A DNA stretch of 64,000 nt from Bythopirellula sp. (GTDB taxonomy: Bacteria; Planctomycetota; Planctomycetia; Pirellulales; Lacipirellulaceae). The DNA lies in contig OZ244170.1 of assembly GCA_965216565.1 (NCBI GenBank), positions 896,001 to 960,000 on the forward strand, read 5' to 3'. The position numbers and the translations under genes are program-made. Shown one piece after another: positions 1 to 64,000 of this stretch (positions are counted from its first letter, which is position 1; each line of letters starts with the position of its first letter). The notes below the pieces were generated by a model that ran no database searches, was not told the origin of the DNA, and saw nothing but the letters and a program-made list of their open reading frames with translations.

Positions 1-5
1 AAAAA

Positions 6-1976
6 ATGGGCCGAAACTACCAGTTCCGATCCATCAATCAGTCCGGCGAACAAACCACAATGCACGATCCCTACTCATTTGATCCGTTGATTTCAGACTT
101 CGACCTCCATTTGCTCGGCGAAGGTCGTCACTGGGATTGCTACCGCAAACTAGGTGCCCATCGGCGGGAAGTGAATGGCATCGAAGGCGTGAACTTCGCC
201 GTGTGGGCTCCAAATGCTGAGAGCGTCAGTGTTGTGGGCGACTTCAACAAATGGGATCGCCGCACCCATGCCATGCGTAAGCACGGGCCAGGAGGAATTT
301 GGGAAATCTTCGTTCCCGATTTGAAACTAGGGACCCTCTACAAGTTTTCCGTCAAGCAGCAGGGCGGGCATGTGATCGACAAGATCGATCCCTATGGTTT
401 CGCCGCAGAGGTGCCACCGCTGACTGCGAACATCGTTTCGGATCTTGATGCCTATCAGTGGAAAGACGACGAGTGGATGAACAGTCGTGAAATCCACAAC
501 GGTCTCGACGCGCCGATGTCTGTGTACGAGGTTCATTTGGGGAGCTGGCGACGCAACCACAATGGTGAAGGGCAGTGGCAGAACTATCGTGACCTGGCTC
601 ACCAACTGGTCGACTACTGCAAAGAGATGAACTACACCCATCTCGAGTTGATGCCAGTGAGCGAACATCCCTTCACGGGTAGCTGGGGATATCAAACCGT
701 CGGTTACTTTGCCGCGACCAGCCGCTACGGTTCACCAGAAGACTTCCAGTACTTTGTCGATCATTGCCATCAGAACGGAATTGGCGTGTTGATCGATTGG
801 GTGCCGGCCCATTTCCCCAAAGATGGCCATGGCCTTGATACCTACGACGGTTCCGCACTCTACGAACACTCCGATCCTCGGCAGGGCGAGCACCCTGACT
901 GGGGAACCAAAATCTTCAACTACGGCCGCAACGAGGTTAGCAACTTTCTGATCTCAAACGCATTGTTCTGGCTGGACAAATACCACATTGATGGCTTGCG
1001 AGTCGATGCAGTCGCCTCGATGCTTTATCTCGATTACAGTCGGGAAGATGGTGACTGGATTCCCAACGAATTCGGCGGACGCGAGAATCTGCAAGCGATT
1101 GATTTCATTAAGGAATTCAATGAGCAAGTTCACCTCCAATACCCTGGCGTATTAACAATTGCTGAAGAGTCAACTGCCTTTGGCGGTGTGTCGCGGCCAA
1201 CGTATCTGGGTGGACTCGGTTTTAGCCTGAAGTGGAACATGGGCTGGATGAACGACACGCTCAGCTACATGCGGCACGAACCGATTCATCGTCAGTACCA
1301 CCACGATGAACTAACATTCTCACTCATTTACGCCTTCAGCGAAAACTTCGCTTTGCCGTTTTCGCACGACGAAGTGGTGCATGGCAAAGGGTCGCTACTC
1401 GACCAAATGCCCGGCGACCTGTGGCAGCGATTTGCCAACCTGCGGTTGCTCTACGGTTATCAGTGGACTCATCCCGGCAAGAAATTGCAGTTTATGGGCT
1501 GCGAGATTGCCCAGTGGCAGGAGTGGGATTGCGAGAGCGAATTGCAGTGGGACTTGCTGCAATGGGATCTGCACAAAGGCATGCAAAAAATGGTCTCTGA
1601 CCTAAATGATGTGTACCGTCGCGAGCCGGCACTTCATCAGGTCGATTTCGACTGGACCGGTTTCGAATGGATTGATAGTCACAATTACACCGACAGCGTG
1701 ATGGTCTATATTCGCAAGGCGGAAGATCCGGACGACTTTATTTTCGTCGCGTGCAACTTTACGCCCGTCGTCAGGCACAACTATCGTTTGGGCGTGCCGG
1801 CTGAGGGTTGGTATGACGAGATATTCAATACCGACTCGCAGTTCTATGGCGGGAGCAACGTCGGCAACTACCCGGGTGTGGAAGCTCAGCCAACGGAAAG
1901 CCATAGCAGGCCGTACTCCATCGAGCTAACCCTGCCCCCGCTTAGCGTTGTGATGCTCAAGCCGCGCCGACAATAG
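6..1976 (+). CDS. glgB: 1,4-alpha-glucan branching enzyme (probably 5'-truncated by window edge)
   Basis: GH13 motifs [49 protein letters not shown]. Confidence 0.97.
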
Positions 1977-1985
1977 CAGGCGACT

Positions 1986-4241
1986 TTACTCGCCCGTACC
2001 TCGCAAGAACTGCTGCAAACGCTGGCCATCTAAGCCGGCTCGCTGGAATATTTGACCAATCAAGGCCCGCTGCATGCGTTGCGAGCGGAAGGCTTGCATG
2101 ATTTGCATCGCCTGCGAGGAATTTACCTCTGCCAGGAACGCTTGGTGAAGCTCGTCTTCGGTGCGTTCCTTTTGATCGACCCGCACGACATAGACGTCTG
2201 AACCGTCGAAATTGGGTAGTGCCACTACCTCGTTATCTTCCAAGGTAAAGACACGCTTGAGAAACTCGTCGCCAATGTGCTCCAGCGGAGGTACTTCGCT
2301 GAGTCGGGGCCCACGTCGCATCTCGGCCGCTGTGCTACCAAAGCTAAACCGGCTGAAAAAGTCGGTGACCACAACTTCATACTTCTCTTGATCGACGGCC
2401 GCCATCAGGGAAGAGCCTTCCTCCTCGGCTTTCTTGGCGATTTCCTGGCCTTTCTCTAGCGCCAATCGTTTGGCTTCGGCCATCTTCCAAGCTTCAGCAA
2501 CCTCTTCGCGGGCTTCTTCGAATGGTGGAGTCTGGGGAGCAATATCCTCGACTTTCAACACCAAGTAACGATAGCCATCGATGTCTACTGCAAGGGCAGG
2601 TTGGTAGGGCTTGAGCGTTTGGAAGGCCATCTGCACGACCGGCATAGTGGCCGTTTGCGAATCAATCGCCTTGCCAACAGCTGTCTTGCTTAGCTCCGAG
2701 GCCGTCAGGGGAACTGTCTCTTCCAGAAACAGGCCCTTCTCCTCGGCTAAGCCCGACAGGTCGGCCAATTCTTCCGGTACCTCAGGTGGATCGGTTTTGT
2801 CCGCCTCAGCAGCAACAACCTTCACTCCGTAGCGATTGTAGACGCTCGTGAGTGTGCTGTAGGCGCTATCCATTGCGCGAGACATCTCTTCAACCGCCTT
2901 ATCGGTGGCAAGTTGACGCCGAATTTGGTCGCGGACTTTGTCCAAGGGTTCGTAACGCGATTCGTCGTCATCTTCGTCTGCACCATCTTCTTCTGCAACG
3001 GTATCGGCTTGCTCCGATTCCTCAGAGTCGTCTGTATCGTTGGACTCGACATCGGTTTCGTTGCCAGACTCCTCTAGATCATCCTGGAAGGCAGCGAGGC
3101 GGAAGGGGCTTGGTTGGGAAACATTACCAGAGTCTTCGCCGGCAGGCTTTGCATCGGCGTCGTCTGATTCTTCCGAGTCAGATTCCGCTTCTTCCGAGTT
3201 TGAATTCTCCTCCGTCGAGTCTGCGTCGTCTTCTGATGCATTTTCGAAAATCTCGTCGAGCATGCCCGAGTTGTCGTCATCGAAGACCGAATCGAATTTA
3301 ACAAATTGAGTTCGTTTGTTGCGTTCGTAGTAGTCGGCGATTTCCTCGTCGGTCACCTTGTCGAGCATTTTTTCAGTCCAGGCCGTTACGTCGCCCAGCA
3401 GGAATTTCAGCTTCACCTTTCGGGGTTGTCTAAAACCGGCAGTCGGCGCTGGAAATTCCTTTCCGCCACGTCGGACGACACCGCCGTCGAACTGATTCTT
3501 GTGGCTTTCGTAGAAGTCCACGAGCTGCACCTCGGAAGGTTCTTCCACCTGGGAGAGGAAATCTTCGGCAGGAAGTATGGCTGCTTGGAGTTTGATGCGA
3601 TTGTTGAGCGTCAGCCATTCGTTCCAAATCAGCGAAGGATCAGCACCTTCCAACGAAGTGGAAAGGCTCTGCATATAGTTGTTGCCGAGCAACAGTTCGC
3701 GAAGGCCTTCGAATAAAACTTGTTCGCTCGTGGCGGGATTTTTGTATCGACCGACCCGCTGCAACACCTGGCTGATTTCGCCATCTTCTACCCGCCCCAA
3801 ACCAATCTCGCCCAGGTAGTGGTTGATGATTTCATCGGAGACGACCATCCCAGAATCCTTGGCCAAGTCTGCCAAGACCCGATCGAATACGACTTGTTCC
3901 GCAACTGTCTCTGGCTTGGCATCTCGATTGATGAAAAAGGGAGTCACAGACGGTTCAATATTGGTACCACCTTCTGCTTCGACGCGGGAACGACCGCCCG
4001 CATAAATATTTTGTAGCACTTCGCTAATGAAGTAGCGTCTTTGCTGCAGATTTCGGATTTCTCCAACGGTTATTTCGCCGCCCGACCAGCTCGTGACAAC
4101 TGTATCTTCGCGTCCATTCTGGTCGGAAGACATCATGCTGGTAAACATGTCTGCAAACACAAAGACAACCATTGCCAGCACTGCGGCAACAGCTAGAAAA
4201 ACCTTCTGGTGCTTGCGGAATAGGGAAAACGGGCTCGCCAT
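1986..4241 (-). CDS. SurA/PpiD-like membrane-anchored periplasmic chaperone-like protein with long acidic linker
   Basis: N-terminal FRKHQK plus TM helix; 'GMVVSDE.I' and 'PFEEAREEV' segments typical of PpiD/SurA-like proteins; start chosen at ATG 4241 (MASPFSLFRK). Confidence 0.6.
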   Translation of the reverse strand: MASPFSLFRKHQKVFLAVAAVLAMVVFVFADMFTSMMSSDQNGREDTVVTSWSGGEITVGEIRNLQQRRYFISEVLQNIYAGGRSRVEAEGGTNIEPSVTPFFINRDAKPETVAEQVVFDRVLADLAKDSGMVVSDEIINHYLGEIGLGRVEDGEISQVLQRVGRYKNPATSEQVLFEGLRELLLGNNYMQSLSTSLEGADPSLIWNEWLTLNNRIKLQAAILPAEDFLSQVEEPSEVQLVDFYESHKNQFDGGVVRRGGKEFPAPTAGFRQPRKVKLKFLLGDVTAWTEKMLDKVTDEEIADYYERNKRTQFVKFDSVFDDDNSGMLDEIFENASEDDADSTEENSNSEEAESDSEESDDADAKPAGEDSGNVSQPSPFRLAAFQDDLEESGNETDVESNDTDDSEESEQADTVAEEDGADEDDDESRYEPLDKVRDQIRRQLATDKAVEEMSRAMDSAYSTLTSVYNRYGVKVVAAEADKTDPPEVPEELADLSGLAEEKGLFLEETVPLTASELSKTAVGKAIDSQTATMPVVQMAFQTLKPYQPALAVDIDGYRYLVLKVEDIAPQTPPFEEAREEVAEAWKMAEAKRLALEKGQEIAKKAEEEGSSLMAAVDQEKYEVVVTDFFSRFSFGSTAAEMRRGPRLSEVPPLEHIGDEFLKRVFTLEDNEVVALPNFDGSDVYVVRVDQKERTEDELHQAFLAEVNSSQAMQIMQAFRSQRMQRALIGQIFQRAGLDGQRLQQFLRGTGE

Positions 4242-4673
4242 AGATGTGTCCGGGAAGATCGAAGACCGATTTGCAGCCACTTGACAGCTTGACCGGTGCA
4301 GCAGTAATGATTGTGGTAATGTACCACCGATTAGATGGCCCGTGATTCTATTGCAGATTGACGTAAATGCAATCCCAATCGGTAGTGTCGGCGAGAGCCA
4401 GCGTCAGGGGACGGAACCCGTCGGGTTGAGTGGAGACCAAATTGGAATCTCTCAAACTGCCCAAGTTAACGGATAAATGCCGCCCAAACGGGGGGTTTTT
4501 GTCGTTTGGTTCAGACCAATGGCAGAGGTACGAAGGGTTGTTTGTCCGGTTGAGGCTGGTAAGGATTGGTCCGATCAACAGGCGGAACGAGACTTTACTC
4601 ACGCCAGACCCATATATATGCGGATAAACAACCACATTAGCCCATCCGGAACGAGAATCAGACTTTATCAACC

Positions 4674-7424
4674 ATGGCGAAGAAAAAGACATCCTCCGCA
4701 GCCAGTGGCAAAGGCCAGGCCCTGGTAATCGTAGAATCGCCGGCCAAGGCGAAAACCATTGGCAAATATCTTGGCAAAGGTTTTCGTGTTGAGGCCAGCA
4801 TCGGCCATATTCGCGACCTGCCCCAAGGTGCCAAGCAGATCCCTGCCAAATATAAGGGAGAGAGCTGGTCGAATCTCGGCGTCAACGTCGAGGACGAGTT
4901 CAAGCCAATCTACGTCATCCCTCCCGGCAAGTCGAAGCAGATCAAGCTGCTGAAGGATCAACTCAAAGAATCGAACGCTCTGTATCTGGCGACGGACGAA
5001 GACCGCGAAGGAGAGGCCATCAGTTGGCACCTGATGGAAGTCCTCAAACCGAAAGTGCCGGTGCATCGGTTGGTTTTTCACGAAATCACCAAAGATGCCA
5101 TCCAGGAGGCATTGGCCGGTCCTCGCGAAGTGGACGAAGGGATGGTGCGTGCTCAGGAAACTCGCCGTATTCTCGATCGCCTCTTTGGCTACGAAGTTTC
5201 GCCTTTGCTGTGGCGGAAGGTTCGGCCAAAGCTCTCGGCTGGACGCGTGCAAAGCGTAGCCGTGCGTTTGATTGTCGAACGTGAACGCGAGCGGATGGCT
5301 TTTGTTTCGGGAACTTGGTGGGACTTGCTTGGCATGTTTGCTAAAGACGATGGTCAGTCCCTTGAAGCACCCCTGATGACCGTCTCCGGCAAAAAGATCC
5401 CCTCGGGAAAAGACTTCGATTCAACGAACGGCAAGTTGAAGAGCGACGACTTTATGTTGCTCGACGAACAAGCGGCTCGTGATCTGATTGCCAAAATCCA
5501 GCAGGGCGAATTTAAGGTTACCTCGGTAGAAGAGAAACCGTACTCCTCGAAGCCTTCGCCACCGTTTACTACGAGTACGCTGCAGCAGGAATGCAATCGC
5601 AAGCTCGGCTTCACAGCCCGTCGCGCGATGCAGGTGGCCCAGAGCCTGTATGAAAATGGCCACATCACTTACATGCGAACCGACTCGACGAATCTAGCCA
5701 AGGTGGCGATCGAGGACGCCCGCGACCTCGTCGAGCGTAATTACGGGGCCGACCATCTTCCCGACAAGCCGCGGGAATATAAGTCGAAAGTTAAGAACGC
5801 CCAGGAAGCTCACGAAGCGATCCGCCCTGCAGGCCATCCGTTCGAATTGCCCGAGGCAATGAAGACGCAGCTTAACAACGACGAATTTCGATTGTTCGAT
5901 TTGATTTGGAAGCGGACGATTGCCAGCCAGATGGCTGATGCCCGTGGCCGCCGGATTGTGGTGGTCATCGAAGGCGAAGATTGCCGGTTCCAAGTCAGCG
6001 GTAAAACGATCGACTTCCCCGGCTACTTGCGGGCTTACGTCGAAGGCTCTGACGATCCCAACGCCGAATTGGCCGATCAGGAAAAGGCGCTGCCCAATGT
6101 CGAGGTCGGCGAAGTGCTCAAGTGTACGTCGCTTGATGCCAAGGAGCACTGGACGCAACCACCCGGACGGTTCAGCGAAGCCTCGCTCACGAAGGCTTTG
6201 GAAGAACGCGGTATCGGCCGACCGAGTACTTATGCGTCGATTATCGATACAATTCTGGCGCGTAACTACGTGTTCAAAAAGGCTAGCGCGTTGGTGCCCA
6301 CCTGGGTGGCGTTCTCGGTGGTGACTCTACTCGAAGAGAATCTCGAAAACTTAGTCGACTATCGCTTTACCGCACAGATGGAAGATGATCTCGATTCGAT
6401 CAGCCGCGGCGAGCAGGGGCATATTGACTACCTGGAGAAATTCTACTTCGGCAACGGCAGCCCTGGGCTCAAGAAGCAGTTAGAAAACAAGATCGATGAG
6501 ATCGACCCGGCCAAGATCAGCCGTATCTACATCGGCCAGCCCGAAGGTGGCGAGCCTGTTTATGTGCGTGTCGGACGTTACTCTCCCTACGTGGAGCAGG
6601 GAGAACGCACCGCGTCGCTCAAGGATGAAACTCCACCCGACGAGGTCACCCTGGAATCGGCTCTCAAACTTCTCGAGCAGGCCGAGATCGCTGAGGAGCC
6701 TTTAGGCACCTGCCCCACGACCAACAAGCCAGTGTACCTGAAGGTCGGACGCTTCGGTCCCTATGTGCAGCGCGGCCATCCCGATGACGAAGAGAAGCCC
6801 CAGAATGCGGGTCTGCTGAAAGGCATGGAGCCGGAACAGGTCGATTTCGAAACGGCACTGAAGCTGCTTTCGCTGCCGCGTGAGTTGGGCGTTCATCCCG
6901 CCACGGAAGATTCGCGTAGCGAAAAGCCGGTGATGGCCTTCAATGGTCGTTACGGACCGTACGTGAAGTGTGGCGACGAAACTCGATCGTTGCCGGCAGA
7001 AGTTTCGCCGCTGGATGTCACGATGCAGCAGGCGGTGGAACTGTTGGCCCAACCGAAAACTCGTGGACGGGGTGCCGCGGCAAAGAAAGAGCCGCTCAAG
7101 ACGTTCGACCCTTCGCCCGTCACCGAAAAGCCAGTCCAGATTCTTGATGGTCGCTATGGGCCATACATCACCGATGGCGAAACCAACGTTTCGCTCCGCA
7201 AGGGGATGGTGACCGAAGAGATTACTTTTGACGAGGCGGTATCGATGCTTGCGGAAAAGGCCGCCCAAGGCCCGCCGAAGAAAAAGAAGAAGAAAGCCAA
7301 AAAGAAGGCCGCCAAGAAAAAGTCGACAACCAAGAAGAAATCTACAACGAAAAAGAAGGCGGCGAAGAAGAAATCCACGACTAAGAAGTCGACAGCGAAG
7401 AAAGCAACTAAGAAAAAGGCTTAG
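4674..7424 (+). CDS. topA: DNA topoisomerase I (type IA) with C-terminal GRYGPY repeats and Lys-rich tail
   Basis: IVESPAKAKTI, ATDEDREGE, SAGRVQS, ITYMRTDS, GIGRPSTY; repeated GR[YF][GS]PY. Confidence 0.98.
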   Translation: MAKKKTSSAASGKGQALVIVESPAKAKTIGKYLGKGFRVEASIGHIRDLPQGAKQIPAKYKGESWSNLGVNVEDEFKPIYVIPPGKSKQIKLLKDQLKESNALYLATDEDREGEAISWHLMEVLKPKVPVHRLVFHEITKDAIQEALAGPREVDEGMVRAQETRRILDRLFGYEVSPLLWRKVRPKLSAGRVQSVAVRLIVERERERMAFVSGTWWDLLGMFAKDDGQSLEAPLMTVSGKKIPSGKDFDSTNGKLKSDDFMLLDEQAARDLIAKIQQGEFKVTSVEEKPYSSKPSPPFTTSTLQQECNRKLGFTARRAMQVAQSLYENGHITYMRTDSTNLAKVAIEDARDLVERNYGADHLPDKPREYKSKVKNAQEAHEAIRPAGHPFELPEAMKTQLNNDEFRLFDLIWKRTIASQMADARGRRIVVVIEGEDCRFQVSGKTIDFPGYLRAYVEGSDDPNAELADQEKALPNVEVGEVLKCTSLDAKEHWTQPPGRFSEASLTKALEERGIGRPSTYASIIDTILARNYVFKKASALVPTWVAFSVVTLLEENLENLVDYRFTAQMEDDLDSISRGEQGHIDYLEKFYFGNGSPGLKKQLENKIDEIDPAKISRIYIGQPEGGEPVYVRVGRYSPYVEQGERTASLKDETPPDEVTLESALKLLEQAEIAEEPLGTCPTTNKPVYLKVGRFGPYVQRGHPDDEEKPQNAGLLKGMEPEQVDFETALKLLSLPRELGVHPATEDSRSEKPVMAFNGRYGPYVKCGDETRSLPAEVSPLDVTMQQAVELLAQPKTRGRGAAAKKEPLKTFDPSPVTEKPVQILDGRYGPYITDGETNVSLRKGMVTEEITFDEAVSMLAEKAAQGPPKKKKKKAKKKAAKKKSTTKKKSTTKKKAAKKKSTTKKSTAKKATKKKA

Positions 7425-7428
7425 TTTG

Positions 7429-7833
7429 ATGACGCTGCGGAGTATTATCACAGATTCAGTCGTCCTCCCAGCCCCTGCCTATGAACTGTTCGAGATGTAT
7501 CTCGACTCCCGACAGCATGAGGCCATTACGGGGCATCCGACGACGGTCGATTCGAAAACTGGTTCACCATTTAAGGCCTTCGATGGTATGCTCACCGGCA
7601 CGATGTTGCGTGCAGTTCGGCCGCAACTCATCGTGCAATCTTGGCGATCGGCCCACTTTCACGACGACGATGTCGATTCCACGCTGATACTTATGTTCAC
7701 ACCAGCCGGCGACCAAGAAGGCCGCATTGATCTGGTGCATTTAGACGTCCCGTCACACGATTACCAGCAGGTGGTCGAGGGATGGAAGACGCACTATTGG
7801 GAGCCATGGCGGAAGTATCTTGGCTCTCATTGA
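7429..7833 (+). CDS. SRPBCC/AHSA1-like domain protein
   Basis: 'LIVQSWR...W..YWEP' AHSA1-like pattern; ATG 4 nt after the topA stop. Confidence 0.8.
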   Translation: MTLRSIITDSVVLPAPAYELFEMYLDSRQHEAITGHPTTVDSKTGSPFKAFDGMLTGTMLRAVRPQLIVQSWRSAHFHDDDVDSTLILMFTPAGDQEGRIDLVHLDVPSHDYQQVVEGWKTHYWEPWRKYLGSH

Positions 7834-7842
7834 CGAGAGACG

Positions 7843-8250
7843 TTAGCCGGTCGGTTCGGGGGCCAATCCCTCGGCCACGGCATATGCCGTGGCGTGACTG
7901 CGGCAGTGCGAGATGCTGATGTGCATTTTGCGGATGCCGGACTGCTCGAACACTTCCTTGGCTCCACCGCAGAGGGCGATGGTCGGTGCTCCGCCTTGCT
8001 TGTTCCGTACTTCGACATCACGCCACGAGATGCCGCGTCGCCAGCCGGTACCCAATGCCTTCAGCACGGCCTCCTTGGCAGCCCAGCGACCAGCGTAATG
8101 CTGGGTGGCGGCCTTCTTGGTCGAGCAATAACCGATCTCATGCTCGGTATAGACGCGGCGGATAAACAGGTCGCCGTGGCGTTCGATCATCTGCGCGATT
8201 CGCAGACACTCAATGATGTCGGTGCCAATGCCAAATATTTGCGTGGACAC
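7843..8250 (-). CDS. acpS: holo-[acyl-carrier-protein] synthase
   Basis: GIGTDI, AGRWAAKEAVLKALGTG, HISISH. Confidence 0.95.
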   Translation of the reverse strand: MSTQIFGIGTDIIECLRIAQMIERHGDLFIRRVYTEHEIGYCSTKKAATQHYAGRWAAKEAVLKALGTGWRRGISWRDVEVRNKQGGAPTIALCGGAKEVFEQSGIRKMHISISHCRSHATAYAVAEGLAPEPTG

Positions 8251-8292
8251 GATGGACTGCTTTCCGCTTTTATCAGATTGATTAAACTAGGA

Positions 8293-8384
8293 GCCACGGA
8301 GATCACAGAGGACACGGAGAAACGTGGACATGCTGTGTTTATCTCAAGGATTTCTTTCTCTCTTATCTCTGTGAACTCTGTGGC
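8293..8384. repeat. Intergenic palindromic element, 'CACAGAG' family
   Basis: gccacggagatcacagag ... tctctgtgaactctgtggc arms; same family at 42647-42963 and 44532-44708. Confidence 0.8.
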
Positions 8385-8407
8385 ATTTGATTTTAGTAAT
8401 AGACAGT

Positions 8408-9376
8408 CTAGTAGCCCTTCAAACCACAGGCGTTCTGGGCGCGTTCCAGTACCTCTCCTGCTTTGCGGCGAGCCAGCGAGGCACCGGTTGCCAGGATATC
8501 GCGTACGTCATCGGGTCGAGAGGACCAATCGTCGCGTTGCGCGCGCGCTTCGGAAAAGAAGGCTTCCGCAGCCTCAGCCAGCGACTTCTTTACGTCGCCA
8601 TAGCCAAAACCTCCGCGACGGTACATGGCCGCCATCTCCTCGCATTGTTGCTCGGAAGCCACTAGCGAGTAGAGCTGATACAACACATCGTTCTCTGGTT
8701 CCTTAGGCTCTTCCATTGGACGCGAGTCAGTGGCGATCCGCATAATCTGTTTCCGCTGTGGTTTGACTTCGTCGAACACGGCTAGAAAGTTGTTGTAGCT
8801 CTTCGACATCTTTTCGCCGTCGGTACCAGGGACTCGGGCTGAGCTATCGAGAACTTTGGCTTTCGGCAAGACGAAGACTTCACCAAACTCGTGATTAAAA
8901 CTGCCGGCGATGTCGCGGGTAACCTCGATGTGCTGCACTTGGTCTTCACCCACGGGGACAATGTCGCTGTCGTAACCTAGGATGTCGGCTGCCTGGAGCA
9001 CAGGGTAGGCAAACAAACCCACGTCAGCGGAAAGTCCTTTGGCCTTTTTATCTTTGTAAGCATGGCACCGTTCGAGGAGGCCCATCGGTGTGCCTGTCAT
9101 CAGCAACCAGCAAAGTTCGCTAATCTCGGGAACATCCGACTGCACAAAGAGCACCGCCTGCTCGGGATCCAGCCCGAGGGCGAGCAAGTCCATTGCCGCG
9201 TCGAGCGTGTACTGTGCCAATTGCTCTTGATCGCGGACGGTGGTCAGGGCGTGCAAATTGGCGATGAAGTAAAACGCCTGCTCGTTGTTTTGCAGATCGA
9301 TGTACTGTGTGATCGCTCCGAAGTAGTTGCCCCAATGAGGCCGCCCGGTTGGTTGGATACCGCTGAGTACACGCAT
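8408..9376 (-). CDS. trpS: tryptophan--tRNA ligase
   Basis: [36 protein letters not shown]. Confidence 0.97.
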
Positions 9377-9476
9377 GTGGAAATGTAAGATGTTAGATGT
9401 GTGATTTATGATGTAGATGGAAGTTGGACGATTGCTCAGAGAATAACATCAACAATCACACATCTCACATCATACA
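9377..9476. repeat. Inverted array of degenerate ~7-nt repeats (ATGT[GT]AG / CACATCT)
   Basis: atgtaagatgttagatgtgtg... mirrored by ...cacacatctcacatc; similar at 20024-20110. Confidence 0.6.
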
Positions 9477-10387
9477 TGTAAGGTTCCTACGACTTCCGCC
9501 ACACTTGAGGCACCGAGCTCGGCGAGGGCACCGGGTAGTGCGTCGAGAATCGTCATCGAGGCAGTTGGATTGTAGAAGTTCACTGTCCCCAGTTGAACCG
9601 CCGTTGCCCCGGCGACCAGGAATTCCATCACGTCGTCGATCGTGGCGATGCCGCCAATCCCAATGATTGGCGTGTCGGTTGCTTGAGCCGCTTGGTAGAC
9701 GGCTCGGAGCGCGATCGGTTTGATAGCCGGGCCGCTCAGTCCGCCCATCACGTTGCCCAGCAGCGGCTTACGAGCCCGCCAATCGATGGCCATGCTAAGG
9801 CAGGTGTTGACCAGAGAAAGGGCGTCAGCGCCTCCCTGAGCTGCTGCGGTGGCCATCTCGGGCACGCTGGTGACGTTGGGTGTAAGTTTGGCAATCAGGG
9901 GGTGCCGGCAGGCCGCCCGGCACTCGGCGACGAGTTTCTCGCACATCGCCGGATCGGTGCCAAAGTCGACGCCACCGCTGACGTTGGGGCAAGAAACATT
10001 CAGCTCGACCGCTCCCACGCCCTCGTGCTCTGCAAGCTGCGCTGCCATGGCCACGAATTCATCGTGAGTGCGTCCCGCGATGCTCACCACGAGTGTGGGC
10101 TCCAGGCTCGCCAAGTAGGGTAGGTGGTGAGCGACGAAGGCGTCGATGCCGTCATTGTCGAGCCCGATCGAATTCAACATCCCCGAGGCCGTTTCGACGG
10201 TTCGCCAGGGTGCATTTCCTTGCCGGGGCTCTTTGGTGATCGTCTTCGGGAGAATTCCACCTAGTCGAGACAAATCGACCAATTTCGCCATTTCGCGTGC
10301 GTATCCAAAAGTTCCAGAGGCGACTAGAACGGGATTGGCCAATTCCAATCGGCCTAGGGTCACACTTAGTTCGACTTTTGAGGACAA
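9470..10387 (-). CDS. pyrD: dihydroorotate dehydrogenase (family 1B catalytic subunit)
   Basis: [39 protein letters not shown]. Confidence 0.95.
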
Positions 10388-10576
10388 CTTCGGTTCTGAT
10401 GCGATTTGGGGAAGGCCGATTGTTAGCGGCTGGTTGGAAGGGGGGATTTGTTCCCCTAGGGATCACCAGCAGCAATCTACCGTAGAATCCAGAGTACGGG
10501 GAGGCGGGCGCGCAAAGATAGCGCTGGCCTAGATTTCAGGCTTTGACGAGATAAGCTTGGTTAGCCTAGGGAAACC

Positions 10577-10792
10577 CTAAATGATGCCGCCGTGAATGCT
10601 GTGTGGCTGCAGATGGGAGGGTTGGTCAAGAAACCAAATCCGTTCCCATTCATCCAATGCCTGACGCAGGTTTTCGGATGTGAAAATCAGCTGCTGGGCA
10701 CGTCGGGCCGGATCGGCCGAGTATCCTGGCAGCAAACAGCCTGTACACGACAGGGTGCAAGCGGCAATCAGCGCAAAAAGCCAAATTCGCAT
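10577..10792 (-). CDS. small lipoprotein (planctomycete-type hypothetical)
   Basis: GGAG RBS; MRIWLFALIAACTLSCTGC lipobox; C-terminal EWERIWFLDQPSHL...HGGII. Confidence 0.7.
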   Translation of the reverse strand: MRIWLFALIAACTLSCTGCLLPGYSADPARRAQQLIFTSENLRQALDEWERIWFLDQPSHLQPHSIHGGII

Positions 10793-11144
10793 TTGGTTGC
10801 TCCTCCATGAGCATGCGAAACAGACCGTCGTCCAGGGGGGAAGACGCCTATTTCTGTGCGACGAGCCAATTGATCTAGCTTCCCAGACCTTCTGACACGT
10901 CAGTCCCACAATAGTGATAAGTAGTTTGGGCCGCCTTGCTTCCGTCAAATCTTGACGGTAGTCGGGCGAGCCCTGGTAGAAAAGTCGGCGGAGACTAGCG
11001 AAATCGCCCAACTGCGCCGAGAGCAATATCGGACCCCACGCGTGTTGGGCTTCACCAAACCTGCAGGCTGTTAAGATAGGCAGAGACAGAACTGCTCGCT
11101 AGCAGCACAGCTACCATCACCTTGGCCTCAGACGCGGAAGGGCT

Positions 11145-11561
11145 TTAGCCCCCGGAGTTCGACTCGTAACTCGTTGCAGGCGAGAAACTTTGGTCGGGCG
11201 AAGGTGGCGCGGGTGCCGTTTGGTTAGCAGGGGGGGAGTTGGCATTCGCCTGTTCAGCGGCTGCTTGCTCAGCAGCTCGACGTTCCAACTCACGGACCCG
11301 CTCTTCCATCTCTTTGCCCGGCTTGAACGTCACCACAAACTTTTCTGGGACAAAGACTTTCTCGCCGGTGCGGGGATTGCGAGCCTTACGGGCGGCACGC
11401 TGCTTGACCTCAAAGACGCCGAAATTACGGAGCTCGATGCGCCGATCCTCGACCAAGGTATCAACGATGGCATCAAAGGTTTTCTGGACGATTTCCTTAG
11501 TCTTTAATTGGGTGAGACCAATCTCCTCCGAAATGGTCTTTACGATCTCTTTTTTCGTCAC
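11145..11561 (-). CDS. integration host factor/HU family DNA-binding protein with Pro-rich tail
   Basis: [27 protein letters not shown]. Confidence 0.95.
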
Positions 11562-11642
11562 GACGAGGTCCCCTTGATTGAAAAGGATCGCTGCTAGGAT
11601 GGGCGAGGAAACGACCCTATTTCAATGCAGCTTATCGCTCCA

Positions 11643-11671
11643 AGTGTAATTGTCATAAGCATTAGTGTCAA
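11643..11671 (-). promoter_or_regulatory. sigma70-type promoter for IHF/HU gene
   Basis: minus strand TTGACA-N17-TACACT. Confidence 0.7.
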
Positions 11672-11927
11672 CAATACGGACGCTGGCAGGGGTTTGTTCG
11701 CCCCGCCGATTATCGCTGACTAACTCACTGAAATCGACTCCAGCCGTCTTCCGAAGCCGCAATTGCCCTGTGATTCAAGCGTCCTTGGGCCGAACGGCTA
11801 CAAATCGCCGTAAGGCCAACACTGGCTGAGACTTGGCGAAAAAAGATTCGACAATCTTGTCTGTCGGCCCCGGTTTTTGAGTTCAGGTAATCTGAGGGGA
11901 ATCGGGGGAATGCCAGGAGAGCTGGCC

Positions 11928-12380
11928 TTACACTCGAATGACGTCTGATTGCTGCTCGATGATCTCGAGTTGGTAGAGCTTTCCTTGATCGCATCCCGGG
12001 CAATCTTTGCCAGCTTCCTGCCAGGCTTGAGGGCTGCTCAGGTTGCTCTTCCAAAAGGGCCAAGTCCGACATTGGCGGGGGCGGTGCTCATAGACTTGGC
12101 ACTTTCGCGTATCTGGATCGAGAAACACACAGTCGTAGTTTCTCTTAGGCAGTTCCTTCAAACTCCGCCGGATGCCCACCCCTCGGACGAATCGACGCTC
12201 GAACTCAGCGGAGGAAATATCGAAATGGCCGGCTAGCGCGTCGATCTCTGCCTGATTGACCCAGATATAACCAGGTGCCCCGCTGCAACAATTCCCGCAG
12301 CCTGTGCACTCGAACCGCAGGCCCTTGTCATACCAGGGAGATTCGTCAGTGGTTTTCGATTCGGAAGATTGTTTGGCCAT
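11928..12380 (-). CDS. YkgJ family cysteine-cluster (CxxCxxCC) protein
   Basis: FECTGCGNCC ... CVFL ... CQVYEHRPRQCRTWPFW. Confidence 0.9.
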   Translation of the reverse strand: MAKQSSESKTTDESPWYDKGLRFECTGCGNCCSGAPGYIWVNQAEIDALAGHFDISSAEFERRFVRGVGIRRSLKELPKRNYDCVFLDPDTRKCQVYEHRPRQCRTWPFWKSNLSSPQAWQEAGKDCPGCDQGKLYQLEIIEQQSDVIRV

Positions 12381-12472
12381 CGTTTAACACGGCTTAGGGT
12401 AGGAAAGCTAAGTCTTCATCCCCACCCCCGTTTTCGGGGGAGGGGTTAGGGGAGAAGGAATTGATCTCAGGG

Positions 12473-13645
12473 TTAGTGATTTACCGAGGCCAACTCGGAA
12501 AGCAACTCGAGCGTCTGGTCAATCTCGGTGGAGGTGGTGGACCAACCGGGGCTCAGACGTACTGTGCCTCCGGATTCGAGTGTGCCGAGTGCCTGATGCA
12601 TTCGTGGAGCGCAGTGTAAACCGGCTCGCGTCTGAACGCCACCGGTGACATCGAGCGCGGCAGCCAATTCCTGGGGGTCATATCCTTCGAGAGTGAAACT
12701 CACGACGCTGGTTCGGTTTTCAGTTGTCTTCGGCCCATAGAGTTTCAGCCCTGAGATCGTCTGCAGTCCATTGAGAAGTTGATTGACGAGTTGCTTTTGA
12801 TCGGCCTCGATTTCGGCTACGCCCCGGCTCTCGACAAATTCCACAGCGGCTGCCAATCCGGCCAATCCCGGCAAATTGTGATTCCCCGCCTCGTACTTGT
12901 CGGGCATCGTATTGGGTTGTTGATCCGATTCGCTTGCCGATCCGGTCCCGCCATAGCGCAAAGGACGAATCTGTTGCTCGACGCCGGGGCGGATGTACAA
13001 CAGACCAGTCCCCAAGGGGCCTAATAAACCCTTATGCCCGGAGGCGGCGAGCAGGTCGATTCGATCAGCCTCGACATCGAGAGGCACGTGCCCCAGTGTC
13101 TGCGCTGCATCGACCAGCAGCAGGCACTCTGCCTCGCGGGTGATTTCGGCGATTCTACGAATCGGTTGCAGCGAGCCGGTAACATTCGATCCATGCAACA
13201 CTGCCACTAGTTTGGTTGAGGGCTTTATGGCCTGCTGAACCTCGTCGGGCGAGACGAACCCTTGGCTATCGCATTGGATGTAGCTGACCGAGATTTGTCC
13301 GTCGTCGGTGAGTGCCCTCAAGGGCCGCAGAACTGAGTTGTGCTCGCAAACGGTGGTCACAACGTGATCGCCCTCGCTCAAGCAACCAAGGATCGCCAGA
13401 TTGAGCGAATCGGTGCAGTTGCCGGTGAAGACCACCTGCCTGGGCTGCGAAGTGCCGATTATTCGAGCGGCGCCTTGCCGAGCCTGCTGAAGAATTCGAT
13501 TCGACTCCACCGCATGAGAATAGCCCGCGCGGCTTCCGGGAGCGCCGATCTCGCGCAGGTAGCGATCCACGGCCTCGTAAACGCATTCAGGCTTGGGCCA
13601 ACTTGTGGCGGCGTTATCGAGATAGATACGGCTCTGCACGCTCAC
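12473..13645 (-). CDS. cysteine desulfurase-family PLP enzyme (aminotransferase class V)
   Basis: IYLDNAATSWPKP, EHNSV, DAAQ, SGHKG, RAGLHCAP. Confidence 0.92.
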   Translation of the reverse strand: MSVQSRIYLDNAATSWPKPECVYEAVDRYLREIGAPGSRAGYSHAVESNRILQQARQGAARIIGTSQPRQVVFTGNCTDSLNLAILGCLSEGDHVVTTVCEHNSVLRPLRALTDDGQISVSYIQCDSQGFVSPDEVQQAIKPSTKLVAVLHGSNVTGSLQPIRRIAEITREAECLLLVDAAQTLGHVPLDVEADRIDLLAASGHKGLLGPLGTGLLYIRPGVEQQIRPLRYGGTGSASESDQQPNTMPDKYEAGNHNLPGLAGLAAAVEFVESRGVAEIEADQKQLVNQLLNGLQTISGLKLYGPKTTENRTSVVSFTLEGYDPQELAAALDVTGGVQTRAGLHCAPRMHQALGTLESGGTVRLSPGWSTTSTEIDQTLELLSELASVNH

Positions 13646-14661
13646 CCGCCGATCTGGTACATAGCACGGGCAGGCCGCTCGAACTCTTCCGTTCCTATGC
13701 CGTGAGCCGCAGCTTTGGCCCCGACGCAGTCCCGGACCAACTCTCGAAGCTCAGCGTCCGTGCCCCCCGTCCTGAGTAAATGGCGGGCATCCCATTCCGT
13801 GGTGGAGAATAAGCAGTTGCGTACTTGCCCTTCGGCGGTGATGCGCAGCCGATTGCAGGTATCGCAGAAGGGTTGGCTTACCGGGTTGATAAATCCGATT
13901 CTGCCGCGACCGTCCGTGAATTGATAGTCGGTGGCTGGCTGACTGGGATCGCTGCGATCTATTGGTTTAAGGGCACAAAAAGCTTCCTCCAGCCTGGAGC
14001 GAATTGTCTGCCCCGTGAGAACTTCCTCGTCTTGCCAATTGCCATCCGCATCGAGTGGCATGAACTCAATAAACCGCAATTCGAAATCGTGCTGACGGGA
14101 AAACTCGGCCAGCGGAACCAGTTCTTCATCCGTGAGACCGCGAATAGCGATTGCATTGAGGCGAATTCTCTCAAAGCCAACATCCCGCGCCGCAAAGATC
14201 CCGTCGAGAACCTTCTGCAGGCCCTTACGTCGGGAGATGCGTTCGAAGGTGGCTTCGTTGAGTGTGTCGAGACTCACGTTCAATCGATCGAGCCCCGCCG
14301 CTTTGAGTGGCGCAGCTTGTTCGGCTAACAAGATGCCGTTGGTTGTGAGTGCCAAGTCCTCAATGCCCGGCACAGCCCTAAGCATGCGAATGAGCTCGGG
14401 TAATCCACTGCGGACCAAAGGTTCACCGCCTGTCAGGCGAATCTTGTTCACTCCAAGGCTGGCTGCAACGCGAACGAATTGTTCGATTTCTTCGAAGGCT
14501 AATAGTTCCTCACGGGGTCGAAATACGACCTCTTCCGGCATGCAGTAGAAGCAACGGATGTTGCACCGATCGGTAACACTCACGCGGAGATTGCTGTGAA
14601 CGCGGCCGAAGCGATCGACAAGAAGGCTCTGGTCGTTCGTGTTGGCAGGGGAGATTGGCAT
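13642..14661 (-). CDS. moaA: GTP 3',8-cyclase
   Basis: radical SAM CNIRCFYC, LTGGEP, C-terminal FCxxCNRLR...C and terminal M.QIGG. Confidence 0.97.
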   Translation of the reverse strand: MPISPANTNDQSLLVDRFGRVHSNLRVSVTDRCNIRCFYCMPEEVVFRPREELLAFEEIEQFVRVAASLGVNKIRLTGGEPLVRSGLPELIRMLRAVPGIEDLALTTNGILLAEQAAPLKAAGLDRLNVSLDTLNEATFERISRRKGLQKVLDGIFAARDVGFERIRLNAIAIRGLTDEELVPLAEFSRQHDFELRFIEFMPLDADGNWQDEEVLTGQTIRSRLEEAFCALKPIDRSDPSQPATDYQFTDGRGRIGFINPVSQPFCDTCNRLRITAEGQVRNCLFSTTEWDARHLLRTGGTDAELRELVRDCVGAKAAAHGIGTEEFERPARAMYQIGG

Positions 14662-14666
14662 CGGAT

Positions 14667-15119
14667 CTACGGAGTGTGGGGCTCAGGCGTTTCGAGCACG
14701 GTTTGTTCGCCGCTGGGGTGAACCCATTCGCTAGTGCCATCGGCCCAATGTTCCTGTTTCCAAATGGGTACGCGATCTTTGAGTGTATCGATAAGCCATT
14801 GCCCGGCGTCGAAGCTTTCGCCCCGGTGGGGCGTTGCCACCCCGACAGCCACGCTGGCTTCGCCCAAAGGCACCAGGCCCAAACGGTGGACCAGAATGCA
14901 CTCTGCCAGCGGCCAGCGCTCGCGAGCCTCCTCTTCGAGCTTTTCCATTTCCTTAAGGGCCATTTCGATATAGGCGTCGTAGGTCAATTCCACCGTCTCT
15001 CGGCCATCGGTCATTCGACGAGCGACGCCCAAGAACATGACCACCGCACCCGCCTCGGGAGACTGCAGTTTTTGGAGCAGTGAATTGCCATCAATTGGTG
15101 CGTGTGTGATTTCTATCAT
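14667..15119 (-). CDS. moaE: molybdopterin synthase catalytic subunit
   Basis: GAVVMFLG..R, HRLG, PHR, LK..VPIWKQE. Confidence 0.95.
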   Translation of the reverse strand: MIEITHAPIDGNSLLQKLQSPEAGAVVMFLGVARRMTDGRETVELTYDAYIEMALKEMEKLEEEARERWPLAECILVHRLGLVPLGEASVAVGVATPHRGESFDAGQWLIDTLKDRVPIWKQEHWADGTSEWVHPSGEQTVLETPEPHTP

Positions 15120-15148
15120 GATACTCCGAGACTCTTTCCGGCAAACGA

Positions 15149-15394
15149 TCATCCACCACTGACTGGCGGGATGCAGGCAATATCTGAGTTTTCTGTGATT
15201 GGTGTTTCGTCCGACGCGTACTCGGCATCAATGGCAAACAGTGCCCCTGCGAGAAGCGACTGCAAGGAAGGAACGCTTTCGCTAACTTTTTTTCGTAGGT
15301 CCGCGACATTAGCGCCAACTGGGAGTTCTACCTCCAGGCTCTCTGTGGCGGCTAATTGCCGTGCGGCTGCAAATAGTTGCACGGTTACCCTCAT
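15149..15394 (-). CDS. moaD: molybdopterin synthase sulfur carrier
   Basis: 81 aa, ubiquitin-like, ends IPPVSGG. Confidence 0.93.
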   Translation of the reverse strand: MRVTVQLFAAARQLAATESLEVELPVGANVADLRKKVSESVPSLQSLLAGALFAIDAEYASDETPITENSDIACIPPVSGG

Positions 15395-18357
15395 GTTACC
15401 ACCAGTTCGCCACTCGTGCTATTGAGTGCATTGCGTAGTTCGGGCATTAAACCGTAGGCATGGGCAACAATTTTTACGGGGTGAATCGTGGGCTTGGTGG
15501 TTCCCTGCTCCATTTGAATTTTGCAGGTGCTGCATTCCGTGGTAGCAACGGCAAATTCACCTGTGCGGACGGCATTCAACAGCGGCAAACCGGCTCGTAA
15601 GCTATTGCGATAATTCTGGTGCTGAATGCCGTACATTCCTGCAATACCACTGCAGCCCTTTTCCAGATGTTTCACTTTCAAACCGGGAATCAACTCCAAT
15701 AAGTTGGACGCGGGAGTACCCGAACCAAGTGCCTTTACATGACACGGCACATGATACCCAATCGTGGTGGGTAGCGGACTGAAGTCGAGCTCCAGTTTTC
15801 CGCGTTGATGACAATGCCACAAATAGTGGCACGCCTCCATGGTATTGTCAGCCACCAGTTGAGCGTCGGTGTCCTCGGGTAGCAACGTGGAGTATTCGTG
15901 CGTTAACGCGAGGACGGCCGAGGGCTCGGTTGCCACAATCGTGTAACCCAGCCGCACCGCCTCAGCCAGAAGCGCGACGTTCGCTTCCGCCGCTTTGCGA
16001 GCCGGATCCAAGACACCCCGTGAGATCATCGGCATCGCCGCATGAACTTGCCGATCGGGAACGTAGACCGAGATGCCGTTATGCTCTAACACCGCCACCA
16101 AGGATTCGGCTAGCTGGGTGTCGCAGTAGTTGGCATAAGTATCGACGAAATAAAGGACCTTCTCGCCTTCGGTTCTTTGAGCTCGATTGATACGGCGCTG
16201 CACCGAACGAGTGAGAAATGGGCGATTGCTAAAGCGAGGCAGTTTTCGACCCTGAGCGATGCCGAGCGACTTCTCCATCACCCAACGCGCGATCCGATTG
16301 GCAATAGCCCAGTTCGCCAGTCTCGAGAAACGTGAACCAATCGCACAGAGGTCGTCGACGCGCGTCAGTAGCCAATCGAATAAGTGCTGGCTATTGGTTG
16401 CTACGTAAGAGGCCTTGGCTTCGATCATCAGTTTGGGGATATCGACTTCCGCCGGACATTCCAACCGACACATATGGCAATGCACACAAAGATCGGCGAC
16501 TTTTTTGAAATCGTCTTCCAGAATGGCACTGGCGGGCAGCGTGCCGGTGAGCAGCCCCCGCATAAGATTGGCCTTGGCCCGGGGCGAGGCCTCTTCACGC
16601 GGTGCGAAGCGAAAGATCGGGCACATGCGCGTCAATTCGGCGCGAGTCCGGCAGGTACCGCAACCGTTGCACACGCGAGCCGCATGGGCCATTTCTTCCG
16701 GTTGCCAATCGAGTTGCAATTGGGTTATTGCGGTTGTTGCCTGGCCATTGGTATCACCCGCAGCTGGACTTTCGGCGAGATCTTCCGCATAAGTTACCCG
16801 GCGCAGATTCTGAAGCGGTTTTTTATCCTGGGGAGGGACAATCTTCCCCGGGTTGAGCAACTCATTGGGGTCGAACAGTTCCTTGATTTCCGAGAATGCC
16901 TCGGTCAGCGGACCATACTGCTTTTTCAAATAAGGAGTGCGGCTAAGCCCGTCGCCATGCTCGCCACTAATCGTGCCTCCTGCATTCCACACTTCTCTAT
17001 ATATCTGATCGGCCAGTGTGCCAAGTTTAGCGACATCTGCGGGGTCCGCTACATCCAGGAACGGACGAATATGCAATTGGCCATGCCCCACGTGTCCGAA
17101 CAGCGAGGCGGTCACTTGCTGCTGCTTAAGAATTTGTTGCAAATGCTGGAGAAATTCAGGCAGGTGGTCCGGCGGCACGGCCACGTCTTCCACATAGGGA
17201 ACGGGACGCGTCGATCCTTTGAGACGATAGAGGGTCGGAACAAAACGCCGCGCTAATTGCCACAGCATTTCATGATCGATTTGGTCGAGTGCCAGATGCG
17301 ACCCTGAGAGCAGTTTGGCACGCTCTAGTTTGTTGATGGTTTCATTGAGTAGATCACGAATCTCGTCGATTGATTCGCCAGAAAACTCAACCAGCAGTAC
17401 GGCCTCAGCCACTTGGGGAATTAAGAATTCGTATCGCGGGTCGCTTTCGCGGGCCAAGCTCAGGTGGCGACGATCCATCATGTCGCAGGCTGAAGGCTCT
17501 AACTTGCGGATTTCTTGTACGGCACGAGCCGCATTGTCGATCGATTCGAAAAACAGCAAGACCGAGTTGCTATGGGTGGGAAGCGGAGAGGTTGAAACCG
17601 TTGCTGCGGTGATCAACCCCAGCGTGCCTTCGCTACCCGTCAGAAGTCTCGCAAGATGAAGTTTGCCATTCTCGCGGATGTCGTCTAATCGGTAGCCAGC
17701 ACAATTCACCAGGCTATGCGGCATGCGCTGTTCAATTTGCGCGTCGTGCTGGGACAGGATTTCGTCGACGCCGGTAACGAGTTTACCGACGAGCGATGTA
17801 TCGCCTTCCTGAGGTAGTTCGTGCGAAGCCAATTCCACAACATCGCCCGTGGCCATTACCACCTGCAGAGTGTGAACATGATTTCGGACCGACCCATAGC
17901 GGGCCCAACGACTGCCGCTGGCATCGAGGGCGACCATGCTTCCTATCGTGGTCACTTCGTTATTTGCTGGGTCGGGGCCAAACACGCGGCCCTGCTCGAC
18001 AAGTCGGCTATTCAAGCGATTCAGCACCACGCCGGCTTGCACGGTCACCAACCCATCGCCTTGGTAAGTGACGCGACGCATGTAACGCGAGAAGTCGACG
18101 ATCAATCCCTTCCCCAAGCATCCACCAGCCAACCCCGAGCCCCCGCCGCGCGGGTGCAGCGCTAACTCGTTCTCTGCCGCATATTTGACGGTGGCCACGA
18201 CATCGTCGAGAGTACGTGGGCGGACGACACCCAGTGGTGTCATTTCAAAGAGGCTGCCATCACTAGCATAGAGCGAGACGAACAACTCGTCGCACCGCAC
18301 CGCGCCAGAGATCTGACCACGCAAGTCTTCTTCGATGCGCTGTCGTTCGGCGTCCAT
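15391..18357 (-). CDS. FAD-linked oxidoreductase fused to Fe-S/CCG domains (YdiJ/GlcD-GlpC-like)
   Basis: RGGGSGL, GSEGTLG, SGEHGDG, CNGCGTC, CVHCHMCRLECP, C-terminal CCG-like motifs. Confidence 0.88.
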   Translation of the reverse strand: MDAERQRIEEDLRGQISGAVRCDELFVSLYASDGSLFEMTPLGVVRPRTLDDVVATVKYAAENELALHPRGGGSGLAGGCLGKGLIVDFSRYMRRVTYQGDGLVTVQAGVVLNRLNSRLVEQGRVFGPDPANNEVTTIGSMVALDASGSRWARYGSVRNHVHTLQVVMATGDVVELASHELPQEGDTSLVGKLVTGVDEILSQHDAQIEQRMPHSLVNCAGYRLDDIRENGKLHLARLLTGSEGTLGLITAATVSTSPLPTHSNSVLLFFESIDNAARAVQEIRKLEPSACDMMDRRHLSLARESDPRYEFLIPQVAEAVLLVEFSGESIDEIRDLLNETINKLERAKLLSGSHLALDQIDHEMLWQLARRFVPTLYRLKGSTRPVPYVEDVAVPPDHLPEFLQHLQQILKQQQVTASLFGHVGHGQLHIRPFLDVADPADVAKLGTLADQIYREVWNAGGTISGEHGDGLSRTPYLKKQYGPLTEAFSEIKELFDPNELLNPGKIVPPQDKKPLQNLRRVTYAEDLAESPAAGDTNGQATTAITQLQLDWQPEEMAHAARVCNGCGTCRTRAELTRMCPIFRFAPREEASPRAKANLMRGLLTGTLPASAILEDDFKKVADLCVHCHMCRLECPAEVDIPKLMIEAKASYVATNSQHLFDWLLTRVDDLCAIGSRFSRLANWAIANRIARWVMEKSLGIAQGRKLPRFSNRPFLTRSVQRRINRAQRTEGEKVLYFVDTYANYCDTQLAESLVAVLEHNGISVYVPDRQVHAAMPMISRGVLDPARKAAEANVALLAEAVRLGYTIVATEPSAVLALTHEYSTLLPEDTDAQLVADNTMEACHYLWHCHQRGKLELDFSPLPTTIGYHVPCHVKALGSGTPASNLLELIPGLKVKHLEKGCSGIAGMYGIQHQNYRNSLRAGLPLLNAVRTGEFAVATTECSTCKIQMEQGTTKPTIHPVKIVAHAYGLMPELRNALNSTSGELVVT

Positions 18358-18463
18358 AAGTGCTCGGGTTATTGCCTAGAGTCTCGGGCTTACTATCTCC
18401 CCTCTCCCGTCTGCGGGAAGGGGGCATTGGCTGTTGTAGACGCTTCGTTATTTGGTCAGCCAG

Positions 18464-18546
18464 TTTAGCCCCCGGCTCTGCCGGGGGAACAATTTCATGT
18501 GAAAATCAGCTGGCAATTTGATCCCCCGGCAGAGCCGGGGGCTAAA
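18464..18546. repeat. REPIN-like element with perfect 25-bp inverted arms
   Basis: tttagcccccggctctgccggggga (18464-18488) / tcccccggcagagccgggggctaaa (18522-18546); each arm is itself a hairpin. Confidence 0.9.
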
Positions 18547-18560
18547 ATTAATTACATGTC

Positions 18561-19037
18561 CTATGCCGGTGTGCGCGGCGAGTTTTCGTTCATCCGGGCG
18601 GCCAATTGTCTAAACTTCTCGTGCGTTTCCAAATCGAAACTGCCGTGGCTGTCCATATCTTCCACACCACGATACAACGCATTGCAGCGGTAACACATCA
18701 GGGCATCGCCCACGAACACATACAGCAACACGTCAATGAGTGCCGTGGCAAACAGAATTCCAAAGGTCCACAGCAAGTTTGTGTGATACCAGGCGATGGA
18801 ACTACCAATGATTCCGACCGCTACCAGTGCCACGCCGATTCGCTGAGGGAAATCCTTGCGGACGTATAGATCGGTACTAGGGCAAACCAAACAACGGCTC
18901 ACCCGCTGACCCTGAATCGCGTCTTGCGGCACGGCGAGTTGCTTGTCGCAGTGCAGGCAATCGAGGTGCCGCGTTTGCTCGTCAAACTCGGTGCGACTGG
19001 TGGCATCGCAATGCGGACAGGCGAAGGTTACGTTCAC
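18561..19037 (-). CDS. hypothetical membrane protein with four CxxC motifs
   Basis: CPHC, CLHC, CLVC, two TM helices, CYRC. Confidence 0.75.
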   Translation of the reverse strand: MNVTFACPHCDATSRTEFDEQTRHLDCLHCDKQLAVPQDAIQGQRVSRCLVCPSTDLYVRKDFPQRIGVALVAVGIIGSSIAWYHTNLLWTFGILFATALIDVLLYVFVGDALMCYRCNALYRGVEDMDSHGSFDLETHEKFRQLAARMNENSPRTPA

Positions 19038-19057
19038 GGGGATAAATGTTGCGATTT

Positions 19058-19151
19058 GGGTGAGTATGTGAGTAGGTGAGTAGGTAAGGGGGAAAGCGAG
19101 AGTAAGAGGCCACGATCAAATAGCAACCTACTCACTTACTCACCTACTCAC
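19058..19151. repeat. Inverted array of 8-nt repeats (GTGAGTAG / CTACTCAC)
   Basis: gggtgagtatgtgagtaggtgagtagg ... cctactcacttactcacctactcac. Confidence 0.75.
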
Positions 19152-19165
19152 GGCGTGAGCCCACA

Positions 19166-20020
19166 TTATAGCGGAAACAGGCTCTCGGCAGACAGTAGCA
19201 AGGCCATTGTTTCGCCGACAAAAGTACCGATCACCGCGACGTAGAGAATGCCAGTGGCGCTCTGGGTATTGGGGATCTTCAGCGTTTGCCATGCCATCCA
19301 TGTGAGCGCAGCCACGCCCACCAAACCGAACACCCAGCGCAGCAGAACGAATAGAATCCACTGGGTGGTGATTGTGTTGAGATTTGACAGTTCCCCCCAT
19401 AGTCCTAGCGCCGAAACCAAGGTTTGCAGCGCCACCGCCCCCGCCATCGCCGCCAGCAGGCGATACAGCGGCTTGAGTTCCATCGTGGGCGTGTTGAGAT
19501 ACCAATGCCCCAGGAGCATCGCAGCCATCGTGATGCCTAAGAGGAGGCCGGAAGTGATGGTGGAGATTGCTCTTAGCAACTTTGGATTGAAACCTGCAAT
19601 CTTGCGATGCTCAGTGTTCGCGCTATTCTCCCCTGAGATTCTCGATTCATCGACTTCTTGAACCGCATCGTATTTGTATTGGAAGTTTGAAGTTACAGAT
19701 TCTGAATCTACAACCACTTGGACAAAAGACCCGGCCAGTGCGTTAATAGCCACCATAATAAGCATAAACTTTCCCGCGCGCGGTTTTTCGTACAACCAGC
19801 ACACGGCCCCAACATAACTTGCAATCGCTGCAATTACACAATTGGTGAAAGTGTTTTCAGCAACCGAATAGGTCAGCAGTGCGGCCAGCGCACTCAACCC
19901 CAGCGTCACATACAGATGATTACGGTAATAGCCACTCGTCACGAGCTTCGGCGAAGTGATCGCCATGCCCGTCGCCAAGCCAAACGTCAACCGCAATAAG
20001 AACTGGACTAGAAGGGCCAT
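19166..20020 (-). CDS. multi-pass membrane protein with MLLGHWYL motif
   Basis: ~7-8 hydrophobic helices; conserved-looking GHWYL and NTQSATGILY motifs. Confidence 0.8.
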   Translation of the reverse strand: MALLVQFLLRLTFGLATGMAITSPKLVTSGYYRNHLYVTLGLSALAALLTYSVAENTFTNCVIAAIASYVGAVCWLYEKPRAGKFMLIMVAINALAGSFVQVVVDSESVTSNFQYKYDAVQEVDESRISGENSANTEHRKIAGFNPKLLRAISTITSGLLLGITMAAMLLGHWYLNTPTMELKPLYRLLAAMAGAVALQTLVSALGLWGELSNLNTITTQWILFVLLRWVFGLVGVAALTWMAWQTLKIPNTQSATGILYVAVIGTFVGETMALLLSAESLFPL

Positions 20021-20109
20021 GTTTAGTGTGAGATTTGTGATTGACGATGTATTAATTCGGTGGTCGTAGCGTTTCTGACATCATCAATCATAAATCAAAC
20101 ATCTCACAT

Positions 20110-20769
20110 TCACTTCCGTCCGTAGATGAGCGTCATCACTTCCGAGCGGCTGGAGAGATTCGAGCGAAACAGCCCTTTCATCGCCGATGTCACACATAAG
20201 CTACCCGGCTTGCGGACGCCGCGGATGGCCATGCAGGAGTGGGACGCTTCGATCACGACCGCCACGCCCTTCACATCGAGTTCCTCGATTAGCAAGTTAG
20301 CAATCTGCTCGGTCATCCGCTCTTGCACCTGAGGACGATGCGAGACTTCCTCTACGACGCGGGCTAACTTGCTGAGGCCCACGACCTTGCCGTTGGGAAC
20401 ATAACCGATGTGGGCGGTGCCGATGAAGGGCAGCATGTGGTGTTCGCACATACTGTTGAAAGCGATATCGCGGACCAGCACCATTTCGTCGTATTCTTCG
20501 GTGAAGAATTTCTGCAAGTGCTTCCGCGGGTCGGTGTGCAGTCCGCTAAACAGCTCAGCATACATCCGAGCCACACGAGCGGGCGTCTCCAAGAGCCCCT
20601 CGCGTTCTGGATCTTCACCGACGGCCGCCAAAATCTCGCGTACGGCATTTTCGATACGCGGCAAATCGACTTGCGGTGCAGCGGCTTGACCGTTGGACTC
20701 GGAAAGTTCGCCGGACAGGGAACCCAGGTCGGCGGCAGATTGATCGGGCTGTGCGGAAGACGATGACAT
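20110..20769 (-). CDS. folE: GTP cyclohydrolase I
   Basis: [44 protein letters not shown]. Confidence 0.97.
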
Positions 20770-21021
20770 GGAGATATTCGGTTAGCGTAGAAGGAACGGG
20801 TATCTTGGGAATCGGGCAGGTATAACTTCCGACTTCTCCTGTTCCCCTCACCTCGCCTTGGCGAGTCGCCGAAGGAGACCTACCCTCTCCCCACGGGGGC
20901 GAGGGGGGAATGAGAAGTTATTCCTGCCCGATTCCTTGTTCAACTGATCCTACGCTGCGCACGTAGCGAGCGTCAACCGATTGCGGAGGGCGGAGCTCAC
21001 AATTCAGCCCGAAAGGGCAAG

Positions 21022-21738
21022 TCAATTCGTGCTAAACGGCGGCAGATAACTGGCCCGCGGTGCGGGGGGCTCGTCGCCGATCGTGAAGTCGAGCGATTCG
21101 ATAGCCTCGAGCAGTAAGGTAGCGCGACGATCGACGTTGCATTCTCCCAGCAGTCGACACTTTTCCTTGAAGTCGAGCGGTGCGGCAAAGCTTACCAAAT
21201 CGGTCAGCACGCTGAGCGGTACCTCCGAGGAGAGCAACTCGCGTAGAGCTGGGTTCGTTGGTTGGTCACCGGGCAACGATTCCTCGAACTGCTTCGTGAG
21301 CATCGTTTGCAGGGTCAATCGCTTCTCGTCGTTCTCCGTTGGCAGGTAGTCATCGACCAAGCTCACTTCGGCTTCGCGAAATGCGCGGACGGGTGGCAGT
21401 TCGTTCTCGATCTTGATTCGCTTTAGACCCAGCAGTAACACATTGTAATTGCCTTCGTCTGTGCGATGGTGCGTCACAATGCGTCCCAAGCAGGCGTGGG
21501 GTAATAGCGACGGGCGGCTTTCGTATTCTGGTTCCCAACCGGGCTGCAACATCGACATCGCAATCAAGCCATCGCTATCGAGCGCCTCGTTCAACATCTC
21601 TTTGTATCGCGATTCGAAAATATGCAGTGGCTGCATCACGTGTGGAAACATCACCAGATTCGGAACCGGAAACAACCGCACTTTGCCATTGAATCGGTCG
21701 GCATCGAAAGTCAAATCTTCAACATTCCACGGGAGCAT
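21022..21738 (-). CDS. LON peptidase substrate-binding domain protein
   Basis: LFPVPNLVMFP...PLHIFE.RY. Confidence 0.88.
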   Translation of the reverse strand: MLPWNVEDLTFDADRFNGKVRLFPVPNLVMFPHVMQPLHIFESRYKEMLNEALDSDGLIAMSMLQPGWEPEYESRPSLLPHACLGRIVTHHRTDEGNYNVLLLGLKRIKIENELPPVRAFREAEVSLVDDYLPTENDEKRLTLQTMLTKQFEESLPGDQPTNPALRELLSSEVPLSVLTDLVSFAAPLDFKEKCRLLGECNVDRRATLLLEAIESLDFTIGDEPPAPRASYLPPFSTN

Positions 21739-21799
21739 ATTTGTATTGCCTTGTTGAGGGTTTGTGTTTGTTGCAGAGCCAAGAAGTACGATTGTCGAT

Positions 21800-22183
21800 C
21801 TACTTCAAATGTATCTCAGGGATAGAATCGGCGACAATCTCGATTTCTGGAAACTCTTCTTCGCTAGCAAGGATTTCAGAAAAACACTCTTGGTATTGCC
21901 CCAGAAAACTATCCAGATCGAGCCCTTCGTACTCTGGACGGTATTCTTCGAGATAGTTGCGACTTGTCAAATAAACTTTTTTGGCACCGCGAATATTGCC
22001 ATTGCCAAAATGGTGGAGCGCCACCGCCACTTGGATCAAACCCTGATAAAACTTGCGGCCCGGTCCGCGATACTCAGTCCACAGTTCTTCCCAGGTTTCG
22101 TGTGCTTCGAAAAAGTCGCAGACGTTGAAATACTGGATGCCGGCAAGATAGAGCGGATCGTATTGCGGGCTCTCATCGGACAT
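21800..22183 (-). CDS. DUF309 domain protein
   Basis: FN...FFEAHE.WEELW, QGLIQ.AVALHH. Confidence 0.9.
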   Translation of the reverse strand: MSDESPQYDPLYLAGIQYFNVCDFFEAHETWEELWTEYRGPGRKFYQGLIQVAVALHHFGNGNIRGAKKVYLTSRNYLEEYRPEYEGLDLDSFLGQYQECFSEILASEEEFPEIEIVADSIPEIHLK

Positions 22184-22370
22184 TGCGAATTATTTTCTCG
22201 GCGGGAATCAAAGTGGGTGGGTGGCAAAGTCGGGTGGGGGGGCAGTTGACCCTTCCGCAAATTATAGGCAAAAGCGCGAGATCGGACCACACTTGAAAAA
22301 CTCCTAGACTGTATGGTCTGTGAGACATCCGCCAACGGTTTTCTTCCGCTTAGCTAGGACTATTCTTTAT

Positions 22371-22617
22371 CTCTAGTACCACAGAGCAAAGTGAAACTGA
22401 AATGGGGACTGGCTCGTGATTGCGAAGTCTTACAATGAAATCGCTTACGCATAGACGCAATCGCGTGCCTGTCCCCATTTCGAGCGGGATCTACAGATGT
22501 TCCGTCGAAAAAAGGGACAGGCACGACGCCACTGCGAGAGCATTGGCTTCGATCCATTATCGCTCATCGAGCCAGTCCCTATTTTTCGACTCCTGGCACA
22601 GCGCTGCAGTACTAGAG
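22371..22617. repeat. Composite REP/MITE-like element (copy 1)
   Basis: aaatggggactggctcg..cgcgtgcctgtccccattt then aaaagggacaggcac..gagccagtccctattttt; outer ctctagtac/gtactagag inverted termini. Confidence 0.85.
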
Positions 22618-22725
22618 TGCGTATGGATAAACACTCCGAGGTACCTTGACACTTCGCACTTCGGCAGCAAAATGACGCACTGACACACCAACACGCGTGG
22701 ACAACAAGGGAGTAGACTTCTGAGC

Positions 22726-23397
22726 ATGGCCGCTTCACGCACAAAATCGAGCGCCGAAGTTTCTCCTGAACTCAAAAAAGTCGCCCGCAAAGTCGTTACA
22801 CGGCTCAAGGCCGACTACCCCGATGCGGAATGTGCGCTGAATCATCGCTCCGCTTTTCAATTGCTAATTGCCACGATCCTTTCCGCTCAATGCACCGACG
22901 AACGGGTCAATCTGGTCACTAAGGACCTGTTCCAAAAGTATCCGAAGCCGGCTGATTTTGCGGCTGCTCCCGTCAAGGACATCGAGAAGGCGGTGAAAAG
23001 TACTGGCTTTTTCCGCAACAAGGCCAAGAACATCAAGGCCTGCAGTACCGAGCTCATGGAGAAACACAACGGTCGTGTGCCCAAGGATCTCGACGCCCTG
23101 GTGCAACTGGCCGGGGTCGGTCGGAAGACGGCCAATGTGGTACTGGGAACGGCTTTTGGGATTCCGACTGGTGTGGTCGTCGATACCCATGTGGGACGGA
23201 TCAGTCGCCGGCTTGGGCTTACAGAGCAAAAAGATGCCGTGAAGGTAGAAAAGGATTTGATGGCACTCTTGCCTCAGAAGGAATGGATCGACTATTCGCA
23301 CCGAATGATCCATCACGGACGGCAAGTCTGTGCGTCGCGCAAGCCACTGTGCGATGAGTGTTCCATGAAAAAATTCTGCCCTCAGGTTGGGGTTTGA
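22726..23397 (+). CDS. nth: endonuclease III
   Basis: LIATILSAQCTD, GVGRKTANVV, VDTH, C-terminal C-x6-C-x2-C-x5-C. Confidence 0.97.
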   Translation: MAASRTKSSAEVSPELKKVARKVVTRLKADYPDAECALNHRSAFQLLIATILSAQCTDERVNLVTKDLFQKYPKPADFAAAPVKDIEKAVKSTGFFRNKAKNIKACSTELMEKHNGRVPKDLDALVQLAGVGRKTANVVLGTAFGIPTGVVVDTHVGRISRRLGLTEQKDAVKVEKDLMALLPQKEWIDYSHRMIHHGRQVCASRKPLCDECSMKKFCPQVGV

Positions 23398-23413
23398 GGT
23401 GGAGAGGAATAGT

Positions 23414-23567
23414 CAGGATGACTGGATTTGCTGGATGGCCCAGATGAGGGAAAAAAGAGTTGAAAACTCCGTAACTATTTCATCGTTTCCAAGTCAAATT
23501 TGCAGCGTGCTTTTGCGTCTATACGGAAATTGAATCCTGTTAATCCTGCCAATCCCGTAATCCTGTC
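23414..23567. repeat. Palindromic element, 'AATCCTG' family
   Basis: caggatgactggatt... / aatcctgttaatcctgccaatcccgtaatcctgtc; similar arm at ~44638-44672. Confidence 0.65.
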
Positions 23568-23618
23568 TAGTTTCAAACGAGCGCCGCGATCCATTAAGTA
23601 TTTGGGAGCCACAGTACT

Positions 23619-24194
23619 ATGATTCTTTCCGGCCGCGAAATCTTGCACCGCATGGGCGAGGACATTGAGATCGATCCGTTTCATGAATCGCATCTCAATC
23701 CTAATAGCTACAACCTGACACTGCACAACGAGTTGATGGTGTACGAAGAAGTGGTGCTCGACATGGCTAAGGCCAATCGGGTGCGACGGATTGAGATTCC
23801 CGAAGACGGCCTCGTCTTGAGCCCCAATCAACTCTATCTAGGTCGCACGGCGGAGCGGACAGTGACTCACAATCTGGTGCCGCAGATAGAGGGACGCTCG
23901 TCTGTAGGACGGCTGGGTCTGTTCGTTCATGTGACGGCGGGCTTTGGCGACGTCGGCTTTGCCGGCTTCTGGACGCTCGAGATTTTCGCAGTCCAGCCGG
24001 TGCGCATCTATCCCGGCACGTCGATCTGCCAGATTTTTTATCACGAAATCACCGGTGCCGTGGAAGAATACTCGTCGAAGTATCAGCACAACCACGACAT
24101 CCAACCGAGCTTGCTCTTCGAAGAGCTCGACCCCGAACACGAAAACGATCCGCAGCTCCCCCTAGACTTCGGCCTGGAACGCTCGCATAGCTAG
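23619..24194 (+). CDS. dcd: dCTP deaminase
   Basis: MILS, LNPNSYNL, EGRSSVGRLGL.VHVTAGFGD.GF.G, ICQI. Confidence 0.93.
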   Translation: MILSGREILHRMGEDIEIDPFHESHLNPNSYNLTLHNELMVYEEVVLDMAKANRVRRIEIPEDGLVLSPNQLYLGRTAERTVTHNLVPQIEGRSSVGRLGLFVHVTAGFGDVGFAGFWTLEIFAVQPVRIYPGTSICQIFYHEITGAVEEYSSKYQHNHDIQPSLLFEELDPEHENDPQLPLDFGLERSHS

Positions 24195-24338
24195 TGGATT
24201 TCGAATTGCGGATGTCAAATTCCGGGTGACTATACCTAGCCGCGATGCCACGGTTTACTCGCCGCGGCGAGCATCGCACGGTCTCCAGTGAGCCTCGGTG
24301 CCCAGAGCAAACATTGCGAATAACTCTCGAAAGAGATT

Positions 24339-25019
24339 ATGATGGCACTAAGAGGCAATACTCTAAGTGGCATCGCGATGAATTCTCTCACACTAGAACG
24401 TGGCTACGCTGCCAAGTCTCTTGATTGGCTTTGGACCGGAGGAAGAGCGAATAGCTATGCTGCCCGAAGGTTTCTTGAAGCCCTGAAAAGCCTACCTGCC
24501 GAAGCTTCGCCGAAGAACCGACTCTTGCACTATCGCCACGACTTTCGGCGGTTGTTGGAAGACCGACCGATAGAAGTCTTTCGAGAGCACCTGTTCGCTG
24601 CCGACCCGCTTACGCGATCGGTCGCCGTCTGGCTGTTGAGCCGGTGCATAACGCGCTTTGCCTTGTGCGACATCGATCGCTGCTGTGACGACCCATCGCC
24701 GTCAGTCCGCAAACATGTCGCCAAAGCTTTGTATCGCCTGGAAGCATGCCAGCTACTGCGGGACATGGCGGACCGTTATCCTCAAGATGGTGCATTGCAA
24801 TGGTTTGCCCAGGCGAAACCCAATGATATCGATTTTCGCGATCGCCTCGAAAGGTTTTCGAAGCACTCCAGTCAATCACAAATCAAGATGGCCACGGACG
24901 TAGAACCGATGACGCTGTGGTCACGCGTTGAAGACTGGTTCTTGTCGCCCCCGAAAAGTCGCAGCTACATGAGAAGAGTGCTCAATCGCATCCGCCGAGC
25001 TGTTCGCGGAACTTATTAG
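24339..25019 (+). CDS. hypothetical protein with HEAT-like repeats
   Basis: DPLTRSVAVWLL and DPSPSVRKHVAKAL segments; start uncertain. Confidence 0.6.
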   Translation: MMALRGNTLSGIAMNSLTLERGYAAKSLDWLWTGGRANSYAARRFLEALKSLPAEASPKNRLLHYRHDFRRLLEDRPIEVFREHLFAADPLTRSVAVWLLSRCITRFALCDIDRCCDDPSPSVRKHVAKALYRLEACQLLRDMADRYPQDGALQWFAQAKPNDIDFRDRLERFSKHSSQSQIKMATDVEPMTLWSRVEDWFLSPPKSRSYMRRVLNRIRRAVRGTY

Positions 25020-25086
25020 ATCGAATGTAATCTTGTCGTGAATCTGTGAGCCGTAGGCGCAAGCCTCGGGCGTCTCACGGTAAGCT

Positions 25087-25282
25087 TGAAATGGGGACTG
25101 GCTCGCGATTGCCGAGTCAGGTCTTGGAATCGATCGAACTCAGCGGTAATCGCGTGCCTGTCCCCATTTCTGAGCGAGAGGCACCGTTGGCCCGTCAAAA
25201 AACAGGGACAGGCACAACGACACTGCGTGGCAGGGGGCTCGATCCGTGTTAGAGCGTCGAGCCAGTCCCTGTTTTTCGACTC
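25087..25282. repeat. Composite REP/MITE-like element (copy 2)
   Basis: Same four conserved arms, order and similar spacing as 22398-22592, with different spacers. Confidence 0.85.
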
Positions 25283-25426
25283 ACGACACTTCACTTTTGA
25301 GCTCTAGGAGGATTCACAATCAGGGTGTGAATGGAATGAGCCGTGGACGCCTCGATTTTCGGTTAGAGAATAACCCTGCTCGACCCTAGCGAGTTCGGCT
25401 CATTTGCTTCGCAGCCACTCTCCCGC

Positions 25427-26980
25427 CTACATCACCGCGAAGTAGTTCTCCGCAGCGTAGTCAAAGTACTCATTGCACATCTGCGGAGGCACGTCGAGGT
25501 AATGGCAGTAATTGCGAATTTGCAGCAGCAAGTCACGCGGCTGGCAACAACGGTACGGACGATCTACTGCCTTATAGTGCTTGTCGATGAGGTGCTCGAC
25601 GGCATCGCTTACATGCTCCATGCCGACGATCTTCGCCATGATCTCAAACAATTTGCGAAATTCTTCTTCCGAGGGATCGACAACTTCAATCTTGTAAGGA
25701 ATACGCCGTAGGAACGCGTCGTCGACCAGGTCTTTTGGTTCCAGGTTGGTTGAGAAGATGATCAACTGATCGAATGGCACTTGGATTTTCTTGCCGTTCA
25801 CGAGTCTCAGGAAGTCGTATCGCTTTTCTAAGGGAACAATCCAACGGTTCAGCAATTCGTCGGTCGTCATCCGTTGACGGCCAAAGTCGTCGATCACGAG
25901 CGTGCCGCAATTACTTTTCAGTTGCAGCGGGGCCTCGCTGACGTTGACGCCCGTTGAGGCAGTCACTTCCAAGGCGTCCATGGTCAATTCACCACCGACC
26001 ACAATCGTCGGACGCTTGACTCGCACCCAACGCTTGTCAATCGACTCTTCGTGCAGCGCCCCGTGCGACGATTCCAAGGGCACTTCTTCGTGAAGGCCCG
26101 GATCGAATACCCGCATGATTTCGCCATCGATGGCGATCGTTCGGGGGATCCATACGTTATCGCCGAATGCTTTCGTCACCCGCTCGGCGATACTCGTCTT
26201 CCCGTTACCAGGGGCACCAAACAGAAACAAACCTCGACCGGAGTTCATTGCCGGTCCGAGTCGTCGCAGCATGCGTTTGTTAATCAGCAAATCAGAGAAG
26301 GCCCGATTCAGGTCTTCTTCGGTCGGGTGGACCTTAGTAAGCGTTTGCTCGGCAACGCTGGTTACATAAGCGTCCAAAGGCACAGGGGCGGCGCCGAAAT
26401 AGCTGCAGTACTCGGTGAGCTTCTTGGCAGACTCGCGCCCCTTGTCGGTGAGTTGGTAAACGTAGTCATTCATTGGGGCCGAGCCACGATAAGCGACTAA
26501 CTGAGTTTGCTTCAGCCCTGCCAAAACCGGTTCTACCAATCGGAACGGCATCGAGTGTTGTGTGGCAAGGTCGCGTCCACTTAGATCGCCGATTGCTCCC
26601 AAGAACTTGAGAATTAGGTGTTCGAGCTGTCCTTCGGATACGCCAGCTTCTTTCAGGGACTCTGGTTCTTTCGGAATCCAGGGAGCGTCTTCAGCCTCGG
26701 CATTGCGATGCACCTTGGATCGGGCATGCAAAGCGGATACCACCGAGGCATCGGTCGAGACCACGCTTGGCTTGTGTTCGGCAACTTGCGGAGGGGCAGG
26801 GGGGCTGACTTCAGCAGGTGCAACGGGCTCCTCAATCGCGGGACTGGAGGATTGTTCCAGCGTTGCTGTTGCGGAATGCGAGTCGGCGTTTTGCTCGTTG
26901 TTGGCGAGGCGATTAATTCGGTTGAGTAGCGCCTCGAGTTCGCCGCTATTTTGCTCTGACGTGCCGTTGGATTCTGCCAT
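25427..26980 (-). CDS. AAA+ family ATPase of unknown function (N-terminal disordered region, putative winged HTH)
   Basis: Walker A GAPGNGKT, Walker B LVIDDFG, DAFLRR arginine-finger-like motif. Confidence 0.85.
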
Positions 26981-27401
26981 GATAGGATCTTGTTCGTGTT
27001 GGGGATATGACCGGAGCAAGTGTAGCCACGCGACACACGCGGATAGTGCGAGAGTTCTGCTTTGCAAACCTAGTTTCCGGATAGGGAAGCAGCAAATTTT
27101 TTCAGGACGGTCGTATGGATCGTGCGGGCTGTACTTGTGAAATAGCCGGAAAGGTAGCTATTTCAGTATTCTCAGGTGTCCCAATCGGTGGGCCAGGTCG
27201 TCCCCGACCCCGGACTCCCACGTAATGACGAGTCAACAATACACAAGAGTAATAGCCAAATTTGACAGATCTTGGCGAGGCTCGTCTCAGACTGGTACTG
27301 ACATCGGTTGACTCCTAGATTAGTCTGTTTGAGTTGCGGCATTTGTGACCAATTCGCGTCCCCATCCTCCGACAGCCCAGGCAATCGAGAGTTTAGACAT
27401 C

Positions 27402-28253
27402 ATGCAGTTTGTCATCACCGCCGTGGGTCCCGATAATCGTGGACTTGCGGATCCAATCGTCCATTGTGTTACTGAGATGGGGGCGAACATCGCCGAGATT
27501 CAGATGTTCGACCACGATCAGCAATCGGTCTTTTCGATGCTCACGCGAGTCTCCATGGAAGCAGCCGCTGAAGACGAGCTCAAACGCTCAATGAAAAAAG
27601 TTAGTGCGGAGACGGGGCTTTCAATTCGCACTTGGACTCCCAACATCGAAGGCCGACGCCCGCGGCTGGCTATTTGTGTGACCTATCGCAAGGAAACTCC
27701 CCGCGCCGTGTTGGAAGCTATCAGTTCTGGGACAATCAATGCTGAAGCCTCGTTGATGATCAGCAATCGCGAATCGTGCCGAGGACTTGCTGAGGAATTC
27801 GATCTGCCTTGGTTTAACATTGGCGATAGCAAAGGCAATGCGAACGACGAGCGAATGGTTGAGCTGTGCGACGAGCATGAAGTCGACTACATCATTCTCG
27901 CCCGCTATATGCGGATTTTGCCCCCGACGAGTGTCTGGGAATATGCCGGCGGGAGAATTATTAACCTGCACCACGGCTTGTTGCCAAGTTTTCCGGGAAT
28001 GCGTCCCTACCACGACGCGCATCAAGTAAGGATGCTAACCTACGGCGCAACATGCCACTTTATCGTGCCCGAACTTGATGCCGGCAATCAGATTATCAAT
28101 CAAGAAACTTTTAGCGTTCCTCCCGGGACTGGCATCGAAGAGATAGTCCGCCGCGGTCAAGCCGAGAACGAACCGCGCTGCCTCACCGAAGGCGTGCGGC
28201 GGGTCGTAGCCGGCGAAGTGCAACTCCACTTCAACAAAGTGGTTGCCATTTAG
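27402..28253 (+). CDS. purU: formyltetrahydrofolate deformylase (ACT + formyltransferase)
   Basis: GPDNRG ACT start; LARYMRIL, INLHH.LLPSF.G..PY, GATCH, LDAG. Confidence 0.85.
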   Translation: MQFVITAVGPDNRGLADPIVHCVTEMGANIAEIQMFDHDQQSVFSMLTRVSMEAAAEDELKRSMKKVSAETGLSIRTWTPNIEGRRPRLAICVTYRKETPRAVLEAISSGTINAEASLMISNRESCRGLAEEFDLPWFNIGDSKGNANDERMVELCDEHEVDYIILARYMRILPPTSVWEYAGGRIINLHHGLLPSFPGMRPYHDAHQVRMLTYGATCHFIVPELDAGNQIINQETFSVPPGTGIEEIVRRGQAENEPRCLTEGVRRVVAGEVQLHFNKVVAI

Positions 28254-28465
28254 CCACATCGAGTAATGGCGAGGTGTCGGTCACGCGGGTTATTGGTTCG
28301 CGATGTATCGATTCTGCATCCTGTGAGGCGGTTCGTGGCGTTTGGCTACGTTTTTCTTGACCTTTCTCAGGGTCGCGAATAACCTGGATTTATCGGAACA
28401 TCTTTATTCCGCCAGTGATAGGCGGCGAGTCTTCTTGGGACTTTTCTTTCGAGGCGAGTGATTTC

Positions 28466-29356
28466 ATGGCTATTCGTGTTGCCTTAACTTTGGCGTTGGG
28501 TTTGGTATTGGTTCCTTGCAGTTGGGCACAGACGGTGCGATTCGACACGAATGTCGGCAACATCGATCTAATTCTCAATCCCACGGCGAATCCAAATCTC
28601 AAGATCCACGTGGAAAACATACTCAACTACGTTGAGTCGGGCCGCTACGAGCAAGTGGTCATCAACCGGGCCGATAATGGAATCAATCCTAACGATCCCA
28701 GCGACGACTTTGTCATGCAGTTTGGTGGGTTTACCACAGATTCCCCGCTGTACACATCATTCAACGACTTCAATACAGTGCCATCTTTTGACCCAGTGAT
28801 TGTAGATGTCGATGGAGATGGGCAGGTTGACTTCAATACAGAGAACCTAAGTAACTTACGCGGAACGGTATCGCTAGCGCTAAGTAACAATCCGAACACG
28901 GGTACAACCAGCTTCTTTGCCAATCTTGGTGACAACGAATTCCTCAACGGAAGCGGTTTCGTCCCGTTCGCCCGCATTGCAGATATGTCGACCGTGGACT
29001 ACATCCTGAGTCTCAATCAGCAATCGGAGCAGGCGGCAGGGCTTGCTAGCTCGAATATTCCTGTCATGGGCGCCAACGACGACATGCTAGTTTACGTCCA
29101 GCGCGCATTTGTGCTCGATCCCAATCCGTTTGTCCCGGAACCAGAACCTTCCATGATGGAGCTAGCGACGCTACTGGCTGGCGACGATGACAATGGTGGT
29201 AGCGACCTGGGTGGTGGAATCTCAGAAGGCGGCATTGGTAGCGGTGGGGGGGGAGCGGCGACGATCGTTAGCATTCCCGAACCGCCAGCATTGGTGCTGG
29301 TCGTGGGTGCTTTCATGTTCTACGCCGTCCTAAAGGGGCCGCGGCGGAACTGGTAG
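28466..29356 (+). CDS. secreted cyclophilin-type peptidylprolyl isomerase-like protein with PEP-CTERM
   Basis: signal peptide; VRFDTNVGNID, FVMQFGG, SNLRGTVSLA; C-terminal IPEP + TM + basic residues. Confidence 0.85.
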   Translation: MAIRVALTLALGLVLVPCSWAQTVRFDTNVGNIDLILNPTANPNLKIHVENILNYVESGRYEQVVINRADNGINPNDPSDDFVMQFGGFTTDSPLYTSFNDFNTVPSFDPVIVDVDGDGQVDFNTENLSNLRGTVSLALSNNPNTGTTSFFANLGDNEFLNGSGFVPFARIADMSTVDYILSLNQQSEQAAGLASSNIPVMGANDDMLVYVQRAFVLDPNPFVPEPEPSMMELATLLAGDDDNGGSDLGGGISEGGIGSGGGGAATIVSIPEPPALVLVVGAFMFYAVLKGPRRNW

Positions 29357-29393
29357 CCCCCTCTAATAGCGTGGGGGAGACTGCAAGCTTACT

Positions 29394-29508
29394 TGTCATT
29401 TCGGGGTCTGCCGAGAAATCTAGTTTGCCCTGGAAATTCGCCCCGCGCAAGAGAAGTGCGATTGCTTCCTCTGGCGTAACGTAGATTCCTCGGCAGACTT
29501 CGGAATAC
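29394..29508. repeat. Palindromic element, 'GATTCCTCGGCAGAC' family
   Basis: tgtcatttcggggtctgccgagaaatct ... agattcctcggcagacttcggaat; same family at 42799-42858. Confidence 0.75.
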
Positions 29509-29858
29509 CTGCTATTGGCATTCCGAAAACCACGGGTCGAATTCTTAAGTCGAAAGATTCTCGAAATTTCTTATCTAAAATCAGGATTGCTCTTGTCCTG
29601 CTGCGGATGGGTTTCTAACATCCGCCCCGCCTCGCACTAGCGCGGCTACTCTTCTACCACCTTTTCAACTTATTTCGTCTCGATGATTCCAGTGTCGAAA
29701 GGTCCGGCAACGGGCTGCCGCATGGCGTTTGTCACTCGGATTGCGTTCTTCGGAACGTGTCCAGAGGGAGTGCGCGCACCGTTTGCGCTCGGAATCCGAC
29801 GAAACGATTGGTTGCAACACGGATTTAGTTCCTTTTGAGGCAACGGGAGACTCTCGGC

Positions 29859-32800
29859 ATGGACAAGCCGACATTTAGCTTCACGAATTCACTACTTCTA
29901 GTCGCCGCGCTGACGTTGGCATTGGGCCAGTCAGCCGATTGCTACGCGCAGTTAGGTGAGGGGAGCGTCATCGACGCGAATATCCCCACCAACTACTCTG
30001 GAGGTGGGAGCTTCTTCAATCGACAGCTGGGAACCGCCTTTCGGTTTGGTTACCAGACCGAAGGTTACGGTACCCAGGAAGGGATCGTAACGCTCGGCTC
30101 AATGAAGGTAGTCAACATGGAAGGTGCCACGTTCACCTTCGATGGGCAGGCCACGCTCAGCGACGAGTTTGGTGGGGGATACAATGCGGGCGTGTTCTAT
30201 CGTTCGCTAACAGATATTGGCTTTGGCAACGATTCGACCCGCATCAATGGCGTCGGCTTCTGGAGCGATGGCCAAAGCACGAGTGCTGACAACTTTTTCA
30301 GTCAGCTGGGCGTCACGCTCGAATCGTTAGGCGATTCGTACGATCTGCGGTTCCAAGGTAATTTTCCTTTGGACCGAATTAAAGATAGCGATACGCGACT
30401 GGTGGCGAATGCCGAGCCCCAGTTCCGCGATAACTTTTTGATGAGCGAGATTCTGCGATTCGAGCGAGATACCGCACTGACGGTACTCGATTTCGAGGGA
30501 GCAAAGCGCGTGATGGACCTAGAGGCTTGGGCCTTTCTGGGTGGTTACCATCTCACGGGAAGCGGCTACGATGCCACCGGTTATCGGGCCGGTGTGCGCG
30601 GATATGCCGTGCCCGACCTGGCGGTCTCCCTGCAAGTTACTGACGACGATATCTACCACACCAACGTGATGTTTGGCATCACTTGGTTTGTGGGACGAAC
30701 CAATACTACAAACGGACCTTGTGGGACGCTTCTCGATCGATTCCGCGAGCCTGTCCAGCGCAACGCCTATATTGCGACCGTGCAGCAGACGATCGACGAC
30801 GCCATCACTCCCTTCACGGATGTTGCCGACAACGAAGAGTTCTTCTTTGTGCATGTTGATAGCGACGCCGCAGACGGCGGAGACGGCACTTTCGAAAATC
30901 CCTTCAACGATCCGAACGACGTGAACAATGGTAGTTCCGAGGGCGATATCGTGCTGGTACATGCCGGTTCAGTCCTCGATGGCCGATTCGTTGCTCAAAA
31001 CGAGCAGCGTTTCTTGGGCGAAGGATTGGACCCCAACGGCATCCTGGTCGAACACCAGATCAACACCAACGAACGTGGACTTGTCACGTTGCCGGAAACC
31101 GAACCTGGGGCATTCACCTTGGATGCACCGATGATTACCGGGGTTCCCAGCGGCGGAGATCCGAACGATCCGAATGCGGCACTGGCTGTGTTTGAATTGG
31201 CTGACAACAACGAAGTGAACAACTTTACGATCAACGGCAATGCCGGTACTTCCGACGCGGCAGTCTACGCCAATGGCGTGCAATCGCCGCAATTGGCGAA
31301 CCTCGATATCAATGGGCCGTTCTTTAACGGTGTGGTCTTTACCGATGTCGCGGGCAATCCGTTGATCGAAAACTCAGTAACGATTGATGGCACGACGGAT
31401 CGTGGTATCTGGGTCAACGGTGGTGGCGGAATTGTGGGTGCCAATGCCATGGTCACCAACACCGAAGGCAGATCGGTCGTGGTTGAGAATCGCGATGCGG
31501 GTAGCGTGACCTTCGGCATTATCAACGATACGGGCGAGGGTATTCTGGCGCGTAACAATAGCGGTGGGACGATCACCTTCTCGAGTCGAGCCGAGGTGGA
31601 CGTCGACGGAACCGATCAAGCGGTGACGTTGAGCAACAACAACGGCGCTTCGATTACCTTCCAAGAGCTGCAAGCCATGAGTACCGACGGCACGACGTTC
31701 GCCGTCAACGGTGGTGGCACCATCAGCGTCAACAACTCGCAGGGCGACGACGGCAGCGACATCATCAACACGGGTACGGGCGATGCGCTTACCGTATTGG
31801 GTAACGACGTCGACCCCAACGCCAATCGCGGCAATCCCAACATCACTATCTTGGGTGATGTCACGAACAGCGGTGGCGGATTCGTCACGGATATTCAACA
31901 AATGGCGGGTGGATCGGTTGTGATCACTGGCGACGTGACTGACGACGATACCGCCGGCATGGGCATTCGCATTCGGGAAAACTCCGGCGGAGCGTTCTCC
32001 TTTGGCGGGGTGACCGACCTCGACACGGGCGATCAGCGCGCGGTCGAACTGGTCGACAATCAAGGTGCGTCCGTCACCTTTAGCAATCTGATGGCTACTT
32101 CAGATTCGACGACCGAAACTTTCCTCGTCGAAGGTGGCGGCACGATTACCGTGAACGACGATCCGAACAACGAAGGATTCATTAACAATACCGACACCGG
32201 CGATGCGGTGGTCATTTCTGGTGACAACGGCGCCGGCACGGGGAATCCTAATGTGACTATCGACGCAAATATCAATAACTCTGGCGGTGGTTTGGCGGTC
32301 AATGTGCAGGACATGACCGGCGGCTCGGTCGACATCAATGGTGATGTCAGCGATCCAAACGCCGATGGCATGGGTATTCTGGTCCAGGACAATGCGGACA
32401 CGACCGTTTCGTTTGATGGTCTCACTAATCTCGATACCGGCACAAGTAATGCGGTTACGCTGCGAGATAACGATAATACGTCGATCACCTTCAACAATCT
32501 CAAGGCCACTTCCGAATCTGGAGACGAGACCTTCCTGGTTGAGGGCGCTGGCAACATCACGGTCAGCAACGATCCGAACGATGAAGGCTTCATAAACAAC
32601 ACGGGCACCGGCTCGGCGGTTATCATCTCTGGAGATGGCGGCGCAGGAACCGGCAATCCCAATGTGCAGATTGATGTGGATATCAACAATTCCGGCGGCG
32701 GTCTAGCGGTCGACATTCAAGATATGACGGGCGGTTCCGTAGACATCAATGGCGACGTAACCGACAACGATACCAACGGCATGGGCATCCTGGTCGAAGA

Positions 32801-35669
32801 CAATGCGGACACCACGATCACCTTTGACGGGGAAACGAATCTCGACACTGGAACTAACAATGCGGTGACGCTAAGAAACAACGACACATCGACTATTAGC
32901 TTCAACAATCTGATGGCCACGTCGTCCTCGGCAAGCGAGACTTTCCTGGTCGAGGGTGGCGGCACTATTAGCGTCCTCGATCCAAACGATACAGCGCTCA
33001 TCGAGAACACGGGCGCGGGATCGGCGTTTGTTGCACGGGGAGATAGCGACGCCGGTTCAACTGGAGATCCAGATATCACCGTCCTAGCAGACATTACGAA
33101 CTCTGGTGGCGGACAAGTTGTCGATATCCAAGACTTCACCGGCGGTTCGGTTGTCATCACGGGTGATGTGACCGACAACGATACCAACGGTATGGGCATC
33201 CTCTTGCAAGAGAATTCTGGTGGAACCTTCTCCTTTGCAGGCGAAACCACCCTGGATACCGCAGGCAACAATGCCGTGACACTCAACAGCAACGATGGTG
33301 CCACGATTTCATTTAGTACACTCAATGCAACCGCAGAAGATGGCGATACATTTGCCGTTCGAGGTGGCGGAACCATTTCGGTGACTGATCCTAATAGCGT
33401 CATCGAAAATACTGGTACCGGCATCGCTTTGTTCGTTGATCCTAATTCAAACGGCGATCCGAACATGACCATCAACGCTGATATTGTGAATACTGGCGGC
33501 GGCATGTCGGTGGTGATTCAAGATCTCAATGGAGAGGGCGTGGCCATCAACGGCGAGGTCAACGATACCGACGGCGGTGTGCTGGTTCAGAACAACAACG
33601 GTGGTGCCGTAATTGAGTTCAATGATACCGTTACTGTCGATGCTGGTGGAGGCGTTCTAGTCCAGAACAATGGCGGCGGCGCCATGATTCAGTTCAACGA
33701 CACCGTCACTGTCGATACTGATAGTAACAATGCGGTCGAAGTCTCCGGTAATGCGAACGCGATTATTGACTTCAACGGCCTAGACCTGGAAACGAATAGT
33801 GGAAACACCGGTTTCTCGGCGACTGGCGGCGGAACGCTCACGGTCAGCAACACCAATCCCACTTCTGTGCAACAAGAGGGAGCGGGTTCTGCCATTGAAA
33901 TAACGAATATGACAATCGGTGCCGGTGGCGTCGCTTTCGATACCGTCAACGTCACCGGTGGAACCTCGGACTCAGTAATCCTCGAGGATTTGAATGGTAC
34001 GGGTCTGGTTACGATCGGTTCTGCCACCGATCCGAATATTGCTGGCGAAATTACGACAGCGGGTACGGGGATCGCTGTAGACAACGTTGCCAATCTCGCC
34101 GTGAACAACATCACGATCGATCAATCTTCGACAGCAGGCGATGGCATCGAGATTACCAATCAATCTGGAACTTCCACCGCCTCGTTTAACGACGTAACCG
34201 TCAACAACTCACTTGGAGACGGCATACTCGTCAATAACAACAACGCCGGCAGCACTATTGCCTTCAACACCACGACCGTCACCTCAACCTTCACCGGAGA
34301 TTCGGTTGTCAATACAGACAATACCGATGCCTCGATCACCTATACTGAACTCACCGCTTCGGCTGTGGGCGGCGATACATTCACTGTCCAAGGCGGGGGT
34401 GAAATTAGCGTTCTTAATGGGTCAGGCGGGAGCACGATCGATAACATCGGCACGGGTTCGGCGTTGGTGGTCCAAGGCGATGACGACGACGGTGGATCAA
34501 ACTTCGTCGGCGATCCCAACCTGGCAGTCGAAGCGGATATCACCAACTCGGGTGGTGGATTTGCGGCCAGTATTCGCAGGCTCGCCGGTGGTGACGTGAA
34601 TATCGCAGGCAATGTTAGTGATTCGGATCCCAATGCCATTGGTATGGGCATTCTGATCGAAGACAACAGTGGTGGCACTATTACTTTCCGTGGCGATGTC
34701 ACTCTAAACACTGGAGACAACGACGCCCTAACGATTCAAGACAACGCTACGGCCAACACGGTGACTTTCAACGGTGCCAGTCAGCTTGATATTGATACCG
34801 CCGACGGTCGCGGCATCGTGATCGCTGATACCGGGACAGTGAATATTCTCGGTACCGGCAATACGGTCGACACGGGCGATAGCGTAGGTATTGATATTGA
34901 TGACGTTCGCAATCTAACGGTGAACAACACCACGGTCAGTAACGACCCGAACGGGACGAATTCGGCTATAAATCTTGTCCATACAAGCACTGCCAATTCC
35001 ATCATCAGGTTCAACAGTACAACAATCAATTCATCCGGAGACACGGCTGTCAACCTACTAGCCAACGGCAGCGGTTTGTTCGACATCGAGATGGACGATG
35101 CAGATATCAACATTGGCGATGTTAAGGGCATCTTACTCGATACTGGGGCTGCAGCCGACCGTGTCAACTTTACTCTAACCAATAGTGAAATTACTGTTGG
35201 GGACGAAAACGCAATCCAGGCAGTGCTTGACGACACGAATACAGCTGACGTTCGGTTCTTGCTGCTCGATAACGATCCGATTGCTAACAACAGTGCTACC
35301 GCAGCGACTGTTGATCTGCGAGTCCTAAGTGGTCTATCGTTCAACGCTACCGTAGGCAATGGGCCGAATGATAATTCGCTACCAGCGGCTCCTCTTGGCG
35401 ATGAAAATCGCTTTGTGAATGCTTCCTCCGGTGACGCATTCTTTGCCGAGTTGAATGATCCCAATGCGGGGGGAACGTTCAATCTCGACTTGCGAGACAA
35501 TACAGCTCAGAGTGGTGGTCCTGACGACTTCGAGCTCGAAAATAACGGCGGTACGTTCAATCTGGTCGACAGAGATGATACGATCAATGATGTCAACAAC
35601 GTCGGAAACGTAGACGTGAACGACCCGAATGCGTTTGGTGATATCGCCGCACCGTTAGCTCAGCCCTAA
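29859..35669 (+). CDS. large surface protein: N-terminal inverse-autotransporter-like beta-barrel plus repetitive beta-helical passenger
   Basis: signal peptide; ~280 aa amphipathic strands ending FGITWF..R.REPVQRN; VHVDS..GDGTFENPF cap; ~105-aa G/N/D/T-rich internal repeats. Confidence 0.75.
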   Translation: MDKPTFSFTNSLLLVAALTLALGQSADCYAQLGEGSVIDANIPTNYSGGGSFFNRQLGTAFRFGYQTEGYGTQEGIVTLGSMKVVNMEGATFTFDGQATLSDEFGGGYNAGVFYRSLTDIGFGNDSTRINGVGFWSDGQSTSADNFFSQLGVTLESLGDSYDLRFQGNFPLDRIKDSDTRLVANAEPQFRDNFLMSEILRFERDTALTVLDFEGAKRVMDLEAWAFLGGYHLTGSGYDATGYRAGVRGYAVPDLAVSLQVTDDDIYHTNVMFGITWFVGRTNTTNGPCGTLLDRFREPVQRNAYIATVQQTIDDAITPFTDVADNEEFFFVHVDSDAADGGDGTFENPFNDPNDVNNGSSEGDIVLVHAGSVLDGRFVAQNEQRFLGEGLDPNGILVEHQINTNERGLVTLPETEPGAFTLDAPMITGVPSGGDPNDPNAALAVFELADNNEVNNFTINGNAGTSDAAVYANGVQSPQLANLDINGPFFNGVVFTDVAGNPLIENSVTIDGTTDRGIWVNGGGGIVGANAMVTNTEGRSVVVENRDAGSVTFGIINDTGEGILARNNSGGTITFSSRAEVDVDGTDQAVTLSNNNGASITFQELQAMSTDGTTFAVNGGGTISVNNSQGDDGSDIINTGTGDALTVLGNDVDPNANRGNPNITILGDVTNSGGGFVTDIQQMAGGSVVITGDVTDDDTAGMGIRIRENSGGAFSFGGVTDLDTGDQRAVELVDNQGASVTFSNLMATSDSTTETFLVEGGGTITVNDDPNNEGFINNTDTGDAVVISGDNGAGTGNPNVTIDANINNSGGGLAVNVQDMTGGSVDINGDVSDPNADGMGILVQDNADTTVSFDGLTNLDTGTSNAVTLRDNDNTSITFNNLKATSESGDETFLVEGAGNITVSNDPNDEGFINNTGTGSAVIISGDGGAGTGNPNVQIDVDINNSGGGLAVDIQDMTGGSVDINGDVTDNDTNGMGILVEDNADTTITFDGETNLDTGTNNAVTLRNNDTSTISFNNLMATSSSASETFLVEGGGTISVLDPNDTALIENTGAGSAFVARGDSDAGSTGDPDITVLADITNSGGGQVVDIQDFTGGSVVITGDVTDNDTNGMGILLQENSGGTFSFAGETTLDTAGNNAVTLNSNDGATISFSTLNATAEDGDTFAVRGGGTISVTDPNSVIENTGTGIALFVDPNSNGDPNMTINADIVNTGGGMSVVIQDLNGEGVAINGEVNDTDGGVLVQNNNGGAVIEFNDTVTVDAGGGVLVQNNGGGAMIQFNDTVTVDTDSNNAVEVSGNANAIIDFNGLDLETNSGNTGFSATGGGTLTVSNTNPTSVQQEGAGSAIEITNMTIGAGGVAFDTVNVTGGTSDSVILEDLNGTGLVTIGSATDPNIAGEITTAGTGIAVDNVANLAVNNITIDQSSTAGDGIEITNQSGTSTASFNDVTVNNSLGDGILVNNNNAGSTIAFNTTTVTSTFTGDSVVNTDNTDASITYTELTASAVGGDTFTVQGGGEISVLNGSGGSTIDNIGTGSALVVQGDDDDGGSNFVGDPNLAVEADITNSGGGFAASIRRLAGGDVNIAGNVSDSDPNAIGMGILIEDNSGGTITFRGDVTLNTGDNDALTIQDNATANTVTFNGASQLDIDTADGRGIVIADTGTVNILGTGNTVDTGDSVGIDIDDVRNLTVNNTTVSNDPNGTNSAINLVHTSTANSIIRFNSTTINSSGDTAVNLLANGSGLFDIEMDDADINIGDVKGILLDTGAAADRVNFTLTNSEITVGDENAIQAVLDDTNTADVRFLLLDNDPIANNSATAATVDLRVLSGLSFNATVGNGPNDNSLPAAPLGDENRFVNASSGDAFFAELNDPNAGGTFNLDLRDNTAQSGGPDDFELENNGGTFNLVDRDDTINDVNNVGNVDVNDPNAFGDIAAPLAQP

Positions 35670-35692
35670 GCCTTTTACTCTTGCTGCCGTCC

Positions 35693-36163
35693 ATGCTTGC
35701 CGCAACTCTGTGCTGTGAAGAATGTGGTTGGCAAACGGTTTGTGGGCAGCGCGAGTTGGAACAGCGCTTGCGCAAGCTGGGTCTGCTCAGACGAGCCTCG
35801 CATCCGCCCGAAGAGATGGTGAGCGAATTGCTCACCATGCACTTGTGCCGGCTTGCTTGCGACAGTTGCCAAGCTGTAGGGCTCTTGATTGTCCCCGACG
35901 AGGGGACTGGTCGCGACGATGATTGGCAGCAGGCCGTGGTCTGTGAGGTTTGCCATGAGCCGATCGATCCCGAGCGGCTGGAGATCTTCCCCAGCGCCAC
36001 ACATTGCGTCGGTTGCCAAACCGCCGAGGACAAAGGGGAGCAAAAGGAAGAATTCGATTTCTGCTCCAAATGTGGGGCCCTCTTGGAACTTCGCGTCAGC
36101 CGTGCCGGCGGGATCACCCGCTACAAGCAGTTCTGCACGGGCAATCCGCCCTGTCGCCTCTAG
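35693..36163 (+). CDS. multi-zinc-ribbon protein with TraR/DksA C4-type finger
   Basis: CEVC..PIDPERL..FP.A.HCVGC plus further Cys pairs. Confidence 0.8.
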   Translation: MLAATLCCEECGWQTVCGQRELEQRLRKLGLLRRASHPPEEMVSELLTMHLCRLACDSCQAVGLLIVPDEGTGRDDDWQQAVVCEVCHEPIDPERLEIFPSATHCVGCQTAEDKGEQKEEFDFCSKCGALLELRVSRAGGITRYKQFCTGNPPCRL

Positions 36164-36260
36164 CGGATGTCGATATCGTAAGCCATGATGGGGTCCCGGC
36201 GATCCATCGGATCGCGGCTTTTTTTGATTCCCTCCAGCCTCCGGCCTACTGCCTCCTTAA

Positions 36261-38417
36261 ATGCACCAACTTGTTGCTACCAGCGCCTTCGGGCTCGAAG
36301 CCGTCGTGGTGCGTGAACTTCAAGACTTGGGATACGAGTCCAAGATCACCCGCCCGGGACGCATCGAATTCGCTGGTAACGACTCTGCCATTTGTCGGGC
36401 CAATCTGTGGTTGCGAAGTGCCGACCGCGTGCTGGTGCAATTGGCAAAATTCCCAGCGGCCGACTTCGACGCACTCTTCGACACCACCAAGGAATTGCCG
36501 TGGGAGCAATGGATCTCGAGTGAAGCGGCGATTCCTGTCCGCGGCCGTTCGCGCAAGTCGCAGCTAACTAGTGTCCCTGCTTGTCAGCGTTCGGTTAAGA
36601 AGGCGATCGTCGAGAGGCTCGGTGATAAGTACTCGTGTACAGAATTGCCTGAAACCGGTCCGCCAGTACCGGTGGAAGTCGCGCTGTTGGAAGACGAAGC
36701 CACGCTTTCGATCGATACCACTGGCGACGGACTGCACAAGCGCGGCTATCGGAAACTCGCTGGCCCGGCACAACTCCGCGAGACGTTGGCGGCGGCGCTG
36801 GTTCAACTTAGCTTTTGGAGATCAGGCCGCCCACTAATCGATCCCTTTTGCGGGACTGGCACAGTATTGATCGAAGCGGTGATGGTCGCGCGCCGCATGG
36901 CACCCGGTCGAGCTCGGGAGTTTGCCGCGGAGGCGTGGGAGGCGATTCCCGCCAACACTTGGAAGCAAGCGCGCGAAGAAGCTGAAGATCTGATCCTGCC
37001 AAAACTGGAAGAGCGGCCGCTGGGCACCGACATCGATCCCGAAGCGTTGAAACTCGCCCGCTATCACGCGGCTCAAGCCGGGGTGGAAGACGACATCCAC
37101 TTTCAGCAGGGAGCGTTTGCCGATCTGCGTTCGTCGCGCGAGTATGGCTGCACCATCATGAACCCGCCTTACGGTGTACGGATGGGCCGCGACGACGAGA
37201 TCGAGCAACTGTACCGCACGTTGCCAGAGGTCCTCAGGCGTTTGAAAACCTGGTCGCACTTTATCTTTTCGGCTCGGGGAGATTTGGAAAAGCTAGTTGG
37301 CCAAACGGCTGACCGGCGTCGCAAATTGTACAACGCACAGATTGCCTGCACGTACTATCAGTTTTTTGGACCCAAGGAGCCGAAATCTGGTCGGGGGAGT
37401 GAGGCCGCGCCGGCGAAACCGCAAGCGGTGGGTGACGAAGCTTCGCCAGCTTTTGGTGGATTGCGGACCGAGGCTTTGCGCCAGGCTGAGGAGTTTTCCA
37501 ATCGGTTGCGTAAACGGGCCCGTCACTTAAGACGCTGGCCAACCAAACGGGGCATTACATGTTATCGACTTTATGAACGCGATATCCCCGAAGTGCCGCT
37601 GGTGGTCGATCGCTACGAAGACGCGTTACACCTGGCCGAGTTCGAACGCCCCCACCAACGGACTGCCGCCGAGCATGCCGACTGGCTCGATCTGATGGTC
37701 GCTACCGCTGCCGAGACGTTGGAGGTAGAGCGCGATCACGTTTTCCTCAAGCATCGCACCCCCCAGCGTGGCACGCAGCAGTACACGCGAGAATCGGAGG
37801 CGGGGAAGAAAAAAATCGTGCAGGAGGGGGGGCTGCAGTTTGTGGTGAACTTATCCGACTACCTCGATACCGGCTTGTTCCTCGACCACCGCAACACACG
37901 GGCGATGGTTCGCGATGCAGGAGAGGGAAAACGCTTTTTGAATCTATTCGCCTACACGGGCACGTTCTCGGTGTATGCCGCCGCGGGCGGGGCGGCGGAA
38001 ACCACCACCGTCGATCTTTCGGCCAACTACCTGAGTTGGGCGGAGGAGAATCTACGCCTGAACGGATTCACCGGCCACAGCCATCAGCTTGTAAGGAGCG
38101 ACGCCGGCGAGTTCCTCGCAAACTTGCCGGCAGATGCCCAGTTTGATTTGGTCGTCGTCGATCCGCCCACATTTTCCAACAGCAAAGGGCTCGAGCACGA
38201 TTGGGATGTACAGCGCGACCATGCCAGGCTGTTCCAGCGGTTGCAGAAGCACGTCCCCACCGACGGTATCGTGTACTTTTCCACCAACTCCCGCCGCTTC
38301 AAGCTCGACGAGTCGGCTCTCACGGACTGGGATATCCGCGAAATCAGCCAAAAGACTGTCCCCGAAGACTTCCGCAACAAACGCATCCACCGCTGCTGGC
38401 GACTAACGCGGAAGTGA
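36261..38417 (+). CDS. rlmKL: bifunctional 23S rRNA methyltransferase RlmKL
   Basis: THUMP; LHKRGYR, DPFCGTGT, NPPYG; DTGLFLDHR, LNLFAYTG, DPPTFSNSK. Confidence 0.95.
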   Translation: MHQLVATSAFGLEAVVVRELQDLGYESKITRPGRIEFAGNDSAICRANLWLRSADRVLVQLAKFPAADFDALFDTTKELPWEQWISSEAAIPVRGRSRKSQLTSVPACQRSVKKAIVERLGDKYSCTELPETGPPVPVEVALLEDEATLSIDTTGDGLHKRGYRKLAGPAQLRETLAAALVQLSFWRSGRPLIDPFCGTGTVLIEAVMVARRMAPGRAREFAAEAWEAIPANTWKQAREEAEDLILPKLEERPLGTDIDPEALKLARYHAAQAGVEDDIHFQQGAFADLRSSREYGCTIMNPPYGVRMGRDDEIEQLYRTLPEVLRRLKTWSHFIFSARGDLEKLVGQTADRRRKLYNAQIACTYYQFFGPKEPKSGRGSEAAPAKPQAVGDEASPAFGGLRTEALRQAEEFSNRLRKRARHLRRWPTKRGITCYRLYERDIPEVPLVVDRYEDALHLAEFERPHQRTAAEHADWLDLMVATAAETLEVERDHVFLKHRTPQRGTQQYTRESEAGKKKIVQEGGLQFVVNLSDYLDTGLFLDHRNTRAMVRDAGEGKRFLNLFAYTGTFSVYAAAGGAAETTTVDLSANYLSWAEENLRLNGFTGHSHQLVRSDAGEFLANLPADAQFDLVVVDPPTFSNSKGLEHDWDVQRDHARLFQRLQKHVPTDGIVYFSTNSRRFKLDESALTDWDIREISQKTVPEDFRNKRIHRCWRLTRK

Positions 38418-38471
38418 GAAATTTGAAGTTTGACTGTTGAAGTGGGACCCGCATGATACATCGCTTGCGGT

Positions 38472-40466
38472 TTAGCGCAACCCCCGCACATGCTCCCGCA
38501 ACTCCTCCAGCTCGCGCTCGAACCCACCCGAGAGAATCGGGAACCGGCACCAGGTTTTGGGGTCCAGGTTTTCATCATCCAAGTGGAACGAGGGGGCGTA
38601 GCGTTCGCGTTTCCACTGGTTGCGGCACCAAAGCCGGAAGAAGCGCTCGACCCACTCGCCAAGTTGCGCGGTGGAGTGTTCGTCGTATTCGTTGCGTAAG
38701 GCTGCAAAAACTTCCACCGGCGTCTGTTTATCTCGAATGGCAAATCGCTCGATCGCGTCGAGCACCGCATACGGCATCAAGTCGCCCTCGTCCGTTTGGC
38801 TCTGCTGGGGAGGACGCAATTCGGCGGTTGGCTGTTGGCTGGTGATCACGGATAACGTTGACAGAGGTCCCACTCCTTGCGGTCCCGTCGCTTCCATCCA
38901 GGCAAGCCACTCGAGCAGGAATGCTTTGTCGATTCCCGTGATGGGCGCGAGTCCCCCGCAGGTATCGCCGTCCATGGTGGCATAGCCCACCGCCGCTTCG
39001 CTGCGATTGCTAGTCGAAAGTAACAGGGCCCCGGTGAGATTCGCCAACAGCCACACCCCGGGGCCACGAGCGCGGGCTTGAATGTTCTGTAGCGCCACGT
39101 CGTCGGTTTCCCAGGCAAGCTCGCGACCGATGGCCGCAGACACCGTCTCCACGTAGTCTTCCACCAGTCCATCCACATCCCAGCGAAGAAACTGCGACCC
39201 CAGGGCCTCGGCCAACGTCTCGGCGGCATGGGAAGTCGTCTCGCCACTGTTGCGGGTGGATTGATAGACGCAGGTGAGCAACCGACGGACAATCGCTTGT
39301 TCGTCTTTCTTATCAAGAGCGGGCTGAAGGTAGCTAAGCTTCTTCGCAAATCCTGCCAACCCCAAGTCTTCGACGCCCAACTTTGCCATCAACCAAATCA
39401 ACGTCGCCACCGTCGCGGAATCGGCCCCGCCGCTGAGCGACACGATGAAACCCTGAGCGCGGCTTTTCCGCAGATAGTCGAACAACGCCAATGGCACAGC
39501 GCGGGCGAACTCCTCCTCCTTGGCAGGTGGCGACGTATCCCAAGCGGGCGGCTGCGTCGGTGATTGCGGAGTAGTTGGCGTCGGCGGTAAGAAAGAGGAT
39601 TGAATGACGTTTCCAGCGAAACCCTCCCCACCGTCGACCATTGGCTTCGCCTCTTCGCGTGCCCGACGGTTTGCCTCAATGTCGATGTCAGCCAACGTCA
39701 GCACAACGTTGCGGTACGAAAATCGGGGACCCACGGCCACCATCTCATCGCCCGTTGCAATCAGCGAACCGCCGTCATAGATGGCCCGCCCCGACTCGTT
39801 GCCCAAGAGATTGGCGTATGCATAGCCCAGGTGATGTTCCCTGGCCGCATCGAGAACGATCCGTCGCCGCGTTTCCTGCTTAAAGAAAGCAAAGTGACTG
39901 GCACTGGGGTTCAAAATGAGATCAACGTCCGCTGCCGCAAGCCGCGGGGCAGGGCGGTTGGGAACCCAGGCATCGCGGCAAATCTCCAGCCCGACCTTGA
40001 TCCCTCCACATTCGAATAGCAGATCGCCAAACGGATAATTCTTCCCGGCGACGGAAAGCTCCGTCACCTTGCCCGCGGGCCAGGGGTCGAACCAGCGCGG
40101 TTCGTAATGAATGCCATCGCCGGCCAGATACTGCTTGGCAACAAAGCCCAGCAGTTCCCCGTCTGCCACCACCGCACATGCGTTGTACAGTTTGTGCTCC
40201 ACGGGAACGGCGAGTCCCAGGCAAGTGACCAACCCCGCTGTATGGGGCAGAATTTCGTGCAGCAGTTCGAGCGAAGTCTGGTGCAGGCCGGCAGAAAAGT
40301 ATTGGTCCTCGCAACCGTAACCGCTGATGCACAACTCCGGCAAACAGAGCACGCCGACTTCGTTCTCCTGTGCCTCGCCCAGTGCAGCGACAATGTGATC
40401 GCGGTTCTCGTCCCACGCCAGTGGCGTTTGGTTCAGGGCGGCAGCGGCGAGACGAATTTGAGTCAT
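38472..40466 (-). CDS. nadE: glutamine-dependent NAD+ synthetase
   Basis: nitrilase domain (PELCISGY, EIC) plus SLSGGADS, LQNIQAR, NRSE..VGY.T.DGD, PTAEL. Confidence 0.93.
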   Translation of the reverse strand: MTQIRLAAAALNQTPLAWDENRDHIVAALGEAQENEVGVLCLPELCISGYGCEDQYFSAGLHQTSLELLHEILPHTAGLVTCLGLAVPVEHKLYNACAVVADGELLGFVAKQYLAGDGIHYEPRWFDPWPAGKVTELSVAGKNYPFGDLLFECGGIKVGLEICRDAWVPNRPAPRLAAADVDLILNPSASHFAFFKQETRRRIVLDAAREHHLGYAYANLLGNESGRAIYDGGSLIATGDEMVAVGPRFSYRNVVLTLADIDIEANRRAREEAKPMVDGGEGFAGNVIQSSFLPPTPTTPQSPTQPPAWDTSPPAKEEEFARAVPLALFDYLRKSRAQGFIVSLSGGADSATVATLIWLMAKLGVEDLGLAGFAKKLSYLQPALDKKDEQAIVRRLLTCVYQSTRNSGETTSHAAETLAEALGSQFLRWDVDGLVEDYVETVSAAIGRELAWETDDVALQNIQARARGPGVWLLANLTGALLLSTSNRSEAAVGYATMDGDTCGGLAPITGIDKAFLLEWLAWMEATGPQGVGPLSTLSVITSQQPTAELRPPQQSQTDEGDLMPYAVLDAIERFAIRDKQTPVEVFAALRNEYDEHSTAQLGEWVERFFRLWCRNQWKRERYAPSFHLDDENLDPKTWCRFPILSGGFERELEELREHVRGLR

Positions 40467-41707
40467 ACGGGATCTTTAAGTAGGTGAAGCCGCAGAGCGT
40501 TGAGCGCTTGCTTGGCGGACCGCGCCAGCTTGATGGCTGGGTGCGACGCACACCCAAAACGCAGTTGATGCGTTTGCTCGGCCGTTGCTACAGAGACATG
40601 CAAATGCGAGTCGGGGTTCTCGGTATAGACTGGATACGCCGCCACCCCCAGGCCAAAATCGGATCCGTACTCCTCGCGTACCGCCTCGGCCAACATCTTC
40701 GCTGTTGCGGCGCTGTCGGGTTCAAAGTCTGCGGGCAAAGCGTTCATTCCTGCCAATTGCTGCACGTCCTGCTTGCTGCCGATGGCTCGGGAACCCAGGT
40801 AGGTTTGATTGCCTTCGGAGGCTTCCTCCAGCCAGCGTTCGATCAACCCTTCAGTCGCCCATTCGGCAATTGCCAACGTTTGATTTCGCTCTTCCAACAG
40901 TCTTATTACGACGTGTTCCAAGCCTTCCGTGTCTTCGCCGTAGATCAGTTGCCCGAGTTTTTCATAGATGATCGCGGCGGTTGGTTCCATGGCGAGCAAA
41001 CACTCTTGCTCGTCGCGACCGCTGGCAGTGATTCGCAGGGTGATGGTCGCATCGCTGGCGGTAATGCCGACTCGGGGAATCCGGCCCCGGGCCACGAGGT
41101 CGGGGAGCATCGCTTCAAGCTGACTTTCGCCAATGCCAAAACAACGGATCGACCGATGACGAGTTACCCGCGGTTCGGGCTGAAGTTTGGCAATCACCGG
41201 GGCCACCGTCGCCTGCCACATCTCGTGCATCTCAGCAGGTACGCCGGGGAGTGCAAACACGGCACACTTTCCCGATCCGCCTTCCACGTGCATCTCAATC
41301 CCAGGAGCGGTTCCGTGGGGATTGGGAATTTGAATCGAGCCGACTGGAAAATCGGCTTGCACCGCGTTTCGCTCTGGCATCGTTCGACCACGGCTTTCGA
41401 ACAATTGCCGAATGTGCTGAACGACCGCTTCGTCTCGCTCGAGTTCCACGCCAACCGTTTTTGCCAGGGCGTCTCTGGTGAGATCGTCCGCCGTGGGCCC
41501 CAAGCCTCCGGTGATGGTCACAATCTCAGCCCGGACAATCGCGGCTCGCAGCACCGCCAGATTGTCGTCGAGGTCGTCGCCAACAGTTGTGTGAAATGCG
41601 ACGTCGATGCCCATGTCGCCCAGTTGCTGGCTGATCCATTGGCTATTGGTATCCAGCCGTTGGCCGCTGGTGAGTTCGTCTCCGATGGCAATCACTTCTG
41701 CACGCAT
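40463..41707 (-). CDS. cinA: CinA-like protein (MoCF/COG1058 domain plus degenerate PncC-like domain)
   Basis: IGDEL..G..LDTN, TGGLGPTADDLT, GTAPG, LPGVP.EM. Confidence 0.85.
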   Translation of the reverse strand: MRAEVIAIGDELTSGQRLDTNSQWISQQLGDMGIDVAFHTTVGDDLDDNLAVLRAAIVRAEIVTITGGLGPTADDLTRDALAKTVGVELERDEAVVQHIRQLFESRGRTMPERNAVQADFPVGSIQIPNPHGTAPGIEMHVEGGSGKCAVFALPGVPAEMHEMWQATVAPVIAKLQPEPRVTRHRSIRCFGIGESQLEAMLPDLVARGRIPRVGITASDATITLRITASGRDEQECLLAMEPTAAIIYEKLGQLIYGEDTEGLEHVVIRLLEERNQTLAIAEWATEGLIERWLEEASEGNQTYLGSRAIGSKQDVQQLAGMNALPADFEPDSAATAKMLAEAVREEYGSDFGLGVAAYPVYTENPDSHLHVSVATAEQTHQLRFGCASHPAIKLARSAKQALNALRLHLLKDPV

Positions 41708-41777
41708 AGATGCAAGTGTGATCGCATCGCAGCCACTTGGGAAGGGGCGAGAACGATTTCGGATTCACCAATCGACA

Positions 41778-41838
41778 TCGCTTGCGGTTCCACAACGGCG
41801 AGCCGAGGCGTCCCCGCCCCCGGCTAAGCCGCAAGCGA
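41778..41838. repeat. Nested REP-like palindromes
   Basis: tcgcttgcggtt...aagccgcaagcga enclosing gcgagccgaggcgtccccgcccccgg; outer motif also at 38461 and 45901, inner motif also at 46873. Confidence 0.7.
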
Positions 41839-41898
41839 TTCTTGCTCAGGTCTCTGGACCAGGTCTCTGGACTCTCAACTCTAGTCTCTCACCTCAAC

Positions 41899-42543
41899 TC
41901 ACTTCACAATCGAAAACCCAAAGCTCGTCCGCGGGCGTCGACGGGCGTGGTGATAGTAACCGAAGTGCGGGCTGCAGTGCAGCGGACCACAAGGGGGCGG
42001 GCCGTAGTAGTGCTCTTCGACCACCACGGGCGGCGGAACCGAGGCGACGGCCGTGCGGGCCGGTGGGTTTTGCATGACGGTAATCACGTCGGTCGAGACG
42101 CCATTGTTATGCAGAAAGATTACGTCGTCGGCAGAGAGGGGCCGCTGGACGCCCGACGTGCGGACGTAATTCTTGATTAACTGCGGATCGACGCCCGTGC
42201 GCGTCATCGCTACCACTTCGTCCATGGTGGCTGCGCCCGACTGGACTTGTCGTCCGAGTTGGGCGGCAATCTCGGCCCGGTTACGCGCCTGCAATTCGTC
42301 CATCGACTCGCCAACAGCGGCGCCAGTTAGGGCACCGAGTCCGGCACCGATGAGCGCGCCTGTACCCGCACTGCCGCCGGTGGCGTCGCCAATAATTGCT
42401 CCCGCCCCGGCTCCCGCCAGGGCCCCTACTCCGGCACCGCGGTCGGCATAATAGGGCGAACGGCAACCAACACTCACAAGTGTCAAAGCAACAACCAGGT
42501 GCGCGAACGCATTGTTGCGACAGCGGGACTTGAGCCAAGACAT
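41899..42543 (-). CDS. glycine-zipper lipoprotein
   Basis: lipobox VSVGC; GAGVGALAGAGAGAIIG...GALIGAGLGALTGAAVG. Confidence 0.85.
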   Translation of the reverse strand: MSWLKSRCRNNAFAHLVVALTLVSVGCRSPYYADRGAGVGALAGAGAGAIIGDATGGSAGTGALIGAGLGALTGAAVGESMDELQARNRAEIAAQLGRQVQSGAATMDEVVAMTRTGVDPQLIKNYVRTSGVQRPLSADDVIFLHNNGVSTDVITVMQNPPARTAVASVPPPVVVEEHYYGPPPCGPLHCSPHFGYYHHARRRPRTSFGFSIVK

Positions 42544-42591
42544 AGCAATACCACAGCAGGAGTCGACGGGTGAAGAAATTACGGGGCGGGA

Positions 42592-42620
42592 ATGGTCCCA
42601 GTCCGCAGGGCAAGGGTCAA
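42592..42620 (-). promoter_or_regulatory. possible sigma70 promoter for glycine-zipper lipoprotein gene
   Basis: minus strand TTGACC-N17-GACCAT. Confidence 0.45.
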
Positions 42621-42646
42621 TAGCGACCTGGTGCATTCGCTGGTTT

Positions 42647-42963
42647 GCCACAGAGATCACAGAGGGCACAGAGTCGGGGGGGATGTTGTGCTAGCCTTGC
42701 TGGTAGAACGGGTTAGTAGGCAGTCTGCTACCAGAAGAATTGCCAATATCGGAGTCTGTTTAGGGATTTAAATCGCGACTCACAAACTCAAAGCGAATTG
42801 TCACGCCGAGGTCTGCCGAGGGGTCTAGCCAGATTCCTCGGCAGACCTCGGAATGACAGCAACTGTCGTTGCTGAGTCCCGATTTAAGTTCCTGGACACA
42901 CTCAAGAAACTAGCCAGAAAGCAGCCCCGTTTTAATCTCTTTCATCTCTGTGAACTCGGTGGC
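42647..42963. repeat. Three-layer nested palindromic element
   Basis: outer CACAGAG arms; middle 31-bp IR 42752-42782/42873-42903; inner 42799-42858. Confidence 0.8.
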
Positions 42964-43052
42964 TAATCTGCGAACTCGGTGGCGAATCGTTCATTCTATT
43001 CGTAAAGTGCAAGCCATTTGCCCAGAGTTTCGCAGCCATAGTCGGGTTGTGC

Positions 43053-43081
43053 TTGCATATCCAGCCGCCCCGGCGTACAAT
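43053..43081 (+). promoter_or_regulatory. sigma70-type promoter of met operon
   Basis: TTGCAT-N17-TACAAT; predicted start ~43088, immediately before the aptamer-like motif. Confidence 0.75.
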
Positions 43082-43090
43082 TTAGAGCAA

Positions 43091-43133
43091 CTCGGGATTT
43101 GTGGCCGCTTGCAGCCGACACTGCTAAAGAGCC
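43091..43133 (+). ncRNA. putative SAM-II-like riboswitch aptamer (compact)
   Basis: tcgg-GATTTG-tggcc-GCTTGCA-g-ccga-cact-GCTAAAGAgcc; SAM-II hallmark blocks in order, upstream of methionine genes. Confidence 0.7.
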
Positions 43134-43191
43134 AACGCCAAACACTGAAAAGTCAGTGCGAGGCAACAATTCAGCTAGCTGGTTTATCAAG

Positions 43192-43225
43192 AGCCGCATT
43201 TGCCGAGAGTGAATGCGGTTTTTTT
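43192..43225 (+). terminator. intrinsic terminator (riboswitch expression platform)
   Basis: agccgcattt-gccgagagt-gaatgcggtt then T run, 50 nt before the start codon. Confidence 0.8.
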
Positions 43226-43274
43226 ATTGCGCTATATTTCCGACCACTCCCCCCTGACCCCCTCGCCTCTCACT

Positions 43275-44525
43275 ATGAGCCAGCTCGAAATGAAAAACCC
43301 ACCCGGCGATACCCAACCCGATGGTGATTCTTCGACCAAGCTAGACCACGATAAATTCCCCGAGGATTTTTCGACGCTCTCGGTCCACGCCGGCGAAGCA
43401 CGGCAGAAGCCGGGCAACTCGATCACCGATCCGATTTTCTGCGCGTCGACCTATTCTTTCGAAAGCACGCAGGCGGTGATCGACTTCATCGAGCAAAAGC
43501 AAACCCGGGAGGAGTACGGTCGCTACGGCAATCCGGGGGAACGGATTGTCGAGCGCAAGCTGGCTGCACTCGAAGGTGGCGAAGATGCGGTGCTTTATTC
43601 CAGCGGCATGGCGGCGATCGTCGGGCTGCTGATGTCGAAGCTAAGCAGTTGCGACGAGGTGATATTCTTCGACGAATGTTATCACCGCAGCCGCGAGTTT
43701 TGCACCAAACACCTGTCACGCTTCGGCGTGGTCACTCGGCAGGTGCGTGCCTGCGACTACGAGGCGATGGAAGCGGCCATCACGCCGCACACCAAAATGC
43801 TCATCAGCGAGTCGCCCACCAATCCGCACCTTAGTTGCGTCGACCTCGGTCGCTTTGCCGACATCGGTAAGCGGCATGGCGTGGAAACGCTGATCGATGC
43901 CACGCTGGCGACGCCTTACAACCTGCGACCCATCGATGCGGGGATCGACTACGTTTTGCACTCGGCCACCAAGTATCTTGGCGGACACAACGATCTACTG
44001 GCCGGCGTGGTGGTCGGTACGACCGAGCAGCTCGAACCAGTTCGCAATCTGCGCGGCATCATGGGTGCGGTCAACGGGCCGCAGAATGTGTATCTGCTCG
44101 CTCGGGGGCTAAAGACATTCGAACTTCGCATGCAACGGCATAACGAAAACGGACAAAAGATAGCCGAGTTCCTGGAGAGTCATCCTCGCGTCGAGCGGGT
44201 TTATTACCCGGGGCTCGAGTCGCATCCGTATCACGAAGTGGCCAAGCAAACAATGCGTGGCTACGGCGGGCTAGTCACGTTTCTGGTGAAAGACGCCGAC
44301 TGGCGGCAAACAGCCAACATCGTCGACGCCGCGAAAATCCCCCGCATCGCCCCCAGCTTGGGCGGCGTGGAATCGCTGATCGAACAACCGCTCGTAATGA
44401 GCTATTACCAGTGCACACCCGAAGAACGCAAACAGTTCGGCATCCCAGACAACATGATCCGCTTGTCAGCTGGGGTGGAGAACTCAGCCGATCTAGTTGC
44501 GGATTTAGAACAAGCACTGAGTTAG
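43275..44525 (+). CDS. metB: cystathionine gamma-synthase-like PLP trans-sulfuration enzyme
   Basis: [40 protein letters not shown]; exact specificity inferred. Confidence 0.75.
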   Translation: MSQLEMKNPPGDTQPDGDSSTKLDHDKFPEDFSTLSVHAGEARQKPGNSITDPIFCASTYSFESTQAVIDFIEQKQTREEYGRYGNPGERIVERKLAALEGGEDAVLYSSGMAAIVGLLMSKLSSCDEVIFFDECYHRSREFCTKHLSRFGVVTRQVRACDYEAMEAAITPHTKMLISESPTNPHLSCVDLGRFADIGKRHGVETLIDATLATPYNLRPIDAGIDYVLHSATKYLGGHNDLLAGVVVGTTEQLEPVRNLRGIMGAVNGPQNVYLLARGLKTFELRMQRHNENGQKIAEFLESHPRVERVYYPGLESHPYHEVAKQTMRGYGGLVTFLVKDADWRQTANIVDAAKIPRIAPSLGGVESLIEQPLVMSYYQCTPEERKQFGIPDNMIRLSAGVENSADLVADLEQALS

Positions 44526-44531
44526 TTTCTA

Positions 44532-44708
44532 ACCACAGAGGACACAGAGGACACGGAGATTGTCTTAAACAGGTTGCGATAGCGACACACTAAGCTGAAG
44601 GACACCTGATCGATCTATTTCTCTACTTCTTGAATTCAATCCTGTCGATCGGTCGAATCCCGTAATCCTGTCTTAACTATTCTCCATGCCCTCCGTGTCC
44701 TCTGTGGT
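44532..44708. repeat. CACAGAG-family palindrome enclosing an AATCCTG-family arm
   Basis: accacagaggacacagaggacacggag ... ctccgtgtcctctgtggt. Confidence 0.75.
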
Positions 44709-44727
44709 AATTTGAACAAGAATAACC

Positions 44728-45885
44728 ATGAGCAATCAACGTTTCCGAACACGCGCTATCCACGTTGGCAACGAAAAGTGTGCTGAGACCGGCGCCGTTG
44801 TGCCGCCGTTGCATTTGGCGTCGACGTTCGTGCAACCGGGGGCCGGGGATTGGGGGGAATTCGATTACTCTCGCAGCGGCAACCCGACGCGGAAGAATTT
44901 GGAAACCACGCTCACTTCGCTCGAAAACGGGGTCGGCGCGCTCGCCTTTGCCAGCGGGATGGCGGCGACCCATTGCGTGGCAAGCATGCTTAGCGCCGGC
45001 GACCATATCGTTGCCGGCAGCGATATCTACGGCGGCACTTATCGTCTTCTGCACAAAGTTACCAACCGCGCGGGCATCGAAGTCTCGCTTGTCGACGCCA
45101 CCCAGCCCGAGCGATTAAGGGAAACGCTCACCCCGGCGACCAAACTAGTTTGGATCGAAAGCCCAGGAAATCCGTTGCTCTCCATCACCGATATCGCGAA
45201 ATGTGCAGAGATTGCGCATCAGCACGGGGCCTTGCTTGGCGTCGATAGCACCTTCGCTACGCCCGTTTTAACGCGTCCCCTGGAGTTGGGAGCCGATATC
45301 GTGATGCATTCGGCCACAAAATATCTGGGTGGCCATAGCGATTTGGTCGGCGGCGCGTTGGTGGTGAAAGATCAGCAGCTTTACGACGAATTATATTTCG
45401 TTCAAAACTCCACCGGCGCGATTATGGGTCCGCTGGAAGCATTTCTCTGTTCCCGCGGCATCAAAACTTTGGAACTGCGCGTCCGCGAACAATGCCGCAC
45501 CACTACCCAATTGGCTGAGTGGTTGAACCAGCACCCGCGAGTCGAACGTGTTCTTTATCCGGGCATCGCCACGCACCCAGGACACGAACTCGCCAGCCGA
45601 CAGATGGACGGGGCCTTTGGAGCGATGCTTGCCTTTGAAATCCAAGGCGACTATTCGGCAGCAAAGAGATTTGCGGAGTCGACCGAGTTATTCCAATTGG
45701 CAGTAAGTCTCGGGGCGGTAGAATCCCTCATCGAACAACCCGCCTCGATGTCGCACGCCAGCTACGACGCCGCGGACCGTGCGAAACATGGTATCTCCGA
45801 TGGACTCATTCGCTTGTCGGTTGGTTTGGAAGCGGTGGAAGACTTACGGGCCGACCTGGAATTGGCTTTTAGTAAAATGGATTAA
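44728..45885 (+). CDS. cystathionine beta/gamma-lyase-like trans-sulfuration enzyme
   Basis: [43 protein letters not shown]. Confidence 0.88.
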
Positions 45886-45961
45886 ATTGATTTTTCACCG
45901 CTAAACCGCAAGCGATGAATTGAGCGATTAGCAACTAACGACTAACAACAAACAAAATCCT

Positions 45962-46873
45962 ATGCAACTAGGCTTCGTCAGCGCGATTTTCGGTGATCTT
46001 ACCTTCGAGGAAGTGCTGCGTCATGCCGCGGAGATTGGCTACGACTGCGTCGAGGTGATGTGCTGGCCGCCGGGCGGACCCGACCGCAAGTATGGCGGCG
46101 TCATGCATTTGGACGTCACCAACTTCACGCCCAGCAAGGCCGACGACACCCGGGCGCTCTGCGAAGAGCACGGTGTTTCGATCTCCGCTCTCGGTTATTA
46201 TTCGGTGCTGTTGTCCGCCGAGGCGGATCAAGCCCAAGCCGCACGGGAACATCTGCCTAAGGTCGTCGATGCCGCCGCCATGTTGGGGCTATCGACAGTC
46301 AATACGTTTGCCGGTGCCAACTATCAGCTTGGGCTGGAAGAAAATCTCAAGCTGTTTGCCGAGGTCTGGCCCGACCAGATTCGTCACGCGGAAGACAAGG
46401 GCATTCGCATCGCGATTGAAAATTGCCCAATGCTTTTTGAAAACACCTGGCCGTTCGGACTCAACCTGGCCCACTCCCCGGCGGTATGGCGACGGATGTT
46501 CAATCTGATACCCTCGGAAAGCTTTGGGCTGAACTACGATCCGTCTCATCTTAAAATGCAATTGATGGACCCCATCGCGCCGATCCGCGAATTTGGCCCG
46601 CGTATTTTTCACACGCACGCCAAAGACATGCTGGTCGATCCGCTTCGCCTGAACGACGTGGGATCACTCGCCCTGCCGATGGACCGCAGCATCGCGAGAA
46701 TCCCCGGCGCAGGCGACATCGATTGGCAAGCCTGGCTCGCGGCACTCACCGAAGTGGGCTACGATGGACCGGTGTGCGTAGAAGTGGAAGACGAAGAGTT
46801 CGAAGGCTCTCTCGACCTCCGACGCAAATCGCTAGAACTAAGCCACGCCGCTCTCCGGCCGTTGCTCACCTAG
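45962..46873 (+). CDS. sugar phosphate isomerase/epimerase (TIM barrel, AP-endonuclease-2 family)
   Basis: IAIENCPM, GLNYDPSH, HTHAKD, PG.GDIDW, GYDG.V.VE.ED. Confidence 0.88.
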   Translation: MQLGFVSAIFGDLTFEEVLRHAAEIGYDCVEVMCWPPGGPDRKYGGVMHLDVTNFTPSKADDTRALCEEHGVSISALGYYSVLLSAEADQAQAAREHLPKVVDAAAMLGLSTVNTFAGANYQLGLEENLKLFAEVWPDQIRHAEDKGIRIAIENCPMLFENTWPFGLNLAHSPAVWRRMFNLIPSESFGLNYDPSHLKMQLMDPIAPIREFGPRIFHTHAKDMLVDPLRLNDVGSLALPMDRSIARIPGAGDIDWQAWLAALTEVGYDGPVCVEVEDEEFEGSLDLRRKSLELSHAALRPLLT

Positions 46874-46923
46874 CGAGCCGAGGCGTCCCCACCCCTGGCA
46901 GATTTGCAATTGATTGGTTCCCA

Positions 46924-47592
46924 TCACCTAAAGCTCACCGGCAACCCAAGCGCCGCTTCCAACCGCTCCAGGTAATCGTCTCTAGAAATCTCCAGCACCC
47001 CTAGCCGCCCTGTGTGCGGGGTCCATTGTTGCACGTCCAGAAGTTGATAGCCGCGCTGGTTGAGATGCTCCACCAATGTCGCCAGCGCGACTTTCGAGGC
47101 GTCGCGCGAGCGGTAGAACATGCTCTCGGCGGCAAAGAATCCGCCGATGCCGACGCCATAAGTTCCGCCTACCAGTTTGCCATCCTTCCATGCTTCCACA
47201 CTGTGGGCATGGCCGTGGGTGTGCAGATCGGTGTATGCGTCGATCATTTCGGCCGTCAGCCAGGTGCCCCCCTGTCGGCCCGGTCCCTTAGCACAGGCGC
47301 GAATCACTTTGCCGAAGGCTTCATTGAATGTCACGCGGAACTCGCCATTACGCATCCGGCGCTGGACCCGTCGAGAGACATACATTCCGTCCAAGGGGAG
47401 AATCGCCCGGGGATCGGGCGACCACCATAGCATGGGATCTTCCTCATACACGGGCCAGGGAAAGATTCCGTGACGATAAGCGTCCAGTAATCGATCAATT
47501 GTCAAATCTCCACCGATCGCAACCAGTCCATCCGGCGTAGAACTCTCCGGAGGCGGGAAAAACCGCGAAGGGGTGGCAGAGGAAGGGTCCAA
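46924..47592 (-). CDS. aat: leucyl/phenylalanyl-tRNA--protein transferase
   Basis: GL.A.GGDL, AY.HGIFPW, WWSPDPR, AHSVE.W, ESMF, DASKVA. Confidence 0.95.
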   Translation of the reverse strand: MDPSSATPSRFFPPPESSTPDGLVAIGGDLTIDRLLDAYRHGIFPWPVYEEDPMLWWSPDPRAILPLDGMYVSRRVQRRMRNGEFRVTFNEAFGKVIRACAKGPGRQGGTWLTAEMIDAYTDLHTHGHAHSVEAWKDGKLVGGTYGVGIGGFFAAESMFYRSRDASKVALATLVEHLNQRGYQLLDVQQWTPHTGRLGVLEISRDDYLERLEAALGLPVSFR

Positions 47593-47772
47593 GAGTTTGT
47601 ATCTTAGGTTACTTGGCTAGTTGACTTTTGGGCAGAAAACCGGGGAACATAGTATAATCGAAACTGGCGACGGGCCCTGACGGCGGGCCCTGTTCCGTGG
47701 ACTCTGGGTTGAGACGAGTGTAGAGACGAGTGGGGATTTGCCCCTATTCGTCAGTAGGACTAGGAATTTCAA

Positions 47773-48963
47773 ATGCTCGATAATGATCAAGCTCCTTTGT
47801 TTCCGAACAAAACGGTCTCCACCCCTATTGTGGACCAGCAGCCAAAAACCGTCCAGCAAATTCAAGATCCGCTGCAGTCATCCCGTTTGGCCCGCTTGCT
47901 GCTGATTTTTGCCCTGTTGTTCATTGTGCTAGTAACGCCCTCGGTTGTCGAACGCGTTCAATATTCGATCACCGCGGCCAAGGAACGCGCCAAATACGAC
48001 GTGGCCAAGGAATATCAGGAGGATCTGAACCTCAATCAAGTCTCCAATGCGTCGCGGTTGCTGGCGAATTTTGTTGGCCCCAGTGTGGTTAACGTGCGAA
48101 CCAGCATGAGGACAGGCCATGGACAAGGTTCCGGCGTGATTGTCGATGATAGTGGTTACATCATTACCAACAACCACGTTGTTCGCGGAGTGAATTCGGT
48201 TGAAATCCAGCTCAGCGACGGTCGCCGTGGTTCGGCAACTGTGGTCGGACGCGACACCCTGTTGGACGTGGCCGTGCTGAAAACCGAGTTGGAAAACTTA
48301 GTTGCCGCCGAATGGGGCGATAGCGATCAACTTGATGTAGGCGACATCGTGTGGGCTCTCGGGAGTCCGTTTGGTTTGCAGAAAAGCATCACCTTTGGCA
48401 TTCTCAGCGCTAAGGAACGTCGGGGGATCAATCCTGGAAGGGATTCGATTTACCAGGAGTACCTACAAACCGATGCGGCTGTGAACCCTGGCAATAGCGG
48501 CGGTCCTTTGGTCAACACCGAAGGGCAAATTGTCGGCATCAACACGGCCATCATCGGCGATTCGTACCAGGGAATAAGTTTTTCCATTCCTAGCACGGTC
48601 GCGAAAGAAGCTTACGAAAAGCTTCGTACCGTTGGCTATGTGGAACGGGGTTACCTGGGCGTGGAGCCCCATCGAGTTTCCGACCGCATGGCACGTCGAT
48701 TGGGCATCAAACGAGACGAGGGCGTTCTGATTACTAAGGTGGAGCCAAACACACCGGCGCATGAGGCAGGCCTACAAATTGGCGACGTCTTGATTTCTTG
48801 GGATGGGGTCGCCTACTCCGATCCCACGGTGCTCAGCCAGGCGATTGCCGGCACACCAATCGGCACCCGCGTACCCGTGGAAGTGCTAAGGTATGACCAA
48901 AAAGAGGCTCAGGAGCTCGACTTAGAAGTGGTGGTTGCCCTGAGACCTAATCGCTCGCAATAA
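47773..48963 (+). CDS. HtrA/DegP-like serine protease (trypsin + one PDZ), membrane anchored
   Basis: GSGVI, TNNHVV, DVAVLK, QTDAAVNPGNSGGPL. Confidence 0.93.
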   Translation: MLDNDQAPLFPNKTVSTPIVDQQPKTVQQIQDPLQSSRLARLLLIFALLFIVLVTPSVVERVQYSITAAKERAKYDVAKEYQEDLNLNQVSNASRLLANFVGPSVVNVRTSMRTGHGQGSGVIVDDSGYIITNNHVVRGVNSVEIQLSDGRRGSATVVGRDTLLDVAVLKTELENLVAAEWGDSDQLDVGDIVWALGSPFGLQKSITFGILSAKERRGINPGRDSIYQEYLQTDAAVNPGNSGGPLVNTEGQIVGINTAIIGDSYQGISFSIPSTVAKEAYEKLRTVGYVERGYLGVEPHRVSDRMARRLGIKRDEGVLITKVEPNTPAHEAGLQIGDVLISWDGVAYSDPTVLSQAIAGTPIGTRVPVEVLRYDQKEAQELDLEVVVALRPNRSQ

Positions 48964-49201
48964 TCTCAGAGATAAGAGATGAGTGTCCAGAGTCCAGAGA
49001 GACCTACGTAGGGTGTGCCAAAGCAAAGCGGCGGCACACCGTTTTGGTTGATTTGGTGCCCGACCAATCGGTGGGCCTGACGGCACCACCCCACAGGTTG
49101 AATTTCAACGTAGCCTAGAGACGAGAAAAACAGTCGATTGCGTTTCAAAAACTAGATGTTTTTCGTCTCTCGACTAAAAAATCCAAAGGATTCCCTCCAA
49201 C

Positions 49202-51103
49202 GTGGCTTCCGATTTGCAGGATGTGAAGGAGCAAGTGCGACAGGCCACAGATATTGTGGAACTGGTCGGCAGCTACTCCACGCTGCGCCGCCAAGGAAGA
49301 AATTACGTAGCGCTGTGCCCCTGGCACGACGACTCGCGACCTAGTCTGCAGGTGAATCCCGATCGACAGTCATTCAAGTGTTGGGTGTGCGACATCGGTG
49401 GCGATGTGTTCAGCTTTCTCATGCGAATGGAAAGCCTAGAGTTTCGCGAAGCACTCGAGATGCTCGCTGATCGGGCGAGCATCGAGCTCAAGCCCACTCG
49501 CGGTTCGGGCGGCGAGTCGAGCGAGTTCGATCGCCGCAATCTGCTAGCGGCAATGGCTTGGGCTGAACGTCAGTTTTGTGAGTGCCTCGCCCACTCACCC
49601 GAAGCCCAGCCTGCCCGCGATTATCTTCGTGAGCGCGATGTCAGTAGCGAGAGTATTGCCAAGTTTCATATGGGCTTTGCCCCCGACCGGTGGGATTGGC
49701 TACTCGGCAAGGCACAACGCGAAGGCTATTCGCCGGCCGTGCTCGAACGAGTAGGTTTGGTCTCTCCACGCCAATCGGGCGAAGGTTTTTACGATCGCTT
49801 CCGTGGACGACTCATGTTTTCGATTCGCGATGTCCGTTCGCGTCCGATTGCCTGTGGAGGTCGTGTCTTGCCCGGCGTGGGGAAAAGCGATCCCGATCGC
49901 ACTGAGGCAAAATACACTGAGGCCAAATACATCAACAGCCCAGAGACGCCCCTGTTTAGCAAGAGTGCCGAGCTCTACGCCTTAGATGTGGCACGTGCTG
50001 GCATCACGCAAGAAAACGGGTTGGTCGTGATGGAGGGCTATACTGACGTCATCGCGGCACACCAGCATGGCATCGACAACGCGGTGGCAGTTTTGGGCAC
50101 CGCGTTGGGTGAACGTCATGTGGGTTTGATGCGTCGTTATACAGATCGCGTGACGTTGGTGCTTGATGGCGACGAAGCAGGTCAACGCCGCACCATGCAG
50201 ATCCTGGACGAACTGCTAGCACTCTTCGTAGAAAATGAAATAGATTTACGGATTCTGACCTTGCAATCGGGGTGCGATCCATGTGATGTTATTCAGACGC
50301 AAGGAAGCGACGCGTTTCGACAATTACTATCCACTTCGGTGGATGCCCTCGAACACAAGATAAACGCTGTGACCAACGGATTGGCATCGGCCCCAGGCAC
50401 TCATCGTTCCGCACAAGCGGTAGAGCAATTGCTCACGGCGCTGGCTCGTGCATTGCCCCAGCAACTGCTCAGCTCATCAGCCGCTTATTTGCGTGAGCAA
50501 CAAATCATGTCGCGGCTCTCGCGAGAATTCGGCTTGAGCGAAGAGGTGCTTCGCACTCGGCTCGCCGCCCACCGCCAAGAGTTGGCCACCAGCAACCGCC
50601 GCTCGCTCATCAGAGACACGCAGAGCGAAGAAAATACAGCACACCCCACGGCCCGCATTGAACTAAGTCCTTGGGAACGCGAGCTACTAGAGTTGCTCAT
50701 CCATCAGCCCGATTTCTTGCCTCGCCTGGCCCAGGACGTGGCCCCCGAAGACATTCCCAACGCGTCGTGCCGCATGTTTTACGCACGCGCATTGGAACTG
50801 ATGCACGATGGGCAAATTCCAACCTACGACGAATTGTCTCTCGTCACCGATAACCCAGCCGAGCAGAACTTGCTTGTGGATTGCGACGAAAGTGGCCGCG
50901 CCAAGCAAGACAGCGACGCCGATCGTCGCGTCGAAGATTTCTTGGCTTGGTTTGCAAACTCAAAAGAACAAACTCGCCAACAATCGCAGTTGGCAGAATT
51001 GAAACAACAGCGCTTGGATCCCGAGCACGAACAGGAGGTACTCGCAGAACTTTTTCACGACCTAAAGCGTCGTCAATCAGGTTCCACACCCACGGATGGG
51101 TGA
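49202..51103 (+). CDS. dnaG: DNA primase
   Basis: CPWHDD.RPS..C..C zinc finger, DRFRGR, KYINSPET, EGYTD, LDGDEAG. Confidence 0.96.
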   Translation: MASDLQDVKEQVRQATDIVELVGSYSTLRRQGRNYVALCPWHDDSRPSLQVNPDRQSFKCWVCDIGGDVFSFLMRMESLEFREALEMLADRASIELKPTRGSGGESSEFDRRNLLAAMAWAERQFCECLAHSPEAQPARDYLRERDVSSESIAKFHMGFAPDRWDWLLGKAQREGYSPAVLERVGLVSPRQSGEGFYDRFRGRLMFSIRDVRSRPIACGGRVLPGVGKSDPDRTEAKYTEAKYINSPETPLFSKSAELYALDVARAGITQENGLVVMEGYTDVIAAHQHGIDNAVAVLGTALGERHVGLMRRYTDRVTLVLDGDEAGQRRTMQILDELLALFVENEIDLRILTLQSGCDPCDVIQTQGSDAFRQLLSTSVDALEHKINAVTNGLASAPGTHRSAQAVEQLLTALARALPQQLLSSSAAYLREQQIMSRLSREFGLSEEVLRTRLAAHRQELATSNRRSLIRDTQSEENTAHPTARIELSPWERELLELLIHQPDFLPRLAQDVAPEDIPNASCRMFYARALELMHDGQIPTYDELSLVTDNPAEQNLLVDCDESGRAKQDSDADRRVEDFLAWFANSKEQTRQQSQLAELKQQRLDPEHEQEVLAELFHDLKRRQSGSTPTDG

Positions 51104-51260
51104 GGTGATTGTCGACGAGAGAACACAAGAGTTACTGCTTCGCTAAAAACCCGCACGTAGCCACACCCCAGAAAGTGGCTCAATGACCCGCAGCGAACAG
51201 TCTCTTGAGTTCCAATCCGATTTACTTTCTCGAGCACATGAGGTGCCAGAGAGGTTCCCG

Positions 51261-52949
51261 ATGAACGCAGAAAAGATTTCTTACACGCAGCTTGTCGAAC
51301 TAGCCAAGACCCAGGGCTTTCTTACTTACGAACAAGCCAACGATTTTCTTCCCGACGAAGCAGAAGACTCCCGCCAGGTAGGAGTGATCCTCGATCTCGT
51401 CGACCGACTTGGAATCGAATTCCACGATACGAAGCGATATTCCCAACCCGTGGAACTCGACTCCCCGCAAGAGAACGACGGCGAGCGTCTATTTGCCGAA
51501 GAGCTTCCCAAGCTCACAGACGATCCGATTCGAATGTACCTCTCGCAAATGTGTCAGATTCCACTGTTGTCGCGAGAAGAGGAAATCACACTGGCCAAGA
51601 AGATTGAGCTGAGCCGCAAGCTGTTCCGTCGCGATTTGCTCCGCTCGTTCTTTGCTCTCGCATCGACGGTCGAAACCCTACAGCGAGTTCACGATGGCGA
51701 GTTGCCCTTTGACCGAACGATTAAGGTTTCGCTCACCGAGCGATTGACCAAAGAGCAGATTTCGGCACGTATGCCACAAAATCTCTCGACGCTTAATCAT
51801 CTGATGCAGCAGCAGCGTCAATATTTTGCTGTACTCACGAGTCGCTCGGCTTCCGCTGAAGCCAAGCAAGAAGCCCGCCAGAACTATCTCCGCGGCCGCA
51901 ACAAGATGCTGGAGCTAGCCGAAGAGTTGAGCCTGCGAACGCGTCGCGTACTCCCACTCATGGCTCAGCTGGAAGTGCTTTCTGAAAGAATGGACCGACT
52001 GCAGAAGCTGTTGGCCCAACTTCGAGAAGAAGGTGCCAGTGCATCGCGCATCGAGCCAGTGCGTCAAGAACTGCGAGATTTGATGATGCAGACGCTCGAG
52101 ACCCCATCAAGCCTCCGCAACCGCTGCAAGCGTCTCCGCAAGGCCCTGATCGAGTTTGAGCGTGTGAAGCGCGAGCTTTCCAGTGGAAATCTGCGCTTGG
52201 TTGTTTCCATCGCCAAGAAATACCGCAACCGTGGCATGAGCTTTTTGGATTTGATCCAAGAGGGCAACACAGGCCTGATGCGAGCGGTAGATAAATACGA
52301 GTATCGCCGTGGCTTCAAGTTTTCCACTTACGCTACCTGGTGGATCCGCCAGGCAATTACTCGTGCAATTGCCGATCAAGCCCGGACGATTCGTATCCCA
52401 GTGCATATGATCGACGTGCTCAGTAAGTTGCAACAAACCGCCAAGCGATTGCAGCACGAACTGGGTCGACTGCCGACCAACGAAGAAACGGCAAAGGCCG
52501 CGGGCATCGATCTGGAAGAGAGCCTGCACGTAATGGACATTGGTCGCACACCCGTTAGCCTTGATCGTCCCATTGGCGAAGGCGAAGACTGCAGCTTCGG
52601 CGAATTCGTCGAAGACTCCCACACCGAGAATCCTTTGAAGCTGGCCAATAACGGTTTGCTCCGCGAGAAAATTGAAGAACTGCTCAAGACGCTTACCTTC
52701 CGCGAGCGAGAAATCGTCCGGCTACGGTACGGCTTGACCGACGGCTACTGCTACACGCTGGAAGAGGTGGGCCGTATTTTCAAGGTGACCCGCGAGCGTG
52801 TTCGTCAAATCGAAGCCAAGGCGGTTGCCAAACTGCAGCACCCGGTTAGAAGTTCTGAACTCTCCGAGTACGTGGTGGATAGCCCTGTGATCTCCGAAGA
52901 AGAGGTTTGGGAAGAAGTCCCGGCAGAGCCGATCGCTGCCGCGGCTTAA
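51261..52949 (+). CDS. rpoD: primary-type sigma70 factor
   Basis: region 1.1 (GFLTYE), [41 protein letters not shown]; follows dnaG; start at 51261 (GAGAGG RBS) preferred over 51183. Confidence 0.9.
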
Positions 52950-53007
52950 CGCAGTTTGGTTCCGTTCTTCGATTTTCCGTTCTTCAACTTCATAGCTAAG
53001 CACTAGC

Positions 53008-53047
53008 AACGTAGCCCCTCGAGTCTGTCGGGGGGCTACGTTTTTTT
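53008..53047 (+). terminator. intrinsic terminator after rpoD
   Basis: aacgtagcccctcga..tcggggggctacg + TTTTTTT. Confidence 0.85.
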
Positions 53048-53365
53048 ATGCGGCAAATCTAGCGTTGCAGCAGGGAACTAGAACGCAGGGAACTAAAACT
53101 CCAACAAAAGCCGGAGACACACCTACACTAGCCGGAGGCACACATGCCTCCGGAGTCAACCAGCCCACGTCGCAATCCGTCGAATGCCACCCAAAGAGTG
53201 AAGAATGGTACTAGTCTCAATCAAGCGGGATTTGATGGGGCCTATTTCAAAACGAATTGGTCGCTACAATGAACGATTCACGCCCCAATCGAAAGCGGCG
53301 GCCAAGGGTGAGCCCAGCAAGGGTATGCCCAGACCTGGACCGCATCGAATATTCGGAGAATGGTA

Positions 53366-54070
53366 ATGACTGTTTCTGCTGCAGTGCTTCGCGAATTGCA
53401 CCGCATTCATCGTCAGCTTGCGGATTTGCGCGAGCGGCTCGACCGTGGTCCTCGGCAAATCAAAGCGCGAGAGGCCAATGTTCTCCAATGCGAGGCAAAC
53501 CTGGAATCTGCCGAGGAGAACGTCAAGCAAACCAAGTTGGCTTCGGATCAGAAACAGCTCGACCTGAAGTCGGGCGAACAGAAAATCGAAGACCTCAAGG
53601 CGAAACTCAATACCTCAAGTAGCAACACCGAGTATCAATCCTTCCTCGAACAAATTGCTGCCGCTGAAATGGCGAACAGTGTTCTGGCCGACGAAATCAT
53701 CGAAGCGCTTGAGAAGACCGACGAGTTAGAAGGAATCGTCGATGAAAGAAAGAAGCAAGTGGAATCCGCCAAGACCGAGCTGAGCAAATGCCGGGACTCG
53801 GTCACCAGCGAGTCGGAACTCATTCGCGCCGATATCGCACGACTAGAAGGCGAGCTAATCGAGATCGAAAAAGAGATTCCCGGCGAAGCCAAGGAAGACT
53901 ACCGCCGTGTAATCCGCAGCAAAGGGGCCGATGGGATGGCCGAGGCTCAGGATTGCGTATGCCTAGGTTGCGGCAACAAAATTACGCTCAACATGCAAAA
54001 TGAATTAATGCTTTCCAAACCGGTATTCTGCAAGTCTTGCGGCTGCCTGCTCTACACGGGTGAAGAGTAG
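53366..54070 (+). CDS. coiled-coil protein with C-terminal C4 zinc ribbon (COG1579/CT398-like)
   Basis: long heptad coil; CLGC...CKSCG.LLY; GGAG RBS. Confidence 0.88.
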   Translation: MTVSAAVLRELHRIHRQLADLRERLDRGPRQIKAREANVLQCEANLESAEENVKQTKLASDQKQLDLKSGEQKIEDLKAKLNTSSSNTEYQSFLEQIAAAEMANSVLADEIIEALEKTDELEGIVDERKKQVESAKTELSKCRDSVTSESELIRADIARLEGELIEIEKEIPGEAKEDYRRVIRSKGADGMAEAQDCVCLGCGNKITLNMQNELMLSKPVFCKSCGCLLYTGEE

Positions 54071-54130
54071 GTTTCGAGAGAGGAAAGCGGACCAGCCCGC
54101 GACTGCCGCCCTAGGCCCCAAAAAATTGGC

Positions 54131-54159
54131 TTTACACCGGTTCTCGCAAGCGGCACAAT
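54131..54159 (+). promoter_or_regulatory. sigma70-type promoter for greA
   Basis: TTTACA-N17-CACAAT. Confidence 0.6.
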
Positions 54160-54187
54160 AGTAACTTCAAATGGTGCGATTTAGATT

Positions 54188-54218
54188 AGGTCTTCCGCAA
54201 GGGAGGCCTGTTTTATTT
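54188..54218 (+). terminator. terminator-like hairpin in greA leader
   Basis: aggtcttcc-GCAA-gggaggcct-gttttattt. Confidence 0.65.
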
Positions 54219-54239
54219 GATACTAGCAAGAGGTTTTTT

Positions 54240-54719
54240 ATGTCCGATAGCATGCCCATGACCCGCACTGGTTACGACAAACTGAGGGCGGAACTTAATG
54301 ATATGGAAAACGAACAAATGCCGCTGATCGAAAAGCGGATTGCTGCGGCACGTGCCGAGGGCGACCTCAGCGAGAACGCAGAGTACCACGGCGCTCGCGA
54401 AAGCCAAGGCATGCTGCAAGCTAAGATCAACCTTCTGAAAGACAAGCTGAATCGAGCCGAAATCGTCGACATGTCTACACTTCCAAAAGATCAGGTCGTG
54501 TTTGGCGTAACCGTCAAAGTGAAAGACTTGGAATTTGGTGACGACGAAGAGTTCACCCTCGTCGGTGCGGGCGAGGAGGACTACGACAACGGCAAGATCC
54601 TGATCACCAGCCCCTTAGGCCAAGGTCTGATAGGTAAGAAAGTCGGCGATGTTGCCGAAATCGAAGTCCCGGCTGGCACCAACCGCTTCGAGATCCTCGA
54701 ATTGCGGTTTGACGAGTAA
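54240..54719 (+). CDS. greA: transcription elongation factor GreA
   Basis: [23 protein letters not shown]. Confidence 0.96.
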
Positions 54720-54825
54720 GTCGGAGCCTCGGGCTTTGCGCTACGACTCATCGCGAATTCAATTCTTAGCGTAAGAACACTCGCGATCCGACGGATCCCC
54801 GGGCTGTCGTTTCATCTCCCGACAT

Positions 54826-54859
54826 AAAAAAACGGTTGGCTGCTTCATGCAACCAACCG
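54826..54859 (-). terminator. intrinsic terminator after PEP-CTERM gene
   Basis: minus strand cggttggttgc-atgaa-gcagccaaccg + T7. Confidence 0.75.
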
Positions 54860-54897
54860 CAGGGGAAAAAAGAGTTTTTGCACTCTCAATGGGCTAC

Positions 54898-55575
54898 TTA
54901 ACAGCGACGTCGGGTCACTGGGACTGCCATTAGGCCAGCAAAAAGTAAAGCGATGCTGGCAGGTTCAGGAACAAATAGCTGGCCAACGTTCGGGGCACCT
55001 GGAGTTTGAAGTAGGTCTTCTACCCAGAAGAAATCGGCAGCTGCTTGACCAGGGCCACCTGTAAGACCAAGTGACAATCCGGCTACCGTACTAGTAGTTT
55101 CTTCGACACCAATGTCGGTCGAGGTTTCACCAGCAGCAATGCCACCGCTGTTAGGATCTGCAGTGAAGGCACCTTCGTACGACAAGAATTGAACAACACT
55201 GTTGTTCACAACGTCTACCAGGGCAATGCCATCGGGACTACCATTCTGAATACCAGAAACCAATTCGGTGTAAAACGTGAACGTGTTGGCTCCCACAGTA
55301 AGAGGATTGATCACACTGAAAGTGTCAAGCGTGCCTGTAGTGTTATAGAGGCTGCCGTTAGATCCGTTATAGAATTCCAAAGCATAGCTAGAAGCGGTCT
55401 CGCCACTACCATTTGGCGTTCGAATCACGACTTCAACTTGCTCGTTGACATCTGCTCCGGCGTTATCGTAGTGAATTTCGTTGATCCAGATGTGGTCAGC
55501 TAAAGCTGTACCGGCGATGAGTGGCAGGCACAGAAGTGCTGCGACTATAGGTTTCACAGAATTTCCAAATCGCAT
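54898..55575 (-). CDS. PEP-CTERM protein with lamin-tail-like domain
   Basis: signal peptide; WINEIHYDN.G.D..E.VE, QNG.PDGIAL, TPG; VPEP-TM-RRR. Confidence 0.85.
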   Translation of the reverse strand: MRFGNSVKPIVAALLCLPLIAGTALADHIWINEIHYDNAGADVNEQVEVVIRTPNGSGETASSYALEFYNGSNGSLYNTTGTLDTFSVINPLTVGANTFTFYTELVSGIQNGSPDGIALVDVVNNSVVQFLSYEGAFTADPNSGGIAAGETSTDIGVEETTSTVAGLSLGLTGGPGQAAADFFWVEDLLQTPGAPNVGQLFVPEPASIALLFAGLMAVPVTRRRC

Positions 55576-55955
55576 GTTTGGCTCCCTCATTAACAGGTTC
55601 CTAAAAAGGCAAACTGACAAAGTAGAGATTAGATCAATCTCAGTAGAAAACTTCGTCTTATTAGGAAGTACGCAACTGCTTCGCAAACAGATGCAACTAA
55701 TTGCCACATATATTCGGAAAGATAAATACTACTTGCAGAAAGAGTGTGTAAGCGCAGGCGACAATTTGTCGTGATAGATCCTGACAAACGTTTGTCTCAA
55801 ACCGCTCCGCAAACTTAGACGTCGCGAACACAAATAGCACTACAACACTATTGTTTGTTCGTATGGTGCACTAATCACTTCGTATTCAGATCCTATGCGC
55901 GAGATATAGCTTGCACATTTAGAGACGGCCCAGGATGATAACTTCTGGCGAACCG

Positions 55956-56954
55956 TTATTCCACCGAAAACCCATACACGCATACGTGCCGATATGTTTC
56001 CCCTGGCCGTAGCACGGTCGACGGGAAGTCTGGCTTGTTGGGCGAATCAGGAAAGTGTTGTGTCTCTAGACAGAACGCCGAGTGACCGGGATAAGTTTTT
56101 CCCGCCTTAGCAGTCTGACCCGCCAGGAAGTTCCCCGTGTAAAACTGCACACCAGGTTGGTCAGTTTCGACGGTGAGCACGCGGCCTGACTTCGGCGCGC
56201 AGACCTCGGCAATCTTCCGAACGGTCCCGACTTTGCCGTTGAGAACGTAGTTGTGGTCGTAACCGCCCGCAGGTGTTTCGACAAGTTCGCCGATGCGAGC
56301 ACCGATTTTCAAGGGAGTACGGAAGTCAAACGGGGTGCCGTCAACTTTTGCTATCTCGCCGGTTGGAATTGAAGTGTCGTCAGTCGGTGTATAACGATCC
56401 GCGTCGATCCAAACCACGTGGTCCAGGATATCGCCTTCGCCGTGGCCAGCCAGATTGAAGTAACTGTGATTAGTTAAATTCACGATCGTCGGTTTGTCGG
56501 TAGTTGCGGTGTACTCGATCTGTACTGCATTTTCGTCGGTGAGCGTATAGGTCACTTCCACATTGAGCGTACCCGGGAACGATTCCTGGCCGTCGGGGCT
56601 CGTGTAGTTGAACTTCACGCCGTTGCCATCTGCGAGAGGCTCGCCTTGCCACTCGACCTTGTCGAGCGCCTCGTTCGGTCCGCCGTGTAGGTGGTTGGGT
56701 CCATTGTTAATGGCTAGCTGATACTCCGTGCCGTCCAACTCAAATTTTCCGTTAGCAATGCGGTTGGCATAGCGACCGGTGGTGGCGCCGAAGTGCTGGT
56801 TCGCTTTGGTGGAGTAGCCCGATGCATCGTCGAAACCCAATACGACGTCCGCGAGGTTGCCATCACGGTCTGGCACATGCAGTTCGGTAAGCGTCGCTCC
56901 GCGACTGATCCATTTGGCCTTGGTTCCGTGTGAGTTGGTAGCCGTGAATTCCAT
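55956..56954 (-). CDS. galM: aldose 1-epimerase (galactose mutarotase)
   Basis: GRYANRI, NHLHGG, NLTNHSYFNL, GYDHN, QFYTGN, CLETQHFPD. Confidence 0.95.
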   Translation of the reverse strand: MEFTATNSHGTKAKWISRGATLTELHVPDRDGNLADVVLGFDDASGYSTKANQHFGATTGRYANRIANGKFELDGTEYQLAINNGPNHLHGGPNEALDKVEWQGEPLADGNGVKFNYTSPDGQESFPGTLNVEVTYTLTDENAVQIEYTATTDKPTIVNLTNHSYFNLAGHGEGDILDHVVWIDADRYTPTDDTSIPTGEIAKVDGTPFDFRTPLKIGARIGELVETPAGGYDHNYVLNGKVGTVRKIAEVCAPKSGRVLTVETDQPGVQFYTGNFLAGQTAKAGKTYPGHSAFCLETQHFPDSPNKPDFPSTVLRPGETYRHVCVYGFSVE

Positions 56955-57137
56955 AGTCAACCTGAGGTGATTCGATTAGTGCTGAAGTTGGTTTCAATAG
57001 TCCCTCTCCTCATGGGGAGAGGTTAGAAGAGGAATGCGAAGCATAAAAAGCTCTACACTCCCCTAAAACCTCCCTGGAAGGGAAGGGGATTTGACTAGTC
57101 GGATTATCACGCAAGTGAGGTTGTGTACGCAACTGCC

Positions 57138-57172
57138 AAAAAAAAGAGCCGTGGCAGATGTGCCACGGCTCT
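57138..57172 (-). terminator. intrinsic terminator after RTX-repeat gene
   Basis: gagccgtggca-gatg-tgccacggctc preceded by A8 on + strand. Confidence 0.85.
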
Positions 57173-57202
57173 CTCAAGATCGCTATCCTAGACTAGCAAC
57201 TA

Positions 57203-58735
57203 CTAGACGAACACGTCGAACGGATCGACATCGAAGCCATCCAGGTTGTCGACCAACAAGAAGTCGACTTCGCCGTCAGCGGCATCGAGCTTGTCTTCGC
57301 CCGCGTCGCCGGCCATGTAGTCGGTGCCCGACCCGCCGTGCAACGCATCGCTACCGCGACCGCCACTCAGGCTGTCGTTCCCCGAGCCACCTCGGAGTAC
57401 GTCGCCGTGCAAGCCACCTTCGACGATGTCGTTGCCACGTCCGCCGAAGAGGCGATCGTTGCCACGCATGCCGCGAATGGTATCGTTGCCAGCCGCACCG
57501 ACCATCAGGTCGTTGCCAACGCCGCCATCCATCACGTCGTTTCCAGCACCGCCGTGCATGGCGTCATCGCCACCGTCGCCAAACATCGTATCATCTCCCC
57601 ACATGCCGAGGAGAATGTCGTTGCCGCGACCGCCGTAGATGACATCATTGCCGAGAATCTGCTCCGTCACCGAACTTGCCAATACCGAGGACATCTCGGC
57701 ATCGATCGCTCGGAACACCTCATCGGCTTCTGGGAGGCCTTCGCGAACGATCTCAGCCTCGACTGCAGGCTCTTCGATCGGGTCGCCGGGCGAGTCGTCT
57801 AAGGCATGGAACGGATCGCCCACGATCACATCGTGACCCAGTCCGCCGCTGAGCTTATCACTGCCAAACCCACCGAGAATAAAGTCGCCGTGTCCGCCGC
57901 CACGAACACCATCGTCGCCCATGCCACCGACAATAATGTCGGCACCATTCCCACCGTAGGCAAGATCATCGCCATTGCCAGTGAGGATAATGTCGTGTCC
58001 GTCGCCGCCCATCACCAAGTCTTCGCCGGTATTCGTGTTGGTGTAATTGAGCGCGTAATGAACGAGACCCTGGTAATCGTCCGGCACATCGTTCGTAGCA
58101 TCGCCGAACAGCCAGTCGTTGCCAATGCCTCCATTGACATTGTCGTTACCGGCACCGCCAGCAATGGCATCGTCTCCCTGGCCTCCACGCAGGTTGTCGT
58201 CGCCCATACCACCCGCGATAGCATCGTTGCCGAGCCCGCCATTGATGTTGTCGTTGCCAGCACCGCCAATGATCAGATCGTTTCCGGCACCTCCACCAAT
58301 GCGGTCGTTATCTGCACCTCCACGGATGTAGTCGTGTCCAGAGCCGCCGACGATGGTGTCCTCACCCTCGCCACCGAAGATTTGAGTCCATTGGAAGACG
58401 CTTTCATCGATGCCAACATGGTCGTTGCCACCCTTGGCGAGGACATAGATTCCGTCGATGTCGTCGCTGTTGAAAGTGCTTGCCTCGCCGTTGACGACTA
58501 CGTGCAGGACATTTTCATCGTCGACAAACGCGCGAATGACGTCGTCTCCCTCGGTACCCTCGGCAATCACCACCCCGATGGGTGGGTCTTCGAGATCGAC
58601 TTCGATAAATTGTTCCGCATCGGTAACTGCCAGATCGGCAGCGAGTAAAGCGCGAGTTTCAAGAGATTCGAATCGTGCCTTTCGGTTAGCGAAAGAAGAG
58701 AAAGATTTTCGCGATGAGAAATTGGACTTAGACAT
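57203..58735 (-). CDS. calcium-binding RTX (GGxGxD) repeat protein with planctomycete extracellular N-terminal motif
   Basis: RFESLETRALLA motif; many GGxG[ND]D nonapeptides; GGAGA RBS. Confidence 0.88.
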   Translation of the reverse strand: MSKSNFSSRKSFSSFANRKARFESLETRALLAADLAVTDAEQFIEVDLEDPPIGVVIAEGTEGDDVIRAFVDDENVLHVVVNGEASTFNSDDIDGIYVLAKGGNDHVGIDESVFQWTQIFGGEGEDTIVGGSGHDYIRGGADNDRIGGGAGNDLIIGGAGNDNINGGLGNDAIAGGMGDDNLRGGQGDDAIAGGAGNDNVNGGIGNDWLFGDATNDVPDDYQGLVHYALNYTNTNTGEDLVMGGDGHDIILTGNGDDLAYGGNGADIIVGGMGDDGVRGGGHGDFILGGFGSDKLSGGLGHDVIVGDPFHALDDSPGDPIEEPAVEAEIVREGLPEADEVFRAIDAEMSSVLASSVTEQILGNDVIYGGRGNDILLGMWGDDTMFGDGGDDAMHGGAGNDVMDGGVGNDLMVGAAGNDTIRGMRGNDRLFGGRGNDIVEGGLHGDVLRGGSGNDSLSGGRGSDALHGGSGTDYMAGDAGEDKLDAADGEVDFLLVDNLDGFDVDPFDVFV

Positions 58736-59164
58736 TTGGGTAGTTCTCCGTTCAAAGTTAACCCCAGATAGTTTGCCCCAGATTTCCGTTGCCATTGGCT
58801 CTGCGCGTACCGGTAGCGCAAAACAATTCGCAATTTTTTCGTCGCAGCTGAGTAGCGCTAGCTTCACGTATAGAAACTAAGCGCAGTTACCCGTTCCGTA
58901 ATGCTGCTACTTGATGAAACACGCATTGAGCGAAGAAGTTGCGAACCTTGCAAAAAAAAGCCAATCGCCCCGACTGACCTATCTCTCTCGGCAGACCGCT
59001 GAGCCCCCGTCCATGCTGTCTGCAGTGCACTAGAACGTGCTTATTGGTTCAGATCCGCGCCCCCGTTGCGCGACCTGAAGTGAAAAGTGCCAGCACCGAA
59101 GTGCCGTACTATTTTGATAGTATTTTCTGCCACTTCCTAAGTCAAGAGAAATGATGGAAGTTTA

Positions 59165-59297
59165 TAGAACCAGTTTCAGAATTCAAAATAGCCCTATGTG
59201 AGCCGACGGCGCTAGCCGCAGGTAGCCTAGGTCTAAGTGTTATTCTGGTGCTACCCGACGCTAGCGCGTTCGGCTCATTGATTTGGAACTGCTTCTA
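59165..59297. repeat. REP pair (GAGCCG..CGCTAGC family) inside TAG...CTA inverted termini
   Basis: tagaaccagtttc / ggaactgcttcta termini around tgagccgacggcgctagc..gctagcgcgttcggctca; related arms at 25047 and 25335-25404. Confidence 0.75.
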
Positions 59298-59459
59298 GAG
59301 AAAAATAAGTATAGCCATCAGCCAGATCGCAGGGTTCCAACCTAGACCTAGGGCGGCGTTACACTTGCCCCAGGCTACGGTGAGAGAAGCCGTCGGCCAA
59401 AAACACATTCCATCGAATTTGAATTTTGAACCCACTTCAACCTTCAAAATTCGAACTTC

Positions 59460-60521
59460 TCACTTCGTCATCGCAGCTTGGGAGATCTTGTCGCCGATCA
59501 TCGCAATCTTCTGGTCCCGCAGTCGCTTTTCGTTGAGCCAGTAAGGACTAGTGATTTCTTTGAAGGCATAGATTGCGGCCTGAATACCCTCGGCCCAGGC
59601 GACGGTCACTAGCTTGATATCGCCATGCACATCTCCGACCGCAAAGATGCCTCGCCGGCTCGTTTCGAAGTAGGGATCGACAGCAATGCTGCCGTCCTCG
59701 TTCAGCCGTAAGTCGAGACGCTGAAAGGTTTCTTTGGCTGAAAGAAACCCGATTTGCACAATGATGTAATCAGCTTCGAGTTGCTGATCGTCTGACGTGG
59801 CAAGCGCAATTTCGCCGGCTTCGTACCACGCCTTCGAAACCTCGCAGTTCAGATGAACTTTTCCGCCCGAACTTTGCACCCGGGCGACCGAATCGGACTT
59901 GGCTAGCGGAACATCCTCACGGACAAGCACATTGACCTTGGCATTTCGCTCCAGTGCCATCACGGCTGCGTCGAAGGCCGAGTCGCCGCCACCTACGACG
60001 ACAACCTGCTTCTCGCTATAGTCACCAATCTTGGGCACCTTGTAATAGACGCTCTTCGATTGAAGCTCGTCCAGCACTGGCAACTTCCGCGGATAGTGCA
60101 GCAAGCCGCAAGCGATGATCACCTTGCGGCACAGGTACTCACCGTTCTTCGTGATGACGCGTTTGAGCAACTCGTCTTTTTCCGTTTGATCCGTCTCTTC
60201 AATGGCCACCAACTCGTCGTTGAAGCGAAATTGCACCATGGCATCGACGGCCTGCCGATAGGTCCGATCGCTTAGTTCTTCGCCGCTAATGCCGTCGGGA
60301 AATCCGGGGATGTCGACAATCTTTTTGTCGGCATACAAAAACTGTGGCTGACCTCCCGGCTTGTCCTTCGCCTCGATCACCAGCGTGGTGAGGGCCCGAT
60401 GGGCTGTCGTCAGGCTCGCCGCCAGGCCTGCTGGACCGGCGCCGATAATCACCACATCCCAATAGGCAAGTTTGTCGAAGTCTAACTCGTGATCTAACTC
60501 AGTGACCTTAAAGTCGGCCAT
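59460..60521 (-). CDS. TrxB-like flavoprotein lacking CxxC (ferredoxin--NADP reductase-like)
   Basis: IIGAGPAG, PGGQ..LY..K.I.DIPGF, PRKL, GGGDSA.D, GIFAVGD; no redox CxxC. Confidence 0.8.
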   Translation of the reverse strand: MADFKVTELDHELDFDKLAYWDVVIIGAGPAGLAASLTTAHRALTTLVIEAKDKPGGQPQFLYADKKIVDIPGFPDGISGEELSDRTYRQAVDAMVQFRFNDELVAIEETDQTEKDELLKRVITKNGEYLCRKVIIACGLLHYPRKLPVLDELQSKSVYYKVPKIGDYSEKQVVVVGGGDSAFDAAVMALERNAKVNVLVREDVPLAKSDSVARVQSSGGKVHLNCEVSKAWYEAGEIALATSDDQQLEADYIIVQIGFLSAKETFQRLDLRLNEDGSIAVDPYFETSRRGIFAVGDVHGDIKLVTVAWAEGIQAAIYAFKEITSPYWLNEKRLRDQKIAMIGDKISQAAMTK

Positions 60522-60745
60522 AGTTCAGTTCCTTGTCTTATCATGGTGACACCCGCTAGCCGCATTGGTTCGCAGTAGAATTTGCCATCGCCACGCCGCC
60601 GCAGTCCAACCGCCCCTGAAGACGCCGCAAGGCTCAGAATCCGTTTCGCCCGAACCTCGATTTAACGTATAATGACAGAGGTCAAGCGGCTTGCAAATAG
60701 GCCGCGGATTATCCGAGGCACTGGAGCAGTCCGCTGGAGAGAATT

Positions 60746-61474
60746 GTGGTAGCAACGAATCGAATCGCAGTCCTGCTGACCGTGATGACCATACTGTTCG
60801 CGGTACAGCAATCTCTCGCGCAGGGTCAATTCCAAGCGAACAATCGCTTTCAAACAGGTATCCCAGGCGCCGCTGGAGTGGGTGCGGACAATAATCAATT
60901 TGGCAATTCCCAAAACGGTTTCGGCCGCCAAGGCGGATTTGGCCAGAATCAGTTTGGCCAGCAGGGTCAACCGGGAGCCTTCGGCCAAGGTGGGCTACAA
61001 CAGGCTGCTCCTGGATCCGCTGAGGCCATGCGAAACGCATTTCAAAACATGTCTGGGCGTCAGCGACGACGAGCGACGTTCGATTTCGTCGTCGAGAGCC
61101 TCAACGAAATGCGCGATCAACGCCGTGAACGTAGGGAACGTCGCCGCAGGCCCGACGCCATTCGCATTCGAATTCGCCCGGCATTCACAGTCGCGCCGGT
61201 CGATGCGACACAGTTGGGTGCCGATTTGAAAGACAATCTGGACAAGTCGATTGAACTCCAAGGCTCATCGGCAGTGGCAGACGTCACGCTGGAAGGCGGC
61301 CGGGCCACGCTTACTGGCACCGTGGCCGACGATCACGAGGGAGCTGTCCTGGCAAGAATGCTCTCGATGCAACCGGGAGTTTCCGACGTCGACAACCAAC
61401 TGGTAGTTCAATCGCTGCAGACCGAAGCCCCGAGTTCGCCCGAACCAGTGTTGCCTGGCGCTGCTGAGCGATAA
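60746..61474 (+). CDS. secreted BON-domain protein with G/Q/F/N-rich low-complexity N-terminus
   Basis: signal peptide; V.LEGG.A.LTGTV...PGVSDVDNQL.V. Confidence 0.82.
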   Translation: MVATNRIAVLLTVMTILFAVQQSLAQGQFQANNRFQTGIPGAAGVGADNNQFGNSQNGFGRQGGFGQNQFGQQGQPGAFGQGGLQQAAPGSAEAMRNAFQNMSGRQRRRATFDFVVESLNEMRDQRRERRERRRRPDAIRIRIRPAFTVAPVDATQLGADLKDNLDKSIELQGSSAVADVTLEGGRATLTGTVADDHEGAVLARMLSMQPGVSDVDNQLVVQSLQTEAPSSPEPVLPGAAER

Positions 61475-61490
61475 CAGTAGGTGAGCTGTC

Positions 61491-63176
61491 TCATTCTAGA
61501 GTGACCGGTCCATCGAGGCCCAAGGCAGCCCCGTAGTCCGCTCTGGCAATGTGATACTCCAAGAGGGCTGCAACTTTCTCAGATGCCGCCTCCGCCGCTT
61601 GCTTCTCTCGGATGTTGAGATTGAATAGCGTGCTTTGCCCTAATTCAAATCGCTGCTGCTCTGCCTCCTGCATTTGCTGGGCAAGCTCGTAGCTTTCCGT
61701 CGCTCGGATCACGCGTTGATGGGCTGCTTCTATCGCCGCACGTGCAATTTGAACTTCGGCTGAGATTTTGTCAGCGGTAAACCGGTTCTTGGCTCGAACC
61801 TGTGCGAGCTTGCCCTGCAGGCTGCGGATCTTTCCATACGCTTTGCGGCGTTCAATAGGGACTGAGACCGTCATCAACGCTTCTAACTCAAACTCCGACT
61901 TATCGCGTTTGGCACTGGTTGGTTCCCCTACGTCTTGTTTGACGAACACCCCGGCATCGACATCGGGTAGCGTCTCATTATTGGCTTGGCGAAGTGCAAC
62001 GCGAAGTTGCTGACTCACGATTTGCAGCTCCGTGAGCTCAGGGCGCCTAGCAAGGGCCAGATTGATATCGTCAGGATCAAGAATCAGGTTCGCTACATCG
62101 TTGCTTTGGAGCGTCTGGGAGTAGAACCCATTGCGGAACGAGTTGGGATCGACGAGCACTGGGTCGCCACCGTAGGTCCGGTAGAACAAGGATAGCTTTA
62201 CGGTAGCCTGTTGCAACTTGCGCTGAGCGTCAATGAGCTTTGCCTCGCGAGAGACAATGATCCGTCGGTTATCGACAAGATCGATTGGGGCTTTCTCTTG
62301 AGCTTCGACTTGAGCTTCCAGTGCTTCGGTGCGCTCTTCAGCCAGCTCGAGCAAATCGATGGCAATCTGCTCGTTCGCCCCAGCGCCTACCCATTGCCAA
62401 TAGGCCACGCTGCCATCGCGAACATATCGGATAACTTGGGCCAGAATCTCAGGCTCGACCCGACTGCGTTCCAGTTGAGCCTGCCACAGTTCTGATCGAT
62501 TGGAGTCTATGTCCCGATCACGAATCACCGGTGCCAAGAAGCCCGCCTTGAACTCGCCCCCTTTATTTGTTTCACGTTCCAGGTACCAGGGCTCGAACAC
62601 TCCCCGTCCGATCCGATAGCCAGCAAAGGTCTGTCCGCCCCAAGTTGTATCTCGCTTGACTCCGATGCTGTGGCGGTAGTTCTCATAAAAATCGAGTGGC
62701 TGCGATTCCGTAAAGGCTTCCAGCTTATGATCAAATGCACCCGAAGCAGACAGAGCCTGGCCCGAAGCGATCCGGCGTTCGGCGATCGCTTGCATGATCA
62801 GCGGGAAATGATTGCGGACCGATTCGGTGACCGATTGAAGTGAGATGTCTGTTGGGATCGGAGTAGCAACTACTTCCGGCAACGGTTCTAAATCAGCTGG
62901 TAACAGAGAGTCTGCATCGTCCGGCTCTCTGAACTCCGGCATCCCTGAATCTTCAGACTGAAATGCGACCGGCAAGATGGTTGGCGACTGCACGCTTGAA
63001 GTCGGAACGTCCGTTCCCACTGTCTGGGCGGTAGTCGTACTGCTGGGGAAATCAGCTTGCCGCTTCGCGCCTGATCTGCAGCCCACCGCGCATAACGCGA
63101 GCGCAATGGTAATACAGGTCCTAGCACTTATCGATAGCACGAATCCAACCTCTTGATAGCATTCCGGGTCCGCCAA
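61491..63176 (-). CDS. TolC family outer-membrane efflux lipoprotein (start uncertain)
   Basis: lipobox CAVGC; ALARRPEL, RFELG.S.L..LN.RE. Confidence 0.88.
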   Translation of the reverse strand: MADPECYQEVGFVLSISARTCITIALALCAVGCRSGAKRQADFPSSTTTAQTVGTDVPTSSVQSPTILPVAFQSEDSGMPEFREPDDADSLLPADLEPLPEVVATPIPTDISLQSVTESVRNHFPLIMQAIAERRIASGQALSASGAFDHKLEAFTESQPLDFYENYRHSIGVKRDTTWGGQTFAGYRIGRGVFEPWYLERETNKGGEFKAGFLAPVIRDRDIDSNRSELWQAQLERSRVEPEILAQVIRYVRDGSVAYWQWVGAGANEQIAIDLLELAEERTEALEAQVEAQEKAPIDLVDNRRIIVSREAKLIDAQRKLQQATVKLSLFYRTYGGDPVLVDPNSFRNGFYSQTLQSNDVANLILDPDDINLALARRPELTELQIVSQQLRVALRQANNETLPDVDAGVFVKQDVGEPTSAKRDKSEFELEALMTVSVPIERRKAYGKIRSLQGKLAQVRAKNRFTADKISAEVQIARAAIEAAHQRVIRATESYELAQQMQEAEQQRFELGQSTLFNLNIREKQAAEAASEKVAALLEYHIARADYGAALGLDGPVTLE

Positions 63177-63208
63177 CCCAGACGAAAAGACGCAATCGTA
63201 TTTGGTAA

Positions 63209-63235
63209 TTATCGGCCTCAGGCCGCGGAAATTAG
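63209..63235 (-). promoter_or_regulatory. possible sigma28-type promoter before tolC
   Basis: minus strand CTAA-N15-GCCGATAA. Confidence 0.4.
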
Positions 63236-63291
63236 CGGTGGAAACTCATTTTTAAACGTTCCCAGCCAAGAGAATTGGCCCCAAGTGATAG

Positions 63292-63999
63292 CTAGAGCTT
63301 CACTTTGGGTGGCTTAGACGCTTTTTGGTCGTTTTTCGATTTCAGCGACTGTGGGAATCCGTTCATCCGGCGCCACAACTCGTAGCCCAGCGGAACTTGG
63401 TCCAACAGTACCCAGCCATGGACCCGCACCCCTTGGCGTAGATAAGGATACTCGGGCCAAGGGTTGTCATCTTCGTCGGGGACGACCACCACGCGAAACT
63501 TACCAGCTCCGTCGTCCGTCGGATCGACCAATGCAACTGTTCCGCCAAATGTGCCAATCGCCACACTAGGCCAGCCAGAGAATTGGGCTGCAGGCCAACC
63601 TTCAAACTGCAACCGTACGGGACGACCTGGATCGATCAACGGGGCATCGTTGCCGTTCACCCAAATCTGAACAGCAGGTTTGTCTGTCTCTGGAACGATC
63701 GTGAACAAGGGATCGCCTTGTTTAACAATTGCCGATTTGTCGTAGGCGACAAGACGCATGATATAACCGTCACGGGGAGCAACAACTTCTTGAGTCTCCT
63801 GGCGAGCTAGCTGTGTTTCGAGCTTCGCAAGCGAATTCTTCGTTTTGCTGATCTCTTCACGTGTCTTGGTGATCTCGATCTCTGCCTTGGAGACATCGCT
63901 CTTCGACTTCTCAAGCTCGGACAAGACTTTGTTAATTTTCCCTTCCCATTCTTGACGCTTAGCTTCACGGTCCTTTTGCTTCGCCGAGACTTCATTTTC
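63292..63999 (-). CDS. HlyD family membrane-fusion protein (5' part outside window)
   Basis: frame open to the window edge; coiled coil, V.APRDG, VRLQFEGWPA.QFSGWPS.A.GTFGG, LL..V.LGYELWR..NGFP. Confidence 0.9.
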   Translation of the reverse strand, partial: ENEVSAKQKDREAKRQEWEGKINKVLSELEKSKSDVSKAEIEITKTREEISKTKNSLAKLETQLARQETQEVVAPRDGYIMRLVAYDKSAIVKQGDPLFTIVPETDKPAVQIWVNGNDAPLIDPGRPVRLQFEGWPAAQFSGWPSVAIGTFGGTVALVDPTDDGAGKFRVVVVPDEDDNPWPEYPYLRQGVRVHGWVLLDQVPLGYELWRRMNGFPQSLKSKNDQKASKPPKVKL

Positions 64000-64000
64000 C

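Follow-up and report, generated by a model that had tools for sequence, protein, structure and literature searches.

We identified, upstream of two trans-sulfuration genes of Bythopirellula sp., a leader whose 43-nt element (43092-43134, forward strand) is likely a compact SAM-II-type aptamer that binds SAM and shuts these genes off by letting an intrinsic terminator form. Within the window, that is, the whole 64,000-nt stretch of DNA analyzed, Rfam returned no match at the gathering threshold. At the leader itself, the SAM-II model RF00521 (SAM_alpha) aligned over its full length at 43083-43147 with 13.3 bits, under the 36-bit cut-off and no better than noise (sixth of 12 matches in the genome at E<=10), and a strict consensus scan of 42500-43600 called neither promoter nor terminator; given these two results, the case rests on comparison. 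The SAM-V model (RF01826) had no match at the locus at E<=10 and SAM-I none in this genome, while weak miRNA and snoRNA matches in the window were dismissed as hairpin or chance matches. Neither RF00521 nor RF01726 exceeded its cut-off in any of the 61 genomes searched, bearing out the view of the first-pass annotation that standard models may miss the element.

A compact aptamer with the SAM-II pocket nucleotides

Read 5' to 3', the aptamer comprises the P1 5' strand UCGG (43092-43095, partner 43115-43118), the triple-helix strand GAUUU of L1 (43096-43100; G8, A9, U10, U11 and U12 in 2QWY numbering), which is invariant in our alignment A1, the P2a 5' strand UGGC (43102-43105), the nearly invariant P2b 5' strand CUUGCAG (43108-43114; C19, U20, U21, G22, C23, A24 and G25), the P1 3' strand CCGA with a 2-nt L3, CA (43115-43120), and the P2 3' strand (43121-43134) with G42, C43, U44, A45, A46, A47 and a terminal GCC. 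The UGGC segment is the predicted switching strand, with 43131-43134 as its partner in the bound state and 43193-43196 in the antiterminator, and the P1 5' strand together with 43091 would also form an outer antiterminator helix. Every coordinate given in the first-pass annotation was correct, from TTGCAT, the 17-nt spacer and TACAAT through the blocks at 43092-43133, the hairpin at 43143-43158 and the terminator to the ATG at 43275.

PMC3764141 gives U10-U12, U20, U21, G22, C23 and G42-A47 as the completely conserved SAM-II pocket, with the sulfonium recognized by U11 and U21, the adenine by U44 and the amino acid by A47. All 13 pocket nucleotides are present at 43098-43100, 43109-43112 and 43123-43128 and, together with G8, are invariant in 83/83 aligned homologues, with the proviso that the pattern-scan rows of A1 are invariant by construction and that invariance is unbiased only for the orthologue-anchored rows, which were taken with a loose pattern. 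The letters of the major-groove triples G8-C23-G42, U11-U21-A45 and U12-U20-A46 are likewise all present, as a matter of sequence compatibility only. Two Gemmatimonadota copies (L078 and L080, 692-754 on the minus strand of each) carry the same 18+6 core letters with a 5-bp P1 and an A-rich L3, and they score 43.5-43.7 bits against 44 for RF01726 and 31.8-33.1 against 36 for RF00521; the L078 copy precedes a homocysteine S-methyltransferase gene. Because these copies combine the same core with normal helices and score near the cut-off, they tie the compact element to the SAM-II family, and the SAM-II identity proposed earlier holds. We consider it very probable that the element is a SAM-binding aptamer. 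Since it departs from the canonical RF00521/RF01726 form (a 5-6 bp P1, an A-rich L3 of ~8-11 nt and A-minor contacts) and scores below the Rfam cut-offs, we file it as a variant; judged by its sequence, it is a SAM-II-class variant and not a member of either Rfam family.

The element had been described as unusually small, with a P1 of 4 bp and an L3 of about 4 nt; it is indeed compact, and more extreme than that, with P1 commonly shorter, L3 likely only 2 nt and P2 one pair longer. P1 has lost its usual closing base, so that G43095 pairs with C43115. Among 191 planctomycete copies, contiguous P1 spans 0-1 bp in 7, 2 bp in 52, 3 bp in 54, 4 bp in 65 and 5-6 bp in 13, placing 106/191 at 2-3 bp and 171/191 at 2-4 bp. 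The helix nevertheless covaries as a whole (0.218 versus 0.130 for shuffled alignments, 0/500 shuffles; slid registers reached at most 0.063), and registers -1/+1 and -1/+3 were rejected as fitting worse than -1/+2; the canonical register is kept in L055 and L059. The top pair has changed once, from G-C to A-U (L151), the third is mismatched in 28/83 rows, and a tree-based test had only 5-6 independent pairs, too few to reach significance.

UUGCA and GCUAAA lie 7-10 nt apart in 170/191 homologues, with a total range of 7 to 65 nt. Because A43113-U43122 (A24-U41) and G43114-C43121 (G25-C40) can pair, as their counterparts can in 82/83 and 80/83 rows, respectively, L3 is predicted to be 2 nt here; it is about 2-4 nt and not A-rich in homologues. 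A pair at about the A24-U41 position had been predicted in PMC2258182. In P2, 93% of cells are paired, with the outermost pair of P2a disrupted in 52/83 rows; because 7/11 pairs never vary, covariation lends the pseudoknot no support in its own right. Two copies have long inserts between the blocks, of 65 nt (L038:2932-3040, minus strand) and 39 nt (L063:1267-1349, plus strand), and the compact aptamer therefore appears to tolerate insertion in L3. When the aptamer was folded alone in ViennaRNA, which models no pseudoknots, triples or Mg2+, the P2 hairpin was preferred to P1 in 183/189 of these compact copies (mean P 0.80 versus 0.025); we therefore offer an inverted folding order only as a hypothesis.

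With RF00521 (the metA motif of PMC1273637; structure 2QWY, PMC3764141) the element shares, as far as the available texts go, the ordered blocks and pocket nucleotides, a promoter a few bases before P1, a terminator after the aptamer and methionine genes downstream (PMC1273637), and its L1 and P2a are nearly identical to the Rfam consensus. It differs in its P1 of 2-4 rather than 6 bp, the absence of an A-rich L3, the extra G25-C40 pair and a UUGCA-GCUAAA spacing that is 17 nt in the Rfam consensus. Counted by eye, 84 rows from part 137 of the SAM-II alignment of Barrick 2007 (PMC2258182) have at least 11 nt at this position; one of these rows, AAFZ01007814, has the same shifted P1 register. 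The SAM-II long loops family RF01726, reported from Bacteroidetes and marine sequences in the consulted part of PMC2864571, has the same core, a consensus that fits A24-U41 and long L3 inserts like those of the few Pirellulales copies L038 and L063, but differs in having a P1 of 5 bp and an L3 rich in A. A pseudoknot architecture and two-uracil sulfonium recognition are shared with SAM-V (accessible text of PMC7367207), in contrast to the missing RF01826 match at the locus.

Distribution and downstream genes

We searched 61 genomes with the first protein encoded downstream and read the DNA upstream of the best match in 59, the window's genome included; G002 had no orthologue-level match, and in G016 the gene is cut off by the start of a contig. 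In 55/59 the motif lies upstream of the orthologous gene, so that GAUUU, UUGC and GCUAAA are conserved in orthologous leaders, as the first-pass reading requires. Three of the four misses are contig ends (L015, L033 and L047) and one is a real absence (L067), and two loci of the same genus, Bythopirellula, carry the motif. Family f14, to which G049 and L067 belong, had the motif in 0/15 genomes searched, though G049 has the orthologous gene. An exact-pattern scan of a species-level genome collection returned at least 120 stretches; among the 80 pattern matches listed with titles, 78 are planctomycetes and 2 Gemmatimonadota.

A covariance model, R1, was built from the 83 chosen rows of A1, and the window locus, which scores 73.6 bits, is in its training set. 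R1 found the element at E<=0.01 in 121/150 other Pirellulales genomes (118 at E<1e-8), almost always as a single copy, and beyond the order gave one weak match in 114 genomes of the class, one weak match in 150 of the phylum and none that was strong. The match from beyond the class, L191, was discarded as chance: it is weak and falls on the antisense strand of a long coding sequence. R1 found no second copy in the window's genome. A metY-like/metA-like cluster elsewhere in that genome was also rejected as a target: it lacks the motif, and a coding sequence ends ~50 nt upstream of it. A homologue of the first enzyme (P0001) lies downstream in 172/193 distinct loci; of the other 21, 18 have at most 300 nt of sequence and 3 (L077, L078 and L080) have no match. 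The L077 copy (L077:691-747) is from Pirellulaceae, with no metB-like match within 700 nt downstream. Separately, L038 carries, immediately 3' of its metB-like gene, a c-di-GMP-I-GGC riboswitch match over its cut-off (61.4 bits; L038:1255-1334, minus strand).

The first gene of the operon (43275-44525, forward strand) encodes a Cys/Met PLP enzyme (PF01053, E 1e-125), likely a MetB-like cystathionine gamma-synthase (CGS). It falls below every NCBIfam cut-off shown, and its top PDB match is the cystathionine gamma-synthase 1i41, at 347.7 bits against 290.5 for the next. Given this match, the protein is likely closest to plant-type cystathionine gamma-synthase, 1i41 being the plant enzyme that uses O-phosphohomoserine; a riboswitch may here control a CGS of the plant type, an arrangement for which our literature search found no report. 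A MetA-family protein is encoded elsewhere in the same genome. The second gene (44728-45885, forward strand), by protein family match another Cys/Met PLP enzyme of the cystathionine beta/gamma-lyase or synthase family, is likely co-transcribed with the first, and many relatives have a paralogue after the orthologue of the first enzyme. On the other side of the leader lies a divergent lipoprotein-like ORF (41899-42669, minus strand).

Promoter, terminator and the predicted switch

Upstream of the aptamer is a predicted sigma70-type promoter, supported by sequence and by the pattern in homologues, whose -35 hexamer TTGCAT (43053-43058, forward strand) and -10 hexamer TACAAT (43076-43081) are separated by a 17-nt spacer; transcription would start at about 43087-43089. 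The pattern TTG-N3-N16-18-TANNNT occurs within 55 nt upstream of the aptamer in 180/191 homologues, compared to 0/191 control windows and 191/20000 random windows, and in 130 of the 180 the -10 ends 12-14 nt before GAUUU. Downstream of the aptamer, a spacer hairpin (43137-43164), variable in sequence and length among homologues, leads to a predicted intrinsic terminator (43189-43225) made of a hairpin and a 7-U run (43219-43225); the hairpin folds at -18 kcal/mol with a z of -3.6. In the linker at 43165-43190 and in its homologues, a CAACUUGA-like tract recurs with loose conservation ~10-25 nt upstream of the arm of the terminator; a loose pattern picks it up in 35/63 homologues. A heuristic finder detected a terminator in 123/160 copies with enough DNA.

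The 5' arm and loop of the terminator (43193-43207) double as the 3' strand of a predicted antiterminator. In 105 of the 123 homologues (47/51 of the orthologue-anchored ones) the arm reads GCCGC, GCCAC or GUCGC, the complement of L1's GYGGC, compared to 29/771 terminator-like hairpins of the genome, and the GCCAC arm appears only with the U form of L1 (2/2). The element's own promoter and a terminator coupled to the aptamer, both proposed from the first reading, are supported by these comparisons. The proposed pairing of L1 with the terminator arm is supported as well, in a form longer than was noted: 43100-43105 with 43193-43198 is extended by 43091-43095 with 43203-43207. The duplex of 43090-43105 with 43193-43207 has a predicted energy of -20.7 kcal/mol against a background mean of -7.9, and only 1/771 background sites, possibly the same site, is as low. 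Permuting the partners never equalled the cognate duplexes, whether across the full 105 or within the 31 family members (0/5000 each), with the caveat that kin are not independent, and among 16 one-per-family genomes the outer helix has no cognate advantage (1808/5000); for this last reason we regard the outer helix as a family trait. Within it, CUCGG/CCGAG has become CUUGG/CCAAG in L018, L032 and L070, which fall in separate clades of a 146-row tree, and L026 has a mismatch.

The two states are closely balanced in energy. At equilibrium the full leader folds at -42.5 kcal/mol when terminated and -41.7 otherwise, and even without ligand the terminator prevails (P 0.90 versus 0.04); adding 10 bases gives an antiterminated minimum-energy fold and a terminated centroid. 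When this transcript was cut before the U run, P(terminator) was 0.26 with the aptamer free and 0.99 with it blocked; for 113 homologues cut in the same way the means were 0.70 and 0.92, with only 27 free values below 0.5, and 10 nt earlier the GGC of L1 pairs downstream (P>0.5) in 103/113. These folding numbers fit a kinetically decided switch whose antiterminator is first to form, and are no proof of it. A full mirror-image anti-aptamer in the linker is not supported: the 3' half of the aptamer pairs downstream with a mean P of only 0.17-0.24.

In the mechanism that we favor, transcription would start near 43088 and the aptamer would be made first. With SAM present, the GAUUU strand would dock on P2, the pseudoknot would close and the P1 5' strand and UGGC would be held, leaving the hairpin at 43193-43219 to form and the polymerase to stop at the U run. 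Without SAM, 43100-43105 would pair with 43193-43198 and 43091-43095 with 43203-43207 before the 3' arm of the terminator emerges, and the genes would be read. The decision to terminate or read through is likely kinetic.

If the terminator were largely constitutive, SAM would still bind the aptamer but would exert its effect chiefly via the stability of the RNA or the release of a small RNA, the behavior reported for the metA leader of Sinorhizobium. Such an arrangement has a counterpart in PMC9373788, where the terminator of a SAM-II leader has no predicted riboswitch-driven antiterminator, and it would suit both the equilibrium preference for the terminator without ligand and the 41/172 homologous loci that lack a detectable terminator. 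We nonetheless consider it improbable, because a constitutive terminator would need neither the complementarity of its arm to L1, so rare among background hairpins, nor the compensatory changes in the terminator loop. The shortened P1 and L3 raise the further thought that ligand recognition has changed or relaxed (e.g. to SAM and SAH alike), or that a protein partner is needed for folding, with the terminator still switched. The predominance of 2-3 bp P1 helices, the predicted preference of the isolated aptamer for P2 over P1 and the lack of the A-rich L3 that anchors P1 in 2QWY (available part of PMC3764141) all point in this direction, but U11 and U21, U44, A47 and G22, which include the contacts to sulfonium, adenine and amino acid, are all kept and the gene context is methionine synthesis, and we hold this reading, too, to be unlikely.

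It is very improbable, in our estimate, that the conserved sequence serves some methionine or sulfur regulator as its DNA operator, or that a Cys-containing leader peptide attenuates the terminator. A near-invariant sequence right after a promoter would suit an operator or such a peptide, and a small ORF with two Cys codons does run from a GTG at 43101 to a TAA at 43125-43127; its GTG and frame are both kept in only 46/191 homologues, however, on which ground the leader-peptide attenuator was rejected. Neither an operator nor a peptide sits well with block spacing that varies from 7 to 65 nt, with the covariation of P1 or with a core whose Gemmatimonadota copies score as SAM-II.

In the window, the ATG at 43275 lies 140 nt from the aptamer and is preceded by no SD-like purine run, making translational control unlikely for this SAM-II-type switch. 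Among the 41 loci without a detectable terminator, 7 have an in-frame ATG within 30 nt, and in L136 (Novipirellula sp. SH528), L137, L150, L167 and L189 an ATG follows GCUAAA by 5-15 nt, which suggests translational control where the aptamer abuts the start codon. A broader reading, which we advance tentatively and with some doubt, is that the Pirellulales have a distinct, minimal SAM-II type of ~40 nt whose folding order is inverted: P2, longer by A24-U41 and G25-C40, would be the pre-formed hairpin, and SAM would draw the 5' GG-GAUUU strand into a triple helix that only 2-3 P1 pairs keep in place. This 5'-end strand-capture switch would be one invariant aptamer coupled to a terminator across most of the Pirellulales and directly to a start codon in a few Pirellulaceae.

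Precedents, significance and surroundings

The first-pass annotation noted that SAM-II aptamers often act on translation; transcriptional control is not unusual for them, as PMC1273637 and PMC2258182 describe the class as often or most often followed by a terminator, with a promoter just before P1. By these sources and PMC9373788, the terminator-linked arrangement is already the known and described norm, with the qualification in PMC2258182 that as of 2007 the SAM-II terminator mechanism was not yet established experimentally. The Sinorhizobium meliloti metZ riboswitch (same portion of PMC9373788) resembles our leader in its predicted SAM-dependent intrinsic termination and short leader RNA, and differs in that its aptamer is alphaproteobacterial. 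In a search of article listings with few subscription papers among them, and of text from PMC2864571 and PMC5473149, we found no paper describing SAM-II in planctomycetes; in the Barrick 2007 Stockholm archive (PMC2258182), Rhodopirellula appears in the AdoCbl file only.

If our reading is correct, the element would fill a gap by supplying SAM feedback on methionine synthesis in a planctomycete order where the current Rfam models detect no SAM-II (0/61 genomes) and in a genome with no SAM-I match, would show the extent to which the SAM-II fold can shrink and would give the class an explicit, covarying antiterminator. At ~40 nt it would also be inexpensive to make for studies by NMR, crystallography and single-molecule methods. 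It reveals no new ligand and no new kind of regulation.

The DNA around the leader holds repeats of its own. Upstream of the promoter, a palindromic REP/MITE-like hairpin occupies 42752-42903 (core 42799-42858), and a blastn search with 42601-43010 gave 55 matches in the genome, mostly to this core. Inverted repeats with CACAGAG-type ends (42644-42673 with 42937-42966) bound an intergenic element 5' of the operon. Between the two enzyme genes, a second inverted-repeat-bounded element with CACAGAG-type ends (44526-44727) forms, on folding, a long hairpin (-68 kcal/mol), with a few partial matches to it elsewhere.
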